Assembly (NCBI GenBank): GCA_049296775.1
Contig: JBAQTB010000003.1
Location: 76,766 to 140,765, forward strand
DNA length: 64,000 bases
Direction of reading: 5' to 3'
Origin: Patescibacteria group bacterium
GTDB lineage: Bacteria > Patescibacteriota > Patescibacteriia > UBA9934
In this document: piece after piece, positions 1-64,000 of the stretch
How the letters are laid out: every line of letters begins with the position of its first letter
Numbering within the stretch: the first letter of the stretch is position 1
Program-made: the position numbers and the translations under genes
The notes under the pieces: generated by a model
The model's input: only the letters and a program-made list of their open reading frames with translations
Database searches by the model: none
What the model was told of the DNA's origin: nothing

Positions 1-409
1 CGCTGACACAATTATCGCCTCGGCCTTTTCTGATGTGGGTGGGATTGGAGTCACCATGTCTTATCTGGATAACTCTCAGCAGAATCTGAATGAAGGGTTG
101 GAGTACGTGCAGCTGACATCTGCAAAATTCAAAGATTACGGGAGTCCAGATCGGCCGATGACGGCTGAGGAGCGTGCCTTGTTACAGCGTGATTTAGATC
201 TTTGGCACCGTGAGTTTGTGGACCAGGTCGCGAGTAACCGCAATCTGCCAGTTGAGCAAGTGGAAAAGTTAGCTGATGGGTCGACTTTGCCGGGGGAGTT
301 GGCGTTAACGGCGGGTTTAGTGGATGAGCTTGGGGATGCGGAGTCGGCCAGACAGTGGTTTGTGAAAACTTTGGACATGCCAGACGCTGACGTGGCGTTG
401 TGTGAATGA
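1..409 (+). CDS. sppA: Signal peptide peptidase SppA, C-terminal fragment (5' end lies outside the window)
   Basis: The translation ...ADGSTLPGELALTAGLVDELG... matches the conserved SppA/ClpP-fold C-terminal region (compare B. subtilis [21 protein letters not shown]). The reading frame runs open to the window edge. Confidence 0.5.
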   Translation, partial: ADTIIASAFSDVGGIGVTMSYLDNSQQNLNEGLEYVQLTSAKFKDYGSPDRPMTAEERALLQRDLDLWHREFVDQVASNRNLPVEQVEKLADGSTLPGELALTAGLVDELGDAESARQWFVKTLDMPDADVALCE

Positions 410-438
410 TCGACGTAATGAGTTTGATTCTAGCTTAA

Positions 439-957
439 GTGTGTATGCCGACTAAGATTGTAACGGTGACAGATAAATTTCAGCAGGGTTACAAGTATGA
501 GCTAACCGCATCGGTGGGGCGGAAGTTTCAGGCGGATTTTAAACCGGATTTAACGCCCAAAGAGATGTTGGCGCTGGGTGTGTTTGGTGGCAAATACATG
601 ACAGATTGTCAAAAAGAATTTCCCAAATCCTGGTTTACCCGGGCTAAGTTGTCACCAGAACAGCATGACGACACCCTCAACTTTTTTCATAAGCATGCTA
701 GTCAGCCGCTCAAAGTGTGGCAGGAAAAAGGCTGGATCAATGAAGAGCATGACCCCAGGGGCTGGTTCCAGTGGTATTGCAGATATTACATGGGGCGGCG
801 GTTGCCTGGAGAAGATGAGCTACAGATCAAACGCTGGAAGGCGATTAGCCGACATATTTCGCAGATCAAGAAGAATTGTCGCCTTAAGGACTTAACGTGC
901 CGACCAACCCAACGCCAAGCCGTGCTCCACTGGGCTTATGATAGCCGGAAGCTGTAA
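439..957 (+). CDS. Conserved hypothetical cytoplasmic protein (GWFQWY motif)
   Basis: A 172-aa ORF with codon usage like its neighbours. I recognise no catalytic motif. Confidence 0.35.
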   Translation: MCMPTKIVTVTDKFQQGYKYELTASVGRKFQADFKPDLTPKEMLALGVFGGKYMTDCQKEFPKSWFTRAKLSPEQHDDTLNFFHKHASQPLKVWQEKGWINEEHDPRGWFQWYCRYYMGRRLPGEDELQIKRWKAISRHISQIKKNCRLKDLTCRPTQRQAVLHWAYDSRKL

Positions 958-1085
958 GTGGATGCACATTGACGTTTTTTAGTGAATGAGAAGTAGGTGA
1001 ACGCCTGGCTACTACAGGCGGGGTGGTTTGTTGTAATTGTGTTTATGCGATCAGGCCGTGAGATTCATTGCTATACTGGTTAGGT

Positions 1086-3461
1086 ATGAAGCAATTAATC
1101 TCGTGTGTTTTAGCCTTGGGCCTGATGGTGACTCATGCGCCGGTAGCTGCGGCGGCGGTATCCGCGGATGGGGCGCTGGTTAAGGCGGTGGATGGTATAC
1201 AGGTGTATTTGCTTGAGAATGGCACCAAACGTTGGGTGTCTTCTGAAGAGGCGTTTGTGGCGCATGGTTTTGCTTGGAATGACATTCAGACAGTGTCGTC
1301 GTTTGAGCTAGACATTTACGCGGAGGGTGAGGACGTCACGACCTTTAGTGTCATTGATGTTCCGGCTACGCATGATCTGTTGCCAGATCTGATTCCGCTG
1401 CCGGCGGATGATATTAGTTTCAGCCAGATTAACGGAGCAGATGTTCTCAGATTTAGTGGGTTGTTTTGGAACAATGGCCCGGGAACACTGCGATTGCGTG
1501 TGAATAAGGATACATCCGAGTCTTATCAGTTGGTAGATCAAGTGGCTGGGGGAGTGCGGGAGCGTTTGGCTGGTGAGGTGGAATATCATGATATTCATTA
1601 TCACTATCACCTAGATGATTTTGGGACTTACATTTTGCAATCAGCTGAAGTGGAAAACGTAGCGAGTTCGTCCCAGGCCAAGGTGTCATTTTGTATGCGT
1701 GATAACAGTGTGTATGACAGCACGCTGCCAAACGCAGCTCCTTACGCCGAATTCACTAGCTGTTCAAATGTCACGCAAGGGGTGTCTGTGGGCTGGATTG
1801 ATGAATATTCTTACACTCTGCCGGATCAATATCTGGCGCTGGCGGGGCTTGAAAGTGGCGTGTATCAGTTGATTTTTGCTGTTGACCCCACCGGTATTTT
1901 GGAAGAACAGCGGATTGCCAATAACCGAAGTGTGACGCTGATTGACCTGGATATGGAGGCTCGTTCATTTGAGGTGCTGGCCTCTATCACTCCAAATGTT
2001 GGGTCGCGTCAACAGCTGGATGATAATTTGTTGCTGAAGGGTGACCGGAGTGATCGGGTGTATTTAACGTATGACGGCAAAAAACGCTTACTCTTGAATG
2101 ATGAGTTGCTGTCTGTTTACGGCCACGCAGCTGATGATATTTTGCAAATTCCGGAAGAGGCTTTGCAGTCCGTACCGGACACGCAATTTATTCGTGACAG
2201 CAGTGGGGCTATTTACATGCTGAATCAATACGGTTACGTGCGCCGTATCCTAAACCCTGAGGTGCTCGGGAGCTACACCACGGGCAATATTCCTGTGATT
2301 GCGGATGCGGAGCTGGCTACTTACAAAACCACTGAGTTTATCAAGCCAGAAGGTGATGATCGCGTTTATTCCATCAACGAGAAGCAGCTTGTAGGGCATG
2401 AAGGGAAGCTGTCACAATTAGCTATAGATCAAAGAGCGGTGCAAACGGTGAATAAAACTGACTTGCGATCCTATGCGGTTGCGACTGTCGCAACCAAGCT
2501 AGATGTGCCGTGGGATATTGCGTTCTTGCCTGATGGTGACATGCTCGTGACGGAGCGGACCGGTTACCTCAATCGTTTTGGAGCCGTCAATGCTCACATT
2601 AAAGTGCCGGGCGCGCTTGAATACGGTGAGGCCGGACTTTTAGGTATTGCCGTGCACCCAAATTTTGCAGAGAATCAGTATATTTATCTTTATTACAGTA
2701 CCCAGACTGGCGGCACTAGCAATCAAGTTGTTCGTTTCCGCTTGGATGGCGATACGCTGATTAGGGATAAAACGATTTTAGACAACATTCCAGGGGCCAT
2801 CTATCACGACGGTGGACAGTTGGCTTTTGGGCCGGACGGACTGCTGTACATTTCCGCCGGTGACGCCAGTGACAGCTCTAAGGCACAAGACTTAGCCTCT
2901 TTGGCCGGCAAGACGTTACGGTTGACGGCTGACGGTGAGATTCCGCCGGGGAATCCATTTGCAACGGCGGTTTATTCTTACGGCCACCGCAACGTGCAGG
3001 GGTTGGCCTGGGACGAAAGCGGTAATCTCTGGGAGGTTGAGCACGGGCCGACAGGTGCGGAATCTGGTTATGACGAGGTTAATTTAGTGCAATCAGGTGG
3101 CAACTACGGTTGGCCGCTTGTAAAGGGAGATCAACAACGGGCGGGACTGACTGGTCCAAAACTCAACTCCGGACCTAATCAGCAAGATACCTGGGCACCG
3201 GCCGGCTTGGCTTACGCTGACGGTAAATTGTATTACACCGGTTTGTACGGATCGCAGCTTTACGTGGTAACGCTCGCGGGTGAACACATTCAGCGGGTCG
3301 ATGATTATTTTGAGGATGTCTACGGGCGTTTACGTGCGGCGACCATTGGTCCGGACGGGATGCTGTATATCTCGACCTCAAACCGTGACGGCCGCGGATC
3401 ACCCGCCTCAACCCACGATTTGGTACTCAAAATCGCCCCAGGTTTACTTGAAGCGCTTTAA
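1086..3461 (+). CDS. Secreted multidomain protein: lysyl-oxidase-like (Cu/LTQ) domain + 3 repeat modules + PQQ-dependent sugar (glucose/sorbosone) dehydrogenase beta-propeller
   Basis: The ATG at 1086 gives the signal peptide MKQLISCVLALGLMVTHAPVAAAA. The segment HDIHYHYHLDDFGTY...AKVSFCMRDNSVYD...FTSCSNVTQGVSVGWIDEYSYTLPDQYLALAGLESGVYQLIFAVDP aligns with the LOX copper site and LTQ region (HQHYHSMDEFSHYDLL...KASFCLEDT...[22 protein letters not shown]). C-terminal motifs such as HGPTGAESGYDEVNLVQSGGNYGWP, LLYISAGD and GLAWDESGNLW are typical of the soluble quinoprotein sGDH family. Confidence 0.75.
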   Translation: MKQLISCVLALGLMVTHAPVAAAAVSADGALVKAVDGIQVYLLENGTKRWVSSEEAFVAHGFAWNDIQTVSSFELDIYAEGEDVTTFSVIDVPATHDLLPDLIPLPADDISFSQINGADVLRFSGLFWNNGPGTLRLRVNKDTSESYQLVDQVAGGVRERLAGEVEYHDIHYHYHLDDFGTYILQSAEVENVASSSQAKVSFCMRDNSVYDSTLPNAAPYAEFTSCSNVTQGVSVGWIDEYSYTLPDQYLALAGLESGVYQLIFAVDPTGILEEQRIANNRSVTLIDLDMEARSFEVLASITPNVGSRQQLDDNLLLKGDRSDRVYLTYDGKKRLLLNDELLSVYGHAADDILQIPEEALQSVPDTQFIRDSSGAIYMLNQYGYVRRILNPEVLGSYTTGNIPVIADAELATYKTTEFIKPEGDDRVYSINEKQLVGHEGKLSQLAIDQRAVQTVNKTDLRSYAVATVATKLDVPWDIAFLPDGDMLVTERTGYLNRFGAVNAHIKVPGALEYGEAGLLGIAVHPNFAENQYIYLYYSTQTGGTSNQVVRFRLDGDTLIRDKTILDNIPGAIYHDGGQLAFGPDGLLYISAGDASDSSKAQDLASLAGKTLRLTADGEIPPGNPFATAVYSYGHRNVQGLAWDESGNLWEVEHGPTGAESGYDEVNLVQSGGNYGWPLVKGDQQRAGLTGPKLNSGPNQQDTWAPAGLAYADGKLYYTGLYGSQLYVVTLAGEHIQRVDDYFEDVYGRLRAATIGPDGMLYISTSNRDGRGSPASTHDLVLKIAPGLLEAL

Positions 3462-3484
3462 AATATTGTTATTAAGTTTATCTT

Positions 3485-3871
3485 ATGGACATTACTTTGT
3501 TCTTGGCGAAGGTGTGGGGACCGACGATTTTGGCGGTGGGAATTGGGGTGTTTGTGAGTAGGAGTTATTATGTAAAAATCTATCGTGATCTTGAGAAAGC
3601 CCCGTTGGCGGCCTTTGTCTTTGGCATGCTGGCCATGGCAGCCGGTATTGCGCATATTCTTAAGCACAATGTGTGGGGGTCGTTATTGGAGGGTGTGGTG
3701 AGTTTCTTGGGCTGGGCCTTGCTCCTCAAAGGTATCTTATTTGTGATCGCTCCCAAGTTTGTAGATAAAGCCGGCGATTTTTGGGTCAACAAGAACTTGC
3801 TATATGTTGCTGGCAGCTTATCCTTGCTTGTGGGTGCTTATTTGACCATAGTTGCCTACGTGTTACATTGA
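3485..3871 (+). CDS. Small multi-pass membrane protein
   Basis: 128 aa with 4 hydrophobic segments. Confidence 0.4.
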   Translation: MDITLFLAKVWGPTILAVGIGVFVSRSYYVKIYRDLEKAPLAAFVFGMLAMAAGIAHILKHNVWGSLLEGVVSFLGWALLLKGILFVIAPKFVDKAGDFWVNKNLLYVAGSLSLLVGAYLTIVAYVLH

Positions 3872-3951
3872 TATAGACAAGAATTTAGATTTGAGACATC
3901 AGAATTTAGTTGAAATTAATCTGTATTTTGATAATTTGCTGATATAATTAG

Positions 3952-4407
3952 GTGTATATGCAAAAACTTCATTTTTCTATTGTAATTAAGGCGTCTAAGG
4001 AAAAGGTTTGGCACGTCATGTTGGATGATGCCACTTATCGTGATTGGACGAGTGTGTTTAATGCGGGCTCGTACTATGTTGGTGACTGGAGCAAGGGGTC
4101 GAAAATTTTATTTCTTGGTCCCAATCCTGACGGTTCCGGCGAAGGCGGCATGGTCAGCCGGATTGCAGACAATCAGCCATACGAATTCATTTCTATTCAG
4201 CATCTTGGCATTGTGAAGGACGGCATAGAAGATACCACCAGCGAAATGGCAAAGAAATGGGGTACGTCCTTTGAGAATTACACGTTCAAAGAAGTCGACG
4301 GGGGCACAGAGGTCCTGGTTGATATTGATGTTGAAGATGAGTTTGTAGAGTTTTTTGATCAGTCATGGGATGAGGCACTCCAGCGACTTAAGACTTTGGC
4401 TGAATAG
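3952..4407 (+). CDS. SRPBCC / AHSA1-like (activator of Hsp90 ATPase homolog) domain protein
   Basis: The N-terminal pattern SIVIKASKEKVWHVMLDDATYRDWTSVF is typical of the AHSA1/SRPBCC family. Confidence 0.55.
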   Translation: MYMQKLHFSIVIKASKEKVWHVMLDDATYRDWTSVFNAGSYYVGDWSKGSKILFLGPNPDGSGEGGMVSRIADNQPYEFISIQHLGIVKDGIEDTTSEMAKKWGTSFENYTFKEVDGGTEVLVDIDVEDEFVEFFDQSWDEALQRLKTLAE

Positions 4408-4429
4408 AGTGTTCGCTATTTAGTGTATT

Positions 4430-4765
4430 TTACCGACGATTAGTTTGTCTCTTTACTTGCACTCTCTTAATGCCCCAAAAGCCTAGGAGTGTCAGGGTGA
4501 GGATGATGGCCTTTAAAAGGTAGTTGTCATTTGGGTCTAGAAATCGGGTGACCATGGGAGTGCGGGTGCCGACTATCAGATGCGCTAGAATTCCGATAGG
4601 GAGGGCCCAGATCACCCAACTTCTGACGGGAATAAACAGGTTTAGTTTGAGAAACAGTTTGGACAACGGCCAGGCTAATAAAGCCATGCCTAAAATAGCC
4701 GCCGCTAAATCAAAAACAGCATAATCTGAAATGCGGACTTGTCTAACGGCTTCAAAGAATGACAT
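4430..4765 (-). CDS. Small membrane protein
   Basis: 111 aa with 3 predicted TM helices. Confidence 0.35.
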   Translation of the reverse strand: MSFFEAVRQVRISDYAVFDLAAAILGMALLAWPLSKLFLKLNLFIPVRSWVIWALPIGILAHLIVGTRTPMVTRFLDPNDNYLLKAIILTLTLLGFWGIKRVQVKRQTNRR

Positions 4766-5079
4766 AAGGCTGACCGTTTGTCATTGTAACAGGTTATTAT
4801 TACTGATCGCCGACTTTTGACCAAAACTAATTTTTCTGCTAAACTGAAAAAGTAGAAGTGAAGATGTAGTTCGCCCAATGGCGAACCTCGCATCGCTCCC
4901 TCACGGGTAGGCAATCAGGGAAATCTGCTGAGAGCCATAAGCGATGTTGAGACTAATCACGCCCCCCTGCGCTCCTCACGGAGCTACGGAGGGGTAAGAA
5001 GTGGTTGGGAGATTTCATCCGAAGTTTTTCGGGTCAAATCTTTCGACCACTTTTATGTTTTATTCTTTACGTATAGTTT

Positions 5080-5676
5080 ATGACGAACACAAATAATCTA
5101 AGCTTAGTTAACGGAGCAATTGAGTTGGCGATTCAGACTCATGAAGTTGATCAGAAACAGAAACGGAAGGGCAAAGATATTCCGTATATTGTTCATCCTT
5201 TGGCTGTTGGGCTGATTTTGGCTCGGGCGGGTGCTCGTGATGCAGTGATTGCCGCTGGGATACTGCATGACACTATCGAGGATAGTATTGCTGAGAAGAA
5301 GGTGACTAAAGAGATGATTGAGGATGGTTTTGGGCCGGCCGTGGCTAAAATGGTGAATGATGTATCTGAACAGGATAAAAATCTGTCTTGGCAGGAACGT
5401 AAGCGTGAAGCGTTTGAGCACATCAGCGTCTTGGAGGGCGATTCGTTATGGGTAAAAACCGCGGATACAATTTCCAATGTCTCAGATTTATTACGAGACT
5501 GTGAAAAAGACCCGGACTTGGCCTTTGTGTACTTCAATGCCTCAAAAGCCGAGATCATTACTAACTATCATCGTGTGATTGAGGTACTCATTCAGCGTTG
5601 GGGCCCTCAAGCCGAGAACCCTATGTTGGTCGACCTCCATACTTTGGCGGTCGGACTGGAAGCATTAAAATACTAA
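5080..5676 (+). CDS. HD-domain metal-dependent phosphohydrolase, (p)ppGpp-hydrolase (SpoT/RelA HD)-like
   Basis: HPLAVGLILARAGARDAVIAAGILHDTIED contains the H...HD motif of the RelA/SpoT-type HD domain. Confidence 0.55.
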   Translation: MTNTNNLSLVNGAIELAIQTHEVDQKQKRKGKDIPYIVHPLAVGLILARAGARDAVIAAGILHDTIEDSIAEKKVTKEMIEDGFGPAVAKMVNDVSEQDKNLSWQERKREAFEHISVLEGDSLWVKTADTISNVSDLLRDCEKDPDLAFVYFNASKAEIITNYHRVIEVLIQRWGPQAENPMLVDLHTLAVGLEALKY

Positions 5677-6073
5677 CCGAAAAAGCAATCATCACCACGT
5701 CCTCGAGAATGGTCGTCCAGGTGAGGGGGCGGGCGAGGAAGACGCCGAAACAACCGCAGTTGCTGATGGGAATATTCCGTAGGAGGGTGATGGTGAGAAT
5801 GATGATGAAGATGAGATGTAGCGCGATTGCTCCAAGTGCAGCCCAGCGTGTCTGCCAAGACAGGAGTAGCGAGAATCCGATAGCTAACTCCACGAACGGC
5901 AAGGTGTAGGCGATAACGGTGTAGATTGTTAGGTTGTTGAAAAGTTGATAGTGAGACAGGACTTCAGCAAAGCCTGGCATGTCTAAAACTTTCGCCAGTC
6001 CAGTTATCACAAGCACACTCCCCACCAAAATCCGGGGCAGATGTATGATGACTCGTTGCGGCCAGGTGTGCAT
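5621..6073 (-). CDS. MauE/DoxX-like membrane protein
   Basis: Four TM helices and an NCGCFGVF motif. There is a 56-nt convergent overlap with the HD gene. Confidence 0.4.
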   Translation of the reverse strand: MHTWPQRVIIHLPRILVGSVLVITGLAKVLDMPGFAEVLSHYQLFNNLTIYTVIAYTLPFVELAIGFSLLLSWQTRWAALGAIALHLIFIIILTITLLRNIPISNCGCFGVFLARPLTWTTILEDVVMIAFSVSILMLPVRPPKYGGRPT

Positions 6074-6140
6074 AAAAATGCGATCTATTTATTCTGTCTT
6101 CGTTGACCCGGGCTATGATACAGGATATCATTTAATTAAT

Positions 6141-6293
6141 ATGAAGCTTTTATCATCGTTTTTACATCGTCTTGGATTGACTAAGAAGGTGAGACAGCAG
6201 GTATCAATGAAAGATACGGCCGCTTTTGTTGTTAAGAAGCGTGCCGATGTCTTGAGGCGACTTGCTGAATATGACAAACAAGGCGCACGTTAA
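6141..6293 (+). CDS. Putative Phd-like antitoxin partner of the Doc toxin (start uncertain: ATG 6141 or ATG 6207)
   Basis: A small ORF immediately upstream of the doc gene, overlapping it by 32 nt. AGGTGA lies 16 nt before the ATG at 6207. Confidence 0.3.
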   Translation: MKLLSSFLHRLGLTKKVRQQVSMKDTAAFVVKKRADVLRRLAEYDKQGAR

Positions 6294-6705
6294 ATACTTG
6301 GATTTAGCTTCGATTCAAATCATTTACGAGGAACTATACGAATTTGCTATTCATGACGGAGAGCCGATTGCCCCATTTGAACGAGCTTTGGTAGGAAGAA
6401 GTCAATTGGCAGGTATTTTGGGATCTGTCGCACATGTAGTATTCGAGCGAGAGCTATATCCAACAATATCGGATAAGGCTGCTTTTTTATTTTATACCAT
6501 TGCTAAGAATCATGTTTTTATTAATGGTAATAAGCGCATGGCTTCATTGTGTGTTGAAATTTTTCTTTTGATTAACGGCCATAAACTTCACGTGACAGCC
6601 GATGAGTTGACAGGCAAAGTTCTTGAGATTGTTCTTTCTGATGCAAAAGCCTACGCATCGGTAATGAGTTCTTTGACTGTTTGGGTCCGTGATCACATTG
6701 AGTGA
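6262..6705 (+). CDS. doc: Doc (death-on-curing) family toxin, Fic fold
   Basis: Carries the Doc signature NHVFINGNKRMA (HxFx[ND]GNKR). Confidence 0.7.
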   Translation: MLNMTNKAHVKYLDLASIQIIYEELYEFAIHDGEPIAPFERALVGRSQLAGILGSVAHVVFERELYPTISDKAAFLFYTIAKNHVFINGNKRMASLCVEIFLLINGHKLHVTADELTGKVLEIVLSDAKAYASVMSSLTVWVRDHIE

Positions 6706-6748
6706 GGTTGATTTGATGTTGTATTTTTATGTGAGTGTAACGATGGGG

Positions 6749-8383
6749 TTATGGAGTGGTAGTGAGGTTTGCGCCGAGGGTATATTTGGTAAAGAGAGTA
6801 ACGGGGATATCTAGGACGAGTGAGGCCCAGTGGGAGCCAAAGAGTTGTGTGGCCATTGCCTCTGAATCAATTTTTCTTAAGAGTGGTGAAAACTCGTTCT
6901 CAGGGTTGGTGTCTACGGCGTACACGCTTGGGTCAGATTCGATTTTAACTAGTTTGGTACCTGGTTTTGGTAGCATTGGACGCCCCATGGGCATGAGCGC
7001 GAGGGTGGCATCTGGAACTCTTTGTACGGCCGTGAAGTCCGTCTGCCAGGTGAAATAGATATGTTCGTTAAAGAAGGGGTGACGGATCATCTGATCGTCA
7101 ATATAGTAAACGGCACTAAAGGTGGTACCGACAATGTAGGTGCGGGGCTGAACGCCGTTGATGACGACTTCATCTGTTTCGGTGACTGGTGATTCTGCCG
7201 GTTGCTCGGCGCCGCCAGTTGCAGGGGGAGTACTTGTGATCGTGAATGATCCAGACGTGTCGCTAGCAAGTGTAATTGCTAGATCAGTCATATCGATCCG
7301 GATTAGTCCCTCGGTGGTGGCCTGGGCTGGGACGGTCCAGGCGTACTGCCCGCTGTCCTCAATTTGATTAGCAATTTTAGTGTAGGTAGAGCCGTTATTG
7401 CTTGAGAACCAAATATTTACAAAGCCACCGCTTGAAACTGTATTCCAGGCAATAGTTTGCGTTGATCCGGCAGCAAAAGCGGCGCTCTCGGTTGGAGCGG
7501 TGAGCTCAATAGCTGCGGAAGTACTTGAGTCGATGATGCTTGAGCCTGAGCAGCCACGGGTGGTAAAGCTCCAATCGCCATCTTCTGGCCCGGTAGTGAC
7601 TAAGCCGGTAGAAGATCCGGCTGAGGCGTTGATTGCAGTGTTATCGGTGGTGATCGTGTAAGCGGTGGTACAGGCAAAAGCTGGTCCATTTAAAGTTAGA
7701 ATGGTATTTCCAGCAGACCATTCGGCTGTGAATGCGCCAGGATCTGGGGAGATGTCAAATTCTGTATCTTCAACAAAGGTGGTGTCCATTGGTTCTGAGA
7801 AAGTGATGATGAGGTCTTGAGTTGGGCTGTGGCTAGCTGAGCCATCGGCCGGATTGGTGAGGACAACGGCTGGAGCTGTCCAGTCTGTTAGGGCGCTGCC
7901 TTGAGTTGAGATTTGTGCTGTAGTTACGCCACTCAAGCTGCCAAGTGTGCCTTGGTTGGTGTAAGTAATCGTTGGTGCTGTTGCACCACCCGTGACGTTG
8001 GCGGTGGTTGTAACGTTCAAATATACTCGGCCATCAGATCCGTCACAGGTACCTTCGCCTGGGGTTTCAACACCGCTAGTGTCAATGCCGGTAATCGCTG
8101 TGATCCCAATCGTACCGGCGGTATTGATACTCCAATCTCCGGCTTCATAGGTACATTGATCGATATTTTCATCAAAGATAAATTCAGCGTGATCAACTGT
8201 GCCGTCAAAGTCAGCATCGACAAAATAAGCTGAACTAATGGTGTTAGCCGCCAGCGCCTGGGAAGTGATGCCAAAGGCCATGCACAACACTGCTACCACC
8301 GCGAACGTACAAACGGCCAGTTGTTGTAAAATTCTAAGACTCATAATGACATTTAGGGAGTTTAATTTGTTCGAGTATAGCAT
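6749..8383 (-). CDS. Secreted Thr/Ser/Gly-rich cell-surface protein with C-terminal repeat modules shared with the 1086..3461 protein
   Basis: Has a signal peptide and a low-complexity T/S/G-rich body. Its C-terminal 130 aa hold two roughly 45-aa modules (for example SVYAVDTNPENEFSPLLRKIDSEAMATQLFGSHWASLVLDIPVTLFTKYTLG) similar to IQVYLLENGTKRWVSSEEAFVAHGFAWNDIQTVSSFELDIYAEG. Confidence 0.5.
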   Translation of the reverse strand: MLYSNKLNSLNVIMSLRILQQLAVCTFAVVAVLCMAFGITSQALAANTISSAYFVDADFDGTVDHAEFIFDENIDQCTYEAGDWSINTAGTIGITAITGIDTSGVETPGEGTCDGSDGRVYLNVTTTANVTGGATAPTITYTNQGTLGSLSGVTTAQISTQGSALTDWTAPAVVLTNPADGSASHSPTQDLIITFSEPMDTTFVEDTEFDISPDPGAFTAEWSAGNTILTLNGPAFACTTAYTITTDNTAINASAGSSTGLVTTGPEDGDWSFTTRGCSGSSIIDSSTSAAIELTAPTESAAFAAGSTQTIAWNTVSSGGFVNIWFSSNNGSTYTKIANQIEDSGQYAWTVPAQATTEGLIRIDMTDLAITLASDTSGSFTITSTPPATGGAEQPAESPVTETDEVVINGVQPRTYIVGTTFSAVYYIDDQMIRHPFFNEHIYFTWQTDFTAVQRVPDATLALMPMGRPMLPKPGTKLVKIESDPSVYAVDTNPENEFSPLLRKIDSEAMATQLFGSHWASLVLDIPVTLFTKYTLGANLTTTP

Positions 8384-8442
8384 GTTATGCTAATTAGTTT
8401 GTTATGATTGCCAAGCCTCATGAAGCGGCGTAAGGTTTATAT

Positions 8443-8745
8443 ATGCTGAATAAAATTATTGCTGGTGGTACAGCGCATAAAGTGCCGAATGATGTGCGGC
8501 AGGCGCTTGGCGCTAGTCAGGCGGCATTAGTGGCGTGGGAGAGTTTGACGCCGCTGGCGCGGAATGAGTGGATCTGTTGGGTGACGTTTGTTAAGAAGAA
8601 GGAAACACGGCAAGAGCATATTACGCGTCTAGTCGATGAGCTGAAGCACGGTAAACGCCGGCCATGTTGCTGGATAGGTTGCATCCACCGGCCTGACAAG
8701 CCAATGAGTCCGTCGGTACGCGGAATATTAAAGAAAAAAAGATAG
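8443..8745 (+). CDS. YdeI/OmpD-associated family protein
   Basis: PNDVRQALGASQAALVAWESLTPLARNEWICWV is the family hallmark. Confidence 0.55.
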   Translation: MLNKIIAGGTAHKVPNDVRQALGASQAALVAWESLTPLARNEWICWVTFVKKKETRQEHITRLVDELKHGKRRPCCWIGCIHRPDKPMSPSVRGILKKKR

Positions 8746-8826
8746 AATTTAGATTTTAGACTTTAGACCCTTCGTAACCTCAGGGTGGTGCCCTGAAATG
8801 GTTAACGGAATGCTAAGTAAACGCTT

Positions 8827-9186
8827 ATGCCCAAGCATAGAATTTACACCATGAGTTTCTCCAGTGTCTATCCGTTATACATCGCCAAGGCGGAGAGGAA
8901 GGGGAGGACTAAAGCAGAGGTCGATGAAATAATTTTGTGGTTAACCGGATATACTAAAAAGAGTTTTGAGTCCCAGCTAAAGAAGGGTACTGATTTTGAG
9001 ACCTTCTTTGGTAAAGCTCCAAAAATGAATCCGTTACGATCTTTGATTAATGGCGTTGTCTGCGGCGTGCGGGTTGAGGACATTAAAGATCCGCTCATGC
9101 GAGAAATCAGATACCTAGATAAGTTGATCGACGAACTCGCCAAAGGCAAAGTGATGGATAAGATCTTGCGGACCAAGGTTGAATAG
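8827..9186 (+). CDS. DUF2200 family protein
   Basis: [33 protein letters not shown] matches the DUF2200 N-terminus. Confidence 0.5.
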
Positions 9187-9261
9187 CTGTACCTTGAGTT
9201 TAGTAGCCAGATGCAATGTTTGTACTGCAGACATTTGATTCGAGCTTAAAGATATAAGCGT

Positions 9262-9648
9262 ATGCAAGGATACATTCACGATATCGAGAAGGCGACTTTG
9301 GAAAATGCGGATTATAGACGCGTGCTGTATACCACTAAGAACAGTCAATTGGTGGTGATGTGTATTCAGGCCGGTGATGAGATTGGTGTAGAAACACACA
9401 CCCATGATCAGTTTCTGCGTTTAGAGCAGGGGGAGGCCAAGGTGATTATTGATGACGTTGAGACCAAAGTAGATAATGGTTTTGCGATTGTAATTCCGGC
9501 TGGCGCTAAACATAACATCATCAACACCGGCCCAGAGGCCTTAAAGTTATACTCGATCTACTCACCTCCAGAACACAAACACGGCACCATTACCCGGATT
9601 AAATCAGAAGAGATTGAAGAGCACTTTGATGGAGTGACTAGCGAGTAA
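9262..9648 (+). CDS. Cupin domain protein
   Basis: Two His-containing cupin motifs (GVETHTHDQ ... IPAGAKHNI). Confidence 0.55.
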   Translation: MQGYIHDIEKATLENADYRRVLYTTKNSQLVVMCIQAGDEIGVETHTHDQFLRLEQGEAKVIIDDVETKVDNGFAIVIPAGAKHNIINTGPEALKLYSIYSPPEHKHGTITRIKSEEIEEHFDGVTSE

Positions 9649-9668
9649 GCAGGGCTCGGTGCGCGAGA

Positions 9669-10061
9669 TTACCGTTCGATACGCTGCAACTTACCCTGTC
9701 TAGCGCGGATGTTTTTGTAATCCCATTGGATCTCCACAGCTTTGTCTAGCCAACGTAGGAGATCGGCTTCATTGATTTGAGCAACGGCGGTGTACCTGGC
9801 TTCTGCGGCTTTGAAAGAACCTTCTGACTTTAGGCCCGGTTCTTTGAAAGATTGGCCACTCCAAAAGAGCAGACGCACGCAATCTTTGAGCTTGTCATAA
9901 CCAACAATTGGATTCTCAGCTATAAACCAGACCGGATGTCCGTGCCACACTTTACTGTCTGCAGTTTTAAGCTGAGCCTCAATAAGTTTAGCTAATTTAT
10001 TACAAATAGCCTTATCGACTGGTGCTTGCTTGGCGTTATATGCTCTAATATCTGGGTGCAT
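9669..10061 (-). CDS. DUF1801 (YdhG-like) domain protein
   Basis: I placed the start at the internal ATG (10061), giving MHPDIRAYNAKQ... The upstream part of the ORF-track ORF looks non-coding. Confidence 0.5.
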   Translation of the reverse strand: MHPDIRAYNAKQAPVDKAICNKLAKLIEAQLKTADSKVWHGHPVWFIAENPIVGYDKLKDCVRLLFWSGQSFKEPGLKSEGSFKAAEARYTAVAQINEADLLRWLDKAVEIQWDYKNIRARQGKLQRIER

Positions 10062-10156
10062 AGGGGGGATTATTGTATAAATGTATATTAACACGGGCAT
10101 TGGGATAGGCGTACAGACGGGTCGGCGACCAGTCTCTACCGCGAATCTCCCTGTGA

Positions 10157-10267
10157 TCACCATCCTGAGGTGAATACCGCCTGTCCTGAACGAAGTTGAA
10201 GGAAAGGACAGTGATATCAGGCTCGTCACCACCTTAATCTTTCCTCCTTCCTCTTTAATCTCTCATC
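10157..10267 (+). promoter_or_regulatory. Conserved leader element, copy A (two hairpins + CT-rich TTAATCT direct-repeat core)
   Basis: About 85 nt are shared with the reverse complement of 49991..50072. The core ccttaatctttcctccttcctctttaatctc ends 5 nt before the ATG at 10272. Confidence 0.5.
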
Positions 10268-10271
10268 TAAT

Positions 10272-10733
10272 ATGCAAAGTAAGGCCGTGAGGGTCAAAGA
10301 CTATCTAGCGGAATTGCCAGCTGAGCGCCGGCAGGCTATTGAGGCGGTCCGGAAGGTGATTTTGAAAAGTTTACCTAAAGGTTACAAAGAAGCCATGGTG
10401 TACGGCATGATGGGTTATGTGGTACCGCTTAAAACTTACCCTAAAGGTTATTTGGATAATCCCAAGATGCCGTTGACGTATGTCGCTTTAGCCTCGCAGA
10501 AGAACTACATGGCCCTTTACCTGATTAACGTGTATACCGGCGCGAGTGTCGCGAAGTGGTTTACGGAGGCATACAAAGCAAGCGGCAAGAAGCTGGATAT
10601 GGGCAAGTCTTGCATCAGATTTAAGCATTTAGAGGATCTACCCCTAGACGTCGTCGCCAAAGCTGTTGCTCTGACTCCTGTCCCTGAGTTTATCGAGCTG
10701 TACGAACAAGGCCGTGTTTCACGGAAGAAGTGA
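10272..10733 (+). CDS. DUF1801 (YdhG-like) domain protein, paralog
   Basis: VKDYLAELPAERRQAIEAVRKVI is the typical DUF1801 N-terminus. It lies divergent from the paralog above. Confidence 0.5.
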   Translation: MQSKAVRVKDYLAELPAERRQAIEAVRKVILKSLPKGYKEAMVYGMMGYVVPLKTYPKGYLDNPKMPLTYVALASQKNYMALYLINVYTGASVAKWFTEAYKASGKKLDMGKSCIRFKHLEDLPLDVVAKAVALTPVPEFIELYEQGRVSRKK

Positions 10734-11088
10734 TATGAAAAATCAACCTTTATAAGCGGGAGTCAGGTTTTGGCTCTGGCGCACAACGCATCCATGCTGT
10801 CCTACCTCCAACCCACGGCTGCTGTGACATTTTTAATTTTCGTACGCGATGCTCACTCCCATCACGCCTAGGTAGCAAAGAACTCGTTTCGAGCTGATTT
10901 CACGATTTATTTTTTTTACTTCATCCGGCTATTACAGGTGGGGGGCTTTTATGCGGTTATAATGATATTGTGCGCATTATGAAAAATTATCTGTACTTAT
11001 CAGTAGCTTTAGTAATAATATATGGTGATCTCTAAACGTTGTATTTAGGAAATGCTATTGGTTGGAGTAGCGGTAAGTAATTAAAAAT

Positions 11089-11802
11089 ATGAGAAAAAAA
11101 TTATTTCCTTCCGTGGCGGTATTAATGTCATCATTAATTATCGGAGGGGCTATTATTGTTGCTCAATCCATTAAGTCTGGGTCGTTTGACGCTTTGGATG
11201 GTTCTCGTGTTAGCTCCCAAGATTCTTCTCAACACGTTGAGGAGACCGGAATTACCGAAGAGATTCGTGAAGACGACTCTTTGCCTTCTTCGAGCTTTCA
11301 GCCGTTGGTAGTCACGGATTTGGATATGTATTATTCAAAAGCTTCGGAAAACTTAGCTGATTGTTGTGATATACCTAGCGAAACTCTAACATTTTTTCTC
11401 ACGAAAAGGAACATCGCTCAGCAGTCATTTACTGAAAATACTGAATGGCTAAAAACCGCTAAAACTGCAGATGCAACCGTTTGTGTTTTAGAGTGGAATA
11501 AACTACTTACCGATACTCAAAAACTTATTAACGAAGCTCAAAATTTAGTCGATGTGGTGAGCATTAATAATGCAGGCGCTGAAGAAATTAAGAGTCAAGC
11601 GCGTAGTTATATAAATTCCATTCAAAATAAAACGTATCCTAACAAGGCTTTGTTAGAGAATTTTATAAACACCTCTATCGTCAGGTTAGATAGCTTCACT
11701 GTTGATGTTAATACTGCCGCTGACCAATTTAATACTGCTTTAACTACGAGAGATTCATCGGGGGAAAACTTAAAAACATGTCTTTCATCCTACTTGCAAT
11801 AG
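11089..11802 (+). CDS. Secreted/membrane-anchored hypothetical protein
   Basis: An N-terminal hydrophobic segment. AT-rich. Confidence 0.4.
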   Translation: MRKKLFPSVAVLMSSLIIGGAIIVAQSIKSGSFDALDGSRVSSQDSSQHVEETGITEEIREDDSLPSSSFQPLVVTDLDMYYSKASENLADCCDIPSETLTFFLTKRNIAQQSFTENTEWLKTAKTADATVCVLEWNKLLTDTQKLINEAQNLVDVVSINNAGAEEIKSQARSYINSIQNKTYPNKALLENFINTSIVRLDSFTVDVNTAADQFNTALTTRDSSGENLKTCLSSYLQ

Positions 11803-11955
11803 GCGCCGGACGTTTTTAACATCACGGTATAATCGAAGAATCTAGGCAGTTTGATGTGTGGATATGCCTAGATGACGTGAAATGCACGTTGGTAGTGCGG
11901 GAGAGAGGGGGGGTGATTTTTTGCCATAGTTAAAAATCCACATTGTTCATCTAAT

Positions 11956-12612
11956 ATGAAAAAACTGCTGTTGTTATGTTTTATCAGTCTGGCAGTATTG
12001 GGGAACGGTTGTTCTAACGTAACTTCATTACCCATCAATCAACAAATCGATGAATACGAGGATGTTGATATTGAAGCGTTGGAGTCGAGAGTCTCTGAGC
12101 TTGAAGGAATCGCAGGGTCTATTGAGTCCGTAAATAGTTTTATTTCACTAGATTCTCAGGCTGAAAGTTATCATCAATCTCCTATTAAATTCGTTGGGAA
12201 TGTTTCGCCTGATACATCTAGGATTGTGGTAACCGCACTATACGGAGGCAAGACGGACGTTTATACACTAAAAGATTATGCGCCTGGCAGTGCCTCGTTT
12301 GAATATCAAGCAGCAGAAAAATGGAATAATTTAGCGACTGGACAAAATACCTATTATTTTCAGGCGTATTTCAATGATGGAAGTAGTAATATATTTGAAA
12401 GAACGATTAGCTATTATCCACCTGTAGTTGAAGCGATGCCGATTCCCATTTCACCTCCCGTCAGTAAAACTGTTCAACCACCTGCTTATGTCGCGCCCTC
12501 AACGACACGTAGTTGCTGTAAGACTTGTGTGACGGGTAAAGCGTGTGGAGATTCATGTATATCTAAGAGTTATACATGCCATAAAGGCCCTGGTTGTGCC
12601 TGTAACCAATAG
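11956..12612 (+). CDS. Lipoprotein with C-terminal Cys-rich tail
   Basis: Lipobox LGNGC. The tail SCCKTCVTGKACGDSCISKSYTCHKGPGCACNQ has 10 Cys in 33 aa. Confidence 0.5.
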   Translation: MKKLLLLCFISLAVLGNGCSNVTSLPINQQIDEYEDVDIEALESRVSELEGIAGSIESVNSFISLDSQAESYHQSPIKFVGNVSPDTSRIVVTALYGGKTDVYTLKDYAPGSASFEYQAAEKWNNLATGQNTYYFQAYFNDGSSNIFERTISYYPPVVEAMPIPISPPVSKTVQPPAYVAPSTTRSCCKTCVTGKACGDSCISKSYTCHKGPGCACNQ

Positions 12613-12731
12613 CCAGTTATTAACTAAATTACATATAATTAGCTCCGTTACTGTTTCTTGCGGGTGCATTGCACAGGATGTCCACTTATTGCTGTTGCTT
12701 AGACTCGCGGAATTTGTTATTATATCTCCGT

Positions 12732-13079
12732 ATGGCAAAAAGTGATGTCGTGAAATTAACTGAGCGGTTGAGCGAACTTCAAGAGCTTCTCGCTAAGAAA
12801 ACTGAGATTGAGGATCGGTTGATGTATTTGACTGGCATTAAGCGTGAGGAGAAGAAGGCTGAATTAAAGCCTGACGGATTTTCTGTTATGGCAGCGATCC
12901 GTGAGGCGCTCACTGAAGCCAATCGCCCGCTCAAGGTTAATAGTCTTTGTTTGGCTATTAAAGCTCGCCATAATTTCGAGCCTGAGCCGGCGAGTGTTAG
13001 AACTACCGCTAAATATATGGTTAATAAAGGAGTATTAATTATGAATGATGTTACTAAAGAATTCAGTTTAATTACTTGA
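12732..13079 (+). CDS. Hypothetical protein
   Basis: ATG at 12732 (MAKSDVVKLTERLSELQELLAKK...). Confidence 0.3.
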   Translation: MAKSDVVKLTERLSELQELLAKKTEIEDRLMYLTGIKREEKKAELKPDGFSVMAAIREALTEANRPLKVNSLCLAIKARHNFEPEPASVRTTAKYMVNKGVLIMNDVTKEFSLIT

Positions 13080-13222
13080 AAGACACCCGTCCTTTGCAGT
13101 GGCGGTGCTATCAGGCTTATCGGATCTCCCGTTGAAAGTAGATCTATAAAGACTGGTAACACTCCCATTGGAAGGGATTGGTGGTAGGCCAATCGTCCCA
13201 AAATTGAATGGGTAATAAATAG

Positions 13223-13320
13223 GGAGGGATGACCGAGTTGGTCGATGGTACCGGCCTTATAAGCCGACAAACATTGCCTGAAAGCGTGTTTCGAGGGTTC
13301 GAATCCCTCTCCCTCCGCCA
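13223..13320 (+). tRNA. Type-II (long variable arm) Ser-like tRNA with apparent anticodon UAU
   Basis: The cloverleaf was folded by hand. Acceptor GGAGGGA/TCCCTCC, G73 and CCA are encoded. T-arm GAGGG-TTCGAAT-CCCTC. D-arm ACC...GGT. Anticodon stem CCGGC/GCCGA with loop CTTATAA (U33, A37). A 25-nt variable arm. Confidence 0.6.
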
Positions 13321-13462
13321 GATATTACTCATTCAATTTTGGAACGATCAGTGATTGTATTTTATAACATCCTTTTATTTCAACGTCAACTACATAAGTT
13401 TTATAAATTTATTTTAACATATTTATCGTCGAAGGTAATGTTTATCAACAACCGTATTTATT

Positions 13463-13960
13463 ATGGATAAATCTGAGGTTGAATTTTATTTAATATTAGC
13501 AGCTTTAGTAGTAGTTTTGAGTATTGCCTTGGCTGCATTATACTTCAATGCCTCAAAAGAAAATATTAGTGTGATCGTGGGGGAATATGACAATGGCAAA
13601 ATCTCCTTTTTAAAAATAGAAACTGCTAAACAGATTGTCGCTAAAAATATTGATAAGCCTCAATCACGCATTCATTATTGTCAGATCATCTTTGATAACG
13701 GGCTTATAATTTTAGGGTTATATCAAGAGGGAAATACGATTAAAGCTAGTCTTAAGGCAATCATAGCGAAAGCATTTGATAAGGACACTGAAATTAAGTT
13801 GTTTGTGGATGATCAACACGGAGTGCAACGATCCGGTAAAGATTATTTTATAGATGACATGGCATCTATTGGTATCTCTGATGATGGGGAGACCTCACGT
13901 ATTATCTTTGGCCCTACACCAATTCGCAAATTGTTAGACGATGCTCTAAAAGTTGGTTAA
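13463..13960 (+). CDS. Single-pass membrane protein (first gene of the AT-rich islet)
   Basis: An N-terminal TM helix (LILAALVVVLSIALAALYF). About 33% GC. Confidence 0.4.
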   Translation: MDKSEVEFYLILAALVVVLSIALAALYFNASKENISVIVGEYDNGKISFLKIETAKQIVAKNIDKPQSRIHYCQIIFDNGLIILGLYQEGNTIKASLKAIIAKAFDKDTEIKLFVDDQHGVQRSGKDYFIDDMASIGISDDGETSRIIFGPTPIRKLLDDALKVG

Positions 13961-13983
13961 GTGGTTATTGGTTCTAAACAAAA

Positions 13984-14007
13984 AACTAGCCTGGGCTGGT
14001 TTTTTTG
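13984..14007 (+). terminator. Rho-independent terminator
   Basis: ctagcctgggctgg hairpin followed by ttttttt. Confidence 0.4.
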
Positions 14008-14040
14008 CGAGGTTAATTAATTTCATAATTTCCAATAAGC

Positions 14041-14412
14041 ATGGTAGGCTTTGGGTATATGGAAGATAGTCGTTTAGATCTCATTATTCAGCAAATTATT
14101 GCTTTTAGAGATGCTAGGGATTGGAAGCAATTTCATAATCCTAAGGACTGTTCGTTGTCTTTGATCTTGGAGGCCGCAGAAGTGGCCGAGCATTTTCAAT
14201 GGAAAAATCAAGAAGAAATGCAAGCACATTTAGATGGGCACCGTGAAGAGGTGGCGGATGAATTGGCAGACGCCATGTATTGGATTTTGTTAATGAGTCA
14301 TGATGCTGGCATTGATATTCTTGAGGCCGTTGAACGTAAACTTGGGAAAAATAACTTAAAATACCCGGTAGATAAATCAAAGGGTCGCCATACTAAATAT
14401 ACCGAGCTCTAA
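14041..14412 (+). CDS. MazG-like nucleotide pyrophosphohydrolase
   Basis: EAAEVAEHFQWK ... EVADELADAMYWILLMSHDAGIDI are the MazG EExxE/D motifs. Confidence 0.65.
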   Translation: MVGFGYMEDSRLDLIIQQIIAFRDARDWKQFHNPKDCSLSLILEAAEVAEHFQWKNQEEMQAHLDGHREEVADELADAMYWILLMSHDAGIDILEAVERKLGKNNLKYPVDKSKGRHTKYTEL

Positions 14413-14415
14413 TGT

Positions 14416-15984
14416 ATGTCTGAAATTACTACATATCCATTTAATGCCGAGCAGGTGGTGCAAGTTTGTGAATACCATTTTGGCATGAATTGGCCGGTAG
14501 TTTATATTTTAGAGAATAAAAAGGAGGTATACATTGGTGAAACTGTTAGTGCTTATTCTAGAAGTAGACAGCATTTAGAGAATTCTGATCGAAGGCGATT
14601 GAACAGGATGCATATTGTTACGGATGAAGAATTTAACAAATCTGCCGCTTTGGACATTGAATCATTATTGATTCAGTACATGTCTGCCGAGGGGTCGCTG
14701 GTTTTACAAAATGGCAATAAGGGATTGGTTGATCATAACTATTATGATCGTGAAAAGTACCAAGCCAAGTTTGAAACTATTTGGGACAAGCTGAAGGCGA
14801 TGTCATTGGTGTCTAAAGATTTAAAGGACATTAGAAATAGCGATTTATTTAAGTTTTCACCGTTTAAGGCCTTAACGGTAGATCAGATTTTAGTAGCTGA
14901 TCAAATATTGGAGATCTTGAGAACTAAAACTGAAGCTACAATCGTCATTTCTGGTAAACCAGGTACTGGCAAAACTATCTTGGCGATTTACTTAATGAAA
15001 AGATTGAAGGAAGAGGAGGAATTCAAGCAGCTCAAGACGGCTTTGGTGGTTCCGATGGCTTCATTGCGAGAGACTTTGAAAGGCGTATTTTCCTTTGTTA
15101 AAAATCTTAGTGGTGGGATGGTGAAAGGGCCGAGCCACGTTACAGATTCTAGTTATGATTTGTTGATTGTAGATGAGGCGCACCGATTGCATCGTAGAAG
15201 GAATATTGTTAATTACGCCTCTCATGATAAAACTAATCAGAAATTAGGTTTAGCTAATGACGGGACTGAGTTAGATTGGATTATGAAATCCGCACGGTAT
15301 AAAATTTTGTTTTACGATGAAAAGCAACATGTCAGACCATCTGACGTAACCCCGGCGGATTTTAAAAAGTTAGCAGCAACACATTTAGACCTACAGACTC
15401 AAAAGAGAGTGGAGGGTGGCGATGAGTACATTCAATTCATCGATAGCTTATTTAATGAGTCAAAAGGTTTACCAGCATTTAAAGATTATGACTTTAAAAT
15501 TTTTGATAGTTTAGAATTAATGGTGAAGCAAATTGATGAAAGAGAGAAAGAGGTGAAGTTATCTCGTTTGGTTGCTGGTTATGCCTGGGAGTGGATCTCA
15601 AAAAAGAATAAGGCTTTGTATGACATTGAAATCGATGGAGTTAAGTTAAAATGGAATAGCGTGAACACTGACTGGGTAAACTCTCCAAATTCAGCAAATG
15701 AGGTTGGCTGTATTCATACTATTCAAGGATACGATTTAAATTACACTGGAGTTATTATTGGGCCAGAAATGACTTATGATCCAATTAGCGAACAGCTAAA
15801 GGTCGTTAAAGGTAATTATAAGGATAGGAATGGTCATGCTGGTGTTGATGATTCTGCTGAGTTAGAGAGATACATTTTTAATATCTACCGCACTTTGTTG
15901 ACTAGAGGCATGAAGGGAACATATGTGTATGCTGTTGATCCGGAGTTGAGGGCTTATTTGAAACGGTGTTTGCTGGGAGAATAA
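14416..15984 (+). CDS. GIY-YIG nuclease domain fused to a DUF2075/Schlafen-like P-loop ATPase (SF1-helicase-related)
   Basis: VYILENKKEVYIGETVSAYSRSRQH (GIY-YIG). Walker A ISGKPGTGKT and Walker B LLIVDEAHRL. FKFSPFKALTVDQILVADQILE is typical of DUF2075. About 37% GC. Confidence 0.6.
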   Translation: MSEITTYPFNAEQVVQVCEYHFGMNWPVVYILENKKEVYIGETVSAYSRSRQHLENSDRRRLNRMHIVTDEEFNKSAALDIESLLIQYMSAEGSLVLQNGNKGLVDHNYYDREKYQAKFETIWDKLKAMSLVSKDLKDIRNSDLFKFSPFKALTVDQILVADQILEILRTKTEATIVISGKPGTGKTILAIYLMKRLKEEEEFKQLKTALVVPMASLRETLKGVFSFVKNLSGGMVKGPSHVTDSSYDLLIVDEAHRLHRRRNIVNYASHDKTNQKLGLANDGTELDWIMKSARYKILFYDEKQHVRPSDVTPADFKKLAATHLDLQTQKRVEGGDEYIQFIDSLFNESKGLPAFKDYDFKIFDSLELMVKQIDEREKEVKLSRLVAGYAWEWISKKNKALYDIEIDGVKLKWNSVNTDWVNSPNSANEVGCIHTIQGYDLNYTGVIIGPEMTYDPISEQLKVVKGNYKDRNGHAGVDDSAELERYIFNIYRTLLTRGMKGTYVYAVDPELRAYLKRCLLGE

Positions 15985-16004
15985 TCCGGTCGTTATTCGA
16001 AACT

Positions 16005-17501
16005 ATGCACATCACGAAAACGGATTATCTTGAATATACTTACTGTAAGAAGAATCTTTGGCTTAAGAAGTTTAAGCGGGAGTTGTTTGAGGGCGTTGAG
16101 TTGTCCGAATTTGAGAAGAAGATTATTGAGGAGGGCAATGCGGCGGATGAGGCGGCCAGGCATTTGTTTCCGGAGGGGCAGTTGGTAGAGACGGTGGGGG
16201 TGGGGGCGGCCTTGGCCACCAAGACGTTTTTAGAGGCGGGTGTCAAGACAATTTTTCAGGGAGCATTTAAGCATGGGGAGTTCTTTGTCCAGGCCGACAT
16301 TTTGAGATTTGATGCTGTTACTGGTGGATGGGAATTGTATGAGGTCAAGGCGACCAATGCGGTGAAACGGATTGTGCCGCATCATCATGTGAATGATTTG
16401 GCGTTTCAGAAATCTGTGATTGAGGCGTGTGGTTTGGAGATTAAGAAGACGGGGGTGATTCATTTGAATGGGGAGTATCGTCCGCAGGGGCGGCTGAACT
16501 ACGGAGAGTTGTTTGTGGTGGCGGATTTGACGGATGAGGTGTTGGAGGCTCAGGCGGGAGTTAAGCTGCAGATGCAGGATTTAAAGACGTATTTGAGTTT
16601 GCCGGAGGAGCGGGGGTGTGAGTGTTTGTACCGGGGGCGGAATGCCCAGTGCACTACTTTTGCGTATTCCAATCCGGAGGTGCCGGAGTATTCTGTGCAT
16701 GACATTAGTCGGATTGGGGGGAGTAAGAAGTTGTTTTTTGATTGGATTGACCGGGGGATTTATGCGCTTAATGACATTGATAATCCTGAGAAATTGACTG
16801 GGTCCAAGCGGTCACAGTATGACGCGTACATGCTGGGCCGGCCGCTCATTGATCAGACGGGGATTAAGCAGGCCTTGGACGGTTTACAGTTCCCGCTGTA
16901 CTTCTTTGATTATGAAGGTTACTCCTCGGCCATTCCGCGGTTTGATGGTTTTGGCACGTATGAGCAGGTACCGTTTCAGTATTCACTCCACATTCTGCAT
17001 GCAGATGGGGAGATGGAGCACAAAGAGTTTTTGATTACAGATTTATCTCAAGATTTAACTTTGCCGTTAGTGGAGCAGATGAGGCGGGATTTTGGGGAGA
17101 CTGGTTCTGTGATTTCTTGGTATAAGTCTTACGAATCACAGCGCAACACTAAGTTGGCAGAATTGCATCCTAGCCACGCCGAGTTTTTGGAGGCCTTGAA
17201 TGACCGCATGTTTGACTTGATGACGATTTTTTCAACTGATCTGTATGTGGATGCGGCCTTTAAGGGGAGTGCGAGTATCAAAAAGGTTTTGCCAGTGCTA
17301 GTCCCAGAGTTGAGCTACAAGGTGTTGAAGGTGCAGAAAGGAGATCAAGCCATTGAGCGTTGGGAAAAGATGATCGCTGCTGACACATCCCCATCAGACA
17401 AAGCCCAAATCGCCCAAGACCTGCTGGAGTACTGCAAGCTAGATACCCTCGCCATGGTCAAGATTTATGAGGCTTTGAGGGGTATATACTCAGGGATATG
17501 A
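16005..17501 (+). CDS. Cas4/RecB-like PD-(D/E)xK nuclease fused to a DEDD-type 3'-5' exonuclease-like (DUF2779-like) domain
   Basis: ADILRFD...ELYEVK (D/ExK core). Cys residues YCKK and CECLYRGRNAQC. C-terminal FFDYEGYS (Exo I DxE) and EYCKLDTLAMVKIY (Exo III YxxxD). An alternative GTG start at 15966 would overlap the upstream gene by 19 nt. Confidence 0.5.
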   Translation: MHITKTDYLEYTYCKKNLWLKKFKRELFEGVELSEFEKKIIEEGNAADEAARHLFPEGQLVETVGVGAALATKTFLEAGVKTIFQGAFKHGEFFVQADILRFDAVTGGWELYEVKATNAVKRIVPHHHVNDLAFQKSVIEACGLEIKKTGVIHLNGEYRPQGRLNYGELFVVADLTDEVLEAQAGVKLQMQDLKTYLSLPEERGCECLYRGRNAQCTTFAYSNPEVPEYSVHDISRIGGSKKLFFDWIDRGIYALNDIDNPEKLTGSKRSQYDAYMLGRPLIDQTGIKQALDGLQFPLYFFDYEGYSSAIPRFDGFGTYEQVPFQYSLHILHADGEMEHKEFLITDLSQDLTLPLVEQMRRDFGETGSVISWYKSYESQRNTKLAELHPSHAEFLEALNDRMFDLMTIFSTDLYVDAAFKGSASIKKVLPVLVPELSYKVLKVQKGDQAIERWEKMIAADTSPSDKAQIAQDLLEYCKLDTLAMVKIYEALRGIYSGI

Positions 17502-18100
17502 TTCAACAATATACTTGCCCGATGCATCCGGAGGTGGTGTCTGATCAGCCAGGGACATGCCCTAAGTGTGGGATGGCGTTGGTGGAGATGAGCGTGGTTA
17601 AGGTCGCTCAACCGGCTCAGCCGGGGGGCGCCTGGAGTAGGTACCAACCGTTAGCGGTGGTGGTTTTGATGATTACGGCGGTGACGGCGGTTAGTTCGGC
17701 GGCTGATTTTGAGCTACAGTCCGCCTTGATGACCTTCATGATCGGATTCTTTTTGGTCTTTGGTAGCTTTAAGCTCATGGATCTGAAGGGCTTTGTGGAG
17801 GGTTATGCTACTTATGATTTATTGGCTGCAAAATTTAAAGGGTATGGTTACGTCTACCCGTTTATTGAGATCGCCTTTGGTTTGTTGATGCTCGGAGGTT
17901 ACCATCCGGATTGGCTGTTGGGCGTGGAGTTTGGGGTGATGGCTTTTAGTGGCTTGGGAGTCTCGATAAAATTAGCCAAGGGGGAGAAATTCACTTGCGC
18001 TTGTCTAGGGACCTTTTTGAAGGTACCTTTGACCTACGTCACTCTGGTAGAAGATTTTGGCATGGCGATTATGGCTTTATTGCTGATTTTGGCGTTTTAA
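17498..18100 (+). CDS. Heavy-metal-binding domain (CPxHPEV...CPKCGM) fused to a MauE/DoxX-like membrane domain
   Basis: N-terminal YTCPMHPEVVSDQPGTCPKCGMAL, then 4 TM helices with FTCACLG. The ATG overlaps the preceding stop (ATGA). Confidence 0.5.
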   Translation: MIQQYTCPMHPEVVSDQPGTCPKCGMALVEMSVVKVAQPAQPGGAWSRYQPLAVVVLMITAVTAVSSAADFELQSALMTFMIGFFLVFGSFKLMDLKGFVEGYATYDLLAAKFKGYGYVYPFIEIAFGLLMLGGYHPDWLLGVEFGVMAFSGLGVSIKLAKGEKFTCACLGTFLKVPLTYVTLVEDFGMAIMALLLILAF

Positions 18101-18130
18101 TCCCTCCGATGAAGTAAGAAAGAAGAAAGT

Positions 18131-19399
18131 ATGCGGGTTGGAATCATCGGAGCGGGCGCAGCGGGCATGATGTGTGCCGCGACTTTGCAAGAGGCCAATC
18201 CTGAGGTCGAGATTTTTTTGTTGGATAGAAATGATGGTTTAGGGAAAAAGGTGATTATTTCTGGAGGTGGCCGTTGCAACGTGACGACCGGCATTCACGA
18301 TGTCCAGATGGTATTGGCTAAGTATCCTAGAGGGAGTAAATTTTTGATTCGTGCCATGTTGAATTTTCCTCCGCAAGCAGTGTTTGCCTGGTTTGTGGAG
18401 CACGGTGTGCCGCTCAAAACTGAGGACGATTTACGTGTGTTCCCAGAATCGAATAATGGCAAAGATGTTGTAGGCGTGTTTGAACGCTTGTTTGCGGCAG
18501 GTAAAACTCGGTTGTTGCTGAAAAGTTCAGTGGTTAAGATCGATAAGCAAGGTGATGTTTTTGCGCTGCACATTAAAGATCAACCCACGCCGCTCATGGT
18601 CGATAAGTTAGTCCTGACAACAGGTGGTCAGGCTTACCGGCAGACGGGATCGACGGGAGATGGTTACGCTTTTGCAATGTCACTTGGTCATACGGTAACC
18701 GCGCTAGCACCAAGCTTGAATGCTTTTTATACCAAGCAAACCTGGCCGGCTAAAATTTCTGGCCTGTCCTTTAAAAAGGCTACTATCACCGCCCGCCGTG
18801 ATCGGACTCCGCATTTTACGGGACCGTTTTTGTTTACGCATAAAGGCGTGAGTGGTCCGGCGGTCTTTGCGTTATCTTCTTTGGTAGCGTTTGAGAAGTA
18901 TGATGCCACCTTGCCGTTAGACATTACGATCGATATTTTTCCAGATGAAACCAGCGAGGCCTTACGCGGCCGGTTTGAGTTACTCATGGCAGATAAACAG
19001 AATAAGCAGTTCTCAAATGTTCTAGGTTTATTGGTGCCGAAATCTTTAGCCGAGGTGGTGGTAAGTGAATTGGAAATTTCTGAAACTAAACGCGTTAATC
19101 AAGTGGCCAAAAAAGAGATTAATAAAGTTATTGATTGGTTGAAAGCTATTCCACTCTCCGTGATCGCCAGAGGAGCCGGAGATGAGTTTGTCACGGCTGG
19201 TGGGGTGGAATTGTCAGAGATTGATCCCAAGACTTTGAGCTCCAAGATCTGCCCTGGTTTATATTTTGCTGGGGAAGTTATGGACGTTGACGGCTTCACT
19301 GGTGGCTTCAATTTACAGGCCTCCTGGGCCGCCGGCAGACTAGCCGGGCAGAGTTTAGCTGACGAGATTTTGCATTCTCGCACTTCGAACGAAGGTTAG
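18131..19399 (+). CDS. BaiN/HI0933-family NAD(P)/FAD-dependent oxidoreductase
   Basis: VGIIGAGAAGMMCA (FAD-binding GxGxxG) and KKVIISGGGRCNVTT (HI0933 signature). Confidence 0.7.
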   Translation: MRVGIIGAGAAGMMCAATLQEANPEVEIFLLDRNDGLGKKVIISGGGRCNVTTGIHDVQMVLAKYPRGSKFLIRAMLNFPPQAVFAWFVEHGVPLKTEDDLRVFPESNNGKDVVGVFERLFAAGKTRLLLKSSVVKIDKQGDVFALHIKDQPTPLMVDKLVLTTGGQAYRQTGSTGDGYAFAMSLGHTVTALAPSLNAFYTKQTWPAKISGLSFKKATITARRDRTPHFTGPFLFTHKGVSGPAVFALSSLVAFEKYDATLPLDITIDIFPDETSEALRGRFELLMADKQNKQFSNVLGLLVPKSLAEVVVSELEISETKRVNQVAKKEINKVIDWLKAIPLSVIARGAGDEFVTAGGVELSEIDPKTLSSKICPGLYFAGEVMDVDGFTGGFNLQASWAAGRLAGQSLADEILHSRTSNEG

Positions 19400-19505
19400 A
19401 AGTCTCATCGCTCTTCACCTTAACAACTAAAATATAAGTTCTATCCTCATTGCCAGGTTCTTCCATTTCTTCGATCTTTACGTTAACCTGTCATGGGGGT
19501 GATTA

Positions 19506-19994
19506 ATGGCAATTGTCGCAATTGGATTGGGTGGCAATTTGGACCATCCACTCCCTAGGCTGAGGCGAGTGGTGGCGGACTTGAGTAGGTTTATAGACAG
19601 GGGGAGGCTGTCTAGGTTTTATGAAACCCGGGCCTTCCCGGATCCAAGCGAACCGAACTTTGTCAACGCGGTGTTTGTGGGGAGAACTGTGTTTTCGCCA
19701 CCGGATGTGCTTGAGAAATTACAGGACATCGAGGTCAAACACGGACGGATCAAGCGGGGTCGTTGGAAGAGTCGGGAGGTGGATCTAGACCTCATATTCT
19801 ATGACGATCTCGTCTTGACCACTGCGGATCTGATTGTTCCGCATGCTTTTATGCATGAGCGAGATTGCGTGCTGAAGCCGCTCAAGGAGATATACCCAAC
19901 TTGGCGACATCCTGTCTTGGGCCTGGATATCAATCAAATGATCACTGCGCTAGACCAGGAGACATTGTCGATCATCCGAGTGGTGATCGAATAG
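19506..19994 (+). CDS. folK: 2-amino-4-hydroxy-6-hydroxymethyldihydropteridine pyrophosphokinase (HPPK)
   Basis: AIVAIGLGGNL ... SRFYETRAFPDPSEPNFVNAV ... REVDLDLIFYDDLV are HPPK motifs. Confidence 0.8.
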   Translation: MAIVAIGLGGNLDHPLPRLRRVVADLSRFIDRGRLSRFYETRAFPDPSEPNFVNAVFVGRTVFSPPDVLEKLQDIEVKHGRIKRGRWKSREVDLDLIFYDDLVLTTADLIVPHAFMHERDCVLKPLKEIYPTWRHPVLGLDINQMITALDQETLSIIRVVIE

Positions 19995-20173
19995 TCCTAT
20001 TCCGTCTCATGCTGATGTGTGAATACGGAACTTATCCCAGCCCACTCGTGGCTGGGATTTTCTTGACAATTTCCAATTTTTGGCGCTAAATGGACGGTCA
20101 GTTGATTTGCTGTATGTTGCTTATGGTTATAGGCAATACTGAGGAGATCAATTTCTGATCTTGGGAGGTAGCC

Positions 20174-20959
20174 GTGGAACTCACCGATAAAGAGATGTTT
20201 GTGTTGATGTGTACTAAGGGTGTCGACCCGGCCAAGGCCTGGAAGCGTTACCAGTATTGGCGAAAGGTGTTTGCACGCATGCCGCAGCGTGAAATGGCGG
20301 AGGGGGCGGCGGAGGACGACGAGCCAATCATGGTGCCGTGTGACTGGCCAACGTACGTGGCCAGGCGTCCGGTGACTGCGGCAGAAGCTGGGGAGTTGAT
20401 CGACTTCCTGGCGAAAAGCGGCAAGGTGGCGCTGAGCAAAGTGCCGCTATATTCTGCGGAATGCAGCGACTCTTTACCCTATCTGTCCGAGGTGGGCATT
20501 GCGCGTGAAGATTTCAAGGCTATAGTGAAGCAGACCTTTGGTGCGGCCGGATTCGAACGTCGCCCGGGGCTTGAGTCAATCGTCGATGTTCGGGAGATGC
20601 CGGGCTGGGACTACTTTTATGAGCACACCGAGCCCGGGCGGTCAATTCGGCGTTGCTTCGACGGCCTGGATAGAGCCAGGGAGAAGCTTAATGAGCTGCT
20701 TGGTTACGAGGCCCTAGAGGATGGCTATGTGCCCCTCTTTGACTTCCATTCTGGCTTAGCCGAGCAGATGCTCGGCGAGGATATCTCGCCAGCATTCGGT
20801 GGTGATGATATCTGCGGTTTGCTGGTCTGGCCATTGCCAGTCCTGCTCGCGCAGGAGCCGGAGTTGGGTGAAAAGCTGGGGCGATTGGTACGTACTTGTA
20901 CCAGGGTCCAGATCAAATGGGAGAATGGAGCGTGGCTCGTCTACGGCTTGCCGGACTAG
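20174..20959 (+). CDS. Hypothetical protein (GTG start, GGGAGG RBS 5 nt upstream)
   Basis: A 261-aa ORF with noticeably higher GC (about 57%) than its neighbours. Confidence 0.4.
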   Translation: MELTDKEMFVLMCTKGVDPAKAWKRYQYWRKVFARMPQREMAEGAAEDDEPIMVPCDWPTYVARRPVTAAEAGELIDFLAKSGKVALSKVPLYSAECSDSLPYLSEVGIAREDFKAIVKQTFGAAGFERRPGLESIVDVREMPGWDYFYEHTEPGRSIRRCFDGLDRAREKLNELLGYEALEDGYVPLFDFHSGLAEQMLGEDISPAFGGDDICGLLVWPLPVLLAQEPELGEKLGRLVRTCTRVQIKWENGAWLVYGLPD

Positions 20960-21133
20960 GCTCGCAATTTACTCGTCAATATGACGAGTCGTGCAGCGAC
21001 AAGGTACATCCTTGTCGCTGCTCAAGCTAAGAACATGACACGTGCAGTCGTGCGTTTAGCTTGAGTGATTAGTGAGGTCGAGGGTTTTAGTTTATACTGA
21101 CTCAGCTGAGTTTTAATTGGCTTTGGGTCTGGT

Positions 21134-22090
21134 ATGACTTACGTGTTATTGATCGTGGGCTTTGCGTTACTCATTAAGGGCGCTGATTGGTTGGTGAACG
21201 GGGCGTCGTCCGTGGCGACTAAATTCAAAATCTCAAATTTAGTCATTGGATTAACCATTGTCGCCTTTGGCACGAGCATGCCAGAGCTGTTTGTGAATTT
21301 GTTTGCGTCATTTCAGGATAAGGCCGACATCGCTATTGGGAATGTGGTCGGGAGTAACTTAGTGAATACGTTATTGATTTTAGGAGTAGCGGCGGTGATT
21401 TATCCGCTCAAGGTCGTTAGAGGCACGGTGTGGAAGGAGATTCCTATGAGTTTGTTGGCCGGTGTCATGGTCTTTGTGTTGGCTAACGATGGTTTGATAA
21501 ATGGAGGTGATGTCAATGTTCTCTCTAGAATCGACGGCATCATTTTGATGATCTTTTTTGGCTTCTTTGGCCTGTATCTATTCGACCTCTCCAAAACTCA
21601 GGTGATCCACCAGGAACAGATAGAGCCCAAACAGTACCCAGTTTCGCGATCAGCTGCTCTGGTCCTGATCGGGATTGTGAGTTTAGTGTTGGGCGGACAG
21701 ATGATCGTGCAGAGTGCGAGTGAGATTGCGGTTACTTTTGGCTTGAGTCAAGCATTGATTGGTCTGACGATCGTCGCCGTGGGTACGTCATTACCGGAAT
21801 TAGCGACCTCAGCGGTGGCGGCGTATAAGAAAAATGCGGATATTGCGGTGGGCAATGTGGTGGGGTCGAATATTTTTAATGTCTTTTGGGTGTTGGGCTT
21901 GAGTGCGGTGATTAGACCTGTACCTTTTCAGGCGAGTTTGAACTGGGATGTCGGCTTGGTAATCGCCGCGAGTTTATTGTTATTTATTGCCATGTTTGTG
22001 GGCAAGAAATACATTCTGCAACGCTGGCAAGGTGTACTGCTGATCTTGGCTTACGTGGCGTATATTGTGATGGTGGTGATGAGGGGGTAG
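21134..22090 (+). CDS. Ca2+/Na+ antiporter (CaCA family, YrbG-like)
   Basis: Two alpha-repeats, GTSMPELFVN and GTSLPELATS. Confidence 0.8.
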   Translation: MTYVLLIVGFALLIKGADWLVNGASSVATKFKISNLVIGLTIVAFGTSMPELFVNLFASFQDKADIAIGNVVGSNLVNTLLILGVAAVIYPLKVVRGTVWKEIPMSLLAGVMVFVLANDGLINGGDVNVLSRIDGIILMIFFGFFGLYLFDLSKTQVIHQEQIEPKQYPVSRSAALVLIGIVSLVLGGQMIVQSASEIAVTFGLSQALIGLTIVAVGTSLPELATSAVAAYKKNADIAVGNVVGSNIFNVFWVLGLSAVIRPVPFQASLNWDVGLVIAASLLLFIAMFVGKKYILQRWQGVLLILAYVAYIVMVVMRG

Positions 22091-22232
22091 CTGTAAGGTT
22101 AAAATAATGGTATAATATTGGTATAAATTTAAGTGATTAAGCGTATGGCCAAGGGCATGAATTCACGTAAGAATGTTAAGAAGCCTAAGAAAGATGCTAA
22201 GAAGAAGTAGGTTTATTATTTAACGTCTGTTT

Positions 22233-22730
22233 ATGAAGAAATTGCTAGGGCTATTTGCAGTGTTAGTCATGCTCGGAGCTGGTTGTGCAGAAGTAACCGT
22301 GGACAATACCACCCCAGACACATCCGCTAATGGTGAAGAGCCTAGCGCAATGATCGACGCGACTTTGACGGTATCGCTCAGTGAACTCAAGAATAATATC
22401 TTGGATGCTAAGAAAGATGTCAGCGCGTATGTGTATACGGCTGATTCTGGGACATGCGTAGGCCAGGGTGCACCGGCGGTGATTTCATACCATGAAGATA
22501 CTACGCTGAAGTATTTCGTGGTCGATTCTGGTGATGGCGTGTATTCAGATAACTCTGTGTCGGCCACTGCGGGTAACTTAATTACTTTCAATGAGGTGCC
22601 TTTGACTGGTGGCGCTGCTACCTGTCAGATCCAGGTTTCATACGGCAAGGATACTGGTACTTACACGTGTAAGATTGCAGATAAAGAGGTGTGTGCTTCA
22701 ACTGTGACCGCGACTGCGACCATGCGCTAA
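22233..22730 (+). CDS. Lipoprotein, hypothetical
   Basis: Signal peptide plus lipobox LGAGC. Confidence 0.45.
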   Translation: MKKLLGLFAVLVMLGAGCAEVTVDNTTPDTSANGEEPSAMIDATLTVSLSELKNNILDAKKDVSAYVYTADSGTCVGQGAPAVISYHEDTTLKYFVVDSGDGVYSDNSVSATAGNLITFNEVPLTGGAATCQIQVSYGKDTGTYTCKIADKEVCASTVTATATMR

Positions 22731-22753
22731 TCATCCCTTAAACGTTAGTGTAA

Positions 22754-22786
22754 AACCCCCGGACTTGTTCGGGGGTTTTGTGACTT
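22754..22786 (+). terminator. Rho-independent terminator
   Basis: aaaacccccggacttgttcgggggttttg. Confidence 0.7.
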
Positions 22787-22795
22787 GTATACTGA

Positions 22796-23152
22796 ATGCA
22801 ATCTTGGCTTATGGTTAGCATGCCAGACAAATTCACCCCAGCGACCCCTGAATGGCAGGTGCGGATTCGGGCACTTGTAAAAAAGTATCAGACTGAGATC
22901 GCTAAGACTCATCCGATTACCAACGATTGGCAGTGGAATGTGAATGATTACGGTTACTTGGGTGTGAATATTCAGGCTAATGGGACTTTGGTGTGGTATG
23001 ACCACCGGCATAACACTTTGGACGGGAATGCTTGGGGCGCGGAGCAGCCGATCCAAGATTTTTTAGACAATGGGCCGAAGTATCCGAATCTAGACGTGCC
23101 GGAAGAAGTTTTAGCCCAAGTGTACGCCAAAGGTTTGGCGCAACGAGGATAG
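22796..23152 (+). CDS. Hypothetical protein
   Basis: ORF only. Confidence 0.3.
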   Translation: MQSWLMVSMPDKFTPATPEWQVRIRALVKKYQTEIAKTHPITNDWQWNVNDYGYLGVNIQANGTLVWYDHRHNTLDGNAWGAEQPIQDFLDNGPKYPNLDVPEEVLAQVYAKGLAQRG

Positions 23153-23276
23153 GCTGGGGAGGTCGTTGCTGGTTACTCCTTGACTCGATCACTGCTTTGC
23201 GTTACTTTACTTAGTTGAGGACGCCTAAACCGGCAGATGGGCCGGGGAAGGCAGTTTCAATGTTTGGAGGAGTGTC

Positions 23277-23708
23277 ATGATCGATCCGGCTGTAGCCGAG
23301 ATGCTGCTGCAGACCCTCATGTGCAATTTGCACATGTTTCGCAACGTACAAGCGTATGTTGAGAACCAGTCGTGGGCAGAGGGACTTGATGTTTTGCTCA
23401 GCTTAACTAGGGTCGTGCGAGATCACGTGTCTAACCTAGGTTTCGATGAGGCTGACCATGACGAAGAGAGGATGTGTTTAACTGTCGCCTACATGCTCAG
23501 GGTCGAGCTGCAGACAGGGCGATACGAGAGGGCGAGGAAGAATTTGCGTCACTATAAATTAGAGCAGCTTGTTTTTCTTGGGTACACGTCTGAGGACGTA
23601 GCCCGTCAGCACTTGAGAGATTTAGAGCAGTTCGTACGCTGGACATCAAAATGTGGGTTGCCTGTCCAGACCCTGGTAGTCGGATACGAGCAGGCCGCGG
23701 AGGCCTAA
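23277..23708 (+). CDS. Hypothetical protein
   Basis: ORF only. Confidence 0.3.
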   Translation: MIDPAVAEMLLQTLMCNLHMFRNVQAYVENQSWAEGLDVLLSLTRVVRDHVSNLGFDEADHDEERMCLTVAYMLRVELQTGRYERARKNLRHYKLEQLVFLGYTSEDVARQHLRDLEQFVRWTSKCGLPVQTLVVGYEQAAEA

Positions 23709-23783
23709 CGTTATGACGCCAGCATGCGGGTATCTAGTCGATGCCCGCTTTTCTTTTTGCACGCGTGCTAAACTTATAGCCAT

Positions 23784-24296
23784 ATGGCAAAGATCACAAC
23801 GCAGGCAACACGCGATGCTTGGTGGGCGAAAGGTTTGACTTTAGGCTTGGCGATTTTGGCGTGTGAGGTGTTGGGGGCTTCTGGGAGTTTGTTTACGGGG
23901 CCAGAGATCGAGACTTGGTATGCGACTTTGACCAGGCCGGAAATAGCGCCACCTAATTGGGTGTTTGCGCCGGTGTGGACGACGCTTTTTGCATTCATGG
24001 GCATAGCGGCATGGTTGGTGTGGCGGCAGGGACTGGGCGTCCGGCAGGTTAAGCTGGGCTTAGCCGTGTTTGCCTGGCAGTTTGCGTTGAACATTTTGTG
24101 GTCAGCTGTGTTCTTTGGCTTGCATGAACCGGGGGCGGCGCTCGGCGTTATTTTAGCGTTGTGGTTATCAATCGCCGGCACGATGTTGGCTTTTTACAAA
24201 GTATCTCGGCCAGCAGCCTGGTTGTTGTTGCCGTATCTACTTTGGGTAAGTTTTGCGACGTATTTAAATTATGCGTTTTGGCTATTGAATAGCTAG
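23784..24296 (+). CDS. tspO: TspO/MBR family tryptophan-rich sensory protein
   Basis: WYATLTRPEIAPPNWVFAPVWTTLFAFMGIAAWLVW. Confidence 0.75.
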   Translation: MAKITTQATRDAWWAKGLTLGLAILACEVLGASGSLFTGPEIETWYATLTRPEIAPPNWVFAPVWTTLFAFMGIAAWLVWRQGLGVRQVKLGLAVFAWQFALNILWSAVFFGLHEPGAALGVILALWLSIAGTMLAFYKVSRPAAWLLLPYLLWVSFATYLNYAFWLLNS

Positions 24297-24357
24297 TTGT
24301 CGTTAGGTGACTTTTGAGGCATGCTCAGAATGAATTTGAATTTTTATTGATCCCCGT

Positions 24358-24747
24358 ATGTTGAACAGAGTTGTGCATTTTGAGATTCATGCGGATGACA
24401 TAGAGCGGGCTAGAGCTTTTTACACAGAGGTCTTTGGTTGGGAAATTTCGCAATGGTCTGGGATGGATTATTGGATGGTCATGACAGCGCCCAAGGATTC
24501 TCCTGAACCGGGAATTAACGGCGGCTTATTGCAGCGCCCAGCGCCGATTATGGGCATGGGCATGAACGCCTTTGTCTGTACCATTCAGGTGGAGGATATC
24601 GATGCCATCATCGCTAAACTCGAAGCGCATAAATGTGAAGTTGCGATGTCTAAGTTTGCCTTTCCGGGCATGGCTTGGCAGGCGTATTACAAAGACACGG
24701 AGGGCAATGTCTTTGGGATTCATCAGGCTGACGCTAATGCTAAATAA
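24358..24747 (+). CDS. VOC family (glyoxalase/bleomycin resistance) protein
   Basis: [23 protein letters not shown]. Confidence 0.6.
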
Positions 24748-24749
24748 GT

Positions 24750-25238
24750 ATGTTGAAAACTGCTGTGTTCGCTGGGGGTTGTTTTTGGGGCCTGGAAGAC
24801 TTGATCCGGGCTTTGCCAGGCGTGCAGACGACTGAAGTGGGCTACACCGGCGGCACCAATCAAAATCCCACTTATGAAAATCATCCCGGTCATGCTGAAG
24901 CGGTACAGATAACTTATGACTCAGCCGTGACGAGTTATAAAAACTTGTTAGATTTCTTTTTCCGCGTGCACGATCCCACTACTTTGAACAGACAGGGGAA
25001 CGATGTTGGTTCGGCCTACCGCTCAGCGATTTTTTACGGCACTGAAGACGAGAAGTTGGCGGCCGAAGCGTTTATCGAGATCGTAAATAAATCTGGGCGT
25101 TGGCCGAAGCCGGTGGCAACTAGCTTGGAGCCGTTGACGCAATTCTATCCAGCCGAGACTTATCACCAAGATTACTTACAAAAAGATCCTGGTGGCTATA
25201 CCTGCCATTTTGTGCGATTTGAGAGCTATTTAGAATAA
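24750..25238 (+). CDS. msrA: Peptide methionine sulfoxide reductase MsrA
   Basis: [10 protein letters not shown] ... the active-site GCFWG motif. Confidence 0.85.
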
Positions 25239-25266
25239 ATTTTAGTTATTTCTGGACCCCAACCTT

Positions 25267-25310
25267 GGCACGGCGTTCGTGAACGCCGTGCCTTGACTTT
25301 TAAGTATTTT
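25267..25310 (+). terminator. Rho-independent terminator
   Basis: Perfect hairpin ggcacggcgttcgtgaacgccgtgcc followed by a T-run. Confidence 0.7.
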
Positions 25311-25353
25311 TTTGCTAAATTACTCAGTTGGCTATTGTCAACGGGAGGTCGCT

Positions 25354-26001
25354 TTGAATTCAAACCAACAGATCACCAAGCTCATCCACGGCGTGTTCAA
25401 CCGCGCTGACGACGTCCTTGAGGCCACCCTCAAGCGTCTCGTCGAGAAGGGCTTCATGGTTGACCAGTTCACCTGGATCGGTTCCGAGACCCCGTTCGAC
25501 TTCACTGAGGACATCGAGGTCGTGGTCGCGCTTGATGTGATGCTTGGCGACCTCAAGTCCACTATCGAGTTCGCCTACGAGTGGGCGGCCGAAGGACAGG
25601 AAAACGGCGGCTGGCGCTGGAAAGATCTCAGTACCGACCCGGATAAACTCCGTCTTCTGCAGGGTTCCGTGGCCTTCAAGCCGATGACCCTACGCTGGCG
25701 TCGGATCAAGCTCAACGCGAACGTCGACAAGAAGCCGATCGACGTGCGGAGCCCCGAGGCGTCCCCCGGTACCGTCCTCGTCTTCGTCGCCGCTCAGCAC
25801 CCCACTCGGGTGAAGGCGACGGACTACGTGAAGCGGTTCGGCTGGTTCGTCCCCGGTCTCGAGTGCACTGGGCCCGACTACGGGCCGTGGCGGCGCGTGC
25901 TCTGCGTCAACTTCTACCAGCACGATCGCCGGGTGGGGCTGTACGGACTCTGGCACGACGACAGCCGCATCTATCTGGCCGTTCCCGTCTTTCTGGAGTA
26001 G
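25354..26001 (+). CDS. Hypothetical protein, high-GC (about 62%) atypical gene; probable TTG start with GGGAGG RBS
   Basis: The ORF has a GC content that contrasts strongly with its flanks. It is followed by a long imperfect hairpin terminator at 26103..26170. Confidence 0.35.
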   Translation: MNSNQQITKLIHGVFNRADDVLEATLKRLVEKGFMVDQFTWIGSETPFDFTEDIEVVVALDVMLGDLKSTIEFAYEWAAEGQENGGWRWKDLSTDPDKLRLLQGSVAFKPMTLRWRRIKLNANVDKKPIDVRSPEASPGTVLVFVAAQHPTRVKATDYVKRFGWFVPGLECTGPDYGPWRRVLCVNFYQHDRRVGLYGLWHDDSRIYLAVPVFLE

Positions 26002-26257
26002 GGCACTCGGTACTAGGAAGCTTTGCGCTCGGGAGTCTTGGACCTTTGGTCCTTGGCTCCCGTCCGCGAAATGGTGAAGACACTGGTTGAACCGACGTCT
26101 CTAAGACACCCAGAAAATACTAGCCCAAACAGTGGGCAGTATTCTCCTCCGGGTGTCTTTTCTTTTTCTCTAATCTTCATTTAGCGACGGGCGCCCTGTT
26201 TACTAAAAGCCGTAATCGACCTAGACTTAGACTAACTAACCCATTAACTAAGAGCTT

Positions 26258-26722
26258 ATGTGCAAACCAGCTAATTTCTTATACTCTCGTTCTTTGGAGA
26301 TCAAAGCTCCGGCTGATAAAATTTTCCCGTTGATTAATGATTTTAAGGAGTGGGTTAAGTGGTCGCCGTACGAAAAGAAAGATCTAAACATGAGTAAGGA
26401 ATTTTCTGGTTCTCAAAGTGGTGTTGGGGCTAAATACGCTTGGTCTGGCAAGAAGTCTGGTGTAGGCAAAATGGAAATCGTGGAGTCAGCTAGCCCCATT
26501 AAAATTAATATCAAGTTGTCATTCACTAAGCCAATGAAGGCTGAGAATGATGCGCTGTTTATGTTAGAGAGTCTGGGGGAGACCACCAAAGTAACTTGGA
26601 CCATGTCAGGACAGCAGCCAATGATCGCTAGATTCATAGGGATGTTTATCAATATGGATAAACTCATTGCTAAAGATTTCGAAGCTGGTTTGAAGAATTT
26701 GGCGGCTGAAGTTGAGGCTTAA
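26258..26722 (+). CDS. SRPBCC family protein
   Basis: IKAPADKIFPLINDFKEWVKWSP is a START/Bet v1-like N-terminus. Confidence 0.5.
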   Translation: MCKPANFLYSRSLEIKAPADKIFPLINDFKEWVKWSPYEKKDLNMSKEFSGSQSGVGAKYAWSGKKSGVGKMEIVESASPIKINIKLSFTKPMKAENDALFMLESLGETTKVTWTMSGQQPMIARFIGMFINMDKLIAKDFEAGLKNLAAEVEA

Positions 26723-26766
26723 GAGTTGGTACATCGTGTGGCCAAAGTTTTTGGTATGATAGCGGC

Positions 26767-27846
26767 ATGCTAAAACGTCATTGGGATCGTCTTGGGCTGG
26801 ATAAGCGCTTGCGAGCCATTTACACCAAATACGAGCGTTTGTTTATCCCAGGTTTTTTGGTGGTGGGTTTTGTTTTTGACATTATCACTTTCCGCACGCT
26901 GCAGATTAATACCACCTTGCGACTCCTGTTTGTGTATGCGGTCGGTATCATTCTCATGATCGCGTATATCCACTTGTATGATGATAGGCCTAAGCCACCC
27001 AAGTCTGTAATTTTAAACTATCTACGCTTTCTAGCGAGTTTTGCCACGCAGATTGCTATGGGTGCGCTGCTCAGCTCGGCGTTGTTATTTTACTGGTTTA
27101 GTGGATCGTTTTCTGTGAGCTGGCCGTTGTTTGCTTTGACTACTGGTGTCATGGTTTCCAGCGAAATCTTTAGACGCATTTATCTCAAGCCCACGGTGCA
27201 GTTGGGCGTTTACAATTTCGCCTTGTTGTCTTACTTTTCTGTTTTATTACCTTTTGTCCTGCGTTCATTGAGTGGTTGGACCTTTATTTTGGCCGGCGTC
27301 ATGAGCACATTAGTGACTTTGTTGTTGGCTCTATTTTTGGCGCACTTTTCATCTAAGATCAGACCACTGCGTTCGAGTTTATTTGCTTCCATCATGAGCG
27401 TGTTTGCTCTCATGAGTGCGTTGTATGTGTTTAAGTTGATTCCACCGTTGCCACTGTCTATTACTGAGGCGGGCATTTATCACAATATTCAACGCCAAGC
27501 CGGGGAGTACATTTTGACTGGTGATGACGAGAACTTTTTCCAACGCTTAATTCCTGGGCAAAAAATCTACGCGAATTTGAACGAGAGTATTTACGCTTAC
27601 ACTGCGATTTTTGTACCGGCTGATTTGAGCACAGAAATTTATCATTTGTGGGAATACAAAGACCCACTCTCTGACAAGTGGGTCGACAGGAATCTTTTAC
27701 ATTTTAGTGCGCACGGTGGTCGCCAGCAGGGGTATCGTGGTTATACGACTAAGACCGGTTTAGCGCCGGGCCAATGGCGCGTTACGGTGCAGAATAGTCG
27801 TGGTCAGGTTTTGGGCCGGCTTAAATTCACTGTGGAGAGTCACTAA
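26767..27846 (+). CDS. Multi-pass membrane protein with C-terminal soluble domain
   Basis: 6-7 TM helices, then a roughly 120-aa hydrophilic C-terminal domain. Confidence 0.4.
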   Translation: MLKRHWDRLGLDKRLRAIYTKYERLFIPGFLVVGFVFDIITFRTLQINTTLRLLFVYAVGIILMIAYIHLYDDRPKPPKSVILNYLRFLASFATQIAMGALLSSALLFYWFSGSFSVSWPLFALTTGVMVSSEIFRRIYLKPTVQLGVYNFALLSYFSVLLPFVLRSLSGWTFILAGVMSTLVTLLLALFLAHFSSKIRPLRSSLFASIMSVFALMSALYVFKLIPPLPLSITEAGIYHNIQRQAGEYILTGDDENFFQRLIPGQKIYANLNESIYAYTAIFVPADLSTEIYHLWEYKDPLSDKWVDRNLLHFSAHGGRQQGYRGYTTKTGLAPGQWRVTVQNSRGQVLGRLKFTVESH

Positions 27847-28656
27847 TTAGCGACCAGAATATTTGCGGAATAAACTTGCCGCCAACGGCACGGTGATGGC
27901 TATGATGCCTAAGCACCACATGCTAGCTAACAGAGCGTGATTCCCGACTGGTTGACCGAGCATGAGGGCGCGGATAGCTTCAATGACATGGGTGACCGGT
28001 TGATTTTCTGCAAAGATTTTCAGCACTGGCGCCATGCTTTCAGTCGGAGCAAAGGCGGCACTGGCAAAGGTGAGGGGGAAGATCAACAAGAAACCCATCC
28101 ACTGCACGGCTTCCACACTTTTAGCTACTAAGCCAAGAATGGCCGAGACCCAAGAGATCGCTAGAGTAAAGAGCAGCATGATGCCGGCAATTAATAACCA
28201 GTCAGTTACGCTTGCACTTGGCCTAAAGCCAACAATCACTGCGACTGTTAGCAAGATGATGGAAGACAGGAAGTTGCGACCAAGATCCGCAATCACGTGA
28301 CCGACCATTAAGCCCCAGCTCGCAATCGGTAATGATTTGAGTCTATCGATCAGACCACGTTTCATGTCAGTAGCGACGGAGAGGGAGGTGGTGAGTGAGC
28401 CGAAAGCGGCCATCTGAACTAAAATTCCGGCGGTTAAGAAGTTGACGTAGCTGGTGCCGGTTTCAATGGCGCCACCAAACACGTAACGGAACAGCAACAT
28501 GAACATGACTGGCTGGACGCACAAGCCAATTAATTGCTCAGGATTTTTGAAGATATGTTTTAAGCTGCGGACGGTGAGGACGTAAGTGTCACTTAGCATC
28601 CAGTAGGCGCGCGAACGGTGTTGAGGCTGCATGGAGCCAGCAATATATTCAGACAT
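27847..28656 (-). CDS. ABC-2 type transporter permease
   Basis: 6 TM helices. Adjacent to the ATPase. Confidence 0.7.
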   Translation of the reverse strand: MSEYIAGSMQPQHRSRAYWMLSDTYVLTVRSLKHIFKNPEQLIGLCVQPVMFMLLFRYVFGGAIETGTSYVNFLTAGILVQMAAFGSLTTSLSVATDMKRGLIDRLKSLPIASWGLMVGHVIADLGRNFLSSIILLTVAVIVGFRPSASVTDWLLIAGIMLLFTLAISWVSAILGLVAKSVEAVQWMGFLLIFPLTFASAAFAPTESMAPVLKIFAENQPVTHVIEAIRALMLGQPVGNHALLASMWCLGIIAITVPLAASLFRKYSGR

Positions 28657-28657
28657 A

Positions 28658-29641
28658 TTATTTAGGATCTACTTCAACTTTAGCCTCAGCGTGGTGTCCG
28701 GTGAGCTGCATGAAAACATCGTCTAGGGTGGGTTTCTGCATGGACAAATTTTCAATCTCAATGTTTAGAGCTTGGAGTTTGTCTAGAATTTGTTTCACGT
28801 CAGTGACGCCGCCATCTAGCGCAATGCTGATAGTTCTAGCCGTAGCATCGGTCAGAGTCGACTCATTCCCAATCCCGGCGACCGCTTTTTCGAAATCGCC
28901 TTTGATGGTCAGGACGAGTCTTTCTTTACCGACCTTGTCTTTAAGCTCATCAGCCGTGCCCTCTGCAATGATTTTACCGCCATCAAGGACTGCGATACTG
29001 TCAGCTAGTTGATCGGCTTCATCAAGATATTGCGTGGTCAAGAGAATGGTCACATCGGCTTCCACGAGTTTCTTGATCACAGCCCACATGGCTAGGCGGC
29101 TACGTGGATCAAGACCGGTGGTGGGTTCATCTAAGTACAGAACTTGAGGGGTCGCAATCAGACTGGCAGCCAGATCTAAACGTCGACGCATACCGCCGGA
29201 GTATGTTTTGGTGGATCTGTTAGCCGCCTCTACCAAATCAAATTGCTCCAGGAGTTCATGTGCACGTTTAACGGAGTTAGCTGGTGACAAGTGATAAAGT
29301 CTGCCCATCATGACCAAGTTTTCGTAACCAGTCAGAAATTCATCTACGGCGGCGTATTGGCCAGTGAGACCAATGTTGGAACGGACTTCATGACCTTGAG
29401 TAACCACGTCATAGCCGTTGACGCGCACAGTACCGCTATCGGGCTTGAGTAAAGTACTTAAAATTCTGACCGTAGTCGTCTTGCCGGCACCGTTAGGGCC
29501 CAGTAGGGCCAGCATGGTGCCGCGCTTAACTTTAAGATTCAAACCATCTAGAACTTTTATGTTCTTATATGATTTAGTTAAGTTTTCAATGGTAATTGCG
29601 TATTCGTCATTTATTTGAGAGGCCATAGTGGCCAAGATCAT
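28658..29641 (-). CDS. ABC transporter ATP-binding protein (DrrA-like)
   Basis: Walker A GPNGAGKTT, signature YSGGMRRR, Walker B LYLDEPTTGLD. Confidence 0.85.
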   Translation of the reverse strand: MILATMASQINDEYAITIENLTKSYKNIKVLDGLNLKVKRGTMLALLGPNGAGKTTTVRILSTLLKPDSGTVRVNGYDVVTQGHEVRSNIGLTGQYAAVDEFLTGYENLVMMGRLYHLSPANSVKRAHELLEQFDLVEAANRSTKTYSGGMRRRLDLAASLIATPQVLYLDEPTTGLDPRSRLAMWAVIKKLVEADVTILLTTQYLDEADQLADSIAVLDGGKIIAEGTADELKDKVGKERLVLTIKGDFEKAVAGIGNESTLTDATARTISIALDGGVTDVKQILDKLQALNIEIENLSMQKPTLDDVFMQLTGHHAEAKVEVDPK

Positions 29642-29672
29642 GCCTGAGTTTTATGGCTTTGTAAAGCGGAAT

Positions 29673-29921
29673 TTAGGCCGTGAGTATCAGTACTTCCTTG
29701 TCTGCTTTACGGAGTTTTTTGATAGCCGCCTCTCTTTTGCGGGCTTGTTGAGCAGTTTTAAGCTCTTCAAAATAGACCAAATTGACGGGTCTGAAGGCAC
29801 GAGTGTATTTGGCGCCGGTACCGGCATTATGTTTATTGACGCGCTTTTCAAGATCGTTGGTGAGGCCCGTGTACAGGCTACCATTGCGACATCTGAGGAT
29901 ATACACAAACCATCGGGACAT
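29673..29921 (-). CDS. GIY-YIG nuclease family protein (YhbQ-like)
   Basis: FVYILRCRNGSLYTGLTNDLEKRVNKH. Confidence 0.7.
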   Translation of the reverse strand: MSRWFVYILRCRNGSLYTGLTNDLEKRVNKHNAGTGAKYTRAFRPVNLVYFEELKTAQQARKREAAIKKLRKADKEVLILTA

Positions 29922-29922
29922 A

Positions 29923-31647
29923 ATGTTCGCATATTATCATGAGCTCGGTTACACTGAGCGCGGTATGACTCAGTTAGAAGCTTTGGCGATTTTAAAAACG
30001 GGGGTAAATATTTTCCTAACGGGTGAACCTGGAGCTGGAAAATCTTACACCATTCGGCAGTACGTGAATTTTTTGCGTTCGAGCGCGATCGATCCGGCTA
30101 TCACCGCCTCCACCGGCATTGCCGCGACTCACATTGGTGGTATGACTCTGCATTCCTGGAGTGGGATTGGGATTAGTAAATCCATGAACGCGGGGGAGCT
30201 TAAGGAATTGGCGAATAAGGATCGATTGGCTAAGCGCATCAAGGCCACGCAAGTTTTGATCATTGATGAGATCTCGATGTTCGAAGGTCAGACTTTGAAT
30301 TTGGTCGATGCTGTGTGCAAGGTCATTAAGCAAAATGAAGAACCGTTCGGTGGCATGCAGATAATTTTCGTGGGTGACTTTTTCCAGTTGCCACCTGTCA
30401 GTCGGTCTGGTGACCCAACGCCACAATTTGCTTTTTCATCCGCGGCTTGGTTGGCGGCTGATCCGGTGATCTGTTATTTGTCAGAACAGCATCGTCAGGA
30501 GGACGAAACGTTTTTGGAGATTTTATCTGCCTTGCGCCGGGGCACCATTAATGACGATCACAAGGCCTTATTGAGTAGTCGCCAGGCCACGTTTGTAGAT
30601 GACAGTTTCTCTGAGATGACCAAATTATATTCGCACAATGTAGACGTGGACCGCATGAATACACAGGCTTTAGCGCAGTTAGATACTGACCCTAGGACTT
30701 ACAGAATGCATGCGTACGGGGCACCACCACTTATTGATCAGCTTAAGCGCGGCTGTTTGTCTCCGGAATTGTTAGAGTTAAAACTTGGGGCCAGAGTCAT
30801 GTTTACTAAGAACAGTTCAGACGGGAGTTATGTGAATGGCACAACCGGAGAGGTGAGTGCTTTTTCCAAAGAGAACGGTTACCCGATAGTGAAGTTACGC
30901 TCTGGCCGGCAAGTTGAGGCTGCCACTACGGAATGGAAGATTGAAGCTGAGGGTAAGAGCGTAGCGGCGATTGTGCAGATTCCGCTGCGCTTAGCTTGGG
31001 CGATGACGGTGCACAAGAGTCAGGGTATGTCCTTGGACGCGGCGTTGATCGACCTGTCTAGTGCTTTTGCCTATGGCCAGGGTTATGTAGCGTTGTCGCG
31101 GGTGCGGTCTTTGAGCGGGTTGCATTTAAAAGGTTTGAACCAACGGGCGTTAGAAGTGGATCCTACCGTGTTAGCACAGGATGAAACGTTCAGGCAGCGG
31201 TCACTAGAGGCGCGTGATACTTTGGCGGCTTTAACGGAGGAGCATTTAAAAAAGGCGCATGAGGAGTTTATTGTGACGCGTGGTGGGTCGTTAAGTGGGG
31301 GAGGCTTTGTGGGCAGGCCAAAAGCCGTCCAGAAAAAAGCGAAGCGTTACGAGCAGACTTTAGCGCTCGTAGTCGGTGGTATGACGATCGCCGAAGCTGC
31401 GAATGAGAGGAGTAGGACTGAGTTCACGATTTTTGAGCACTTGGAAGAGTTGCGTGATCTCAAAGTTTTACCGTTAGACAAGTTGGGGCATTTGATCGCC
31501 GGCAAAGAGGATGATGTGAAATTGATTCAGGCTAAATTCAAGCAGTTGGACACTCAATTGCTGAAACCAGTTCATGAGCATTTCAAGGGTGAGCATAGTT
31601 ACGACGTCATTCGTTTAGCGCGCTTATTCATTCCAGTGAATCACTAG
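29923..31647 (+). CDS. PIF1/RecD-like SF1 DNA helicase (alternative start ATG at about 29965)
   Basis: Walker A TGEPGAGKS and Walker B LIIDEISM. The motif AMTVHKSQGMSLD is PIF1/RecD-specific. Confidence 0.75.
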   Translation: MFAYYHELGYTERGMTQLEALAILKTGVNIFLTGEPGAGKSYTIRQYVNFLRSSAIDPAITASTGIAATHIGGMTLHSWSGIGISKSMNAGELKELANKDRLAKRIKATQVLIIDEISMFEGQTLNLVDAVCKVIKQNEEPFGGMQIIFVGDFFQLPPVSRSGDPTPQFAFSSAAWLAADPVICYLSEQHRQEDETFLEILSALRRGTINDDHKALLSSRQATFVDDSFSEMTKLYSHNVDVDRMNTQALAQLDTDPRTYRMHAYGAPPLIDQLKRGCLSPELLELKLGARVMFTKNSSDGSYVNGTTGEVSAFSKENGYPIVKLRSGRQVEAATTEWKIEAEGKSVAAIVQIPLRLAWAMTVHKSQGMSLDAALIDLSSAFAYGQGYVALSRVRSLSGLHLKGLNQRALEVDPTVLAQDETFRQRSLEARDTLAALTEEHLKKAHEEFIVTRGGSLSGGGFVGRPKAVQKKAKRYEQTLALVVGGMTIAEAANERSRTEFTIFEHLEELRDLKVLPLDKLGHLIAGKEDDVKLIQAKFKQLDTQLLKPVHEHFKGEHSYDVIRLARLFIPVNH

Positions 31648-31683
31648 CTTTAATCTTTCATCCTTCCTTTTTAATCTCTAATC
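31647..31683 (+). promoter_or_regulatory. CT-rich TTAATCT direct-repeat core motif, copy C
   Basis: gctttaatctttcatccttcctttttaatctctaatc, 47 nt upstream of the ABC-F gene. Confidence 0.45.
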
Positions 31684-31729
31684 CGTGTCATTGCTTAATT
31701 ATCCCAATTAGGCTAGACTACTGGCCATT

Positions 31730-33187
31730 ATGGATCAAGGTGATGTCATTATTCGATTTGAGCAGGTATCCTTTGGCTACGATGCTGAAAATCTCGTCTT
31801 GGACGCGGCTGATTTTTCTGTCCGGGAAGACACTAAAATGACGATCATGGGTCAGAACGGTGCTGGAAAAAGCACCATTCTGAAGTTGCTGACGGGCGCT
31901 TTAAAACCTGACCGTGGTCAGATTCACGTTAAGGCCGGGTCTAGAATTGCTATTGCCACTCAGGTTATGGCGCCGGAGCACAAGACTAGGACTATTGCTG
32001 AGTTTTTCGCGACCGCTTTTGAGGAGACCCGTCATGATTTGCCTAAGCTGATTACTGACGTGTTAGAGACGGTGAATTTGCAAACTGTTTTAGACAAGAA
32101 GATCGAGGATTTTTCTGGTGGGCAACAGGCGAGATTATTGTTGGCCTATGCCTTGATCCAGGAGCCAGACATTTTGCTTTTAGATGAGCCGACTAACAAC
32201 CTGGATGCTGATGGCATTGCGCACCTGACTGGTTTTTTGATCATGTATCCAAAAACTGTCTTGGTGATTTCTCACGACGCCGATTTCTTGAATACTTTTA
32301 CTGAGGGTGTGTTGCACTTGGATGTTTACACCGGCAAGGTCGATAAGTATGACGGTAACTATTTTGACGTAGTAGAAGAAATTACGGCGCGTTTAGAGCG
32401 TGATCGCATGAAGAATGCCCGGTTGTTGAAAGAGATTCAGGATAGAAAGGACAAGATCAACTTCTTTGCCCACAAGGGCGGTAAGATGCGTAAGTTGGCT
32501 AGCAAGCTCCGCGATCAGGTAGAAGACGCTGAAGAAAACATGGTTGAAGTGCGCCGGGATGACCGGACAATTCGTGATTTTGAAATTCCAGCGCAGCCGT
32601 GGCATGACAATGTGGTCACTATCAACTCCTTCAAGATCGTGAAAAATCATGAGGCAGAAAGAGTTGAGGCTAAGATCTTTTTACGTAAAGGTCAGCGGTT
32701 GTTGATCTCCGGACCAAACGGTATTGGTAAGAGTACCTTTTTGCGCTCCTTGGCTGAGGGTAAAGACGAAGGCGCAGCGATCGCTAAAAACGTGTCCGTT
32801 GGTTATTACCGCCAGGATTTTTCCGGTTTAGATTTCCAGAAGTCAGCCTATGACTCATTAGCTGAGATGATGTCGGTGCCGGATAACCAAGTTATTAGAG
32901 CCGTAGGTGCCCATTTCTTATTGAATGGCGATGCCTTGGCGACCCGGGTGGGAGCTTTGTCTGAAGGTCAAAAAGGTTTGTTGTGTTTTGCTAGATTCGT
33001 CTTGCAGAAGCCGGGCTTGCTGATTTTGGATGAGCCGACTAACCACATTAACTTCCGTCATTTGCCGGTTATCGCCAAGGCGCTTGAGAAGTACGAAGGT
33101 ACAATGATCGTGGTTAGTCACGTCCCAGACTTTGTGAGTCAGATTAATTTCCCGCAAGAGTTGGATTTGGGTAAGTATTTGAAGTAA
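31730..33187 (+). CDS. ABC-F family ATPase (tandem ABC domains, no TMD)
   Basis: Two Walker A motifs (GQNGAGKST, GPNGIGKST) and two signature motifs. Confidence 0.8.
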   Translation: MDQGDVIIRFEQVSFGYDAENLVLDAADFSVREDTKMTIMGQNGAGKSTILKLLTGALKPDRGQIHVKAGSRIAIATQVMAPEHKTRTIAEFFATAFEETRHDLPKLITDVLETVNLQTVLDKKIEDFSGGQQARLLLAYALIQEPDILLLDEPTNNLDADGIAHLTGFLIMYPKTVLVISHDADFLNTFTEGVLHLDVYTGKVDKYDGNYFDVVEEITARLERDRMKNARLLKEIQDRKDKINFFAHKGGKMRKLASKLRDQVEDAEENMVEVRRDDRTIRDFEIPAQPWHDNVVTINSFKIVKNHEAERVEAKIFLRKGQRLLISGPNGIGKSTFLRSLAEGKDEGAAIAKNVSVGYYRQDFSGLDFQKSAYDSLAEMMSVPDNQVIRAVGAHFLLNGDALATRVGALSEGQKGLLCFARFVLQKPGLLILDEPTNHINFRHLPVIAKALEKYEGTMIVVSHVPDFVSQINFPQELDLGKYLK

Positions 33188-33247
33188 TTAATGAGACTGG
33201 GGATAGAAGGTGTAGTAGCTGATTTTTTTGTGTTACAAAGTTAGCCT

Positions 33248-33706
33248 ATGCCTCATATCCATGATTTGATCGATTTCTGCGTTAACGCTGTGATCGTGTG
33301 TGATGACAAGGTTTTACTCGTCGACCACAAGAAATTACACACTTGGATGCCCGTTGGCGGGCATATTGAGCTGGACGAAGATCCTGACCAAGCTTTACTT
33401 AGAGAGGTGCGGGAGGAATGTGGCTTGGAGATTGAGGTTGTAGCAGATAAGGCTCAAGTTGAAGGGTCAGATGTTAAATTTTTGTATCGACCTCAATTTG
33501 TTGATATTCACCAAGTGAATGAAGCTCATAGGCATGTTGGCTTTGTGTATTTTTGTAAGAGTAAGACGCAAGCAGTAACGCTTGCGGCGGATGAACATAA
33601 TGCGATTCGTTGGTTTACATTGGCAGAGTTAGCCGACCCACAATTTGCGATTTTGCCCAGTATTAGACATTACGCTGAGCAAGCATTATTGAAGTTTAGG
33701 TTGTAA
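33248..33706 (+). CDS. NUDIX hydrolase
   Basis: Nudix box GGHIELDEDPDQALLREVREECGLE. Confidence 0.7.
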   Translation: MPHIHDLIDFCVNAVIVCDDKVLLVDHKKLHTWMPVGGHIELDEDPDQALLREVREECGLEIEVVADKAQVEGSDVKFLYRPQFVDIHQVNEAHRHVGFVYFCKSKTQAVTLAADEHNAIRWFTLAELADPQFAILPSIRHYAEQALLKFRL

Positions 33707-33734
33707 GAAAGTGGGATTTGAGGCGTAATACTAA

Positions 33735-34292
33735 GTGCCTATGGATTCCGGTTTGACGGATGAGGATTTGGTGTTACAGGCACTTAAGCACAAAGAAGCA
33801 TTTCGTGGCTTGGTTGAGAGGTATCAGCACAAGCTCATGAGATATATTTTTAGAATTGGTGGCAAAGATGCGAGTGAGGACTTGTTGCAGGAGGTTTTTA
33901 TTAATGTTTATCAAAACTTAGCAGGCTTTGATAGAAGCTTGTCTTTTTCGGCCTGGATATATCGGATTACCCATAATGTGGTAATCAGTTATTATCGTAA
34001 GCAGAAAGTGCGACCAGAGGGGAATCTGCACCAAGACGGGGAGGAGATCTTGGCCAGAGTCTACGGCGAGGATGACGTGGAGCGGGCAGCGGATCTGCAG
34101 CTAGATACGGAGCGCTTGAATGAGGTGCTTAAAAAGTTGAAGCCACTTTACAGAGATGTCCTGGTGCTGCGCTACTTTGAACAGCTAGAGTACCAGGAGA
34201 TCTCTGACGTGTTGCGGATACCTATGGGGTCAGTAGCGGTGTACTTGCATAGAGCCAAGAAGCAACTCAAGGACTTGTATGACAAACGATAA
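33735..34292 (+). CDS. ECF-type RNA polymerase sigma factor (sigma-70 regions 2 and 4)
   Basis: Region 2 WIYRITHNVVISYYRK and region 4 LRYFEQLEYQEISDVL...VAVYLHRAKKQL. Confidence 0.75.
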   Translation: MPMDSGLTDEDLVLQALKHKEAFRGLVERYQHKLMRYIFRIGGKDASEDLLQEVFINVYQNLAGFDRSLSFSAWIYRITHNVVISYYRKQKVRPEGNLHQDGEEILARVYGEDDVERAADLQLDTERLNEVLKKLKPLYRDVLVLRYFEQLEYQEISDVLRIPMGSVAVYLHRAKKQLKDLYDKR

Positions 34293-35124
34293 GTCAACAT
34301 CTGAATCAAAAATCGACTTTGTAGCCAACGTGATGCAAAGAATCGAGTCAGAAAAAATCCAGACTAAGAGTCGGGTCTGGTTTATTTTGCATGATTTGGG
34401 TTTTTGGAGCTTATGGTTTCTCTCGGCCTTGATTGGCGCTTTCGCGTTATCGGCCACCGTGTTTGTGATTCAAAGTAGCAGTTGGCGCTGGTACTTGGTG
34501 ACTCATGATTCATTTCTAGATTACGCCACGGACGTCATGCCGTACGTGTGGTTGGTATTGTTTGGCCTCATGTGTGTGATTGCGTATGTGAATTTGCGGC
34601 ATACGCCTAAGGGGTATAAATATTCGTTTTTAGGACTAATCGTTTTGAATCTGGGCGTGACGGTGCTGTTGGCAGGTTTATTGACGGCGGCGGGTTTGGG
34701 TAAATTTGTGGATGAGCAGGTCGGTAAACATATTCCGTTATATTCTTCGATCTCTAAAAAGCAGGAACTGGAATGGTTTAAGCCGAGTCAAGGACTGTTG
34801 ATTGGAGAAGTGGCTGCCCTGGAACAGACACAAATGATCTTTATCCTGACAGCACCAGATGCATCTGAGTTAGTGATTGACGGTCACTTATTGTCAGAGG
34901 GTGAATGGCGGTTGTTGGAGGTCGAAAAAGTTCGGGTGCGGGTCATTGGTGTACCTAAAGAGTCAGCCCCGTTTGTGGCGTGTGTGGTCTTGCCAGTGTT
35001 GCCGCCAGGCATTAGCCCAGCCTTGGCTAGACAGCCGATTGAAAGAAACTTTATGGAGCTGCGTAATACTGAGTGTAAGGGCGTACAACCTTACGACCGT
35101 TTTGATCAGCTTAAACATTGGTAA
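34279..35124 (+). CDS. Putative membrane anti-sigma factor
   Basis: Overlaps the sigma gene by 14 nt. A cytoplasmic N-terminus, then 4 TM helices. Confidence 0.4.
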   Translation: MTNDKSTSESKIDFVANVMQRIESEKIQTKSRVWFILHDLGFWSLWFLSALIGAFALSATVFVIQSSSWRWYLVTHDSFLDYATDVMPYVWLVLFGLMCVIAYVNLRHTPKGYKYSFLGLIVLNLGVTVLLAGLLTAAGLGKFVDEQVGKHIPLYSSISKKQELEWFKPSQGLLIGEVAALEQTQMIFILTAPDASELVIDGHLLSEGEWRLLEVEKVRVRVIGVPKESAPFVACVVLPVLPPGISPALARQPIERNFMELRNTECKGVQPYDRFDQLKHW

Positions 35125-35127
35125 GCT

Positions 35128-35754
35128 ATGAAAAAGACTTTATTGGCCCTGCCGGCTCTAGCGATTTTACTTGGAGTTGGTGGCGCGGGGACTGCCTACG
35201 CACACGGATTAGCGGGGGAGGGTTTGACAGAGGAGCAGCAGGCTTCGTATGAGACTTTGAAAGAGCTCATGCATGACGGTAAAATTGAAGAGGCTAAAGC
35301 TTTTGCAGCTGAGGCTGGTTTGCCCAATCTTAAGCACGGCAAACGTTTACGTTTAGACCCAGAGAAGCAAGAGGCCATACAAGCCGCCTTAGACGCCGCC
35401 GACTATTCAGCCTTTGCGGAGTTAACAGCTGAAGCGCCGTTTGCAGATGAATTGACTCCAGAGAATTTCTCTCGCTTAGTTGAGGCTCACACCTTGATGG
35501 AGGCTGGGGACATGGAAGGAGCCAGGGCTATTTTAGACGAGGTCGGTGTGCGCTTGCCTATGGTTGGTGGTCAGGAGATGAAACGTGGTTTCAATCAGGG
35601 CACCGGACACTGGCAACGTGAGTTAACTGATGAACAACAAGATTTACTCGATCAGGCTAAGAAGCTGCACCAAAGTGGTGATGAAGAGGGTGCCCGCGCG
35701 ATTATAGAAGAATTAGATCTGCCACATCCACCAGCGCCAAGATTCGAGCGCTAA
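35128..35754 (+). CDS. Secreted protein with internal GxxEGARAI-type repeats
   Basis: Has a signal peptide. Starts 4 nt after the anti-sigma gene. Terminator at 35757..35795 (aatcacccgggttatcccgggtgatt). Confidence 0.4.
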   Translation: MKKTLLALPALAILLGVGGAGTAYAHGLAGEGLTEEQQASYETLKELMHDGKIEEAKAFAAEAGLPNLKHGKRLRLDPEKQEAIQAALDAADYSAFAELTAEAPFADELTPENFSRLVEAHTLMEAGDMEGARAILDEVGVRLPMVGGQEMKRGFNQGTGHWQRELTDEQQDLLDQAKKLHQSGDEEGARAIIEELDLPHPPAPRFER

Positions 35755-35756
35755 AC

Positions 35757-35795
35757 AAAAAATCACCCGGGTTATCCCGGGTGATTTTAGTTTAG
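35757..35795 (+). terminator. Rho-independent terminator
   Basis: Perfect 10-bp stem followed by a T-rich tail. Confidence 0.7.
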
Positions 35796-35883
35796 GCCCG
35801 TAGGGGATAACGTGATTTTGAATACGTAGGGCTTGGAGTAAACTACGATAAAGTTTCTTTTTTGTAATTCCTTCTGTATAGCT

Positions 35884-37755
35884 ATGGAAAAACATCCCCT
35901 GCACCTCAAGAATTCCGGACTCCAGACCTCTCCTGAGGTACAGCGGGCAGTACAGCGCCAAGAGCAGCGTACGGATGAGAAGATTCCTAATGATCCAAAG
36001 GAACGTATTGAGGCATATGTGGGTAGGCTTGAAAATGTATTCTTGAATCCTGACGAGCGCATCCGTGAACGTAACCTTGAGATGTTCCGGCCAAATATTT
36101 ACGCTGCTCTACTGACTAAGAAGGAAAACTTTCCCGAAAGCTATTTTGAGCTCCAACAACGTATTGCACGAGAACGTGGTCAGGCGGTTGAGGAAATACC
36201 TGATAACGTTCGTGAACAGATGAAAGATGTCGCGATTACGGACCAACGGCATTCTTTGGATGCCTGGATAGATTATCTGTCATCAAATGATGCCATGTAT
36301 CCACCTTGGTTCAAGTTATTTATTTGGCAAAACATTACCAAGCTCTCCCAGTTTGATAAAGAACGCGGTGAGTTCAAAAAACGCACAAAGAGCACCGTGG
36401 CACCTTTCCCGGATATTTACCGAGAACCACTAGCACGCATTGCTGACGTTTATGAGCAAGTTAAAAAGGATAATCAGAGTCTCAAGGACGAGGATGTTCG
36501 TGAGGTTTTCTCAAAGCAGTTTCCTGCACTTTATGCCGAGTTTATTCAGGAGTCACTAGCTGCTTCTCTTGAAAATCGAGAGAATACCTTAGGTCAATGG
36601 GTCAAGTATGAGCAGGGAGATGGTGAAGCGGCTGAGACCTTATTCACATCTCTGGAAGGCAAAGGTACGGGTTGGTGTACGGCTGGACGCTCAACGGCAG
36701 CAGCTCAGATAGAGAGTGGTGATTTTCACGTTTATTATACGAATGATGCTAGTGGTACTCCCGCTCAGCCACGCCTCGCTATCCGTATGGTTGGTACCGA
36801 CTATATTGGCGAAGTGCGCGGCACGCTTCCAAGTCAAGGGGTGGAGCCTGTAATGCAAGAAGTGCTTGATATTAAGCTCAACGAGTTCGGTCCTGAAGCT
36901 GATGCCTACCGCAAGAAGAGTCAAGACATGCGCAGGCTCACCGAACTCGATGAGAAGATGTTCATTCGCGACAATCAAGGTGATATTACTGAACGCCTCA
37001 ATCCCACACTTAAAAAACAAGACCTCCTTTTCCTCTACGAAATCAACGCTCCTATCAAGGGCTTCGGGTACGAGAAAGACCCTCGTGTTTTCGAGCTACG
37101 CAATGAACGCAATCCTGATGAGGATATGCCTATCATTTTTGATTGTCCAAAGGAGCAAATTGCGAGGAACGTGGCAGAAATAGATGAATACACTTGGGCT
37201 TATGTGGGTCCACTTGAAGCCGGTATTTTTGATAAACTCCCCGAGCACATTGAACATATCTATACCTCTTTCCCTGAAGGTAAAATCCGTCGCGAGCACA
37301 TAGAGATTGGAGATAAGACGAGTGAGGAACTAAGAGACCTGCTTACGGAGAGTGGTGTGAAAATCGGTGATTATGCTGATTTCATGATGAACAGTCCCGA
37401 GTTCATGAAACGCCAAGAGTCAGAAATTGTTGAGCTTATCAGGCTGAAAGTGCGTGACCTTGGTTTGTTTAGTCGTCCAACCACAGATCAGATTTATGCC
37501 CGTATCGGAGAGTTGGGTCTTGAGCTCTGTCCTGCTGAGGTCGGCCCTCGCTACCGGTTAATCTATAAGGATCAGCCTGTCGGTGAGTATATAGCCGTTG
37601 GCATGAAACCAATCATCGGCCAGAACGGGTACCCGTTCGTTTTCAGCGTTGGACGCCGCGGTGATGGTTCGTGGCTGAACGACAGCTGGGCGAGGCCGGA
37701 CGAGCAGTGGAATCCCGACCACGAGTTCTTGTTCCGTCTGCGCAAAGAAATTTAG
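35884..37755 (+). CDS. Large hypothetical protein (623 aa), no recognised domain
   Basis: A long uninterrupted ORF. Confidence 0.4.
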   Translation: MEKHPLHLKNSGLQTSPEVQRAVQRQEQRTDEKIPNDPKERIEAYVGRLENVFLNPDERIRERNLEMFRPNIYAALLTKKENFPESYFELQQRIARERGQAVEEIPDNVREQMKDVAITDQRHSLDAWIDYLSSNDAMYPPWFKLFIWQNITKLSQFDKERGEFKKRTKSTVAPFPDIYREPLARIADVYEQVKKDNQSLKDEDVREVFSKQFPALYAEFIQESLAASLENRENTLGQWVKYEQGDGEAAETLFTSLEGKGTGWCTAGRSTAAAQIESGDFHVYYTNDASGTPAQPRLAIRMVGTDYIGEVRGTLPSQGVEPVMQEVLDIKLNEFGPEADAYRKKSQDMRRLTELDEKMFIRDNQGDITERLNPTLKKQDLLFLYEINAPIKGFGYEKDPRVFELRNERNPDEDMPIIFDCPKEQIARNVAEIDEYTWAYVGPLEAGIFDKLPEHIEHIYTSFPEGKIRREHIEIGDKTSEELRDLLTESGVKIGDYADFMMNSPEFMKRQESEIVELIRLKVRDLGLFSRPTTDQIYARIGELGLELCPAEVGPRYRLIYKDQPVGEYIAVGMKPIIGQNGYPFVFSVGRRGDGSWLNDSWARPDEQWNPDHEFLFRLRKEI

Positions 37756-37774
37756 ATTCGTTGTTAGTTTTTAT

Positions 37775-38281
37775 TTAGGCGATGTTTGTGATTTTGTAAG
37801 TGGTGTTGGCGTGAGGGGTGGTGAGGGTGATGGTGTCGTGTAGAGATTTGCCGATGAGTAAAGTGCCGAGCGGGGAGCTGTAAGAAATTCTACCGCGGGC
37901 GGGGTTGCTTTCTACTGAGCCCACGATTTCATAAGTGATAGTTTGTCCGTTGGTCTCAAGCATCACGGTGGAACCGATCCGGATTTTGCCGTCAGTCGGT
38001 CCGAGATCGATGGGGATAGCTTGGTTGAGGCGCTCTTGCAGGATCAAAATTCGGCTGTTTATCCGCCTTAAGTTTTGTTTGGCAAATTGGTAGGCAGCAT
38101 TTTCTGATAAGTCGCCCATTTGGGAGGTTCTAGCCACTTCTTCCGCGGCTGGCCCACGCTTAGATTTGACCAAATCAGTCAATTCTTCTCTCATTTTAGC
38201 GATTTTTGCTGGGGTTAAATGATTATCAACCACCTGATTTTGGAGGCGTTCGGTCTCAGATTTACGGGTTGGAAGGCGCAT
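37775..38281 (-). CDS. greA: Transcription elongation factor GreA
   Basis: ERLQNQVVDNHLTPAKIAKMREEL (coiled coil) ... SPLGTLLIGKSLHDTI (the FKBP-like C-terminus). Start placed at ATG 38281. Confidence 0.8.
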   Translation of the reverse strand: MRLPTRKSETERLQNQVVDNHLTPAKIAKMREELTDLVKSKRGPAAEEVARTSQMGDLSENAAYQFAKQNLRRINSRILILQERLNQAIPIDLGPTDGKIRIGSTVMLETNGQTITYEIVGSVESNPARGRISYSSPLGTLLIGKSLHDTITLTTPHANTTYKITNIA

Positions 38282-38406
38282 AGGTATAAGGTACTTTACT
38301 TTTTTTTGGAAATAGTGTATAGTATTCCTGCAAAACAGCACTACGTGGAGATGAAGAGTATTTCCCGCAGTAAGCGTTATTGCGGTTAATATTTATCGCT
38401 ATCGAT

Positions 38407-38613
38407 ATGATGACAGGTACAATCAAGCGTTTGACTGATAAGGGTTTTGGTTTCATCACCCCAGATGAGGCAGGCGCAAAGGATGTATTCTTCCACACTT
38501 CTGCACTCGTTGACGTTATGTTCGACGATCTTCGCGAAGGTGACAAGGTTTCTTTCGAAACCGAAGAGTCTGACAAGGGTCCTCGCGCTGTAAACGTACA
38601 GCGCATCGCCTAA
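38407..38613 (+). CDS. cspA: Cold-shock protein (CspA family)
   Basis: MTGTIKRLTDKGFGFITPDE... (RNP1 GFGFI) and VFFHTSAL (RNP2). Terminator at 38624..38656. Confidence 0.85.
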   Translation: MMTGTIKRLTDKGFGFITPDEAGAKDVFFHTSALVDVMFDDLREGDKVSFETEESDKGPRAVNVQRIA

Positions 38614-38681
38614 CTCAGGCACACCAAAAACACTCGGCCTCGGCCGGGTGTTTTTGTATTGCGAGAATCAAGAGTCTTAGC

Positions 38682-40496
38682 TTGTACTACAGCTGGATTT
38701 CGGTTATTGTGGCGCACGTGTCGAAACCATTGTTTGAGGTAAAAAATTTGCGGAAGAGTTACGGGAAACAGGTCGTGTTTGATGAGCTGTCTTTTGTGGT
38801 TTCAGAAGGGGAGAAGGTGGCGCTCGTGGGTAGGAACGGAGCGGGGAAGTCGACGTTGTTAAATATCTTGATGGGGTTAGAGGAGGCAGATGCGGGACAG
38901 GTTGCGCCGTTGCCCTGGACTAGGTTAGGCATGGTGGCGCAGCACGAACATTTGCCGAGTGATGTCACCACGGCGGAGTTTTTGGAAGTACGCGGCGGTA
39001 AGCAGCTCTGGGAGATCAGGAAACTGGCTGCTCGTTTTGGGCTGGGTAATGCTGAGCTGGCTAAGCCGCCGAGTGCTTTGTCTGGTGGTTACCAAATGCG
39101 CGTGAAGATCGTGGCGATGTTATTGCAAGATCCCAACTTACTTTTGCTAGACGAGCCGGTTAACTATCTAGATTTGTCGACCTTGATTCTGCTGGAAAGA
39201 TTTTTAGCAGATTACCCGGGGAGTTTTATCATGACCGCGCATGACCGGGAGTTTTTGCAGAATACTTGCACGCATACCTTTGAGATCGACCAAGGGGAAC
39301 TGACCGATTACAACGGGCCGGTTGAGGAATATTTTGCCTGGAAAGAAGATCAGCTGCAATTTAAGTTGCGAACAAACAAACGCTTAGCTAAGGAGATGGC
39401 GCATCACCAGAAGTTTGTGGACCGGTTTAGGTTCAAGGCCAGTCAAGCCACGCGGGCACAGAGCAAGATTAAACATATCGCTAAATTGCGTACGCAAGTT
39501 TCCAGTCTGAAGGCGGATTTGTCGACGGCGAAAATTGTGATTCCTACGCCACACTTTATTGATGGTACGGCGGTGAGGGTGGACAGGCTGACGATTGGTT
39601 ATCCGGATAAGGTCATCGCTTCCGAGATTTCTTTAGAATTTAGACGTGGCGTTAAGGTGGTCATTGCGGGTGAGAACGGCAGAGGAAAATCGACTTTGTT
39701 AAAAACCTTAGCTGGAAAATTAGCACCGTTGTCCGGCACGGTGAAATGGTGGCACAACGCGAGTATTGGGTATTACGATCAAAAAACTGATGCCAACCTA
39801 GAGCCAGGGGAAACTGTGCTCGGTTATTTGACGCGCATGGCGCCGGTGTTAACCCCGGGTGAGCGAATTTTAATGATGGCCGGTAACTTCCTGTTTAGAA
39901 ACGATGATTTAGAAAAAACTACCAGCGTTTTGTCTGGTGGTGAGCGGGCAAGGTTGTGCTTGGCAGGCATCTTACTGGGTAATCACAATGTCTTGTTGTT
40001 AGACGAACCGACTAACCATTTGGATGTGGAAACGGCCGAGGCTTTAGCGCTGGCACTGAAAGAGTACGGGGGAACGGTGATTTTTGTGTCCCATGCCCGT
40101 ACGTTTGTGAATGCTTTGGCGGAAGATATTTATGAAATCAGAAACGGTAACCTCCGGCATTACATTGGCACTTACGAGGAGTACGTCAATGATTTGGCGC
40201 ATGACATTGAGCCGGATGACGTTGAGGGTGATGAGGCGGATAAGGCTGAACACGCCAAACTTAGAGCCGAGCAACGTTTGCAGTTAAAAGAGAAACAGCG
40301 TTTGCAAGTCAAGTTGAATGCCGAGATTGCTCAGTTAGATAAAGACAAGAGTGCGATTTTGGCATACTTTTTTGAGAATCCTACAGATTACGCCACGGAG
40401 AAGTCGCGTCGGTTAATCGAGATCGATGAAGAGCTCTTGAAAATTGAGAAGAAATGGCTTAAGCTACAGGAAGATATCGACGTACTCAGAAGTTAA
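38682..40496 (+). CDS. ABC-F family ATPase, second paralog
   Basis: GRNGAGKST and GENGRGKST Walker A motifs, with LSGG signatures. Confidence 0.8.
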   Translation: MYYSWISVIVAHVSKPLFEVKNLRKSYGKQVVFDELSFVVSEGEKVALVGRNGAGKSTLLNILMGLEEADAGQVAPLPWTRLGMVAQHEHLPSDVTTAEFLEVRGGKQLWEIRKLAARFGLGNAELAKPPSALSGGYQMRVKIVAMLLQDPNLLLLDEPVNYLDLSTLILLERFLADYPGSFIMTAHDREFLQNTCTHTFEIDQGELTDYNGPVEEYFAWKEDQLQFKLRTNKRLAKEMAHHQKFVDRFRFKASQATRAQSKIKHIAKLRTQVSSLKADLSTAKIVIPTPHFIDGTAVRVDRLTIGYPDKVIASEISLEFRRGVKVVIAGENGRGKSTLLKTLAGKLAPLSGTVKWWHNASIGYYDQKTDANLEPGETVLGYLTRMAPVLTPGERILMMAGNFLFRNDDLEKTTSVLSGGERARLCLAGILLGNHNVLLLDEPTNHLDVETAEALALALKEYGGTVIFVSHARTFVNALAEDIYEIRNGNLRHYIGTYEEYVNDLAHDIEPDDVEGDEADKAEHAKLRAEQRLQLKEKQRLQVKLNAEIAQLDKDKSAILAYFFENPTDYATEKSRRLIEIDEELLKIEKKWLKLQEDIDVLRS

Positions 40497-40520
40497 TTAA
40501 CTGTCTACGTCTTCCGCCTT

Positions 40521-41207
40521 ATGTCTGTTTTTAAGAAGGTGCTGTTGGTAATTGTGGCCATGGCAATTTTGTTGGGCCTGGGACTCTTTGTCTTGGCGCT
40601 AAACGTTGGTTACTGGCCTAAGCTAGCTAAAGTAGTTGGGGTAGGGGGAGTTAAGGATTTGGGTGTGAGTTATGCGGATGAGGATTACATTAGTGCTAGG
40701 ACAAAATTAGATGCGGCTTTAGATTCACAGATTGTTAAAACGACTTTGTCCGATGCTGAGTTAACCGCACTCGTAAATGGTTGTACGGCTTCAGTATGTG
40801 TGGTGGATGAAGTCCAGGTCATGACAGATCCAGAAGGTACAGTGGAGCTTTCAGGCGCGATTAACCGGGACGATTTGGCAGATTTGATGGTGGAGCTCGG
40901 CGATACTGGTACCTTTGATCCTGAATTTGAGCAGATGATTAAATGGCTTCCAGCCCGACCGAGTGTGTATGTGCGGTTTGCAGCTGCTGGACATGATGAC
41001 ACAGTGACACTTGCACTCGAGTCCTTCAAATTGGCAGGGATTGAAGTACCAAAAGCTAGCTTAACTGATTTGAGCGCTGATTTATCTCAGCGGTTGACTG
41101 AATATTTAGCTGACTTAGACGGCACGCAAGTTAATCAGTTTAAGATCACTGAAGACGGTTTGTACTTAGAAGGTAATTTGGAGCAGTTTGATGAAGAGTC
41201 ACTCTAG
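40521..41207 (+). CDS. Membrane-anchored hypothetical protein
   Basis: A single N-terminal TM helix. Confidence 0.4.
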   Translation: MSVFKKVLLVIVAMAILLGLGLFVLALNVGYWPKLAKVVGVGGVKDLGVSYADEDYISARTKLDAALDSQIVKTTLSDAELTALVNGCTASVCVVDEVQVMTDPEGTVELSGAINRDDLADLMVELGDTGTFDPEFEQMIKWLPARPSVYVRFAAAGHDDTVTLALESFKLAGIEVPKASLTDLSADLSQRLTEYLADLDGTQVNQFKITEDGLYLEGNLEQFDEESL

Positions 41208-41268
41208 AGCTGCTGACCCTAAATAATGGTTTATACTTAGGGTAAGTTTTTAGTCACTCATATTTTAC

Positions 41269-42267
41269 ATGTCCGGTGGAAGTTTGTGGCAATCGACGAT
41301 CTTCAGGTTGATTTTTGGCTTAGGTTTGTTTGCGGTGATCGTGTTTATTTTGGCGGGGTCGTTTAAGTTTGATGAGGTTGTAGATACGGTGGCTGATTTT
41401 CCATTATCCTATTTAGCGATCTTGTTGACGGCATCTTTTTTGGTGAGCGTGCTGAAAGGAGCACGCTTTCATGTTTTGGTGAGGCACGCCGGGATTGAAA
41501 TTAATTTCAGGCATAGCTTACGTTTATTTTTGGCTAGTCAGGCCGCGACCCCTATCCCGGCCGGTGAAACTATTCGGGTTGGTTTGCTCAAACAGGAGAC
41601 GGGGGCGTCCTTGGGTAAGGCGGTGAGTCCAGTCTTGGGGCAGGCGGTGTATGAAATTGCGGCTGCGGCCGTGATTGTGTTTGCAGCTAGCGCTTATTAT
41701 CCTGAGCTGTTCGTGCCGTCCGTGATCGCGGTGATCGGTTTAGTCTTGATGGTGTGGATATTGTTGTACCGTAGAGCGTTTAATTTTGCCCTTAGACTCT
41801 TTGTAACAATACCGGGCGTTGGTCAGTATGCCGAGCGTATCAAATCAGCGCGAGAACATTTGCGACACAATTTCACGCTGTTGCAAGAGGGCGGTTTTGA
41901 TCGTCACGTGTTTGCGGCGATTATACTAGCGCTAGTAGCACAGCTGATGGGCGGGTTGCTGGTGCTGATTGCGACCACAGCTTTTGATTTACCTCTGAAC
42001 TTTTTTCAAGCGACTTTGGTCTATGCCTGCGGCGCGATCTTGCAAGGTTTATTCACTTTGATTCCAGCAGGACTCGGCGTGACAGAGGGTGGCATGAGCG
42101 GGGTTTTGCACGTCTTGGGGATTGAGCTGTCAGTGGCCTTGGCTGTGGTGATTATTATTCGTGTAGCGACCTTACTGTTCCCAGTGGTTTTAGGGGTGAT
42201 TTTGTTTATCATGTTTTACGCCAAGCAAACTTTTTTTGGTGCGTCTAAACGCCGGCACGCTGCTTGA
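41269..42267 (+). CDS. Polytopic membrane protein, LPG-synthase-TM / UPF0104 flippase-like
   Basis: About 8 TM helices. The family assignment rests on topology and weak similarity only. Confidence 0.35.
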   Translation: MSGGSLWQSTIFRLIFGLGLFAVIVFILAGSFKFDEVVDTVADFPLSYLAILLTASFLVSVLKGARFHVLVRHAGIEINFRHSLRLFLASQAATPIPAGETIRVGLLKQETGASLGKAVSPVLGQAVYEIAAAAVIVFAASAYYPELFVPSVIAVIGLVLMVWILLYRRAFNFALRLFVTIPGVGQYAERIKSAREHLRHNFTLLQEGGFDRHVFAAIILALVAQLMGGLLVLIATTAFDLPLNFFQATLVYACGAILQGLFTLIPAGLGVTEGGMSGVLHVLGIELSVALAVVIIIRVATLLFPVVLGVILFIMFYAKQTFFGASKRRHAA

Positions 42268-42317
42268 CCTGTGGGCTGTGATAATTTAAGCTTGTCAGTG
42301 GCCTAAAAATTGGAGGC

Positions 42318-42719
42318 TTGATGTTGTGTCTGGTTGTATATGCGGATTGTCAGTTATTGGACTTTTCGCATGTCCCGGGTTTAACCGGTGCTGATCGTGC
42401 CCTGGCTTTGACTGAGCTCTGGCAGTCACCAGCTAGGGTCTTCACACTTGGACCAGGGTGTTACGAGATCGAGGAGGTGAGTAACCCCGCTTACGGTTCA
42501 GGTGGAGAGCCTTGGTACGTACTTGTTGGCACTTACCGTGGCTTGCCGTGCAGCCAGTGGTGGCAACGTCGTAGCTACGAGGTCACATGTACATTGCGTG
42601 TTGAGATTAGAGATGACCCTCCAGCGACTCTTGAGCTCGTCAAGCCGAGTCCATGTGTGAGGCCAGGCGGCCTGCTGTTGAGCTTGGCTGAACTTATAAC
42701 ACAACAGCAGGCCGCGTAG
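42318..42719 (+). CDS. Hypothetical protein
   Basis: ORF only. A hairpin terminator overlaps the stop. Confidence 0.3.
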   Translation: MMLCLVVYADCQLLDFSHVPGLTGADRALALTELWQSPARVFTLGPGCYEIEEVSNPAYGSGGEPWYVLVGTYRGLPCSQWWQRRSYEVTCTLRVEIRDDPPATLELVKPSPCVRPGGLLLSLAELITQQQAA

Positions 42720-42769
42720 GGCCTGCTGTCTGACACTCGCGCGTTTAACCACGCGCGTTTTATTTTTGC

Positions 42770-44059
42770 TTAGAGGATGCGATAGATTGGGGTTTGATTG
42801 GCTTCTTCAATGATGCTCTTAACGAGTGGAATGACAACTTGCTCGGAGTAGACGGGATAGGTGTCTGAATTTTTGGTAATCGGGAAACTGAGGGCTGGAA
42901 TGAAGAGTGATTCGCTGACGTTATTTTGGTAAGTGTAGTAATTAATTAAGATTACTTCTGGCGTACCCAGTTCAATGTTGACCGTTTCAGTTACGCCTTC
43001 AGAAGCGTAGTCATACAGGCCACCTTGCGCAGCGTACTTGAGAATAGTCGCTGGATCACGCTCCAGTTCGTAGCTGGATTTGTCATACGCGCTCGCGATG
43101 TTGATAGACACATTGGTGACGGTTTGTGTGCGAATATTTACACTCACGTACAGGCCATAAGCTGAACCATCACTTGTGAAAGTCGGCTGACCTTCAATCA
43201 AGATCGGGTAGGTGACGTTCATGACTTCTGGGAGATAGCGCAAGTCTACGGGTTGGCTGAGGGCGTAGGCTAGGCCGCGCTGATCTACCACTGGATCGCC
43301 AAAGTCGGTGGTCGAAATGTTGTGAGAGTTTAAGAACTTGCCGGCAATGGAGATGAGCTGTTCTTCTGGGAGGAGTTCCGCGGCGCTGACGGGTGTATAC
43401 ACGCTGTCAGTGTAATTCCAGAAACCGGAGTTACCGTTAATTGAGATGCTGCTGTTGATGGGGTCGATGTAAATTGAATAACCGTTGTCATCTGTTTGGG
43501 TTAAGCTAAAGTTTTGTAATTCAAGTCCGCTAAAGCCGTTTAAATTGACCGGGCCAAAGGTGCCTCTGGCTAAATCCGCGCCCGCATTGCCCAAGTTCAA
43601 GCCGCCGCGTTTACGATACACGGCGTCAGACACTGAGCTTAGATCCAGGTCTGTTCCGGTGTACGTGTAGGTGTATTCAACGATATTGCCCGGGTAGGGT
43701 TCGCCAATGACAATGCTGGTGCCGGGCGCTATCAGTTTAGCGTCTTCTGACATGGTAGTTGTGCCCCCTCCGCCTAGGCCAGCCGGTTGTCTAGCAGAGA
43801 TACTGGAAGCGTCAGTGGTGTTACTGCTAGCGTACTCGGTTAGATTGCCAAAAGCCGTGGCTGGCAAGGTCTGAATTTCAGGTGTAGTGGTCATTGGAGT
43901 GGGGTAGAAACGTTGGGATAGCGCACCGCGGCTAGTGATCTCATAAGTGACGGGTACGGCCACCACTAAGGCGACCAGGCTACCCAGACCAGCGATGGCG
44001 AGTTTGCTGATGTGCTGTTTGTACATATGGAGTGTGGCTAGGTGAGGAATTAGCTGCAC
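42770..44059 (-). CDS. Secreted/anchored extracellular protein, hypothetical
   Basis: An N-terminal TM/signal anchor and a Thr/Ser/Asn-rich body. Confidence 0.45.
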   Translation of the reverse strand: MQLIPHLATLHMYKQHISKLAIAGLGSLVALVVAVPVTYEITSRGALSQRFYPTPMTTTPEIQTLPATAFGNLTEYASSNTTDASSISARQPAGLGGGGTTTMSEDAKLIAPGTSIVIGEPYPGNIVEYTYTYTGTDLDLSSVSDAVYRKRGGLNLGNAGADLARGTFGPVNLNGFSGLELQNFSLTQTDDNGYSIYIDPINSSISINGNSGFWNYTDSVYTPVSAAELLPEEQLISIAGKFLNSHNISTTDFGDPVVDQRGLAYALSQPVDLRYLPEVMNVTYPILIEGQPTFTSDGSAYGLYVSVNIRTQTVTNVSINIASAYDKSSYELERDPATILKYAAQGGLYDYASEGVTETVNIELGTPEVILINYYTYQNNVSESLFIPALSFPITKNSDTYPVYSEQVVIPLVKSIIEEANQTPIYRIL

Positions 44060-44170
44060 TATTTTAGTGGGCTTAGTCTGCTTAGTATACTAAATTCTAG
44101 CATCATGATGCGTTTAAACCACTTTTTGCATCTTGGCGATTGGCTAAAAAAGGAGTATGGTCTGGCGCGT

Positions 44171-45067
44171 ATGATCCCACTTAAAATTGAGCGCGTTAGC
44201 AAGACTTTTAAGTCACCCAAGCGTCCGGCGGTGCAGGCCTTGAAAGAGGTATCTTTGGAGCTAAAGCCTGGCAAAATTCATGGTTTATTAGGGCCAAACG
44301 GGGCGGGTAAGTCTACTTTAATCGGCATGATTAGCGGGATTTTGGTGCCGGACACGGGTAGCATTAAAGTCTTTGATTTAGATATCACTAAAGATACTCA
44401 GGCGGCCAAGAAATTGATGGGGGTGGTGCCTCAGGAGGTCACGTACGAAATGGCGTTTACGGTCAGAGAAGTGCTGTACTACTTTAGTGGCATGTACGGC
44501 GTGCCAGCGGCGGAACGTAACGGTAGGATTGATGCGGTTTTGGCCGATCTGGACCTGACGGACAAAGCGGATGAGCGGGCGAGGAATTTGTCCGGTGGCA
44601 TGAAGCGGAGGTTAATGATCGCCAAGGCAATTTTACACAAGCCTAAGTTTTTGATCTTAGATGAGCCTACGGCTGGAGTAGACGTGGCTTTGCGCCAACG
44701 CATTTGGCAGTTGGTGCGCCGTTTGAACGCAGAAGGTACAACAATTCTATTCACGACGCATTATTTGGAAGAGGCCGAGCAATTGTGTGATGAGATTACT
44801 TTGATCGATCATGGCCAGGTTATTCGGGAAGGTAATTTAAAAGAGTTGCAAACTGAGTTTGCCCAGAACACGATTCATTTTGAGTTGTTCGATACCAATG
44901 TGCCGCACTTGCCGCAGGCTACTCCCGTGGGTGTTGAGTTTGAGTATCCGCTGAAGGATCTGGAGTCAGACATGCACGCGATTACTTCACATTACGCGGG
45001 TAATCTAAAATCGATAAAAAGCGGGGCGGCGTCTCTAGAAACGATCTTCTTGGCATTAACCAAATAA
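44171..45067 (+). CDS. ABC transporter ATP-binding protein
   Basis: GPNGAGKST, LSGGMKRR and LILDEPTAGVD. Start placed at the internal ATG (MIPLKIERVSKTF). Confidence 0.8.
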   Translation: MIPLKIERVSKTFKSPKRPAVQALKEVSLELKPGKIHGLLGPNGAGKSTLIGMISGILVPDTGSIKVFDLDITKDTQAAKKLMGVVPQEVTYEMAFTVREVLYYFSGMYGVPAAERNGRIDAVLADLDLTDKADERARNLSGGMKRRLMIAKAILHKPKFLILDEPTAGVDVALRQRIWQLVRRLNAEGTTILFTTHYLEEAEQLCDEITLIDHGQVIREGNLKELQTEFAQNTIHFELFDTNVPHLPQATPVGVEFEYPLKDLESDMHAITSHYAGNLKSIKSGAASLETIFLALTK

Positions 45068-45068
45068 T

Positions 45069-45818
45069 ATGACTTACATGTGGGCCTTGTACGCGCGGGA
45101 AGTGAAGCGCTTTCGTAAGTTGTGGATGGATACGGTCTTCAGTCCGATTGTCTCGACGACTTTGTATTTAGCGGTGTTTGGGATTGTGGCTGGGGGGAGA
45201 GCCGTGGGGGAGATCGATTATTTGGTGTTTATTTATACCGGTCTGTTGGCCATGACCATGGTGAACAGTAGTTTTTCTAATCCAGCTTTTGCCTTAATTA
45301 TCGGCAAGAATACGGGGACAGTGGTGGATTTACAGTTGGTGCCCATTCAGCCCTGGGGGATTGGGATTGCGTATGCTTTGGCGGCTTTGACCAGAGCTTT
45401 GGTAACCGTAGCGATCGCGGTGGCGTTTACAGCTTGGTTTATTCCGAATTTAGGTTTGGTTCACCCTTTGCTTCTCATTGGCGCGATGTTGTTGACCGGT
45501 TTGCAGTTTGGCATGCTTGGAGTGGTGTTTGGCATGTGGGCCAAGGGTTTTGAATCCTTGACCTTCATGACCACGTTCATCATGCAGCCCATGATCTTTT
45601 TGGCCGGTGTATTTTACCCAATCGCTAGTCTGCCAGCACCTTGGGATAAAATTAGCGCTTTCAATCCGTTGCATCACAATATCAACTTGCTCCGGTACGC
45701 GGTGACTGATTATTCTGATGGCAATCCGCTCGTGTCTGCGGCGGTGGTTCTTGGGTTGTCTTCAGTTTTATTTGTAGCCATGCATTACTCCACCAAGCGC
45801 AAGATGAGCGCATTGTAA
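45069..45818 (+). CDS. ABC-2 type transporter permease
   Basis: 6 TM helices, immediately downstream of the ATPase. Confidence 0.7.
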   Translation: MTYMWALYAREVKRFRKLWMDTVFSPIVSTTLYLAVFGIVAGGRAVGEIDYLVFIYTGLLAMTMVNSSFSNPAFALIIGKNTGTVVDLQLVPIQPWGIGIAYALAALTRALVTVAIAVAFTAWFIPNLGLVHPLLLIGAMLLTGLQFGMLGVVFGMWAKGFESLTFMTTFIMQPMIFLAGVFYPIASLPAPWDKISAFNPLHHNINLLRYAVTDYSDGNPLVSAAVVLGLSSVLFVAMHYSTKRKMSAL

Positions 45819-45823
45819 GTACT

Positions 45824-47647
45824 TCAATCAACGGTCACGGCTTTGGCTAAGTTGCGGGGCTTGTCTGGATTGATGCCTTTCATGACGGCTAATTCATAGG
45901 CGATCATCTGCATCGGTACGGTGGCTAATAAGCCGGTTAAGCTGCCATCATTTGGGATGATGATGGTTTCGTGGGCGATATGTTCAGCTAGGCTAGGTTT
46001 ATCTGTGATGATGATTGTTCTAGCGCCTCTGGCTCTGACTTCTTCAGTCGCGGTGCGCATGTGATCAGCGTGTTCGTCATCTAAAATGACTAAGAGTACT
46101 GGCGTGTCCTGTTGGATTAAAGCGAATGGACCGTGTTTTAAGGCGCCACCTGGATAACCTTCGGCGTGCAGGTAAGTGATCTCTTTGATTTTGAGAGCGC
46201 CTTCTCTAGCAATCGCTTCACCGTAACCTTTGCCGAGGACGAACATGTGTTCAGCGGTGAGTAGGGTGGTTGCGACTTCTTTACAACGCTCGCGGAGCTT
46301 TAAGCTAGCTTCAAGATTGGTCGGCAGGCGACGGAGGTCATCTATAAGCTGACGGCGTCGGGCGAGTTCGCCGCCACGTTGTTCGGCAAACCAAATGGCG
46401 ATGAGTTCTAGGGCGGTGACTTGAGTCACAAAAGCTTTAGTGGAAGCCACGGCGCGTTCACGGCCAGCGTTTAAGTACACTCCGCACTGAGTACTTCTAG
46501 CAATCAAAGAACCAACGGCATTGATGACGGAGAACACGGGCAAGCCTAAATCTTGCCCCAGGATAACCGCGCGGTGTACATCTTTGGTTTCTCCAGATTG
46601 AGAAATCACTAACAAGCTCGCGTCCTTGCTGGGGAAATGTTGGGGTGTGAGTTCTGAGGCATCAACGACTTGTACCGTGTCAAAAGCGCGTAAGGCCCGC
46701 ATGGTGTGGGCGGCGTACAGGCCAGCGTGATATGACGTTCCGCACGCCACGATGACCAGATGTTTAATGCTGGCTAGTTCTGCTTTGCGAATTTCTAAGC
46801 CGCCTAATTTTACTTCGGTGTCATTTTTAAGTCTGGCACCGTGATTGAGTGTGCGGCGCACAGCTTCTGGTTGTTCTAGAATTTCTTTAATCGTCCAGTG
46901 CGGGAACGGGTCTGGAGAAATGGCGACAGTTTCCTCCGCGGCTTTTTCTAAGCGGGTTAAATCCAGGCCTTCGCGGTTGACTCTGACAATGGCGAGTTCT
47001 CCGTTTTGGAGAGCGATAAAGTCTCGGGTTGAGGTTCCAAAGGCGACCGGCTCTGAGGCGATGAACGCTTTGTCTTCCGCAATGCCGATCACAATTGGGC
47101 TGCCGTTTTTTGCTACGATGATGCCGTCTGGCAATAGCGGTGACAGAATCGCTAAGCCCCAGGTGCCTTCAAGTTGCTGCAAGGTGCGTTTGACGGCGGT
47201 GGTGAGGTCGAAACCATGATCTAGTTCTACGCCAATTAATTGCGCGATAACTTCTGTGTCAGTTTGTGAAGTAAATACGACACCGGTTTTTTGCAGCTGA
47301 TCTTTGAGGGTGGCGTAATTGGTGATGACGCCATTGTGAACCACGGCCACGCGGTGTTTGGCGTCCTGGTGCGGGTGAGCGTTGGCGTCGGTCTTGGCGC
47401 CGTGGGTGGCCCAACGTGTGTGGCCAATCCCGAGTGTATGGCCCACGTGCCGGCCGGCCGCTTGTTTAAGATGCGCAATGGCATCACCTTCGTCACCGCT
47501 GGCGAATTTGGTGAGGGTGAGTTCGTGAGTGGGGGAGAGGGTCGCAATGCCGGCGGAGTCGTAACCACGATTTTCTAAAATGGTTAGACCGTCAGTAATA
47601 TGATTGACAGCATCTTCTTTGCCAATAAAGCCGATAATTCCACACAT
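45824..47647 (-). CDS. glmS: Glutamine--fructose-6-phosphate aminotransferase
   Basis: MCGIIGFIGK N-terminal nucleophile, two SIS domains and a C-terminal ...KAVTVD. Confidence 0.9.
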   Translation of the reverse strand: MCGIIGFIGKEDAVNHITDGLTILENRGYDSAGIATLSPTHELTLTKFASGDEGDAIAHLKQAAGRHVGHTLGIGHTRWATHGAKTDANAHPHQDAKHRVAVVHNGVITNYATLKDQLQKTGVVFTSQTDTEVIAQLIGVELDHGFDLTTAVKRTLQQLEGTWGLAILSPLLPDGIIVAKNGSPIVIGIAEDKAFIASEPVAFGTSTRDFIALQNGELAIVRVNREGLDLTRLEKAAEETVAISPDPFPHWTIKEILEQPEAVRRTLNHGARLKNDTEVKLGGLEIRKAELASIKHLVIVACGTSYHAGLYAAHTMRALRAFDTVQVVDASELTPQHFPSKDASLLVISQSGETKDVHRAVILGQDLGLPVFSVINAVGSLIARSTQCGVYLNAGRERAVASTKAFVTQVTALELIAIWFAEQRGGELARRRQLIDDLRRLPTNLEASLKLRERCKEVATTLLTAEHMFVLGKGYGEAIAREGALKIKEITYLHAEGYPGGALKHGPFALIQQDTPVLLVILDDEHADHMRTATEEVRARGARTIIITDKPSLAEHIAHETIIIPNDGSLTGLLATVPMQMIAYELAVMKGINPDKPRNLAKAVTVD

Positions 47648-47730
47648 AATCTTGCAAATAAAGCATCAGACTAAAAAATTATACTCTGATAATTTAGCAA
47701 AGCAAGTAGTGTCTGGGGAAAGATTGACAG

Positions 47731-48144
47731 TTAGTCAAAATTGGGGGAGAGGGGTTTTCTGGATTTTTTGATTTGGCCGCGGAGTTTTTTATGCGCAAGC
47801 CGATTGAGGGTGGAGCTGTAGGGAGCCTTAGTTTTATATCTGGGTGTGGTTGGAGTCAGGGCATCGTTGACTAGTTGATTCAGGATTTCCTTGGCCCGGA
47901 GTTTGTTTTGAATTTGGGATCTGGTTTCGCTGCACTGAATAATTAATTCACCGGTGTTGGTGAGTTTAGACCTGAGCCGCTCTGAGACGATGAGTTTTTG
48001 CATCTCGTTCAAGACAACGGAATTATCTACGTGCCAACGAAGCTGAACTTTAGTTGAGGTTTTATTGACATTCTGACCGCCCGGGCCAGAGGCTCGGACA
48101 AAGTCAAAATTAAGTTCTGATTCAGGAATGTGAAGCATACACAA
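47731..48144 (-). CDS. arfB: Peptidyl-tRNA hydrolase ArfB (alternative ribosome rescue factor)
   Basis: GGQ motif (ASGPGGQNVNKTSTKV) and a basic C-terminal tail. Confidence 0.7.
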   Translation of the reverse strand: MCMLHIPESELNFDFVRASGPGGQNVNKTSTKVQLRWHVDNSVVLNEMQKLIVSERLRSKLTNTGELIIQCSETRSQIQNKLRAKEILNQLVNDALTPTTPRYKTKAPYSSTLNRLAHKKLRGQIKKSRKPLSPNFD

Positions 48145-48243
48145 AACAATTTTGCTTATAGTGTAATCTATCTTTCCCTAGCCACACAATTGTATAAAAA
48201 AGCACCGTCAGGGACGGTGCAGGAAGAGCTCTGATGTTTTGGA

Positions 48244-48891
48244 TTACCGGCCGACGCTGGCCAGTAACTCTTTGTGACTCGGCACGGGTAGATGCGTCCA
48301 CACGGCGTAGTCAGGCGTGAGCCCTTGTGCTCGTGTCAGAAGCCGGCGGACCAGGCTGGGCCGCAACCCGGGATTGAGGTGCAGCAGCGCAGCTGTAAAC
48401 AATTTCTCAGCTTGTAAATATTTGCCGTCCGGATCATCTGTTTGAATGTAGTGCCGGCGGCTGAGTTCTTCATGTTCGTAGGGAGCGCCTCTGTGGGCAC
48501 GGCGACCACAGGATTGCATGGGACCAAAATTCCAGATGATACGCGTGCCGCGTTCCACAGATCGGCAGACGTGTTTGGCTGCGTAGAACGCGGTGTGGGT
48601 GTCTTTAGGCCCGAGATCGATGAGCCAATCCGCTTGGTCCTTTTTTGACTCAGTGGCGTGATATTCGCCGTGTGTCACGTCGAGATTGACGTAGGCGTAC
48701 GGGGAGTAGAGCCTGGATGGGCCCGTGTAGGGCATGAGCCAGGTTTGTCGCCAAACACTGCGGTCTGGCTCAGACTCGAGCAACTGGTCGATACGGAGTA
48801 CCTCGCCCGTGAAGCCGGTACGATTGTCGATGTATGGCACCAGGATGCCACGTCGTGTAGTCAGCTCCCTGCGGAGTCGGTCGAAGATCAT
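48244..48891 (-). CDS. Hypothetical protein (high GC, about 58%)
   Basis: ORF only. A hairpin terminator (gcaccgtcagggacggtgc) lies at about 48196..48222. Confidence 0.35.
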   Translation of the reverse strand: MIFDRLRRELTTRRGILVPYIDNRTGFTGEVLRIDQLLESEPDRSVWRQTWLMPYTGPSRLYSPYAYVNLDVTHGEYHATESKKDQADWLIDLGPKDTHTAFYAAKHVCRSVERGTRIIWNFGPMQSCGRRAHRGAPYEHEELSRRHYIQTDDPDGKYLQAEKLFTAALLHLNPGLRPSLVRRLLTRAQGLTPDYAVWTHLPVPSHKELLASVGR

Positions 48892-49063
48892 TTTTTGCTC
48901 CTTTCAAAGGTCGTAAATACGACTCAGCAGCTTAGGCGAGGACAGCCTGTTTGTCAATTGATTTACAAGTTGCAAAAAATATGTCAGCCTTGACGGGCTT
49001 AGTTGATTTAATCGGGGGTGATTGGATCTTGACTGAGTAGTGTTTGTTGAGAGGGGGTGAGGG

Positions 49064-49324
49064 GTGAACTCTGAGCAGTATGTAGCTCCACGTAGCCCAG
49101 AGGAGGCCGTGGAATGGTATAAGCAGCTGTTGCTAAAGATGGAGGCTGACGAGCCTTCTTGGCAGAAATTCGTCAATTGCGAACTCGAGGGGGATCACGT
49201 GAGAGCTGCGCGGGTCTTGAGACAGCTCAGACTTGTCTCGCGCAACGCGGAGACCGAGACGTGTCAGTTTCTGATTTGGGCTCGAGCATCCGTGCGCGCT
49301 AACGGTACCTCCTACCTGGAGTAA
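49064..49324 (+). CDS. Hypothetical small protein
   Basis: ORF followed by a strong terminator at 49337..49378 (ccggtgacgtaactcttacgtcaccgg + T7). Confidence 0.3.
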   Translation: MNSEQYVAPRSPEEAVEWYKQLLLKMEADEPSWQKFVNCELEGDHVRAARVLRQLRLVSRNAETETCQFLIWARASVRANGTSYLE

Positions 49325-49336
49325 ACCGTCCGACTG

Positions 49337-49378
49337 GCCGGTGACGTAACTCTTACGTCACCGGTCGTTTCTTTTTTT
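49337..49378 (+). terminator. Rho-independent terminator
   Basis: Perfect 11-bp stem plus a poly-T tail. Confidence 0.7.
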
Positions 49379-49434
49379 AGTAAAATTTACAAAATGAAAC
49401 CACCAGGCGGACCTGGTGGCTAGACACGGGGGAG

Positions 49435-49902
49435 TCAAACTCGGCCGTGTTTGAAATAGTGCGCCATGCGCCTGATGTTTTCGGCAAACTTGGGACGATC
49501 TCTGGTTTCGTATTCATCCCACTTGGGGTAGCGTGTGACGAAGCCCCAAAGAGGGTGGCCAGTGTCTTTGGTTAGTGACACGCTCTCGTGATGAATGAAC
49601 GTTGGCTGGGCATTGGTATACCTCTCCAGCGTGCATTCGATTTCGATTGTGCTGTTCAGCGGCACGGTGTCAGGGACATGCTCCGTTAGCTCGATGCTGA
49701 TCGAGGTTTCGTCTGGGTCACTCGTATCGATGACCCAGCGGAGACACAAGTGCGCATTCACCATCTGGTACAGGGTGACGCGGTTCTTGCCGTCGTCCTT
49801 CACCAGTTGGCAAGCTGACGTTGTGTCGATCCCGGCTTGGACCAGGATTAGTTTGATCGCATCAACGAGCTCCCTGGCATCATTGTGTAGGGTATCATCC
49901 AT
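49435..49902 (-). CDS. Hypothetical protein
   Basis: ORF with a CCAGGAGGAATTC RBS. Preceded by leader-element copy B. Confidence 0.35.
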   Translation of the reverse strand: MDDTLHNDARELVDAIKLILVQAGIDTTSACQLVKDDGKNRVTLYQMVNAHLCLRWVIDTSDPDETSISIELTEHVPDTVPLNSTIEIECTLERYTNAQPTFIHHESVSLTKDTGHPLWGFVTRYPKWDEYETRDRPKFAENIRRMAHYFKHGRV

Positions 49903-49990
49903 GAATTCCTCCTGGCGTAATTGCCGATCAGTTATCGACTAATCAGCTTACAAAGACTTACGGCATGTGTCAATCAGTGGGTAGTTATTG

Positions 49991-50120
49991 GAGATTAAAG
50001 AGAAAAGAAGAAAGATTAAGGTGGTGACGAGCCTGATATCACGGTCCTTCGGTATTCACCTCAGGATGGTGAGTGCGATAAGGTGAAGAGATTAAAGAGG
50101 AAAGTCGAAAGATTAAAGTC
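49991..50120 (-). promoter_or_regulatory. Conserved leader element copy B (contains two tandem CT-rich core motifs, B1 49991..50021 and B2 50085..50120)
   Basis: The reverse complement of 49991..50072 matches 10157..10267, with 22/22 identity in the first hairpin and about 50 nt in the core. It is oriented toward the minus-strand gene starting at 49902. Confidence 0.5.
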
Positions 50121-50224
50121 GGACCATCCCGGGGCTACTACCTTGTCCTGTGAGAAGTTGAGGTGGTTTTTGCCTTAATTTTAGTGTAAACTTACTCAGG
50201 AATTGAGTTAATCTGTCTAAGACT

Positions 50225-50494
50225 GTGGAGTTGCATATGATTGAGTCAGAAACCCTGCGATCATTCCTTGGATACCTGCCTGTTCAACAGAGGAGCTGGA
50301 CTGTGATCATGTTAGAGCAATACCCAGAACTTCAGGCTGAATTTATCCAGAATGTCTTGGCAAAAATGGGGGCGTTACAAAGTGACAATCGTCAAGACTT
50401 GCAAACCTTGCAAAAGTCAGAGGCTAAGAAGTTGCAAGCCTTTGTTGATGAGTTGGCCAAGACTGAGCATCGCTTAAAACTGGCAAGTTTATGA
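50225..50494 (+). CDS. Hypothetical small protein
   Basis: ORF with an ATGA overlap to the next gene. Confidence 0.3.
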   Translation: MELHMIESETLRSFLGYLPVQQRSWTVIMLEQYPELQAEFIQNVLAKMGALQSDNRQDLQTLQKSEAKKLQAFVDELAKTEHRLKLASL

Positions 50495-52020
50495 TTTCCC
50501 CTGAAATGTACCGTGATTCGGCGGTTGATCGTGTGTCTGTAGCACCGACGGTTGAAACGCCGGTCCCAGTTGAGTCGGAGGGGGAGATTGGGGATTTGGT
50601 TAAAGAGTTGTTAGCGACTGAGGCAGGCTTTTCCGCTGCAGCTAAGGACGGTGTGTGGTCTTTTATGAAGGCCATGCGGGAGATGGGCGGGGAGGTGTTG
50701 CCAGATGCAACCAAAGCGGCTTTGTTTGGAATTTTACTCATGGGTTCAGAAACTGCCATTGCAGCCGAGATTGTTGGTGAGCCAGCAGATTCAACTGAGA
50801 TTGAGCAAGCGTTTGAGAATAGCGCCGCCCACGAGATGTCTCCAGAGTTACGCCGTCAGTTGGGGGAGATAATTCAAGCTGGCACCAGGATAAGATTGGT
50901 CAAACAGAGCGGTGACCGCCAAGATATTCAGATAAATTCTGTTGCCGACCTTGAAGCGGTGACCGGATTTGAGATTGATAGTAGTTCATGGATTGAATTC
51001 GTGACTGCCGACGATAATTACGACCCTTTGAATGATACGCGTAATTGGGAAGGCTGGGAGGAGCGAGAATTAGATGCAGGCAGTTACATTGGGTCTAAGA
51101 CAGCAGTTGATGAGTCTGGAGCAAGGGTCGAAGTTTATAGGAAAATTGGCAAATTTTACGGTTCTGACCAGTTTAGATTCATGCAAACTGTTATAGTGCA
51201 TCCGGAAATAGTTTTTGCATTACCCGGTGCAAGTGCCGAAACCCAATTAAGCGCGGATCTAACTGACTTTGGACTAGGCAAATTGGAAAACTTGGCGACA
51301 TACCAGGGCTTTGAAGCAATTGCAGATTTGGACGGAACGTATGTTTATACTGACGGTCAATATGAGGGTGAGTACACTGAATTACTTGAACCGTATACCA
51401 ATTCAATAGCGGCGGGTATCAGACATTCAACCGAGTTGTTTGGTTTGCAGCCAGATATTGTAAAAGAGATTTTTGTTCAAGATAGTATTGAGCGTAATGC
51501 TGCGGCACTTATTAGCGATACGGCTCCGGTGCTTATTTTTAATGATGAATTATTTAAGGCTTCAGCTGGATCTAAGATTGGTGATCCGGAGTATGGATTG
51601 CTGTCGATTCAAATTCAACAAGTCGCTGAACATGAAACCTTTCATGCGGTTGACGGCTTTATTGGTTTATCAAAAGATAAAGGTTGGCAAGAGGCATTCT
51701 ACGTTCTCTCCTCTGAGTATTTAAAGAGTGTGAGTGAATCTAATAGGGGAGGTATCGGCGGCCATGCTCAAGACAATCCCTATGAGTTTACGGCTTCACT
51801 TCTGAATGTTATTGATTGCAAGGATGAGGCTTGGATTACCGAGACGCAGCGGATGACAGATGAAGAAATTGTACTGTTTAAATACGCTTTGAGCGCGATG
51901 AGAGGCGCATTAAACAATAATCCCGCTGTTGGTGAAGATGCTCCAGTCAAGCGGCTTGTAAATGACCGGCTAGATTACATGCTCACTCTATCAACGAAAT
52001 ATGATCAAGTCTCTCCGTAG
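50491..52020 (+). CDS. Hypothetical protein with HExxH motif (possible zinc metallopeptidase)
   Basis: QQVAEHETFHAVDGF. There is no other recognisable domain. Confidence 0.35.
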   Translation: MISPEMYRDSAVDRVSVAPTVETPVPVESEGEIGDLVKELLATEAGFSAAAKDGVWSFMKAMREMGGEVLPDATKAALFGILLMGSETAIAAEIVGEPADSTEIEQAFENSAAHEMSPELRRQLGEIIQAGTRIRLVKQSGDRQDIQINSVADLEAVTGFEIDSSSWIEFVTADDNYDPLNDTRNWEGWEERELDAGSYIGSKTAVDESGARVEVYRKIGKFYGSDQFRFMQTVIVHPEIVFALPGASAETQLSADLTDFGLGKLENLATYQGFEAIADLDGTYVYTDGQYEGEYTELLEPYTNSIAAGIRHSTELFGLQPDIVKEIFVQDSIERNAAALISDTAPVLIFNDELFKASAGSKIGDPEYGLLSIQIQQVAEHETFHAVDGFIGLSKDKGWQEAFYVLSSEYLKSVSESNRGGIGGHAQDNPYEFTASLLNVIDCKDEAWITETQRMTDEEIVLFKYALSAMRGALNNNPAVGEDAPVKRLVNDRLDYMLTLSTKYDQVSP

Positions 52021-52053
52021 GCTTGTAATTATCTTTATTCTCTACAAATAAAA

Positions 52054-52135
52054 CAAAAAGCACCTGTACGGCAGTGAGCAGATGCTCTTTGCCACGCAGG
52101 TGCGTGAGGGGGTCTAGACGTCGGTCGGTGGTTTT
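52054..52135 (-). repeat. Terminator-hairpin repeat, family variant 1 (copy 1)
   Basis: aaaaagcacctgtacggcagtgagcagatgctctttgccacgcaggtgcgtgagggggtctagacgtcggtcgg is about 80 nt identical to 53074..53150. It overlaps the stop of the minus gene 52114..52329. Confidence 0.7.
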
Positions 52136-52329
52136 TTCAGCATGTGAATGTAGGACTGGCCGCCCATGAGCATTCCCCATGAGAAGGCAACCATTACGAG
52201 AAGCAGGGTGTACATCCATTTTTCCAGGATGGTTTCGCTGTACACAGCAGTCGTCGCCGTGGAGATCACTTGGACTGGTAGTAGGATTACGATCATCACC
52301 CACATTAGGATGCTATCTATATCCTTCAC
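52114..52329 (-). CDS. Small membrane protein (71 aa)
   Basis: Two TM helices. The C-terminal codons (KKPPTDV*) lie inside the repeat. Confidence 0.35.
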   Translation of the reverse strand: MKDIDSILMWVMIVILLPVQVISTATTAVYSETILEKWMYTLLLVMVAFSWGMLMGGQSYIHMLKKPPTDV

Positions 52330-52627
52330 GTTTACCTCCTAAGAGTGAGTTCAGTAGAGCGTTTCGAGCTCCACCATACGAATCCTGACAATAAAACATT
52401 CAGGACGTGTCACTATAGCATAAAACATGTCTTTGTCAATATAGAAACCCGAGGCTCCCATAGCGCACCTGAGTGCGGATAATGCTATGATTTGGGTATT
52501 AAGGAGAGTTATTTAGCTTGACAAAGACAGAAATTTTGCTATCTTTAGTTATATTCAGGAGAGTCACGTAAACCTTATCATTGAGACATTGTAAAGTTTA
52601 CGGGGTTCTTCTTCCCCGGGAGTAGTC

Positions 52628-52969
52628 ATGCGATTTATTGCGACGCTGTTCGTGGTCGTCGGCTGCGTCAAGCATGCCGATAGGATCGATCCGTACAAGG
52701 ATCTCTTTGTAGCCGTCACTGACGAGCCTGAGGTGAGCACGGCACCGACGGAAGCCGTCGATGATGCCGAGTCCGCGCCGGTCAGTCAAGACCAGACCGA
52801 GTACGGCGATTGCGACACCACGGTGATGCTGCCCGCAGATAACGCCGAGACTGAGGGTCTCGATGACTGCGGTTCCGGGCCGTACATCAGGCCTGCTGGT
52901 GACATGACCGCAAGACAGAAACGTAAAAGGCGCGATTCTTACAGAGACCTCTGGGTGAATATCCAGTAG
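52628..52969 (+). CDS. Putative lipoprotein, acidic
   Basis: LFVVVGC lipobox-like. About 58% GC. Confidence 0.35.
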   Translation: MRFIATLFVVVGCVKHADRIDPYKDLFVAVTDEPEVSTAPTEAVDDAESAPVSQDQTEYGDCDTTVMLPADNAETEGLDDCGSGPYIRPAGDMTARQKRKRRDSYRDLWVNIQ

Positions 52970-53073
52970 CCTACGAGCGCAACCTGCACCCGCGCGAGTC
53001 CAAGGAACACATTACTGTGTCTCCCAAAACTCGCCGGGTGCGTTTTTTATTTACACTTGATTTATTGTTGTTA

Positions 53074-53150
53074 AACAAAAAGCACCTGTACGGCAGTGAG
53101 CAGATGCTCTTTGCCACGCAGGTGCGTGAGGGGGTCTAGACGTCGGTCGG
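53074..53150 (-). repeat. Terminator-hairpin repeat, family variant 1 (copy 2)
   Basis: Near-identical to 52054..52135. It lies 30 nt downstream of the stop of 53185..53574. Confidence 0.7.
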
Positions 53151-53184
53151 CGGCGGTTGTACGCGCACGTTCGCTTATGGTCGA

Positions 53185-53574
53185 TCAGCGTTGCCACGTA
53201 TTACAGAAGATATTTGAACTCGCACAGACGAGTATGAGCGAGCGCTCATCGTAGGTGCCGATGTAGGTCAGCTCGCCGTCGCCAGTGCTGACTGCGTCGA
53301 AGACCTTGTACGCGGGGTAGTCCTTATGACGACAGTAGGCCAACTCGCGCAGCTCCTCAGGGTAGTCGTGAAGGCGACAATAGGCCGACTGGCGAGTGTC
53401 TACGATCAAGCATGGCTGGTAGCCCGATTCGTAGATGCCCTGACAAGTTTCCTTGTCCCCGTGCCATTGTTCCGAGACCATCTCAGCGCACACCTCTCTG
53501 GGGCTGTACCACAAGCCACCAAAGATACACGAGCCACAGCAGATAATGAAAATGCCAATGATCCACTTTTCCAT
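53185..53574 (-). CDS. Cys-rich small secreted protein (10 Cys)
   Basis: N-terminal hydrophobic signal, then C-x-C patterns. Confidence 0.4.
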   Translation of the reverse strand: MEKWIIGIFIICCGSCIFGGLWYSPREVCAEMVSEQWHGDKETCQGIYESGYQPCLIVDTRQSAYCRLHDYPEELRELAYCRHKDYPAYKVFDAVSTGDGELTYIGTYDERSLILVCASSNIFCNTWQR

Positions 53575-53733
53575 GAAACCTCCAATGGTGGGGTTGTGAA
53601 GAGCGACGTAAATGACGCCGTTCGACCAGGCAACGTACTCTTAGGTTTAGATTTTGTCAATGTTTACGTAGTGCCGTCAAAAAGAAAAGGGCCGCAACGG
53701 TGAGGTAGCGGCCCAGAGAGCTCCGTTAGAAGC

Positions 53734-54369
53734 TTAGGTAGACTGGCGTGCGCGGAACTCGCGTCCTTTGCCGAGGTCCATGTTGATTGGGATATTTTGC
53801 TCACAGAGCGGGCACGTGGATTCGTCGTAAGTGACGAGTTGCATGTTCAAGAGGGCGATGAGTTTGGGGACATCGGCCACGTCTGACGGCGTGACGTCTC
53901 CGCGGTTACACAGCACACCGAGACCGACGACGTGGCCACCGATGGCGCGTGTAGCTTCAATCACTTTTTTGGCGGAGCCGCCGGTGGTCAGGATATCCTC
54001 TACCACCAACACATTTTTGCCGGCGATGAGCTGGTCGTAGCCGCGCTTGATAATAAACGTTTTGCCATCTTCGGCTTTTTCGGCGTAGACCGCCAGGACT
54101 CGGTGGCCCAACATCTCGGTGAGGTGATGAGCTGTCCATTGGGACAGAATGACGCCACCAATAGCCGGTGCAATAACCACTTGCACCCGGTCGTCGGCGA
54201 ACTGTTCGGCGATGGCGCGGCAGAGCAGGGATGTTTCCTCGATATGAGGATAAATCGCGTCTTTGTTGACGTATGACGTACCGTGCCGGCCTGACGTGTA
54301 AACAATGTGGTCGCCCACAGTGAATGCACCAACTTTGCCAAGAATCTCCGTGACCTCGTGCTCAAGCAT
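53734..54369 (-). CDS. Type-I phosphoribosyltransferase, orotate-PRTase-like, with C-terminal CxxC extension
   Basis: PRPP-binding motif VLVVEDILTTGGSA. N-terminal FTVGDHIVYTSGRHGTSYVNK resembles the PyrE FTLKSGRKSPYFFN. C-terminal DESTCPLCEQN. Confidence 0.55.
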   Translation of the reverse strand: MLEHEVTEILGKVGAFTVGDHIVYTSGRHGTSYVNKDAIYPHIEETSLLCRAIAEQFADDRVQVVIAPAIGGVILSQWTAHHLTEMLGHRVLAVYAEKAEDGKTFIIKRGYDQLIAGKNVLVVEDILTTGGSAKKVIEATRAIGGHVVGLGVLCNRGDVTPSDVADVPKLIALLNMQLVTYDESTCPLCEQNIPINMDLGKGREFRARQST

Positions 54370-54487
54370 GACGTACCTCCGGTGTTGTCAACTCTAACAT
54401 TTAGATAAGAGGGAGGCGATTTTACAAAATCAAATCCAAAGCGTCAATGCTGAATAATTTACCATCGCGGTCAATTAAAACTTGTCA

Positions 54488-54555
54488 TAAAAAAAGAGCG
54501 CGTCCCATCGGTAGGCAGCCGAGGGACGGCTTGCTCTTGATGGTGACGCGCGAGA
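54488..54555 (-). repeat. Terminator-hairpin repeat, divergent family member
   Basis: aaaaaaagagcgcgtcccatcggtaggcagccgagggacggcttgctcttgatggtgacgcgcgag shares the A-run/GCGC stem/(t)cgg/ctctt/GCGCGAG architecture. Confidence 0.5.
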
Positions 54556-54557
54556 GT

Positions 54558-54812
54558 TCAATCGTTTGTCTTTGCGTAGCTACCGAGGATCATCATGGTT
54601 GAGAGAAATGACAGATGTGCTGCTGCGATGATTGTGAGTGGCTTGTTTGCGATAGACGAAGCGATCACGAACACGATGAGCGCAGCCACAGCACCGCTGA
54701 TACTCAATACCAATTTAATGAACCCGTGATTCATGCTGACTCCTTGAAAGTCGTACGAATTTGTTACGTAAGTGCAGCAATTCGACCGTGTAACGTATCC
54801 GCAAATTAGCAT
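54558..54812 (-). CDS. Small membrane protein (84 aa)
   Basis: Two TM helices. Confidence 0.3.
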   Translation of the reverse strand: MLICGYVTRSNCCTYVTNSYDFQGVSMNHGFIKLVLSISGAVAALIVFVIASSIANKPLTIIAAAHLSFLSTMMILGSYAKTND

Positions 54813-54910
54813 TTCGTCAATAGTTGCAAAATAGGTGTTGTGGAGTTTGTATAAACAACAAAACTGACCGCATGGGGCGGTCAGTTTTGAGGTATCTATT
54901 TGAAGATCGA

Positions 54911-55504
54911 TTAGAATGTTTTTAGATCAAAATTCAGTGTACGGAAGATTTGTAGCGCAGTTTCTTGCTCTGAAGCGGTGAGGTTACTACCGGATAATGA
55001 GAGTCGCTTGAGCTTTTGAATGCCAGAGATAAAAATCCCTGTTGCTCCATCGCCTGTAACTTTAGGGACAAATATTTTTGCAGTGTAACCGTTGATGATC
55101 TCGTCGGTGACGATATAGTTAGGGTTATCGTCTCCTGGAAATGAACTGGAATACATACCGTAATCAAACCTTAGACTGACGCCGTTGCCGACGAATTCGC
55201 CTACTTGTGAATCGTAGCCTTGTAGCGCATTGAATTTCCATCCAGGTGGTAATGAGACTCTGAAGACGCCAGTATCAATTATCTGCCAGCTAGTTGGCGT
55301 GGGGGAGTCATCCGAAGGAACGGTTGTAGTATCAGGTGTAGTTGGGATGTTTTCTGTGTCCTGATCAACCACGGGTACATTTGTATCCGTCACGACTGAC
55401 GATCGATCTGCCTGCTTTTGCCATACATAAATACCGCCAATTATAATAAGGGCAGTGATAGCAGCCGCTAGGACGATTTTTGACGTCTGTGATTGCATAA
55501 TCAA
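54911..55504 (-). CDS. Membrane-anchored/secreted hypothetical protein
   Basis: An N-terminal TM segment. A bidirectional hairpin terminator lies at 54858..54890. Confidence 0.4.
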   Translation of the reverse strand: MIMQSQTSKIVLAAAITALIIIGGIYVWQKQADRSSVVTDTNVPVVDQDTENIPTTPDTTTVPSDDSPTPTSWQIIDTGVFRVSLPPGWKFNALQGYDSQVGEFVGNGVSLRFDYGMYSSSFPGDDNPNYIVTDEIINGYTAKIFVPKVTGDGATGIFISGIQKLKRLSLSGSNLTASEQETALQIFRTLNFDLKTF

Positions 55505-55626
55505 GCTAATTAGGACTCAATTGAGCCTCTAAATTCTTACACCAAAATTGCCATTTTGTCAACACAAAATAGCCAAAAATAGCCAAAAATAGCTGTAAAT
55601 AGTGGTATTTTAGTGGGATAATTTTT

Positions 55627-55684
55627 AAAAAAAACGCACTCTACGGAACGCAAGCCGGATTGGCTCTTGTCCCGCGAGTGCGCT
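55627..55684 (-). repeat. Terminator-hairpin repeat, family variant 2 (copy 1, core only)
   Basis: aaaaaaaacgcactctacggaacgcaagccggattggctcttgtcccgcgagtgcgc ends 3 nt before the stop of 55687..56520. Confidence 0.7.
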
Positions 55685-55686
55685 AG

Positions 55687-56520
55687 TTAGTGGTCGAATA
55701 GACCGTCGGCGATGGAGATGTATGACTGCATCGCGTCGACGTCGATGCGGTCCTCGGGGGCTGGGGTCCTAAGACGACCCTCCGCGTCGAGGCTCAGGTT
55801 GGGAAACTTCTCGGCGAGCGGTCGGATGTCTTTCATGCCTTCGTGTGACAGTCCGCCCGCGACCCCAATGCCGAGGTCAGTGTGCCGACCACCGATGGCT
55901 CGTACGTATGCTTCGGCGATTTCGACGTCCATCGGGATGCCGAGTCCGCCGCTCGCATCGATGAGGACGTCGGTGATGTATGGTTTGTACCAGTCGAGTT
56001 CTTTGGCCACGCGCTCGGGGTTGTTGTCATGCACCTCTAATGCCTTGCGGTTGAGTTGGAGCACGACCCGCATGCGCTTCCCGATGTCAATGCGGCTTGG
56101 CTCGGGCCACGTCACGTTGAGCTGGAAGCCGTCGAGGTAGCGTCCGCCGAGATCCATGAGCTGGTCGAGTTGCTCGGGCAGGGTGTGGTAGTCGTCGCTG
56201 GCGTAGTGGATGAGGTTGACGGTCCGCCGGTGTGGTGGGAATAGTCCTACGATGTCGAAAACATTGGGGTAGCGATTGGGCCATTTGTTGGTCTCGCCGC
56301 GCAGCGTCTTACTGCTCGCCAGCACACCGACCATGAGTACTCGCGTGCTCCAGTTCGGCAGATCGTCGAGAGAGGCAAGCGCCGCCGCGACCTCCTTCTT
56401 TGTCATGAAACCTGTAACACCAATGTACGGCGACATTACAACCCCTTGAGGACGATGGGATATCGTCACTCTGTCGTAAAAACGACTTTGTATATTAACA
56501 ATCAAATATGCTTTTGTCAA
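55687..56520 (-). CDS. TIM-barrel enzyme with phosphoribosylanthranilate-isomerase (TrpF)-like motifs (tentative)
   Basis: LIDASGGLGIPMD and GIGVAGGLSHEGM resemble the TrpF LLDxxxGGSGxxFDW and LAGGLxxxN motifs. This is weak. Confidence 0.3.
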   Translation of the reverse strand: MTKAYLIVNIQSRFYDRVTISHRPQGVVMSPYIGVTGFMTKKEVAAALASLDDLPNWSTRVLMVGVLASSKTLRGETNKWPNRYPNVFDIVGLFPPHRRTVNLIHYASDDYHTLPEQLDQLMDLGGRYLDGFQLNVTWPEPSRIDIGKRMRVVLQLNRKALEVHDNNPERVAKELDWYKPYITDVLIDASGGLGIPMDVEIAEAYVRAIGGRHTDLGIGVAGGLSHEGMKDIRPLAEKFPNLSLDAEGRLRTPAPEDRIDVDAMQSYISIADGLFDH

Positions 56521-56574
56521 GGATTATATGGTAAAAATATGCGTAAATACCGATATTAAGGAATGATAAACCTG

Positions 56575-56675
56575 CTAAAAACAAAAACGCACTCTACGGA
56601 ACGCAAGCCAGATTGGCTCTTGTTCCGCGAGTGCGCGAGGGGGGTGTTACAGGGAGGGGCCGTCATCGGGGCCGA
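56575..56675 (-). repeat. Terminator-hairpin repeat, family variant 2 (copy 2, core + 45-nt extension)
   Basis: About 95 nt are identical (2 mismatches) to 57848..57945. The extension is read out of frame by 56663..57241. Confidence 0.75.
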
Positions 56676-57241
56676 GCTCGTGCGTCCTCGACGTAGTCGG
56701 TGATAAGCCATACTTCGGTGTCGACCGTGATGCGCCGGTAGGAGACGCTCTCCGACGCCTCGGGATTCGAGACGAACATGTCCTGGTCCCATCGACGAAC
56801 GCGCTCGACCACCTGGACGATCGAGCGCTCGCCATCCCGTTCGATGCTCACGATCTCGAGCTCGCCATCAACGCGAGAAGATCCGCCCCGCTCAGCGTAG
56901 TGCTGGCGGACTCGCGCAATCGCCTCGGGGTCGTCCTCGATGAGGAGAAACTCGGTCGTCGGCCAGATGCCATCCACGAAGTAATCGGCGTAGGCGTCGA
57001 CATCTCCCGTCTCAATGGCTGAGTACTTCGCAGTCACGACGTCTTGAAGGAAACGGCCTTCCGGGGTGCGGCCAAGCTCGTCAGCGTCACCGGGGACGAT
57101 TTGTGACCGTGACATAAGGTTTGAGCAACCAGTGAGGAGGGCGATAGTGGCGAGTAAGATGATCCCTAATCGGAACAAGCTCAGCCTTTGTGTGAGGATG
57201 TTGTAAGACACACCATTCCTTTGTTTCATGAATAAGAGCAT
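56663..57241 (-). CDS. Lipoprotein, hypothetical (3' end inside the repeat; possible frameshifted tail)
   Basis: Lipobox LLTGCS. It ends ...ARPR* within the repeat, whereas the paralogous repeat copy encodes ...ELGPDDGPSL* in another frame. Confidence 0.4.
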   Translation of the reverse strand: MLLFMKQRNGVSYNILTQRLSLFRLGIILLATIALLTGCSNLMSRSQIVPGDADELGRTPEGRFLQDVVTAKYSAIETGDVDAYADYFVDGIWPTTEFLLIEDDPEAIARVRQHYAERGGSSRVDGELEIVSIERDGERSIVQVVERVRRWDQDMFVSNPEASESVSYRRITVDTEVWLITDYVEDARARPR

Positions 57242-57847
57242 ATCTATTACTTACAGTAGTGATCATGCAGGTTGATTCGTTGTGTAGTTAGCTTTATGCT
57301 CCATTTCTAGGTTTTCGGCTTGAATCGTTCATTTCGACAGTCTACGCCTACACATAGTGGCATGCAAGTACCCGCGACATTCACTCATACCAATAAAATA
57401 AAGGTGCTAGCAGAGTTAAACAGATAAATTAAATGACCACCCCGATGGGATGGTCACACGTGGCGCTTGTGCGCCTAACTTTGTGGCGGATTATTCGTGT
57501 CGATCGACTGCTTCCACAGATACCCTGCGACATAGCCTTGTAGAGTGATGGACGCCAAGAGCATGAGTAAGAAAGGCCATTGTATCGTTTGGTTTAGCGA
57601 ATTATGCAGAATGGTAATCACAATCGACGTGGAGAGGATTTTCGCGAGGAAAGATGGTGTCTGCAAGGGGCCTCCCTGGTTTGGTTTCCAAGGGGGCGTG
57701 CCCCTCGCTTCCGAGGCTCTTGGACAAGCCAAGCGCTGCGAAGGCGAGGGCACCATCAAAGTCGAACATTTATGGTACTTGATGGGTTTGGGATTGTCAA
57801 GGCTAAATGGCCTAAATTAGGTGTAAATAGTTGGTTTTAGCGAATAA

Positions 57848-57945
57848 AGAAAAACGCACTCTATGGAACGCAAGCCAGATTGGCTCTTGTTCCGCGAGTG
57901 CGCGAGGGGGGTGTTACAGGGAGGGGCCGTCATCGGGGCCGAGTT
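57848..57945 (-). repeat. Terminator-hairpin repeat, family variant 2 (copy 3, core + extension)
   Basis: The extension encodes the in-frame C-terminal tail ELGPDDGPSL* of 57914..58336. Confidence 0.75.
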
Positions 57946-58336
57946 CGTAACGCTCGATGCGTCTTACGAGTGTGATGGGCGCTTCAATGCCGTCGACGTC
58001 GATGGCGAAGAAGGTACAGCCTTCGTGTCCGATCAGTACGTTGAAACGTGGCCATTGTCCATTTTTCGGTGCCGTGTGATTGAGGAGAGTGGTGTTAAGA
58101 CACTCCGTGTTCCAAGAAACTCGGTAGCCAACTTGGAATGGTCTGTCGGTCTTGGCCTCAAAGACGATCACCGTTTTCCAGCCCCACCACCGCAGCCACA
58201 GATGGTTCCACCACCGTGTCGGAGGCACGGTGCGGTCACCCTCCGCGGTGTAGCCTCGGCATAAAGTACTAAACTCTCGTTTTTTCCACACCGGATCCTC
58301 CGCAAGGGCAGCAAAACGCCGCCACTCTATCGCCAA
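57914..58336 (-). CDS. Hypothetical Trp-rich protein with repeat-encoded C-terminal tail
   Basis: ORF. Its last 10 codons lie within the repeat. Confidence 0.35.
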   Translation of the reverse strand: MAIEWRRFAALAEDPVWKKREFSTLCRGYTAEGDRTVPPTRWWNHLWLRWWGWKTVIVFEAKTDRPFQVGYRVSWNTECLNTTLLNHTAPKNGQWPRFNVLIGHEGCTFFAIDVDGIEAPITLVRRIERYELGPDDGPSL

Positions 58337-58491
58337 CGCGACAGATCAAAATATCACAAAATTATCCCGCTGTCAAAGCAGGAAGGTGCAATTTGATGGG
58401 AATTGCAACACATAGACGCGTGGAGGTCTTTTTGTTAATCTTGTTTGGCGATGTCTGAAAGAGCCGTATTACACCAACCCACGAGGATTCC

Positions 58492-58833
58492 ATGACGCTT
58501 GATACTTTAGATCAGCTCAAGGTCGCTGTTAGAGGCGTCCTCATGAATGCTCCTAACGTCAATACCGCTCGGAACTGGATCCGAGCCTTGCCTGGCCCAC
58601 CACTCAGTTCATTGCCGGAAGGAGCGCCTGCGCCTCGGGGCATGTACTTCGATCTCGTTGGAGAGATCACCGTTCGCTTCAATGAAGACGGTTCCCGTGA
58701 AGCCGTATTCACCATGATTACGGAACCTGATGATCCGAGTCCGCAACTTATAAGTGTCCGGTGGGAACCTATTCCTGGTTTCCTGACTCCGGAACAAACC
58801 ATAGTGGTGAGAGAGGCACTCTTCGGAAGGTGA
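58492..58833 (+). CDS. Hypothetical protein
   Basis: ORF followed by a hairpin terminator at 58868..58925. Confidence 0.3.
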   Translation: MTLDTLDQLKVAVRGVLMNAPNVNTARNWIRALPGPPLSSLPEGAPAPRGMYFDLVGEITVRFNEDGSREAVFTMITEPDDPSPQLISVRWEPIPGFLTPEQTIVVREALFGR

Positions 58834-58947
58834 TACGGCGTCAGTGTTGATCTGTGATTCTTTCCTCGCCCCGTGCGAACGACAAGCCCCCACTACTGGG
58901 AGCGTCTGTCGTTCTCAGCACGGGGTTTTTGTCTATATTCACAATAT

Positions 58948-59015
58948 AAAAAAAGAGCGCATCTGAACGGCAAGTGAGCAGATGGCTCTTTGCCGCGCAG
59001 ATGCGCGAGCGGTGC
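58948..59015 (-). repeat. Terminator-hairpin repeat, variant 1-like (copy 3)
   Basis: aaaaaaagagcgcatctgaacggcaagtgagcagatggctctttgccgcgcagatgcgcgagcggtg is homologous to variant 1. It contains the stop of 59015..59512. Confidence 0.65.
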
Positions 59016-59512
59016 TACTTGGTGGCAACGTAGCAGTTGAGAACGCTCTGGAAGGCGTTCGAATCATCGTATGTTTTGCGGTTCTCTGTATCGACGCCAT
59101 CGACGCGGTCTATCGTGCCGTCCGCGCTCTCATCGATCATTGTGACCGTGAAATGCCTGTCGAGTCCTTGCCGCTCGACCCCCACCATCGTCGCGAAGAC
59201 GACGAGGGTCTGGCTGCCCGAGGGGTTCAACCGAAGGAGGACTTCGGTGCCAATGAAGGCAAGGGTCGGACAGGTGACCTGCGCGCGAAAGGTCTGGGTT
59301 CCGCCGTCGGCGTCGGAGGGCGCGGTCTGCTGGAGAAGAAACACCGCCTTTTTCGCTGCTGCGTCGGCGGGGATGGCGGGCTCGGAAGCGACTGCGGTGG
59401 AGGAAAGGGTCAGAAAAAAGGCGCAGATGAACGGAACGAACATTGGAACTCCTGTGAGGAAGGCAAGATGCCATTCGACTAATAAAATACCAAAAAATAG
59501 TCCTTTTGTCAA
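59015..59512 (-). CDS. Secreted hypothetical protein
   Basis: Has a signal peptide. A consensus promoter lies upstream (TTGACA-17-TATTTT). Confidence 0.4.
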   Translation of the reverse strand: MTKGLFFGILLVEWHLAFLTGVPMFVPFICAFFLTLSSTAVASEPAIPADAAAKKAVFLLQQTAPSDADGGTQTFRAQVTCPTLAFIGTEVLLRLNPSGSQTLVVFATMVGVERQGLDRHFTVTMIDESADGTIDRVDGVDTENRKTYDDSNAFQSVLNCYVATK

Positions 59513-59540
59513 GGCAAAATCGTCTAAAATACAGGTTTTT

Positions 59541-59568
59541 TGTGACTTTACCGGGAATCAACTCCGGC
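59541..59568 (-). repeat. Degenerate copy of the tRNA-Glu 3' half (possible att-site remnant)
   Basis: tttgtgactttaccgggaatcaactccggc against the tRNA region ttggtgacctcaccgggaatcgaacccgga gives 21/30 ungapped identity. The core gtgacNtNaccgggaatc matches 16/18. Confidence 0.35.
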
Positions 59569-59636
59569 TTTTGGGTCGATGTTATTTCTCGTTGATATAA
59601 TTTGGCTAATATAGGCCAATAATATGCGTATTTACC

Positions 59637-59665
59637 TTGACAAAAGGGTATTTTTCTGCTATGAT
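59637..59665 (+). promoter_or_regulatory. Sigma-70 consensus promoter (TTGACA - 17 nt - TATGAT)
   Basis: ttgacaaaagggtatttttctgctatgat lies 25 nt upstream of the ATG at 59690. The same TTGACAAAAG extended -35 recurs upstream of other island genes. Confidence 0.55.
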
Positions 59666-59689
59666 ATGTCGTTACCATGAAGCTCTCAG

Positions 59690-60121
59690 ATGAGCCCTGT
59701 AATCCCCATTTTCTTAGAAAGTGATGGTTACTGGTCTCATCTGTCTTACCCCCACACCACGGAGCGAATCATGGAACAGCCCCTTTGCCCCTGCGACAAG
59801 TGTCGTACCAGCGTCACCCCCGACAACGACGCCCTCGCGCTCGACCTCATGATGAAGAAGATGGCCAAGTACGGCTTCGACTTCAAGGAGGAGGAGCTGG
59901 ACGAGGAGGGACGGTGGATGAACACCGCGTGGCTGGCCCACGGGTCGCGTCACCTCCTCCCCGTCATGGACGGCGAGGAGGTGGTCTGTGCGGGCTCTCC
60001 CAGCCGCGCCCAGTACATTGAAGGTCAGCCGCGCGACGAACGCGGCTTCATCTACGACTCCTCCCGTGAAGTCCTCCATCGCGCGGCCTACGCCCGCATC
60101 CAGAGCAACACCAATTCGTAG
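59690..60121 (+). CDS. Hypothetical protein (about 62% GC)
   Basis: ORF with a strong promoter. Several overlapping alternative-frame ORFs here are artefacts of the high GC content. Confidence 0.35.
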   Translation: MSPVIPIFLESDGYWSHLSYPHTTERIMEQPLCPCDKCRTSVTPDNDALALDLMMKKMAKYGFDFKEEELDEEGRWMNTAWLAHGSRHLLPVMDGEEVVCAGSPSRAQYIEGQPRDERGFIYDSSREVLHRAAYARIQSNTNS

Positions 60122-60281
60122 CCGAAGCGCATCGGCGCGGCCACGCCTTCAACGTTCAATCGTTGTGGAGAGCGTAGCCCGTCGGTGCGCTCTTTGTTTT
60201 GAACACATTGTTTATTTCGAACCACTAAACCGGCGCTTATCTTACAAACAAAAACAACCCTCCACGAGGGAGAGTTGTCTT

Positions 60282-60356
60282 TGGTGACCTCACCGGGAAT
60301 CGAACCCGGATTTAAGGCTTGAGAAGCCTCTGTCCTAACCGTTAGACGATGAGGCC
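60282..60356 (-). tRNA. tRNA-Glu (anticodon CUC)
   Basis: The reverse complement folds as a cloverleaf: acceptor GGCCTCA/TGAGGTC, D-arm GTC...GAC, anticodon stem GAGGC/GCCTT with loop TTCTCAA, T-arm CCGGG-TTCGATT-CCCGG, and an encoded CCA. Confidence 0.8.
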
Positions 60357-60474
60357 AGACTAAACTGGCAAATGAGTGTTGGCTAGCTATGAACGTCAGG
60401 ATAATAGCAAACACTTTTGGTTTAGTCAAAGGCCAGGAGTCGTGAATCTGTCACTAATTCTGTGTGAGTAGGGC

Positions 60475-61392
60475 TTATCGGAGCTGTTCTAGGACTACGT
60501 CCAAGACACCGCCTGGTTGCAGATAGTCAGCGATGTCGGTGTAGTTGAGGCTGGCTTCAATGGGGCCGGCGACGTATGGCGCGATGTCGTAACTGTTGTA
60601 GTAAGTGTTCAAGCTGGTGGGAGTGAGGAAGAAGTTAGTGAGCTTGGCGTATTTGGCGGTTTGTTCAGCGGCGGTAGCTGGGGTCGCTGTGTTGATTAAC
60701 GCTTCATACTCCTCAATGGTTTCTGGGTAGAGATTATCTTGGTTTTCTACGAGGAGTTTTGATTTTTCAAATTTAACAAAGTTGGCTAGTTGCTCGGGCG
60801 CTAGGAGGTCGCCAAGGGTGAGGAGTTTGTCATTGCCACGATCGATATTGAAGTAAGTCGTGTGTTGATTGGGGTGAGCGCCACCGGTGTAGGAATATTC
60901 TTCTAGCCCAATGGAGAGTAGGTGATGTTGGTTAATTTTGACGGAGTAAATCACCTCGACACTGCGTTTGAGGTTGGTAAACATGTCAGCATCGGCGGCT
61001 GAGAGATGGTTGTATTCGGTTTCGATTCCAGATTGGCAACCGGCTAAATAATCATCAGCAATGTCTTCTAGCTCATGGGTGCTGTCAATTTCGTCATTAT
61101 GACCTAGGGCCTCGGCGATGAAATGAGCAATTTCATGATCGACTTGGAAACCAACTTTTTCTGGCAGACTTCCGGCTGGAAAGGTGGGGTAAGTAATTTT
61201 AAGTTCGCAACTAGCGTATTCATTCAGGACAAAAGATTTCTTCAGTTCCACGGCTTGCACGTCAACATCTCCAGCCAAGGTTTCCGGTACCCGGTCCGGT
61301 TGAGTTTGCAAAACAACAGGCTGGGGAGTTTTATTACAGCCAGCACCCATGACAATAAGGGTTGCTAGGAGCAAAGCAGGGAAGTAGCGCAT
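60475..61392 (-). CDS. Lipoprotein, hypothetical
   Basis: Lipobox MGAGC. Confidence 0.45.
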   Translation of the reverse strand: MRYFPALLLATLIVMGAGCNKTPQPVVLQTQPDRVPETLAGDVDVQAVELKKSFVLNEYASCELKITYPTFPAGSLPEKVGFQVDHEIAHFIAEALGHNDEIDSTHELEDIADDYLAGCQSGIETEYNHLSAADADMFTNLKRSVEVIYSVKINQHHLLSIGLEEYSYTGGAHPNQHTTYFNIDRGNDKLLTLGDLLAPEQLANFVKFEKSKLLVENQDNLYPETIEEYEALINTATPATAAEQTAKYAKLTNFFLTPTSLNTYYNSYDIAPYVAGPIEASLNYTDIADYLQPGGVLDVVLEQLR

Positions 61393-61552
61393 ACAAGAGA
61401 TATTTGAGTGATTCGTGACGACCTCCCCTTGATCCCTGTCATATTTTAGATCCTTCGATTTCTCTCAGGACTACGGGAGGGAAGCGAGGGTCAACTGTAA
61501 ACGTAATAGTACACTGATTCGTTCGGGGCTTGAAGGGTGAGTGTCTATAAAA

Positions 61553-61582
61553 CAAAAAACCAGCCGTGGGGCTGATTTTTTA
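61553..61582. terminator. Bidirectional hairpin terminator
   Basis: aaaaaaccagccgtggggctgatttttt. Confidence 0.55.
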
Positions 61583-61591
61583 AAACCTGGT

Positions 61592-61726
61592 TTACTTGGC
61601 AGCTTTAGCCTCTAGCTTAGCTAGGCGCTTGGCCTTAGCCTTGCGGCGCGTAAATTCAGCCTCTTTGCGGGTTACGGCAAAGCGGGCGTTGCGATCCTTT
61701 CTTGAGATGTGGTGGCGTGATGGCAT
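61592..61726 (-). CDS. Small highly basic protein (44 aa), possible ribosomal/ribosome-associated protein (not in the ORF track)
   Basis: MPSRHHISRKDRNARFAVTRKEAEFTRRKAKAKRLAKLEAKAAK. It lies between a terminator and a promoter-like AT-rich region. Confidence 0.35.
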   Translation of the reverse strand: MPSRHHISRKDRNARFAVTRKEAEFTRRKAKAKRLAKLEAKAAK

Positions 61727-61820
61727 ATAATATCGCTTAACTAGACGCTAGAAATTGATAATTGTTTGATCTTAGCCGGTATGCGGCGTAGTATGCCTGA
61801 GACTGACCATAACGTCAATT

Positions 61821-62111
61821 GTGGAATGTATGAATATTCAAAGTATCCCTTATAGTAAGGTAATTCTGGTGTGTGGGAATATCCGGACAGATGGCCGGAT
61901 TTCTTGTGGTCCACATGGTGGTACCGAGCTGAAGGATCGCCTAAAAGAGATGTGCAAAGCTAGGAATCTGCCAGTTAGAGTGGTGCAAAGTAGCTGTTTG
62001 GGGCAGTGCGATGACGGCCCAAATGTGCTGATTACCCCTGACAATATCTGGTTGTCTAAGGTGACTATGCAAGATACTGATGAGATTGTGAAGATGATTG
62101 AAAAATCCTGA
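61821..62111 (+). CDS. Thioredoxin-like [2Fe-2S] ferredoxin domain protein
   Basis: Cys pattern CGNIRTDGRISCGPH ... CLGQCDDGPNV. Confidence 0.55.
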   Translation: MECMNIQSIPYSKVILVCGNIRTDGRISCGPHGGTELKDRLKEMCKARNLPVRVVQSSCLGQCDDGPNVLITPDNIWLSKVTMQDTDEIVKMIEKS

Positions 62112-62113
62112 CT

Positions 62114-63607
62114 ATGACGATTACCGTAACTAAGGGAGGTTTATTTGAGAGTGGCGCCGAGTTGTTGGTGTTGCCGGTGTTCAGCGTGCCAGCTTTTGAG
62201 CCGGCTAATCTTAAGGGCTTAGACGAGGCTTTTATGCAGCGTGTTGCCAAGGCGGCTAAGGCCTTGGATTTCACGGGTAAGCCTGGTCAGGTCTTGGCGT
62301 TGCCGGTGCCGGCTGGATCCATGGCAGATGAGCTGTTATTGATTGGCGTAGGTGATAAGAAGCTCGAGACTTTAGTACAGGCGTTGCGGGATGGTATGGG
62401 TACTGCGGTAAGCGTGGCTAAGCGCAAAGGTTTGCGGACTCTTGCGATTGATCTGTCCGGTAAAGACTTTAAACCAGAGACAGCTGAGGCGGTGACGGTA
62501 GCGGCCATGTTGGCTGATTATCAATTTGAAACTTACAAAAAAAGTCGGACAGATAAACGCATTGGGACGGTCGATATTTTGGCGGTAGACAGTAAGGCGG
62601 TGCAGAGCATGCGTAAACGGGTGGAGCACGGGCAGGCTGTGGCTGATGGCGTGACGATCGCGCGGGATTTGGTGAACACACCAGCTCAAGAAATGACGCC
62701 GGTGCATTTGGCACAAGCCGCAGAACAGATCGCCAAGGCTTCTGGTGGAGTGGTTAAGGTCAAAGTTTTGGATCGGGCCGAGTGCACCAAGCTTAAGATG
62801 GGTGCGTATTTAGCCGTAGCTCAAGGTGCGGACCATGAACCTAGGTTTATTCACTTGACGTACACATCTCCAAGACCCACCAAGAAGACCCTCGCACTTG
62901 TGGGTAAGGGTGTGACCTTTGATTCGGGTGGGTTGTCACTGAAACCAGCTGACGCCATGATGACCATGAAATGTGACATGGGTGGCGGTGCGGCGGTGTT
63001 GGGTTTCTTTGCGACTTTGGCTAGACTGAAGCCACGCGTGAATATTCACGGAATTGTGGCGGCCACGGAGAACATGGTGTCCGGCAAGGCAATGCGTCCG
63101 GGTGACATTGTGTACGCTTCAAACGGCAAGTCAATTGAGATTTTGAATACAGATGCAGAGGGACGGTTGACCTTGGCAGATGCCATGACGTACGCGCTGA
63201 AGTTGAAACCAGACGTTATGCTTGATTTGGCGACTTTGACGGGAGCGTGTGTAGTGGCGCTTGGTGAGGAGATCACGGGCTTAATGACGAACGATAAAGC
63301 TTTGGGTAAACAGGTCCTGGAGGCGGCGGCTAGAGCGGGGGAGAAGATGTGGGAGTTGCCGCTTGAGGCTAGGTACAGAGATTTGATTGTATCTGACATT
63401 GCGGACTTGCGGAATATTGCCACTTCACGTTACGGCGGGGCTTTGACGGCCGGATTGTTCTTGCAGGAATTTGCGGAGGCTACTCCTTGGGCGCATCTGG
63501 ACATTGCCGGTCCGGCTTTTGCTGAGAGACCGCTCAGTTCTTATTTAGGTAAAGGTGGCACGGGACATGGGGTGAGAACGCTGGTAGACTTTGTGGAGAA
63601 TTTTTGA
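62114..63607 (+). CDS. pepA: Leucyl aminopeptidase (M17 family)
   Basis: NTDAEGRLTLAD signature, VGKGVTFDSGG. Confidence 0.85.
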   Translation: MTITVTKGGLFESGAELLVLPVFSVPAFEPANLKGLDEAFMQRVAKAAKALDFTGKPGQVLALPVPAGSMADELLLIGVGDKKLETLVQALRDGMGTAVSVAKRKGLRTLAIDLSGKDFKPETAEAVTVAAMLADYQFETYKKSRTDKRIGTVDILAVDSKAVQSMRKRVEHGQAVADGVTIARDLVNTPAQEMTPVHLAQAAEQIAKASGGVVKVKVLDRAECTKLKMGAYLAVAQGADHEPRFIHLTYTSPRPTKKTLALVGKGVTFDSGGLSLKPADAMMTMKCDMGGGAAVLGFFATLARLKPRVNIHGIVAATENMVSGKAMRPGDIVYASNGKSIEILNTDAEGRLTLADAMTYALKLKPDVMLDLATLTGACVVALGEEITGLMTNDKALGKQVLEAAARAGEKMWELPLEARYRDLIVSDIADLRNIATSRYGGALTAGLFLQEFAEATPWAHLDIAGPAFAERPLSSYLGKGGTGHGVRTLVDFVENF

Positions 63608-63640
63608 TCTGTAAATTGAGCTATGGAGTTGAATAGAATC

Positions 63641-64000
63641 ATGCCGGCTTTGGCCGACATTTCCCAAGACGTTGCTGGACCAATTCCGGTAGAGATTATT
63701 CAGCAGTGGGTGGAGAGCGCTCAAGATGAGGCGGCTCACACTAGAATTCTGGAGCCGTTTAAGCGGGTCGGGACCATGGTGAGTTCTGATGCCGCCGGTT
63801 TGAGTAAATTGACGGCGGGTAAAACTTTACTTGAGGTCATGAAATTGGTGAGTCAGCCTAAGGAGATTATTCACGCTTACGGTACGGAGATTGGCGGCCG
63901 GCCGATTGGGGTGTGGGTGGCAGATAACACGCAAATGTTTTACGGTCAGGAGGTTGATCCCAATCAGATCGTTGAGCAGATGGTGGGGGCGCAAAATGAG
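63641..64000 (+). CDS. Hypothetical protein, 3' truncated at the window edge
   Basis: ATG at 63641. The ORF is open to the end of the window. Confidence 0.3.
   Translation, partial: MPALADISQDVAGPIPVEIIQQWVESAQDEAAHTRILEPFKRVGTMVSSDAAGLSKLTAGKTLLEVMKLVSQPKEIIHAYGTEIGGRPIGVWVADNTQMFYGQEVDPNQIVEQMVGAQNE

Follow-up and report, generated by a model that had tools for sequence, protein, structure and literature searches.

A modular CT-rich repeat in three promoter-bearing spacers of a Patescibacteria genome

The window analysed here, a stretch of 64,000 nucleotides from a Patescibacteria group bacterium whose genome is akin to Uhrbacteria-type genomes as judged by ABC-F similarity, carries a short CT-rich sequence in three intergenic spacers, which are termed loci A, B and C. 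Locus A separates two divergent DUF1801 genes, of which the plus-strand one (gene A) encodes MFZ2682059.1, a DUF1801 protein. Locus B is again a divergent spacer, lying between an orphan gene at 49435-49902 (gene B, product MFZ2682103.1), for which no homologue was found among 5.8 billion proteins, and another gene without known function. At locus C a PIF1-type helicase gene and an ABC-F gene lie on both sides of the spacer and are co-directional. All three loci are 5' spacers with predicted promoters and none is convergent. The DUF1801 gene, the orphan gene and the ABC-F gene are without functional link to each other, and the DUF1801 protein and the gene B product are non-paralogous (BLASTP E=5.4). 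Spacers across the window are short and the genome appears tightly packed. The parts of the repeat, together with two promoter-like sites given for context, are as follows.

10157..10179, plus strand: module 1 of copy A, hairpin TCACC-ATCCTGA-GGTGA plus ATACCG; TCACCATCCTGAGGTGAATACCG, identical at 23 of 23 positions to 50072-50050 on the minus strand
10180..10203, plus strand: 24-nt segment found in copy A only and absent from B
10204..10231, plus strand: module 2 of copy A, AAGGACAGTGATATCAGGCTCGTCACCA, identical at 27 of 28 positions to 50049-50022 on the minus strand
10232..10262, plus strand: core A, CCTTAATCTTTCCTCCTTCCTCTTTAATCTC, a match to the core pattern
31648..31678, plus strand: core C, a solo core directly after the PIF1-helicase stop codon at 31645-31647
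31691..31719, plus strand: predicted ABC-F promoter (context, outside the repeat), TTGCTT-N17-TAGACT, followed by 10 nt and the ATG at 31730
49945..49973, minus strand: promoter-like TTGACA-N17-TAAGCT (context, from reading the sequence), 17 nt downstream of core B1 and before the gene at 49435-49902
49991..50021, minus strand: core B1, CCTTAATCTTTCTTCTTTTCTCTTTAATCTC, a match to the core pattern
50022..50072, minus strand: modules 1 and 2 of copy B, without the 24-nt segment of A
50088..50118, minus strand: core B2, a solo core 15 nt upstream of module 1 of B

The constant unit of the repeat is a core of 31 bp which, including two extra 5' bases, reads C[C/T]TTAATCT-TTC-NN-C-Y-TT-Y-CT-Y-TTTAATCTC. 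It is made up of two CTTTAATCT(C) direct repeats on either side of a CT-rich centre, with 21 bp (two helical turns) from the start of one repeat to the start of the other, and it can also be read as four YTTNNTC heptads. The initial annotation, made from the sequence alone, had described four such cores upstream of three unrelated genes, with TTAATCT half-sites 21 bp apart. Every sequence and position it listed is present in the window, the spacing was measured as it had said, and the pattern TTAATCTTTCNNCYTTYCTYTTTAATCTC has four matches with no mismatches at the three loci (10234 and 31650 on the plus strand, 49991 and 50088 on the minus strand), compared with none in 100 dinucleotide-preserving shuffles. 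No further or degenerate copies were found in the window with blastn-short and an nhmmer profile, and a candidate for a degenerate second core upstream of A was rejected, as only a 6-mer matches and nhmmer found nothing. The edges of the core are sharp and are identical in the solo copies, and the flanks of the four copies have nothing in common. The distance from core to start codon is 9 nt at A, 89 nt at B1 and 47-52 nt at C, in agreement with the figures first given, within an overall range of 9-186 nt. It had also been claimed that each copy has the same orientation relative to its downstream gene; this is so at C, but A and B are divergent spacers in which either orientation faces a gene, thus the shared orientation carries little weight and C alone is informative.

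The four cores share their half-sites and nine of the 14 positions of the centre (TTTC-NN-C-Y-TT-Y-CT-Y), and pairwise they differ at 3-5 of 31 positions (10-16%) in a star-like manner. Since the centre is shared as well as the half-sites and the divergence is star-like, the cores appear to descend from one ancestor rather than to be binding sites that evolved independently. Both 9-nt half-sites are invariant or nearly so across the four copies and it is the centre that varies, with five of the six variable columns falling within the central 10 of the 31 (hypergeometric P=0.007 post hoc, P=0.077 in an unbiased scan test). A and B1 differ at four positions, three of which are within those same central 10 columns (Fisher P about 0.005, with the centre chosen post hoc). 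These statistics are weak because there are only three loci and four copies, and the pattern suggests either that the half-sites may be under stronger constraint or that the CT-rich centre may be hypermutable. A small ORF on the opposite strand was also considered and rejected, as the reading frames differ between copies.

A long form of the repeat is limited to A (10157-10262, plus strand) and B1 (50072-49991, minus strand), where an upstream part of about 50 nt, made up of modules 1 and 2, is common to both copies at 93-100% identity. That a long element is present in both A and B and starts with a shared hairpin had been noticed from the outset, and the complete identity of module 1 bears this out. 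Module 2 has the consensus AAGGAC[A/C]GTGATATCAGGCTCGTCACCA and, taken together with the core, is identical at 55 of 59 positions (93%) between A (10204-10262) and B1 (50049-49991). Copy A can form a further hairpin of 7 bp, the 5' arm of which (CTGTCCT, 10181-10187) is within the 24-nt segment and the 3' arm of which (AGGACAG, 10205-10211) follows it. It had been said that this extra hairpin is found in A and not in B, which is correct for the whole stem, but B retains the 3' arm (AGGACC), and this orphan arm points to a deletion in B rather than to a stem that is intact but shorter. Furthermore, the copies share spacer sequence that is non-functional, which argues for copying rather than for operators that evolved independently. 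An ECF-sigma promoter within module 2 (AGGAC...CGTC) was rejected, with its spacer being 14 nt and not 16-17 nt and the solo cores being without module 2.

Conservation was assessed against five loci from related genomes that have the gene order PIF1, ABC-F, ECF-sigma and in which ABC-F is 87-90% identical. The core is absent at the orthologous PIF1/ABC-F spacer in four relatives (L022, L023/L024, L026 and L027), and the relatives keep a promoter-like block, TNGACT-N17-TAGA(C/G)T-N9/10-ATG, before the ABC-F gene. This predicted ABC-F promoter is positionally conserved in five genomes and aligns with TTGCTT-N17-TAGACT-N10-ATG of the window, where core C follows the stop codon of the helicase gene and precedes the predicted -35 hexamer by 12 nt. 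As the relatives have kept the promoter and do not have the core, core C is taken to be a lineage-specific addition upstream of the promoter, and it is outside an ABC-F transcript made from that predicted promoter. Absence from relatives was one of the outcomes that the initial annotation had said would count against its reading, and at locus C it is what was found, so that its description of the element as conserved holds within the window genome only. In about 70 kb of DNA from the relatives, no copy was found either by nhmmer with a profile of the core or by a covariance model built from the long forms A and B, which recovered the known copies and nothing else, and a further 18.5 kb of flanking sequence of the same genome (Logan contigs) was likewise free of new copies. 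The DUF1801 family is widespread, and the nearest homologues of the DUF1801 gene (66-71% identity) lie directly behind an upstream gene without a leader. An arrangement that is kept in all relatives examined is that of greA, a 68-aa cold-shock-domain gene (about 38407-38613, plus strand; L021 13032-13238) and the second ABC-F gene, which has no demonstrated link to the CT-rich core.

Wider searches gave no match of copy A by blastn against phage and plasmid collections and 0 matches each for modules 1 and 2 in viral contigs, and searching the literature for the motif strings brought up only primers and sequences with no relation to the repeat. The core pattern itself matches nine times in GTDB representative genomes, nine times in JGI metagenomes and 0 times in IMG/VR. 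The GTDB and JGI matches come from Bacteroidota, a single Parcubacteria genome and further phyla, and they are CT-rich heptamer arrays or four-heptad units. Neither module accompanies any of them, some fall within K/E/R-rich coding sequence of the other strand, and they have no neighbouring gene in common. Whilst they resemble the core in their heptamers (CTTTAAT, CTTTCCT and CTTTCAT) and sometimes in having a four-heptad unit (L001-L009, L012-L020), they differ in being without the modules and in their heterogeneous contexts, and they are treated here as probable low-complexity look-alikes and not as homologues. It is seen from such look-alikes that sequences of this word composition turn up more often than uniform chance predicts. 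Degenerate CTTTNNT arrays, which also use the words CTTTACT and CTTTCGT, occur in unrelated phyla and are either intergenic or antisense to K/E/R-rich coding sequence, with examples at L003 6310-6510, L017 about 11450-11600 and L007 860-1000, the last of which has a 7-nt periodicity for about 130 nt and several word families.

Other repeated sequences are present in the window. A GC-rich long-hairpin repeat of about 60-100 nt has five copies (52051-52131, 53073-53153, 55626-55728, 56579-56681 and 57846-57948) that form two sub-families of like architecture, with outer stems GCACCTG/CAGGTGC and CGCACTC/GAGTGCG, and the differences between these stems look compensatory. On the plus strand it has an A-run 5' and GAGGGGG 3' of the hairpin, whilst read on the minus strand it resembles a terminator made of a hairpin and a U-tract; no match to it was found in Rfam. 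A block CCTTGACAAAAG...N17...TATGAT/TAATAT/TATTAT is repeated at 56491-56522, 59483-59514, 59631-59667, 60400-60431 and 52415-52542, it precedes several small genes and tRNA-Glu (60282-60356, minus strand) and it looks like a strong promoter consensus. A tRNA of 98 nt at 13223-13320 has an encoded CCA and, with its long variable arm, a class II shape, yet ARAGORN assigns it the anticodon UAU (Ile); it lies between 26-nt inverted repeats (13192-13217 and 13323-13348) that are 92% complementary.

At locus A seven homologues with the N-terminus MQSKA confirm ATG 10272 as the start of the gene, and the second half-site of core A contains TAATCT (10256-10261), a -10-like TAnnnT hexamer with exactly 10 nt between it and this ATG. 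This TAATCT-N10-ATG has the geometry of TAGACT-N10-ATG at the ABC-F gene and of TACAAT-N10-ATG at the divergent gene 9669-10061. The three cases of TAnnnT exactly 10 nt before an ATG are at 10059-10077 (minus strand), 10256-10274 (plus strand) and 31714-31732 (plus strand), with the ABC-F arrangement conserved in four relatives. TAnnnT near start codons in general is found in 14 of 36 genes against about 30% expected, an enrichment that is not significant. An SD-like motif is found in just eight of the 44 genes of the window that have a sizeable upstream spacer, and this scarcity together with TAnnnT-N10-ATG suggests that mRNAs in this lineage may be leaderless or near-leaderless. At locus B the adjacent minus-strand genes 48244-48891 and 49435-49902 have near-identical promoter-like TTGACA-N17-TAAGCTGNTNAGTCG sequences upstream (48900-48965 and 49945-49973), a pair that may be a second case of re-used upstream DNA.

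The repeat is real and lineage-specific, and at C it lies upstream of a predicted promoter that is conserved. It is most likely recently copied promoter-side DNA, that is a modular dispersed repeat the copies of which would be related by descent, through copying and not convergence, and would have landed in promoter-bearing spacers. Any activity would then be on the DNA, next to or inside sigma-70-type promoters, with the core being a re-used promoter-side module in which a protein may recognise the two same-face half-sites; at locus A it is possible that RNA polymerase itself uses the second half-site TAATCT as a -10-like hexamer. We infer activity at the level of DNA and protein binding of the core from the sequence, and we put the probability of such a promoter-side role, with a protein on two same-face half-sites and possibly TAATCT as a -10 at A, at roughly 0.4. 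Against it, the distance between the core and the predicted -35 hexamer is inconsistent, being 12 nt at C and 17 nt at B1, with the core overlapping the promoter at A. The shared operator for one transcription factor that the initial annotation had favoured survives in part, as same-face half-sites in promoter spacers are compatible with a DNA-level site, but a regulon under a single factor is unproven given the copied spacer sequence, the unlinked genes and a search in which no candidate binding protein or cognate regulator for the core was found. A fixed promoter position, linked targets and an identifiable regulator, which are the marks of an operator or regulon, were likewise not found.

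A second possibility, the main rival but one which on balance we doubt, is that the repeat is inert and decaying. Its copies would be fragments of a once longer sequence that spread through recombination, illegitimate or homologous, or through a mobile element now extinct, and they would be tolerated only in spacers, without a regulatory role. It fits with this that the relatives are without the element, that the copies are few and include truncated or solo forms, that B retains an orphan 3' hairpin arm and that the cores have diverged in a star-like manner by 10-16%, as do the other repeat families of the neighbouring 52-58 kb region and the ABC-F promoter that is kept in relatives which have no core. 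It fits less well with half-sites of 9 nt that are invariant or nearly so in four copies when the centre is variable, with sharp and identical core boundaries in the solo copies and with every copy being in a 5' spacer near a predicted promoter, and inert DNA would be disfavoured in a genome that appears tightly packed, with such short spacers.

It is unlikely that the core is a mobile cis-regulatory cassette, in which same-face -10-like boxes would act as a portable promoter or operator, spreading without a recognisable transposase and rewiring accessory genes. If this were true then DUF1801, the orphan gene and ABC-F would have been rewired in a lineage that makes little use of Shine-Dalgarno sequences.

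Quite unlikely is a simpler form of portability in which the core is a self-contained promoter, with TTAATC as a weak -35, TAATCT as the -10 and a 16-nt spacer, that would give a near-leaderless mRNA at A and extra upstream promoters at B and C. TAATCT does have the three key -10 positions (T-12, A-11 and T-7) and at A its distance to the verified ATG is 10 nt, a spacing that two other genes of the window share, whilst single TTAATCT motifs precede the genes at 50208 and 58435, the latter as TGnTAATCT. Promoter re-use before unrelated genes is also documented in prokaryotes (PMC3575422). However, one and the same 9-mer would not be expected to serve as both -35 and -10, TTAATC-N16-TAATCT read as a promoter has a poor -35 hexamer (three of six positions), better predicted promoters are already present downstream at B and C, and a consensus promoter scan called nothing on the strand of the core.

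The other option that had been offered was a CU-rich, anti-SD-like RNA leader, and a cis-acting RNA leader of any kind, whether structured or CU-rich and unstructured, that regulates translation or termination of the downstream genes is now improbable. Weaker promoter-like sites can be read from the sequence ahead of the entire element, at A (TATATT, 10085-10090) and at B (TTAACT-N17-TACACT, about 50212-50184), and thus transcription through the element is possible; core C would be part of the PIF1 mRNA, at its 3' end, the core is within a G-free stretch of 37-52 nt in three of the four copies, and modules 1 and 2 are each predicted to be able to form a 5-bp hairpin, with complementary loops (CCUGA/UCAGG). 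The predicted folds do not favour a structured RNA, as the z-scores of A, B and C are -0.31, -0.93 and -1.02, which is within the shuffled range, and none of the minimum-free-energy folds pairs any base of the core. A covariance model of the hairpin part and a search for compensatory changes had been proposed, and in the RNAalifold consensus of A and B, from only two copies, 0 of 14 pairs vary, no pair varies in a 5+4 bp hairpin of module 2, and no homologue beyond the known copies was found in the relatives or any collection scanned. The element has no Rfam 15 match even at E<=10, with local scans at E<=10 giving chance miRNA and sRNA matches only and the scan of the whole window at gathering thresholds giving two tRNAs only. 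In addition the 7-bp hairpin of A is half-deleted in B, the start-codon distance varies widely and the nearest DUF1801 homologues have no leader.

The term leader is itself contradicted at C, where the conserved ABC-F promoter is downstream of a core that relatives do not have; at B the best promoter-like site is also downstream of the element. The fold z-scores, the lack of covariation, the half-deleted hairpin and the promoters at C and B together count against the leader hypothesis. TCACCACCTTAA resembles the 3' end of 16S rRNA, and there is no rRNA within the window; an anti-SD role of the CU-rich tract is unlikely because SD-like motifs precede so few genes and CCUCC is found in only one of the four cores.

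The weakest explanation, that A and B1 are the inverted ends or recombination sites of a mobile element around a 39.7-kb segment, or that the repeat is a MITE or a set of iterons, is very improbable, for although directly repeated sites with a spacing of 21-22 bp are found in transposon ends and plasmid iterons, the 40 kb or so from A to B contains ordinary chromosomal genes (GreA, HPPK, MsrA, GlmS, an ECF sigma factor and two ABC-F) and no recombinase, so that the inverted pair are not transposon ends, whilst part of the segment has the same gene order in relatives, Pfam scans of the window found no transposase, integrase or Rep domain, neither terminal inverted repeats nor target-site duplications are present, C and B2 consist of the core alone, and there was no phage, plasmid or viral match.

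To our knowledge almost nothing is known of transcriptional control in candidate-phyla-radiation bacteria, and if the core of this probably copied promoter-side DNA is active, such a bacterium would offer in it a compact and clear case of a promoter or operator being re-used. If it is inert then it would be one more species-specific intergenic repeat. In either case the element is not a conserved riboswitch-like leader and there is no demonstrable regulon.

Several known systems have features in common with the repeat. Half-sites of the AraC/XylS type are 21 bp apart beside a -35 hexamer, and the direct repeats of OmpR/PhoB and CtrA are likewise operators on one face of the helix. The core resembles all of these in having near-identical direct half-sites two helical turns apart that are upstream of, or over, a promoter, but here the distance to the -35 is not fixed, no cognate regulator gene was found, and the copies share spacer sequence, which independently evolved operators normally do not.

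Pneumococcal BOX elements and the BIMEs of E. coli are modular intergenic repeats, and like them the repeat is a species-specific mosaic of separable modules (1, 2 and core) that occur in varied combinations in spacers. It differs from them in that there is no sequence similarity, the core is non-palindromic and is unpaired in predicted folds, no REP-type transposase was seen, and there are only three loci in 82 kb. With respect to REP, REPIN and BIME sequences more generally, the core is unpaired with z of at least -1.0 and no transposase-like domain is found in the window, whilst the ends of the element, TCACCATC... and ...TTAATCTC, do not form the inverted repeats that a MITE would have.

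Putative mobile promoters (PMPs; Matus-Garcia, Nijveen & van Passel 2012) are cases of similar upstream DNA before unrelated genes in one genome (commentary PMC3575422), and the published search window for them is -150 to -50 of start codons (PMC3575422). The pair of A and B exceeds the identity of at least 80% over at least 50 nt used for PMPs and precedes non-paralogous coding sequences. Within the published window B is wholly inside (-147 to -89), but the 59-nt block of A is at -68 to -10 with only 19 nt inside, and copy A as a whole is at -115 to -10 and is broken by the 24-nt indel, thus the pair falls outside the published filter. A further difference is that the constant unit here is only 31 bp and is also found alone. 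The likeness is that 59 nt of non-coding DNA are upstream of non-paralogous genes at 93% identity, along with a separate block identical at 23 of 23 positions, and that this DNA is not tied to a known mobile element and is without an Rfam match. By this comparison putative mobile promoters would seem to be the closest described counterpart of the repeat.

Follow-up and report, generated by a model that had tools for sequence, protein, structure and literature searches.

A class II tRNA gene with serine identity elements and an AUA-reading anticodon in an accessory islet of a Patescibacteria genome

A class II tRNA gene with the anticodon TAT was found on the plus strand at 13223..13320 of the window, that is, of the whole 64-kb stretch of DNA that was analysed. 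According to our best reading, which is drawn from sequence comparison, the gene probably encodes an accessory, islet-borne and intact tRNA that unites serine identity with an AUA-reading anticodon, and its product is a predicted missense tRNA. The host is a Patescibacteria MAG that resembles Uhrbacteria. For two of its core proteins, the nearest named homologues are those of Candidatus Uhrbacteria and other Parcubacteria.

Detection and fold of the tRNA

ARAGORN called two tRNA genes in the window. One of them was a 98-nt tRNA with the anticodon TAT at 13223-13320 (+), with ends exactly as the earlier note had drawn them by reading the sequence. The anticodon (UAU, which reads AUA) is located at 13258..13260 (+) within the loop CTTATAA (13256-13262). 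Infernal aligned the Rfam tRNA model (RF00005) end to end over 13223-13317 with 54.1 bits and an E value of 7e-9, placed CUUAUAA in the anticodon loop and treated ~23 nt as an insertion in the variable region. With its conserved-core cloverleaf and a score above the gathering score of 29, 13223-13320 belongs to the Rfam tRNA family. ARAGORN and Infernal with Rfam thus agree with the earlier assignment of a Ser-type tRNA with a UAU anticodon to this region. The fact that UAU was obtained from two independent tools speaks against an alternative register of the anticodon loop or an intron.

The acceptor stem is 7 bp long (GGAGGGA/UCCCUCC) and is followed by U8. The D stem (ACCG/UGGU) contains four pairs, G13.U22 among them, and closes a 10-nt D loop, AGUUGGUCGA, in which G18 and G19 are present. 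The anticodon stem CCGGC/GCCGA has four Watson-Crick pairs and a C27.A43 mismatch, and its loop reads C32 U33 U34 A35 U36 A37 A38. The variable arm, 23 nt at 13269..13291 (+) as delimited by sequence reading and folds, is composed of a basal stem AAACA/UGUUU, one bulged U, a distal stem UGC/GCG and a loop CUGAAA. The T arm GAGGG-UUCGAAU-CCCUC has a 5-bp stem, G15 and C48 are present, and the 3′ end consists of G73 followed by an encoded CCA. All positions involved in tertiary interactions are intact. The acceptor stem length, the loop CTTATAA with U33 and A37, the G73 and the encoded CCA of the earlier note were all read in the sequence; its canonical cloverleaf holds for the overall fold and fails at one place, the mismatched pair of the anticodon stem.

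CCA is also encoded in the host tRNA-Glu gene, so the encoded CCA is uninformative on the origin of the window tRNA. Within 10.7-14.1 kb the search for other Rfam families gave only a sub-threshold antisense match to the plastid psbI-rps4 3′UTR family (38 bits, where the gathering score is 68). This match overlaps the 3′ half of the tRNA, and we suspect that it may be due to a plastid tRNA-Ser gene next to that UTR. When the tRNA was compared with E. coli genomes by BLAST, only a 31-nt match in the T arm was obtained, to tRNA-Tyr.

Identity elements and the class A family

The bacterial Ser identity set comprises G73, C72, G2-C71, R4-Y69, C11-G24, a large variable region and G30-C40 (Table 1, PMC9976931). 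All seven elements are present in the window tRNA, in which G4-C69 fills R4-Y69 (Table 1, PMC9976931), and the pairing of a SerRS identity set with an AUA-reading anticodon that the earlier note had pointed out was borne out in full. The anticodon is not read by SerRS, and when a tRNA-Ser body is given a foreign anticodon, Ser is placed at the codon of another amino acid (PMC11415595, PMC9976931). Because SerRS ignores the anticodon, the window tRNA is predicted to be serylated by SerRS. Ser anticodons are NGA or GCU and that of the window tRNA is UAU, so it is not an ordinary tRNA-Ser isoacceptor, though the anticodon is no SerRS determinant. The determinants of E. coli tRNA-Ile outside the anticodon loop are A73, C4-G69, U12-A23, C29-G41 and G16 (PMC9976931). 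None of the five is found in the window tRNA, which has G73, G4-C69, C12-G23, G29-C41 and U16 instead. It has only A35, U36, A37 and A38 in common with tRNA-Ile, and its U34 A35 U36 A37 A38 conforms to the bacterial tRNA-Ile loop N34-A35-U36-A37-A38 for an AUN codon. tRNA-Sec was also considered and rejected; it needs an 8/5 (bacterial) branch and UCA, and the window tRNA has 7/5 and UAU.

Related genes were collected with a DNA pattern that prescribed an anticodon stem like that of tRNA-Ser, the loop CTTATAA, a spacer longer than class I tRNAs permit, and the T loop. Scanning 185,579 species-representative genomes gave 29 loci; viral contigs contributed 21 and metagenome contigs at least 120. 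The source genome was not included in the genome and metagenome collections. The genome loci span Proteobacteria, Acidobacteriota, Planctomycetota, Verrucomicrobiota, Zixibacteria and others. The exact anticodon-arm pattern of the window type had no match in metagenome contigs, and the pattern common to the window and its closest relative, L066, had none in viral contigs. Among the matches listed, 110 distinct well-paired sequences fell into several structural classes, whose frequencies are biased and give no unbiased census because the pattern pre-selects the anticodon arm and the T loop. One of these, defined here as class A with G73 as part of its defining rule, contains 31 distinct sequences among the matches listed, the window tRNA included, and has a 7/5 branch, G73 and a tRNA-Ser-type D arm.

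When 16 class A genes were aligned, 94.9% of the cells were paired, and compensatory changes were seen in 13 of 21 pairs. As a control, none of 500 shuffles was as good and no slid register came close. G1-C72 and G2-C71 were invariant and C11-G24 was present in 13/16 genes. A covariance model was trained on 29 class A genes from which the window tRNA was left out. The window tRNA scored 80.7 bits on this model and was the best match outside the training set. Class B and other long-arm UAU tRNAs scored 52-64 bits, allo-like UAU forms (L130, L131) 47-48 bits, array-encoded tRNA-Ser 44-57 bits and tRNA-Leu at most 58 bits. The identity of the window tRNA to class A members is 60-77%, and it is a class A member by the features of the class. 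The class A covariation together with the 80.7-bit score indicates that the window tRNA truly belongs to a family under selection and has not decayed. The decayed pseudogene that the earlier note had allowed for is thereby set aside, the more so as the tertiary positions are intact. Class B, the tRNA(UAU) of phage arrays, has A73 and a class I (type-I) D arm, and its genes look like true Ile decoders.

The protein-coding neighbours of 30 class A loci were heterogeneous, and no conserved protein partner was found across them. The commonest neighbour was an IS1595 transposase (7/30 loci). Type I-U/G cas genes were also found nearby (GSU0053 four times, Cas3 three times, GSU0054 twice), as were a TacA antitoxin (twice) and HipA, a resolvase and a C5 methylase (once each), so that restriction, toxin-antitoxin, CRISPR-Cas and transposase genes adjoin members of the class. 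A gene for a YbaK-type editing domain was near one locus only (L010). At locus L077, an IS1595 transposase gene, the tRNA and two small ORFs lie between terminal inverted repeats of 23 bp that match perfectly; this tRNA is transposon cargo. The tRNAs of one MAG of Gemmataceae and one of Burkholderiales share 91% identity. Class A is widespread, moves horizontally and resides in variable islands.

The allo-tRNAs with a UAU anticodon resemble the window tRNA in that they are bacterial and have a long variable arm, G73 with Ser-type identity and the UAU anticodon (PMC5389517). They also occur in variable regions near transposon and toxin-antitoxin genes, and UAU is the commonest anticodon of that group (PMC5389517). 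Allo-tRNA(UAU) species have an 8/4 or 9/3 acceptor/T branch of 12 bp, a D stem that is long and capped by a tetraloop, and an extended anticodon stem, and the six of them that were made into amber suppressors were inactive in E. coli, two being toxic (PMC5389517). The window tRNA was rejected as an allo-tRNA: its acceptor stem has 7 bp and its T stem 5 bp, U8 cannot pair with C65, the D stem has 4 bp with a 10-nt loop, and one of the 5 positions of the anticodon stem is mismatched. The named hosts of allo-tRNAs are Clostridia, Proteobacteria and Acidobacteria (Mukai et al. 2017, NAR, PMC5389517), whereas the window tRNA comes from a Patescibacteria MAG; the duplex that flanks it is undescribed for allo-tRNAs.

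Further comparable systems differ from the window tRNA in other ways. tRNA-ProX is paired with a dedicated ProRS isoform, the nematode nev-tRNAs are charged with Leu, and the 'Ile3' tRNAs are ordinary class I tRNAs with A73 that belong to the core genome and replace or back up tRNA-Ile2(CAU). The same SerRS logic as in the window tRNA operates in the Candida tRNA-Ser(CAG), in human tRNA-Ser variants and in engineered libraries (PMC11415595, PMC9976931). These tRNA-Ser mistranslators are eukaryotic or engineered and the Candida case is a code change, whereas the window tRNA is bacterial and accessory, is directed at AUA and leaves the host code unchanged. tRNA-ProX of Streptomyces and Kitasatospora joins one identity set to the anticodon of another amino acid, and deliberate mistranslation has been proposed for it (PMC11415595); it has Pro identity with Ala, Asn or Thr anticodons and the window tRNA has Ser identity. 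The nev-tRNAs are class II with Ile(UAU) or Gly anticodons and are described as decoding an alternative code for leucine (PMC3333845). As they are eukaryotic and of Leu identity, their likeness to the window tRNA is convergent and not homologous. tRNA-Ile(UAU), the 'Ile3' type, is encoded in Mycoplasma mobile, Bifidobacterium, Neorickettsia and lactobacilli and reads AUA (PMC8450103), whereas the window tRNA is an accessory one of class II with G73.

The islet and the flanking stem

The tRNA gene is contained in an AT-rich islet (10800..16000, no strand) with a GC content of 0.31-0.44 versus ~0.48 around it. The earlier note had placed the tRNA exactly at the boundary of the islet. The low-GC stretch (~10.8-16.0 kb) was found to extend on both sides of the gene, which lies inside the islet at an internal step from 0.44 to ~0.35 GC just downstream. 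All islet ORFs are on the plus strand, co-oriented with the tRNA. Upstream are three orphan ORFs without a Pfam or PADLOC match, at 11089-11802 (+), 11956-12612 (+) and 12735..13079 (+), the last of which is the immediate neighbour and encodes 114 aa. The downstream neighbour at 13463..13960 (+) is an orphan ORF of 165 aa, whose product is hydrophobic in an N-terminal segment and which contains 5 AUA codons (30 per 1000). It had no Pfam match and one weak PADLOC match (PDC-M62A, E 5e-4), and among 5.8 billion proteins its sole match was itself. It is followed by a gene for a MazG-like pyrophosphohydrolase at 14041..14412 (+; Pfam PF12643, E 1.4e-16) and by a gene at 14416..15984 (+) encoding a GIY-YIG domain with a Schlafen-group-3/DUF2075-type helicase (Pfam PF09848, E 1.8e-68), the product of which gave defence-type PADLOC matches (AbiO 8e-14, Nhi 2e-13).

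In relatives with an HI0933-like flavoprotein 82-85% identical to that of the host, neither the islet nor any tRNA was found within 10 kb upstream of that gene. Because these close relatives are without both, the islet and its tRNA are an accessory acquisition. The foreign or MGE-borne setting proposed earlier stands on this absence and on the orphan nature of the islet proteins. A second copy of the 3′ 25 nt of the tRNA, as expected of att-type integration, was not found within the 64 kb with up to 3 mismatches. There was no synthetase paralogue near the tRNA and, by Pfam and PADLOC, no transposase in the islet. A phage origin of the window was rejected: a megablast search with 11-19 kb found nothing among 50,697 phage records, and the gene content is chromosomal.

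The earlier note mentioned neither the inverted repeat that flanks the tRNA nor the widespread class described above. The 5′ arm of the repeat (13192..13217, +) is 26 nt long and ends 5 nt before tRNA position 1, and the 3′ arm (13323..13348, +) starts 2 nt after CCA, giving a repeat-tRNA-repeat unit of 157 bp. The two 26-nt arms are 92% complementary, and their duplex has a predicted energy of -33.7 kcal/mol (z -6.4 to -6.8 against shuffles), with 25 pairs, one G.U, one C.A mismatch and the cloverleaf on top. The minimum-energy fold of 13150-13390 likewise places the cloverleaf atop the duplex (z -4.4). This is the best short-range inverted repeat in the 64 kb. No further copy of the arm was found within the window, and no target-site duplication was read beside the repeat. 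Directly upstream of the 5′ arm there was no promoter-like site, as judged by a consensus that may not fit CPR promoters.

Pairing of leader and trailer was tested in 120 distinct related tRNAs against shuffled trailers. Only the window (z -6.7) and L066/L088 (z -8.3) were outliers, all others lying above -3.5. The flanking stem as a general trait was accordingly rejected, as it is lacking in 118 of the 120 related tRNAs and nothing comparable was found at the host tRNA-Glu gene. L066/L088 is the closest relative of the window tRNA among the matches listed (77% identity), and its stem has 23 bp. The tRNA of L066 has the same T arm and the same anticodon arm, CGGCCUUAUAAGCCGAC, as the window tRNA. 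The arms of the two repeats are unrelated in sequence, and the two loci share the tRNA only, as judged by tblastx. The stem imperfections are mostly G.U on the tRNA-sense strand (4 G.U versus 1 C.A), and the 3′ arm of L066 runs into a T-tract, as at the end of a transcript. L066 is located where GC drops from 62% to ~45%, in a gap of 1.1 kb that contains no ORF and adjoins a C5 DNA methylase gene.

A stem that is kept in structure without sequence conservation, with imperfections read on the sense strand, points to a role at the RNA level rather than to ends bound by a transposase. A duplex of 23-25 bp is a textbook substrate of RNase III, the double-strand RNase. As the tRNA is within a string of co-oriented genes, we infer that the duplex serves to release, stabilise or gate the precursor. 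Most likely it would help to cut the precursor out of a longer transcript or to keep it stable, or else gate its maturation.

Meaning of AUA and possible roles of the tRNA

Counting of AUA in the window, a check that the earlier note had proposed, showed the islet ORFs to be twice as AUA-rich as the core, with 7.9 per 1000 codons versus 3.8 per 1000 in 28 core ORFs. The meaning of AUA was examined in alignment columns of two core proteins with 41-43 homologues each. The 2 AUA codons of the Pif1-like helicase are in V/I and I/V/L columns, and the 6 AUA codons of the 623-aa protein at 35884-37755 are in I/L/V columns, where Ser was found in at most 1 of 41 sequences. All 8 testable AUA codons in core genes are thus in Ile/Leu/Val columns, which excludes a genome-wide recoding of AUA to Ser, one of the explanations offered in the earlier note. 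Reassignment of AUA from Ile to Ser in the organism, with the window tRNA as its cognate, is therefore extremely improbable: the combination of a Ser body and a UAU anticodon is the one point in its favour, and the tRNA is also missing from close relatives. In the orphan ORF at 13463-13960, several of the 5 AUA codons stand in hydrophobic contexts. Since conserved AUA positions are occupied by I/L/V, insertion of Ser would be harmful, and the tRNA would have a low, conditional or recent activity, or another role.

We put about even trust in the reading that the gene specifies a functional Ser-accepting AUA decoder, a natural missense tRNA borne by a foreign islet and excised from an operon transcript by way of the flanking stem. 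The gene would have been acquired together with the small foreign islet, and the tools fold the RNA into the canonical 7/5 class II cloverleaf. By the published identity rules SerRS would charge it with serine, and UAU in the standard C32-U33...A37-A38 loop would pair with AUA. Once matured, it would thus compete with the host tRNA-Ile at the rare AUA codons. Ser would then be inserted for Ile at AUA, which would be mistranslation and not a change of the code. The 25-bp leader-trailer duplex may bring about RNase III-type excision, stabilisation or gating of the precursor. Several observations run against this Ser-accepting decoder. All 8 core AUA codons are at I/L/V positions, and the context of AUA in the downstream ORF fits a tRNA that supplies Ile better. 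The C27.A43 mismatch, the lack of a promoter-like site directly upstream and the inactivity of the allo-tRNA(UAU) derivatives (PMC5389517) are further points of this kind.

Could the tRNA supply Ile after all? Mobile elements often bring tRNAs that read codons seldom used by the host, and IleRS can accept a UAU anticodon in some bacteria. An Ile-accepting decoder might serve the AUA-richer islet genes if IleRS read the UAU-A37-A38 loop despite the Ser-like body. The difference in AUA usage between islet and core, the 30 AUA per 1000 codons of the ORF at 13463-13960 and their partly hydrophobic contexts agree with such a decoder. So do phage tRNA arrays, in which a long-variable-arm tRNA(UAU), beside tRNA-Ile(GAU), appears to be placed as an AUA decoder. 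However, those phage tRNAs are of class B, with A73 and a type-I D arm, and the window tRNA has G73 and none of the five Ile determinants outside the loop. The covariance model places it in class A and not in class B and, as G73 itself defines class A, it is the invariant G1-C72 and G2-C71 and the prevalent C11-G24 of that class which add to the case beyond G73. We regard an Ile-accepting decoder as unlikely. A non-ribosomal role in the islet seems to us rather doubtful, if somewhat easier to credit. The tRNA-shaped RNA could then sense toxins that attack tRNAs or nucleases of defence systems, serve them as decoy or substrate, or work as a regulator or a dedicated Ser donor. Both class A tRNAs and allo-tRNA(UAU) adjoin toxin-antitoxin, CRISPR-Cas, restriction and transposase genes (PMC5389517), the suppressor derivatives of allo-tRNA(UAU) that were tried showed no activity in E. 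coli translation (PMC5389517), and a long flanking duplex is atypical of an ordinary tRNA gene. In such a role, UAU could have been chosen as the anticodon least disturbing to decoding. Against it, the class A loci have no conserved protein partner and the window islet and L066 share the tRNA only; the anticodon loop, the T loop, G18G19 and the encoded CCA are kept as translation requires; and the neighbourhood may merely reflect hitch-hiking in variable islands.

Quite improbable, in our view, is that the inverted repeats act at the DNA level, as the ends of a miniature transposable element that carries the tRNA as cargo; the copy in the window would then be a neutral relic, whether expressed or not. 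The L077 tRNA with its IS1595 transposase within 23-bp terminal repeats offers a precedent, and a 157-bp unit is of fitting size. However, the window has no second copy of an arm, no target-site duplication and no islet transposase. Repeats bound by one transposase family should resemble each other, yet the L066 arms have no likeness to those that flank the window tRNA, and the G.U imperfections on the tRNA-sense strand and the T-run after the 3′ arm of L066 likewise tell against DNA-level ends. Equally hard to credit is a latent mis-decoding tRNA directed against invading DNA: the duplex would hold an inert precursor that is matured on demand, and Ser inserted at AUA would preferentially poison foreign proteomes or cause abortive infection. 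A related possibility is a private meaning of AUA in mobile elements that carry such tRNAs. AUA is rare in the host core (3.8 per 1000) and common in AT-rich phages and plasmids.

In IS1595 transposases beside class A tRNAs, AUA was in hydrophobic columns in 2 of 13 cases versus 73 of 88 for AUU/AUC within the same set. When eight independent plasmid IS1595 references were used, the figures were 2/13 versus 58/87 (p ~6e-4). Other rare A-ending codons behaved normally in these transposases, and the AUA columns were polar and variable, not specifically Ser-like. A first impression that AUA stands for a small residue in these proteins was dropped once the eight independent references had been included and the columns had proved polar and variable. 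The pattern fits tolerance of an ambiguous AUA in those elements; it is suggestive only and no proof of Ser decoding. The repeated occurrence of the class in defence and mobile islands and the 2/13 versus 58/87 count are consistent with an action against invaders or with a private meaning of AUA.

tRNAs that join the identity of one amino acid to the anticodon of another are rare test cases of how ambiguity of the code is tolerated or exploited. In the literature found, bacterial Ser-type UAU tRNAs are represented only by the structurally aberrant allo-tRNAs, whose role in translation has been doubted. The window tRNA adds a fully canonical 7/5 version with ~30 relatives among the matches listed, which is under structural selection. 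It is set apart from the kindred systems by its canonical shape, its Patescibacteria genome and a leader-trailer duplex that it has in common with its closest relative. The 7/5 Ser-type tRNA(UAU) moves between phyla, sometimes as transposon cargo, and reaches a reduced Patescibacteria genome. The leader-trailer duplex may be relevant to the release or gating, by way of RNase III, of a tRNA that could be toxic. If the reading of a Ser-accepting AUA decoder is true, bacteria would possess mobile genes that mistranslate the rarest of the Ile codons as Ser in a conditional manner.

Class A genes on a transposon and beside CRISPR-Cas

Class A comprises the 7/5 Ser-type tRNA(UAU) genes with G73, among them the window tRNA. 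At locus L077 such a gene lies in a 2.8-kb element (positions 1230-4035) bounded by perfect 23-bp terminal inverted repeats (GATGATTATGCACTTGACACAGA). Between the repeats are an IS1595-family transposase gene, the class A tRNA(UAU) gene and two small ORFs, for which no family match was found. The element is a transposon carrying the tRNA as cargo. In both L139 and L169 a homologous 152-aa ORF lies alongside the tRNA.

Codon positions were examined in four tRNA-linked IS1595 transposase ORFs (L013:875-1822, L077:3020-3991, L169:7141-8109 and L061:9452-10399). AUA avoids hydrophobic columns in these genes, where it occupied such columns in 2 of 13 cases, whereas AUU/AUC did so in 58 of 87 (p about 6e-4). 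Two AUA codons occupy the same columns in the L077 and L169 transposases; in the closest homologues these columns hold Ala or Cys. Rare A-ending codons other than AUA behave normally in the same transposases.

Three class A genes immediately adjoin type I-U/G CRISPR-Cas loci (L018:610-706, L026:1234-1331 and L021:6211-6297), the neighbouring Cas genes being GSU0053 and Cas2/Cas1. Between a Gemmataceae MAG and a Burkholderiales MAG, the class A tRNAs share 91% identity; this suggests cross-phylum transfer, or else mis-binning. In a Rhizobiaceae MAG (L010, 3868-5392), only 22 nt separate a class A tRNA(UAU) gene from the tRNA-Ala(UGC) that comes after it, and a gene for a free-standing YbaK-type aminoacyl-tRNA editing domain lies about 1 kb beyond the latter. 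This arrangement was seen at one locus only and is possibly a coincidence.

Other features of the window

A defence-type trio occupies the 3′ end of the AT-rich islet that holds the window tRNA (window 14041-17501). It consists of a MazG-like gene, a gene for a GIY-YIG + Schlafen-group-3/DUF2075 helicase with AbiO/Nhi-like matches, and a DUF2779 gene whose product gives a weak Cas4-like match. The start of the DUF2779 gene overlaps the stop of the helicase gene, and in the Logan assembly made from the same sample a break falls within the DUF2779 gene. Two more inverted repeats, 25 and 37 nt long and with the core TTGACAAAG/CTTTGTCAA, are located at window 52415-52542 and 59482-59667. Their arms are spaced 78-112 nt, and they resemble divergent pairs of −35-type promoter boxes, not RNA stems.

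The strand antisense to the 3′ half of the tRNA gave a sub-threshold match to the Rfam family 'Plastid-psbI-rps4 3′UTR' (37-38 bits, gathering score 68), both in the window (13259-13317, minus strand) and at L066, the locus with its closest relative (2428-2487, plus strand). Because this family presumably overlaps a plastid tRNA-Ser gene, the match would faintly reflect a Ser-type ancestry.

Allo-like, probably decayed and tRNA-like UAU units

In the tRNAs encoded at four loci (L130, L131, L140 and L161) the acceptor stem is extended and the D stem is long, a shape that agrees with published allo-tRNA(UAU); they are a small share of the long-arm UAU tRNAs among the matches listed for the same pattern. 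The Ser-type tRNA(UAU) of a Sediminibacterium MAG (L016, 5780-5864) is identical to the window tRNA in the 3′ acceptor strand and the 3′ half of the T arm. It has A73, its acceptor stem contains two mismatched pairs at the top, and a 521-aa ORF on the opposite strand overlaps it; it is probably a decayed copy. Units made of a UAU-loop hairpin and a T arm were found in Planctomycetota tRNA arrays (L006, L012, L014, L062, L074 and L168) and in viral sequences (L043, L044, L047, L049 and L050). Their acceptor pairing is poor, no D arm is recognisable and ARAGORN made no call on them; they are odd, tRNA-like units.

A second class with an additional variable-region hairpin

Among the matches listed, a second class of long-variable-arm tRNA(UAU) genes, class B, was more numerous in the pattern scan, whose fixed elements bias class frequencies. 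Its members come from viral and metagenome contigs (L031-L042, L045, L057, L069, L080-L082, L113 and L153) and from bacterial MAGs (L004, L009, L019, L022 and L025), and are frequent in phage tRNA arrays, adjoining tRNA-Ile(GAU). No description of such a class was found in the literature searched. Class B genes have A73, a class I D arm and an additional hairpin within the variable region. The 7-nt loop of this hairpin is almost invariably C-[A/U]-G-A-U-[U/A/C]-A (examples are CAGAUUA, CUGAUUA, CUGAUAC and UAGAUAA), which nearly duplicates CUGAUAA, the anticodon loop of tRNA-Ile(GAU); a (G/A)AGGU(C) variable loop of normal appearance often comes after the hairpin. Class B looks like a tRNA-Ile body bearing two anticodon-type hairpins, and may possibly be an IleRS-identity mimic.

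Follow-up and report, generated by a model that had tools for sequence, protein, structure and literature searches.

A mobile two-gene cassette pairing a MazG-like pyrophosphatase with a GIY-YIG/DUF2075 nuclease-helicase in a Patescibacteria group bacterium: a candidate defense system of the Nhi kind

Several described anti-phage proteins combine a nuclease with a DUF2075 helicase. Nhi (SERP2475) of Staphylococcus epidermidis, for which an anti-phage function has been demonstrated, and AbiO both carry an N-terminal nuclease fused to a DUF2075 SF1B helicase. Nhi is encoded by a single gene, and its nuclease is of the PD-(D/E)xK type. Nhi-like (Millman et al. 2022), compared here by description only, likewise joins a nuclease, classed as PD-(D/E)xK, to a DUF2075/SF1 helicase, and with Nhi it represents the nuclease plus DUF2075 anti-phage proteins. 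Phages escape Nhi-like through loss of a phage DNA methylase, which suggests that Nhi-like senses modified DNA. The same PF09848 helicase is found in the group 3 Schlafen proteins SLFN5, SLFN11, SLFN13, and SLFN14, and SLFN11 is activated when single-stranded DNA binds this domain. Bacterial Schlafen (pSlfn) proteins also act in defense; the 2026 study of pSlfn concerns the RNase domain only.

Here, we analyzed a 64,000-nucleotide stretch (the window) of a Patescibacteria (CPR) group bacterium in which a 4.1-kb segment carries four genes in the same orientation. The left edge of this islet is a type II tRNA gene with a Ser-like body and the anticodon UAU (13223..13320, plus strand, as are all features below), called by ARAGORN, scoring 54 bits against the Rfam tRNA model and aligned with CPR tRNA-Ser genes; it is given as context, and a tRNA beside the cassette described below is not a general feature across related loci. 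In 500-nt windows, the GC content is 0.33-0.39 between 13250 and 15999, compared with about 0.49 in the rest of the window. By segment, it is 0.329 for the first gene and the spacers, 0.383 for the next two genes, and 0.486 for the fourth, with the step to the latter at about 15990-16075. An AT-rich stretch after the tRNA, with these four genes, had been reported in the preliminary description and was recovered by the GC windows and the tRNA and domain searches. The limits given for it, 35-38% GC over 13323..15990, hold for the low GC but not for the left boundary, since positions 10750-13222 also have a GC of 0.405 and the low-GC zone therefore reaches further left. Similarly, the tight packing claimed for three genes is true of the second and third, but not of the first, which lies 80 nt away. 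The islet looks horizontally acquired.

The second gene (14041..14412) encodes a predicted MazG-like all-alpha dNTP pyrophosphatase of 123 residues and of the DCTPP1/RS21-C6 type; its start may be at the second ATG, 14059. The protein matches PF12643 at 61 bits (cut-off 27), in agreement with its first identification as MazG-like, and also PHROG 3301 'pyrophosphatase'. Over its full length it matches PDB sequences 4qgp (2.5e-18) and human DCTPP1 (6sqw, 2.3e-17). The EXXE...EXXD metal-binding residues (E44, E47, E50, E74, and D77) are present; across 80 sequences, these five and the tryptophans W28 and W54 each reach a conservation of 97% or more. Full-length similarity, the metal-binding Glu/Asp, and the stacking Trp are thus shared with DCTPP1/RS21-C6 (XTP3TPA) and with phage MazG-like pyrophosphatases; unlike the known DCTPP1/RS21-C6, the enzyme found here is the operon partner of a nuclease-helicase. 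The nucleotide-depletion defenses based on dCTP deaminase or dGTPase also place a dNTP-acting enzyme in a defense-like context, but these belong to a different enzyme family, the cassette enzyme is paired with a nuclease-helicase, and depletion of canonical dNTPs would here be hypothetical. Only 3 nt separate the stop from the next ATG (TAA-TGT-ATG), as had been reported.

The third gene (14416..15984) encodes a 522-residue GIY-YIG nuclease fused to an SF1B helicase of the DUF2075/Schlafen group 3 family. The helicase core, residues 174-508 (14935..15939), matches PF09848 at 231.9 bits (cut-off 24) and contains the Walker A motif GKPGTGKT (14953-14976) and a DEAH motif (15172-15183). Among 25 homologues, G180, P182, G183-T187, D253, E254, H256, R257, Q329, R331, H434, T435, Q437, G438, T496, R497, and G498 are invariant. 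The profile score, the intact Walker A, Walker B, and SF1 motifs, and the SF1B fold place the protein among the group 3 Schlafen/DUF2075 helicases. The best fold matches of its AF2 model (pLDDT 87.8) are RecD, SLFN11, SLFN14, UPF1, RecD2, Dna2, and Dda. The nuclease domain, at about residues 27-100 (14494..14715), has a marginal score of 23.5 bits against PF01541 (cut-off 22.6), but its motif Y30, Y39-I-G41 and residues R49, H53, E82, and N99 show no variation among 25 homologues, which assigns it to the GIY-YIG superfamily. The protein has this domain and not the AlbA_2-type ribonuclease of the Schlafens: a Pfam scan returned no Schlafen or AlbA_2 domain, and the protein does not have the Ex4ExK RNase that defines pSlfn. 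The target of the nuclease and the substrate of the pyrophosphatase are predicted by homology only. Profile searches and motifs thus agree with all the domain calls of the preliminary description, including the GIY-YIG N-terminus, Walker A/DEAH P-loop, and DUF2075/Schlafen-like features of this protein.

These two genes form one unit, and they are the only two of the four that travel together. We compiled 80 loci related to the window cassette. In 79 of them the helicase gene is immediately preceded by the MazG-like gene on the same strand, the 80th being cut by a contig end. The intergenic gap is 0-5 nt where the starts are clear, most commonly 3, 2, or 1 nt, and the cassette alignments show conserved catalytic residues for each of the three activities. 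The same pair, at 35% identity, is found on the Bacillus thuringiensis plasmid pIS56-233, where a 'nucleotide pyrophosphohydrolase' precedes the DUF2075 protein. The cassette is very widespread: the nuclease-helicase has more than 7,700 homologous clusters and remains 55-60% identical between phyla, many alignment columns being invariant. The pairwise distances of the two proteins are weakly correlated (r = 0.14, a value reached by 15 of 999 permutations), which we count against the reading preferred below.

The other two genes had been included in the proposed module, in which a membrane effector, the MazG, the GIY-YIG/DUF2075 ATPase, and a Cas4-like/DEDD exonuclease would act together as one defense system. 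Lack of co-occurrence in other genomes was named there as one refuting outcome and, because the membrane protein is absent from all 80 loci and the exonuclease gene is present in 2/80, this model is already largely refuted. The membrane protein (13463..13960), 165 residues long with one N-terminal hydrophobic helix, is an orphan unrelated to the cassette; it matched no family in Pfam, NCBIfam, or PHROG, and only three other representatives were found among 1.84 billion (E ≤ 1e-3). It is set off from the MazG-like gene by the 80-nt spacer, which contains an A-tract/stem/U-tract hairpin with a predicted 11-bp stem (13980..14005). This hairpin is a possible weak terminator, although its energy does not differ significantly from that of shuffled sequences (z -0.72) and a terminator scan did not call it.

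The fourth gene (16005..17501) encodes a 498-residue DUF2779 protein, in which a Cas4/MGME1-like PD-(D/E)xK nuclease with four Cys is followed by a DEDDy RNase H-like exonuclease. This architecture had been recognized correctly: the protein scores 127.4 bits against PF11074 (cut-off 23.3), and the D...ExK motif (D98, E113, and K115), Cys 14, 205, 207, and 216, and the DEDDy residues D302, E304, D404, Y476, and D480 are invariant. Its fold matches MGME1, Cas4, and RecE. Resemblance to Cas4 extends to a weak PADLOC match (E 0.002, 16.6 bits) and to the folds of 4r5q and 4ic1, and no cas genes were seen among the neighbors in the window or at the DUF2779 loci. The closest known proteins are MMSYN1_0389 of JCVI-syn3.0 and solo Cas4. 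MMSYN1_0389 has the same two-nuclease architecture of a Cas4-like plus a DEDDy domain, but the CPR proteins keep all four Cys, versus two in the Mycoplasma protein; the nuclease roles of both are putative. The overlap of the helicase gene with a GTG start at 15966 was rejected. The ATG at 16005 fits the NCBI annotation (498 residues) and the lengths of homologues (494-495), so that the two genes are 20 nt apart instead of overlapping. Beyond the common strand and this short gap, the four-gene model can draw on two loci: in one, diverged from the window, DUF2779 follows the helicase gene after 18 nt, the two being 50% (helicase) and 73% (DUF2779) identical to the window copies, and in the other the gene immediately upstream of the cassette encodes a PIF1-DUF2779 fusion. 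However, CPR DUF2779 genes commonly lie directly downstream of many unrelated restriction-type genes, recurrently forming the 3′ end of restriction operons, and the closeness seen here does seem meaningful for this reason rather than as part of a four-gene module. DUF2779 is a separate resident gene outside the conserved cassette, with host-like GC where the cassette has not. With the counts given above, we find joint action of the four genes hardly credible.

The two-gene operon is horizontally mobile, because its GC is lower than that of its flanks, the flanking genes differ from locus to locus, and relatives lack it at the syntenic site. Indeed, flanks richer in GC than the cassette were found at 56 of the 67 loci, with an average difference of 7.0 points, and nowhere is the cassette more than 3 points higher; the entire block between positions 10.3 and 18.1 kb of the window is missing at the syntenic site of the nearest sampled relatives. 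It is cellular rather than viral, being found in 2 of 2.9 million viral contigs, plus four weak phage records. The commonest immediate neighbors are NYN, Panacea antitoxin, Mrr_cat, Fic/RhuM, a second DUF2075 protein (PDC-S41), DNA methyltransferases, and NERD. The cassette thus has toxin-antitoxin and restriction genes in varying sets around it, a defense character that is descriptive only because it has no background control. More distant single-gene homologues on plasmids of Bacillales and Lactobacillales are beside McrBC, a UvrD-like helicase, HNH plus Dam, an MrcB_N-HNH enzyme, and a nucleotidyltransferase plus E2/UBC pair, which we take to be CBASS-like. As a precedent from other work, DUF2075 genes adjoin modification-dependent restriction enzymes. 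The patchy distribution, low GC, and variable location of the cassette, with toxin-antitoxin genes as its commonest neighbors, would also suit a module that is toxic or selfish, such as one for mobile-element maintenance or addiction, in which the nuclease-helicase is countered by the pyrophosphatase and neither serves defense or repair. We consider this very improbable: att-like repeats and an integrase were searched for at the window locus and not found, no transposase or replication gene adjoins the cassette in the window, the two genes are inserted alone in many different contexts, and a dNTP pyrophosphatase has no obvious means to neutralize a nuclease-helicase.

About 60% of homologues of the nuclease-helicase (47/78) carry in addition a C-terminal S24 domain, an intact LexA-type autoprotease that aligns to residues 76-191 of LexA (E 2e-15) and keeps the cleavage site and the Ser-Lys dyad. 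The window protein is a short form, ending at residue 522 without this LexA/UmuD-type domain. We know of no S24 variants of Nhi. The activation of SLFN11 by single-stranded DNA has a parallel in this domain, if it responds to RecA-ssDNA as expected. The long forms also lend an argument to a different reading, that the pair is an SOS-linked module for DNA repair and nucleotide-pool sanitation. The pyrophosphatase would then clear dNTPs that are damaged or modified, the GIY-YIG helicase would incise and unwind damaged DNA like UvrC plus UvrD, and S24 would link long forms to the damage response that depends on RecA. DCTPP1, to which the homology was drawn from the PDB sequence match, is a housekeeping pool sanitizer in mammals; viruses almost never carry the cassette; and DinB, Pyr_excise, NUDIX, and MsrA/B genes are near it in a few loci. 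These repair and stress genes, together with an identity across phyla that is unusually high for a defense gene, count against defense and speak for repair. Yet the GC of the cassette is systematically below that of its flanks, which vary and show no conserved synteny with repair genes, the nearest relatives do not have it at the syntenic locus, its commonest neighbors are of the toxin-antitoxin and restriction type, its distant homologues are in plasmid defense islands, and the window copy has no S24. A repair role is accordingly the less likely one, but we give it some weight.

Rather, the pair is probably an unnamed nuclease-helicase system of the Nhi kind, directed against phages or mobile elements. 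A defense-type role, as first proposed, is thus plausible, while the four-gene composition is not. The window protein shares with Nhi a DUF2075 SF1B helicase fused to a nuclease, but its N-terminus is GIY-YIG instead of PD-(D/E)xK, and it has the MazG-like partner that neither the single-gene Nhi nor, as described, Nhi-like has. PADLOC gave partial matches only: the AbiO and Nhi models (about 1e-13) cover residues 152-378 in the helicase part, the Nhi model being confined to residues 153-350, and the candidate PDC-S14 the N-terminal 140 residues. The absence of a full-length match, and of a name for the pair in the searched literature, counts against the defense reading; it also bears out the initial statement that no named system could be matched to the gene set. 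Sensing of modified DNA by Nhi-like would fit with the DCTPP1-type partner and the MrcB_N-HNH neighbor of the homologues. In a system of the Nhi kind, the helicase would load on foreign DNA, either as it invades or as it replicates, and translocate 5′ to 3′, and the GIY-YIG domain would cut the DNA so engaged. In long forms, the S24 domain may couple this activity to RecA-ssDNA filaments, a link that the window copy would do without. The pyrophosphatase would hydrolyze non-canonical, probably 5-modified, dCTP or other dNTPs. Phages whose DNA is built from modified nucleotides could be starved in this way. Alternatively, modified nucleotides that the cell salvages when phage DNA is degraded could be kept out of the host DNA, which they would otherwise make a target.

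The window belongs to a metagenome-assembled genome of the CPR (Patescibacteria). Its GC content is 0.33-0.39 downstream of the tRNA (13223-13320, plus strand), which lies to the left of this low-GC stretch, and remains so to about 16.0 kb, versus 0.49 in the rest of the window; the low-GC zone also reaches upstream, to about 10.75 kb (GC 0.405 there). Four plus-strand genes follow the tRNA. The first (13463-13960) encodes 165 aa with a single hydrophobic helix at the N-terminus and matches no family; the second (14041-14412) encodes a MazG-like protein of 123 aa (PF12643). The third (14416-15984) codes for a 522-aa protein that combines a GIY-YIG domain with a helicase domain of DUF2075/Schlafen group 3 (PF09848, 232 bits), and the fourth (16005-17501) for a DUF2779 protein. 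The helicase gene starts 3 nt after the MazG-like stop. The preliminary description of this sequence thus holds for the AT-rich stretch and its four genes, and requires correction on two points. The first gene is not tightly packed against the second, 80 nt with a hairpin lying between them, and the DUF2779 gene does not overlap the helicase gene: its start is ATG 16005, after a 20-nt gap, because the NCBI annotation gives 498 aa and the homologues measure 494-495 aa. A terminator 3′ of the membrane-protein gene was considered and set aside, as the hairpin exists but has no statistical support.

Scanning one-genome-per-species data with an alignment of the helicase homologues confirmed at least 547 loci. 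The best 80 of these are nearly all labelled CPR, with a few short contigs binned, possibly wrongly, to other phyla. All but one of these best 80 (79; the remaining locus is cut by a contig end) have a MazG-like ORF immediately upstream in the same orientation, most commonly at a distance of 3, 2 or 1 nt, while DUF2779 is present in 2/80 and the membrane protein in none. Clustering all the flanking ORFs of the cassette loci revealed no third conserved gene. Moreover, the same pair occurs, as H175_RS30570 and H175_RS30565, on the Bacillus thuringiensis plasmid pIS56-233 at 35% identity, annotated in order as "nucleotide pyrophosphohydrolase" and "DUF2075 domain-containing protein", with both domains confirmed by Pfam. 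The co-occurrence counts and the plasmid pair establish that the conserved unit is two genes, and not the four-gene module that had been proposed. The membrane protein, which had been put forward as its effector, was likewise dropped: besides being absent from the best 80 loci it is an orphan, a search of 1.84 billion cluster representatives giving just three further relatives, and its sole PADLOC match (PDC-M62A, E 5e-4, 16.8 bits) was treated as noise. Co-evolution of the two cassette proteins was also explored and not retained; the distance correlation is weak (r = 0.14), and the star-like shape of the sampled set, at about 57-59% identity, makes it uninformative.

Judged from sequence, the catalytic motifs predicted for a dNTP pyrophosphatase, a GIY-YIG nuclease and an SF1B helicase are all intact. 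Human and mouse DCTPP1/RS21-C6 (E about 2e-17) and an archaeal pyrophosphatase structure align with the MazG-like protein along its entire length. In 80 sequences, its metal-binding Glu/Asp residues and two of its tryptophans are conserved to at least 97%. In the family of the 522-aa protein, the GIY-YIG residues Y30, Y39, G41, R49, H53, E82 and N99 and all the SF1 helicase motifs are invariant. Sequence searches of solved structures returned nothing useful for the helicase protein or for DUF2779 and were replaced by fold searches. The best fold matches of the AlphaFold model of the 522-aa protein (pLDDT 87.8) are the SF1B helicases RecD, SLFN11, SLFN14, UPF1, RecD2, Dna2 and Dda. The helicase family comprises more than 7,700 protein clusters (E<=1e-10) and is unusually conserved, at 55-60% identity.

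About 60% of the helicase homologues (47/78) are some 150 residues longer, for example the homologues P0002, P0008 and P0013 and those of the comparison loci L002, L003 and L005. The additional residues form a Peptidase_S24 domain aligning to residues 76-191 of E. coli LexA (E 2e-15). The Ala-Gly cleavage site of LexA is Cys-Gly in these long forms and both residues of the catalytic dyad, Ser and Lys, are kept, from which an intact LexA-type autoprotease is predicted. Long and short forms cluster apart, the nearest neighbor having the same form in 66/78 cases, and the window copy is a short form lacking the S24 domain. An SOS-linked repair and nucleotide-pool sanitation module would fit the LexA-like domain of the long forms, the housekeeping function of DCTPP1 and the strong conservation of the sequence. 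This is the main rival to a defence role and we consider it rather unlikely, as the GC offset of the cassette from its flanks, its variable location and its neighbors speak against it.

Indeed, the GC content of the cassette is below that of its flanks in 56 of 67 loci, with a mean offset of 7.0 points, and is never more than 3 points above it. The two-gene operon, concentrated in CPR bacteria, is both conserved and mobile. In the window, a block at about 10300-18100, holding two predicted secreted proteins, a 118-aa ORF, the tRNA, the orphan gene, the cassette, DUF2779 and a MauE-like gene, is missing from the syntenic interval of the nearest sampled relatives (loci L171 and L172), in which the flavoprotein that flanks the block is 82-85% identical. 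The relatives' interval, from a DUF1801-type gene to the flavoprotein gene, is shorter than 1 kb and contains neither the tRNA, the cassette, DUF2779 nor the MauE-like gene. The named relatives of the flavoprotein are mostly Uhrbacteria. Exact matches to the flavoprotein, the helicase protein and the DUF2779 protein all lie on one 383,515-bp NCBI contig. A search for integration signatures found neither an integrase nor a direct repeat of the 3′ end of the tRNA. A tRNA lies within 2 kb upstream in about 7 of 60 loci, close to the chance expectation, and the adjacency to a tRNA, given some weight in the preliminary description, is not a general feature of the cassette. A phage origin was rejected, as matches to the cassette in viral collections were confined to 2 viral contigs and 4 weak phage records.

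The tRNA itself belongs to type II: its variable arm is long (about 22-25 nt), its discriminator base is G and its CCA is encoded. Although it can be aligned to tRNA-Ser genes of CPR bacteria, its anticodon is UAU, which reads the Ile codon AUA. This codon is rare in the long ORFs of the window (3.2 per 1000 codons). The helicase and DUF2779 genes contain it three times, twice at alignment columns of Ile/Leu/Val and once where no homologue residue is aligned. Charging of the UAU tRNA by SerRS would lead to mistranslation. Neither the other loci in the set of 172 retrieved nor the viral contigs contained a copy of this tRNA. A 26-nt inverted repeat, 92% complementary, exactly flanks the gene (13192-13217 and 13323-13348), so that leader and trailer can pair in a long stem enclosing the cloverleaf; the fold of 13185-13355 has an energy of -69.8 kcal/mol (z = -5.7). 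At another CPR locus (L005:4766-4853, plus strand), a tRNA-Ser was called with the unusual anticodon ACU.

The immediate neighbors of the cassette are heterogeneous among the best 80 of the at least 547 loci. In a descriptive tally, the top families were NYN, Panacea-type antitoxin, Mrr_cat, Fic/RhuM, DNA methyltransferases and NERD, along with a second DUF2075 protein matching the PADLOC candidate PDC-S41. Repair or stress genes (Pyr_excise, NUDIX, DinB, MsrA/B) form a minority. The evidence from the neighbors is descriptive. We also observed a recurrent gene pair just downstream of the cassette (L008, L011, L013, L033, L058, L067, L070 and others), made of an HTH and SocA/Panacea antitoxin-domain protein of about 230-240 aa (12 loci) and a 131-aa protein without annotation (7 loci), which is probably a toxin-antitoxin module. 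Distant single-gene GIY-YIG/DUF2075 homologues sit on Bacillales and Lactobacillales plasmids, next to McrC and an AAA ATPase, a UvrD-like helicase, HNH and a DNA adenine methylase, or a nucleotidyltransferase and an E2/UBC protein. On a Paenibacillus amylolyticus plasmid (L082:4522-5799, plus strand), the gene directly upstream, in place of the MazG-like gene, encodes an MrcB_N (McrB N-terminal-like) and HNH protein, which ties the family to modification-dependent restriction.

On balance, we favor a defence role for the cassette. Nhi and Nhi-like proteins, anti-phage proteins that join a nuclease to DUF2075, would be closest in their working; the cassette differs in its nuclease type and in not being a single gene. 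Phages are reported to escape Nhi-like by losing a DNA methylase, and DUF2075 genes have been recorded beside modification-dependent restriction enzymes. With Schlafen proteins the cassette shares only the helicase domain, and it lacks the RNase domain that is the subject of a 2026 paper on bacterial Schlafens. PADLOC gave only partial matches, with no model describing the pair, and the literature searched held no description of it, in agreement with the earlier remark that the gene set matches no named system. In a defence role, the helicase-nuclease would degrade foreign DNA the way Nhi does. The DCTPP1-type enzyme would act on non-canonical dNTPs, and could either deprive phages of modified precursors or keep modified nucleotides, once salvaged, from making host DNA a target. 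RecA-ssDNA may trigger self-cleavage of the long forms and so switch their activity. Mammalian DCTPP1 prefers 5-modified dCTP.

The DUF2779 protein had been read as a Cas4-like/DEDD exonuclease; invariant residues and fold matches bear this out, supporting a Cas4/MGME1-like PD-(D/E)xK domain with four Cys followed by a DEDDy exonuclease, and published computational analyses give the same reading. The protein does not regularly accompany the cassette. Its context was drawn from a metagenome scan and two look-ups. Between lineages, CPR DUF2779 genes share 65-79% identity; two copies (L088 and L093) occur on one 785-kb contig. The genes often lie 1-30 nt downstream of a same-strand gene (metagenome loci L083-L164). 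The top families among 68 upstream genes, some from near-duplicate loci, are ResIII (10), SWI2_SNF2, HSDR_N, GmrSD, RhuM/Fic and DNA methylases. Ten tightly linked upstream genes checked singly include Type III Res-like (4), Type I HsdR and Eco57I/MmeI-type genes, the rest being GmrSD, AAA_13, ATPase_2/DUF234 and HARE-HTH proteins; a Shedu-like gene is also among the restriction-type genes directly upstream. Downstream genes are ordinary (DciA, YqeY, Obg). The helicase-then-DUF2779 order recurs, with diverged copies, in L108, and in L020 (535-3519, plus strand) a 995-aa protein that joins a PIF1-like SF1B helicase to a DUF2779 nuclease is encoded directly upstream of the cassette. In the window, the ATG of a gene for a 200-aa protein with a heavy-metal-binding domain (HMBD) and a MauE-type membrane domain (17498-18100, plus strand) overlaps the DUF2779 stop by 4 nt, joining DUF2779 more tightly to this gene than to the cassette. 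DUF2779 here looks like a resident gene with host-like GC, before which the cassette appears to hold the position that restriction genes hold elsewhere. Its recurrence at restriction genes may reflect cooperation with those systems or mere marking of a hotspot, and gives a starting point for tests on a large family of unknown function that includes a quasi-essential protein of JCVI-syn3.0.

A wider reading, which we regard as distinctly doubtful, joins these observations: the pair would be a very widespread, unnamed, modification-aware restriction immunity, and DUF2779 a general-purpose "finisher" exonuclease, positioned by CPR bacteria at the 3′ end of restriction operons of various kinds. 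The nuclease-helicase would destroy foreign, probably base-modified or replicating, DNA, with the DCTPP1-type enzyme as a self-protection arm keeping modified dNTPs from host DNA. The LexA-type domain of the long forms would gate activity on RecA-ssDNA, making them a bacterial counterpart of the ssDNA-activated SLFN11.

If the cassette does serve defence, it would add a GIY-YIG nuclease, a near-constant dNTP pyrophosphatase partner and a LexA-type autoprotease switch, none of them described for Nhi-type systems, and one bacterial operon would link a DCTPP1 homologue with a Schlafen helicase-domain homologue. The B. thuringiensis plasmid pair offers a culturable entry point. The cassette is uncharacterized yet very common (over 7,700 matching protein clusters, and no fewer than 547 loci in one-genome-per-species data), and it bears on CPR bacteria, whose defences are poorly known.
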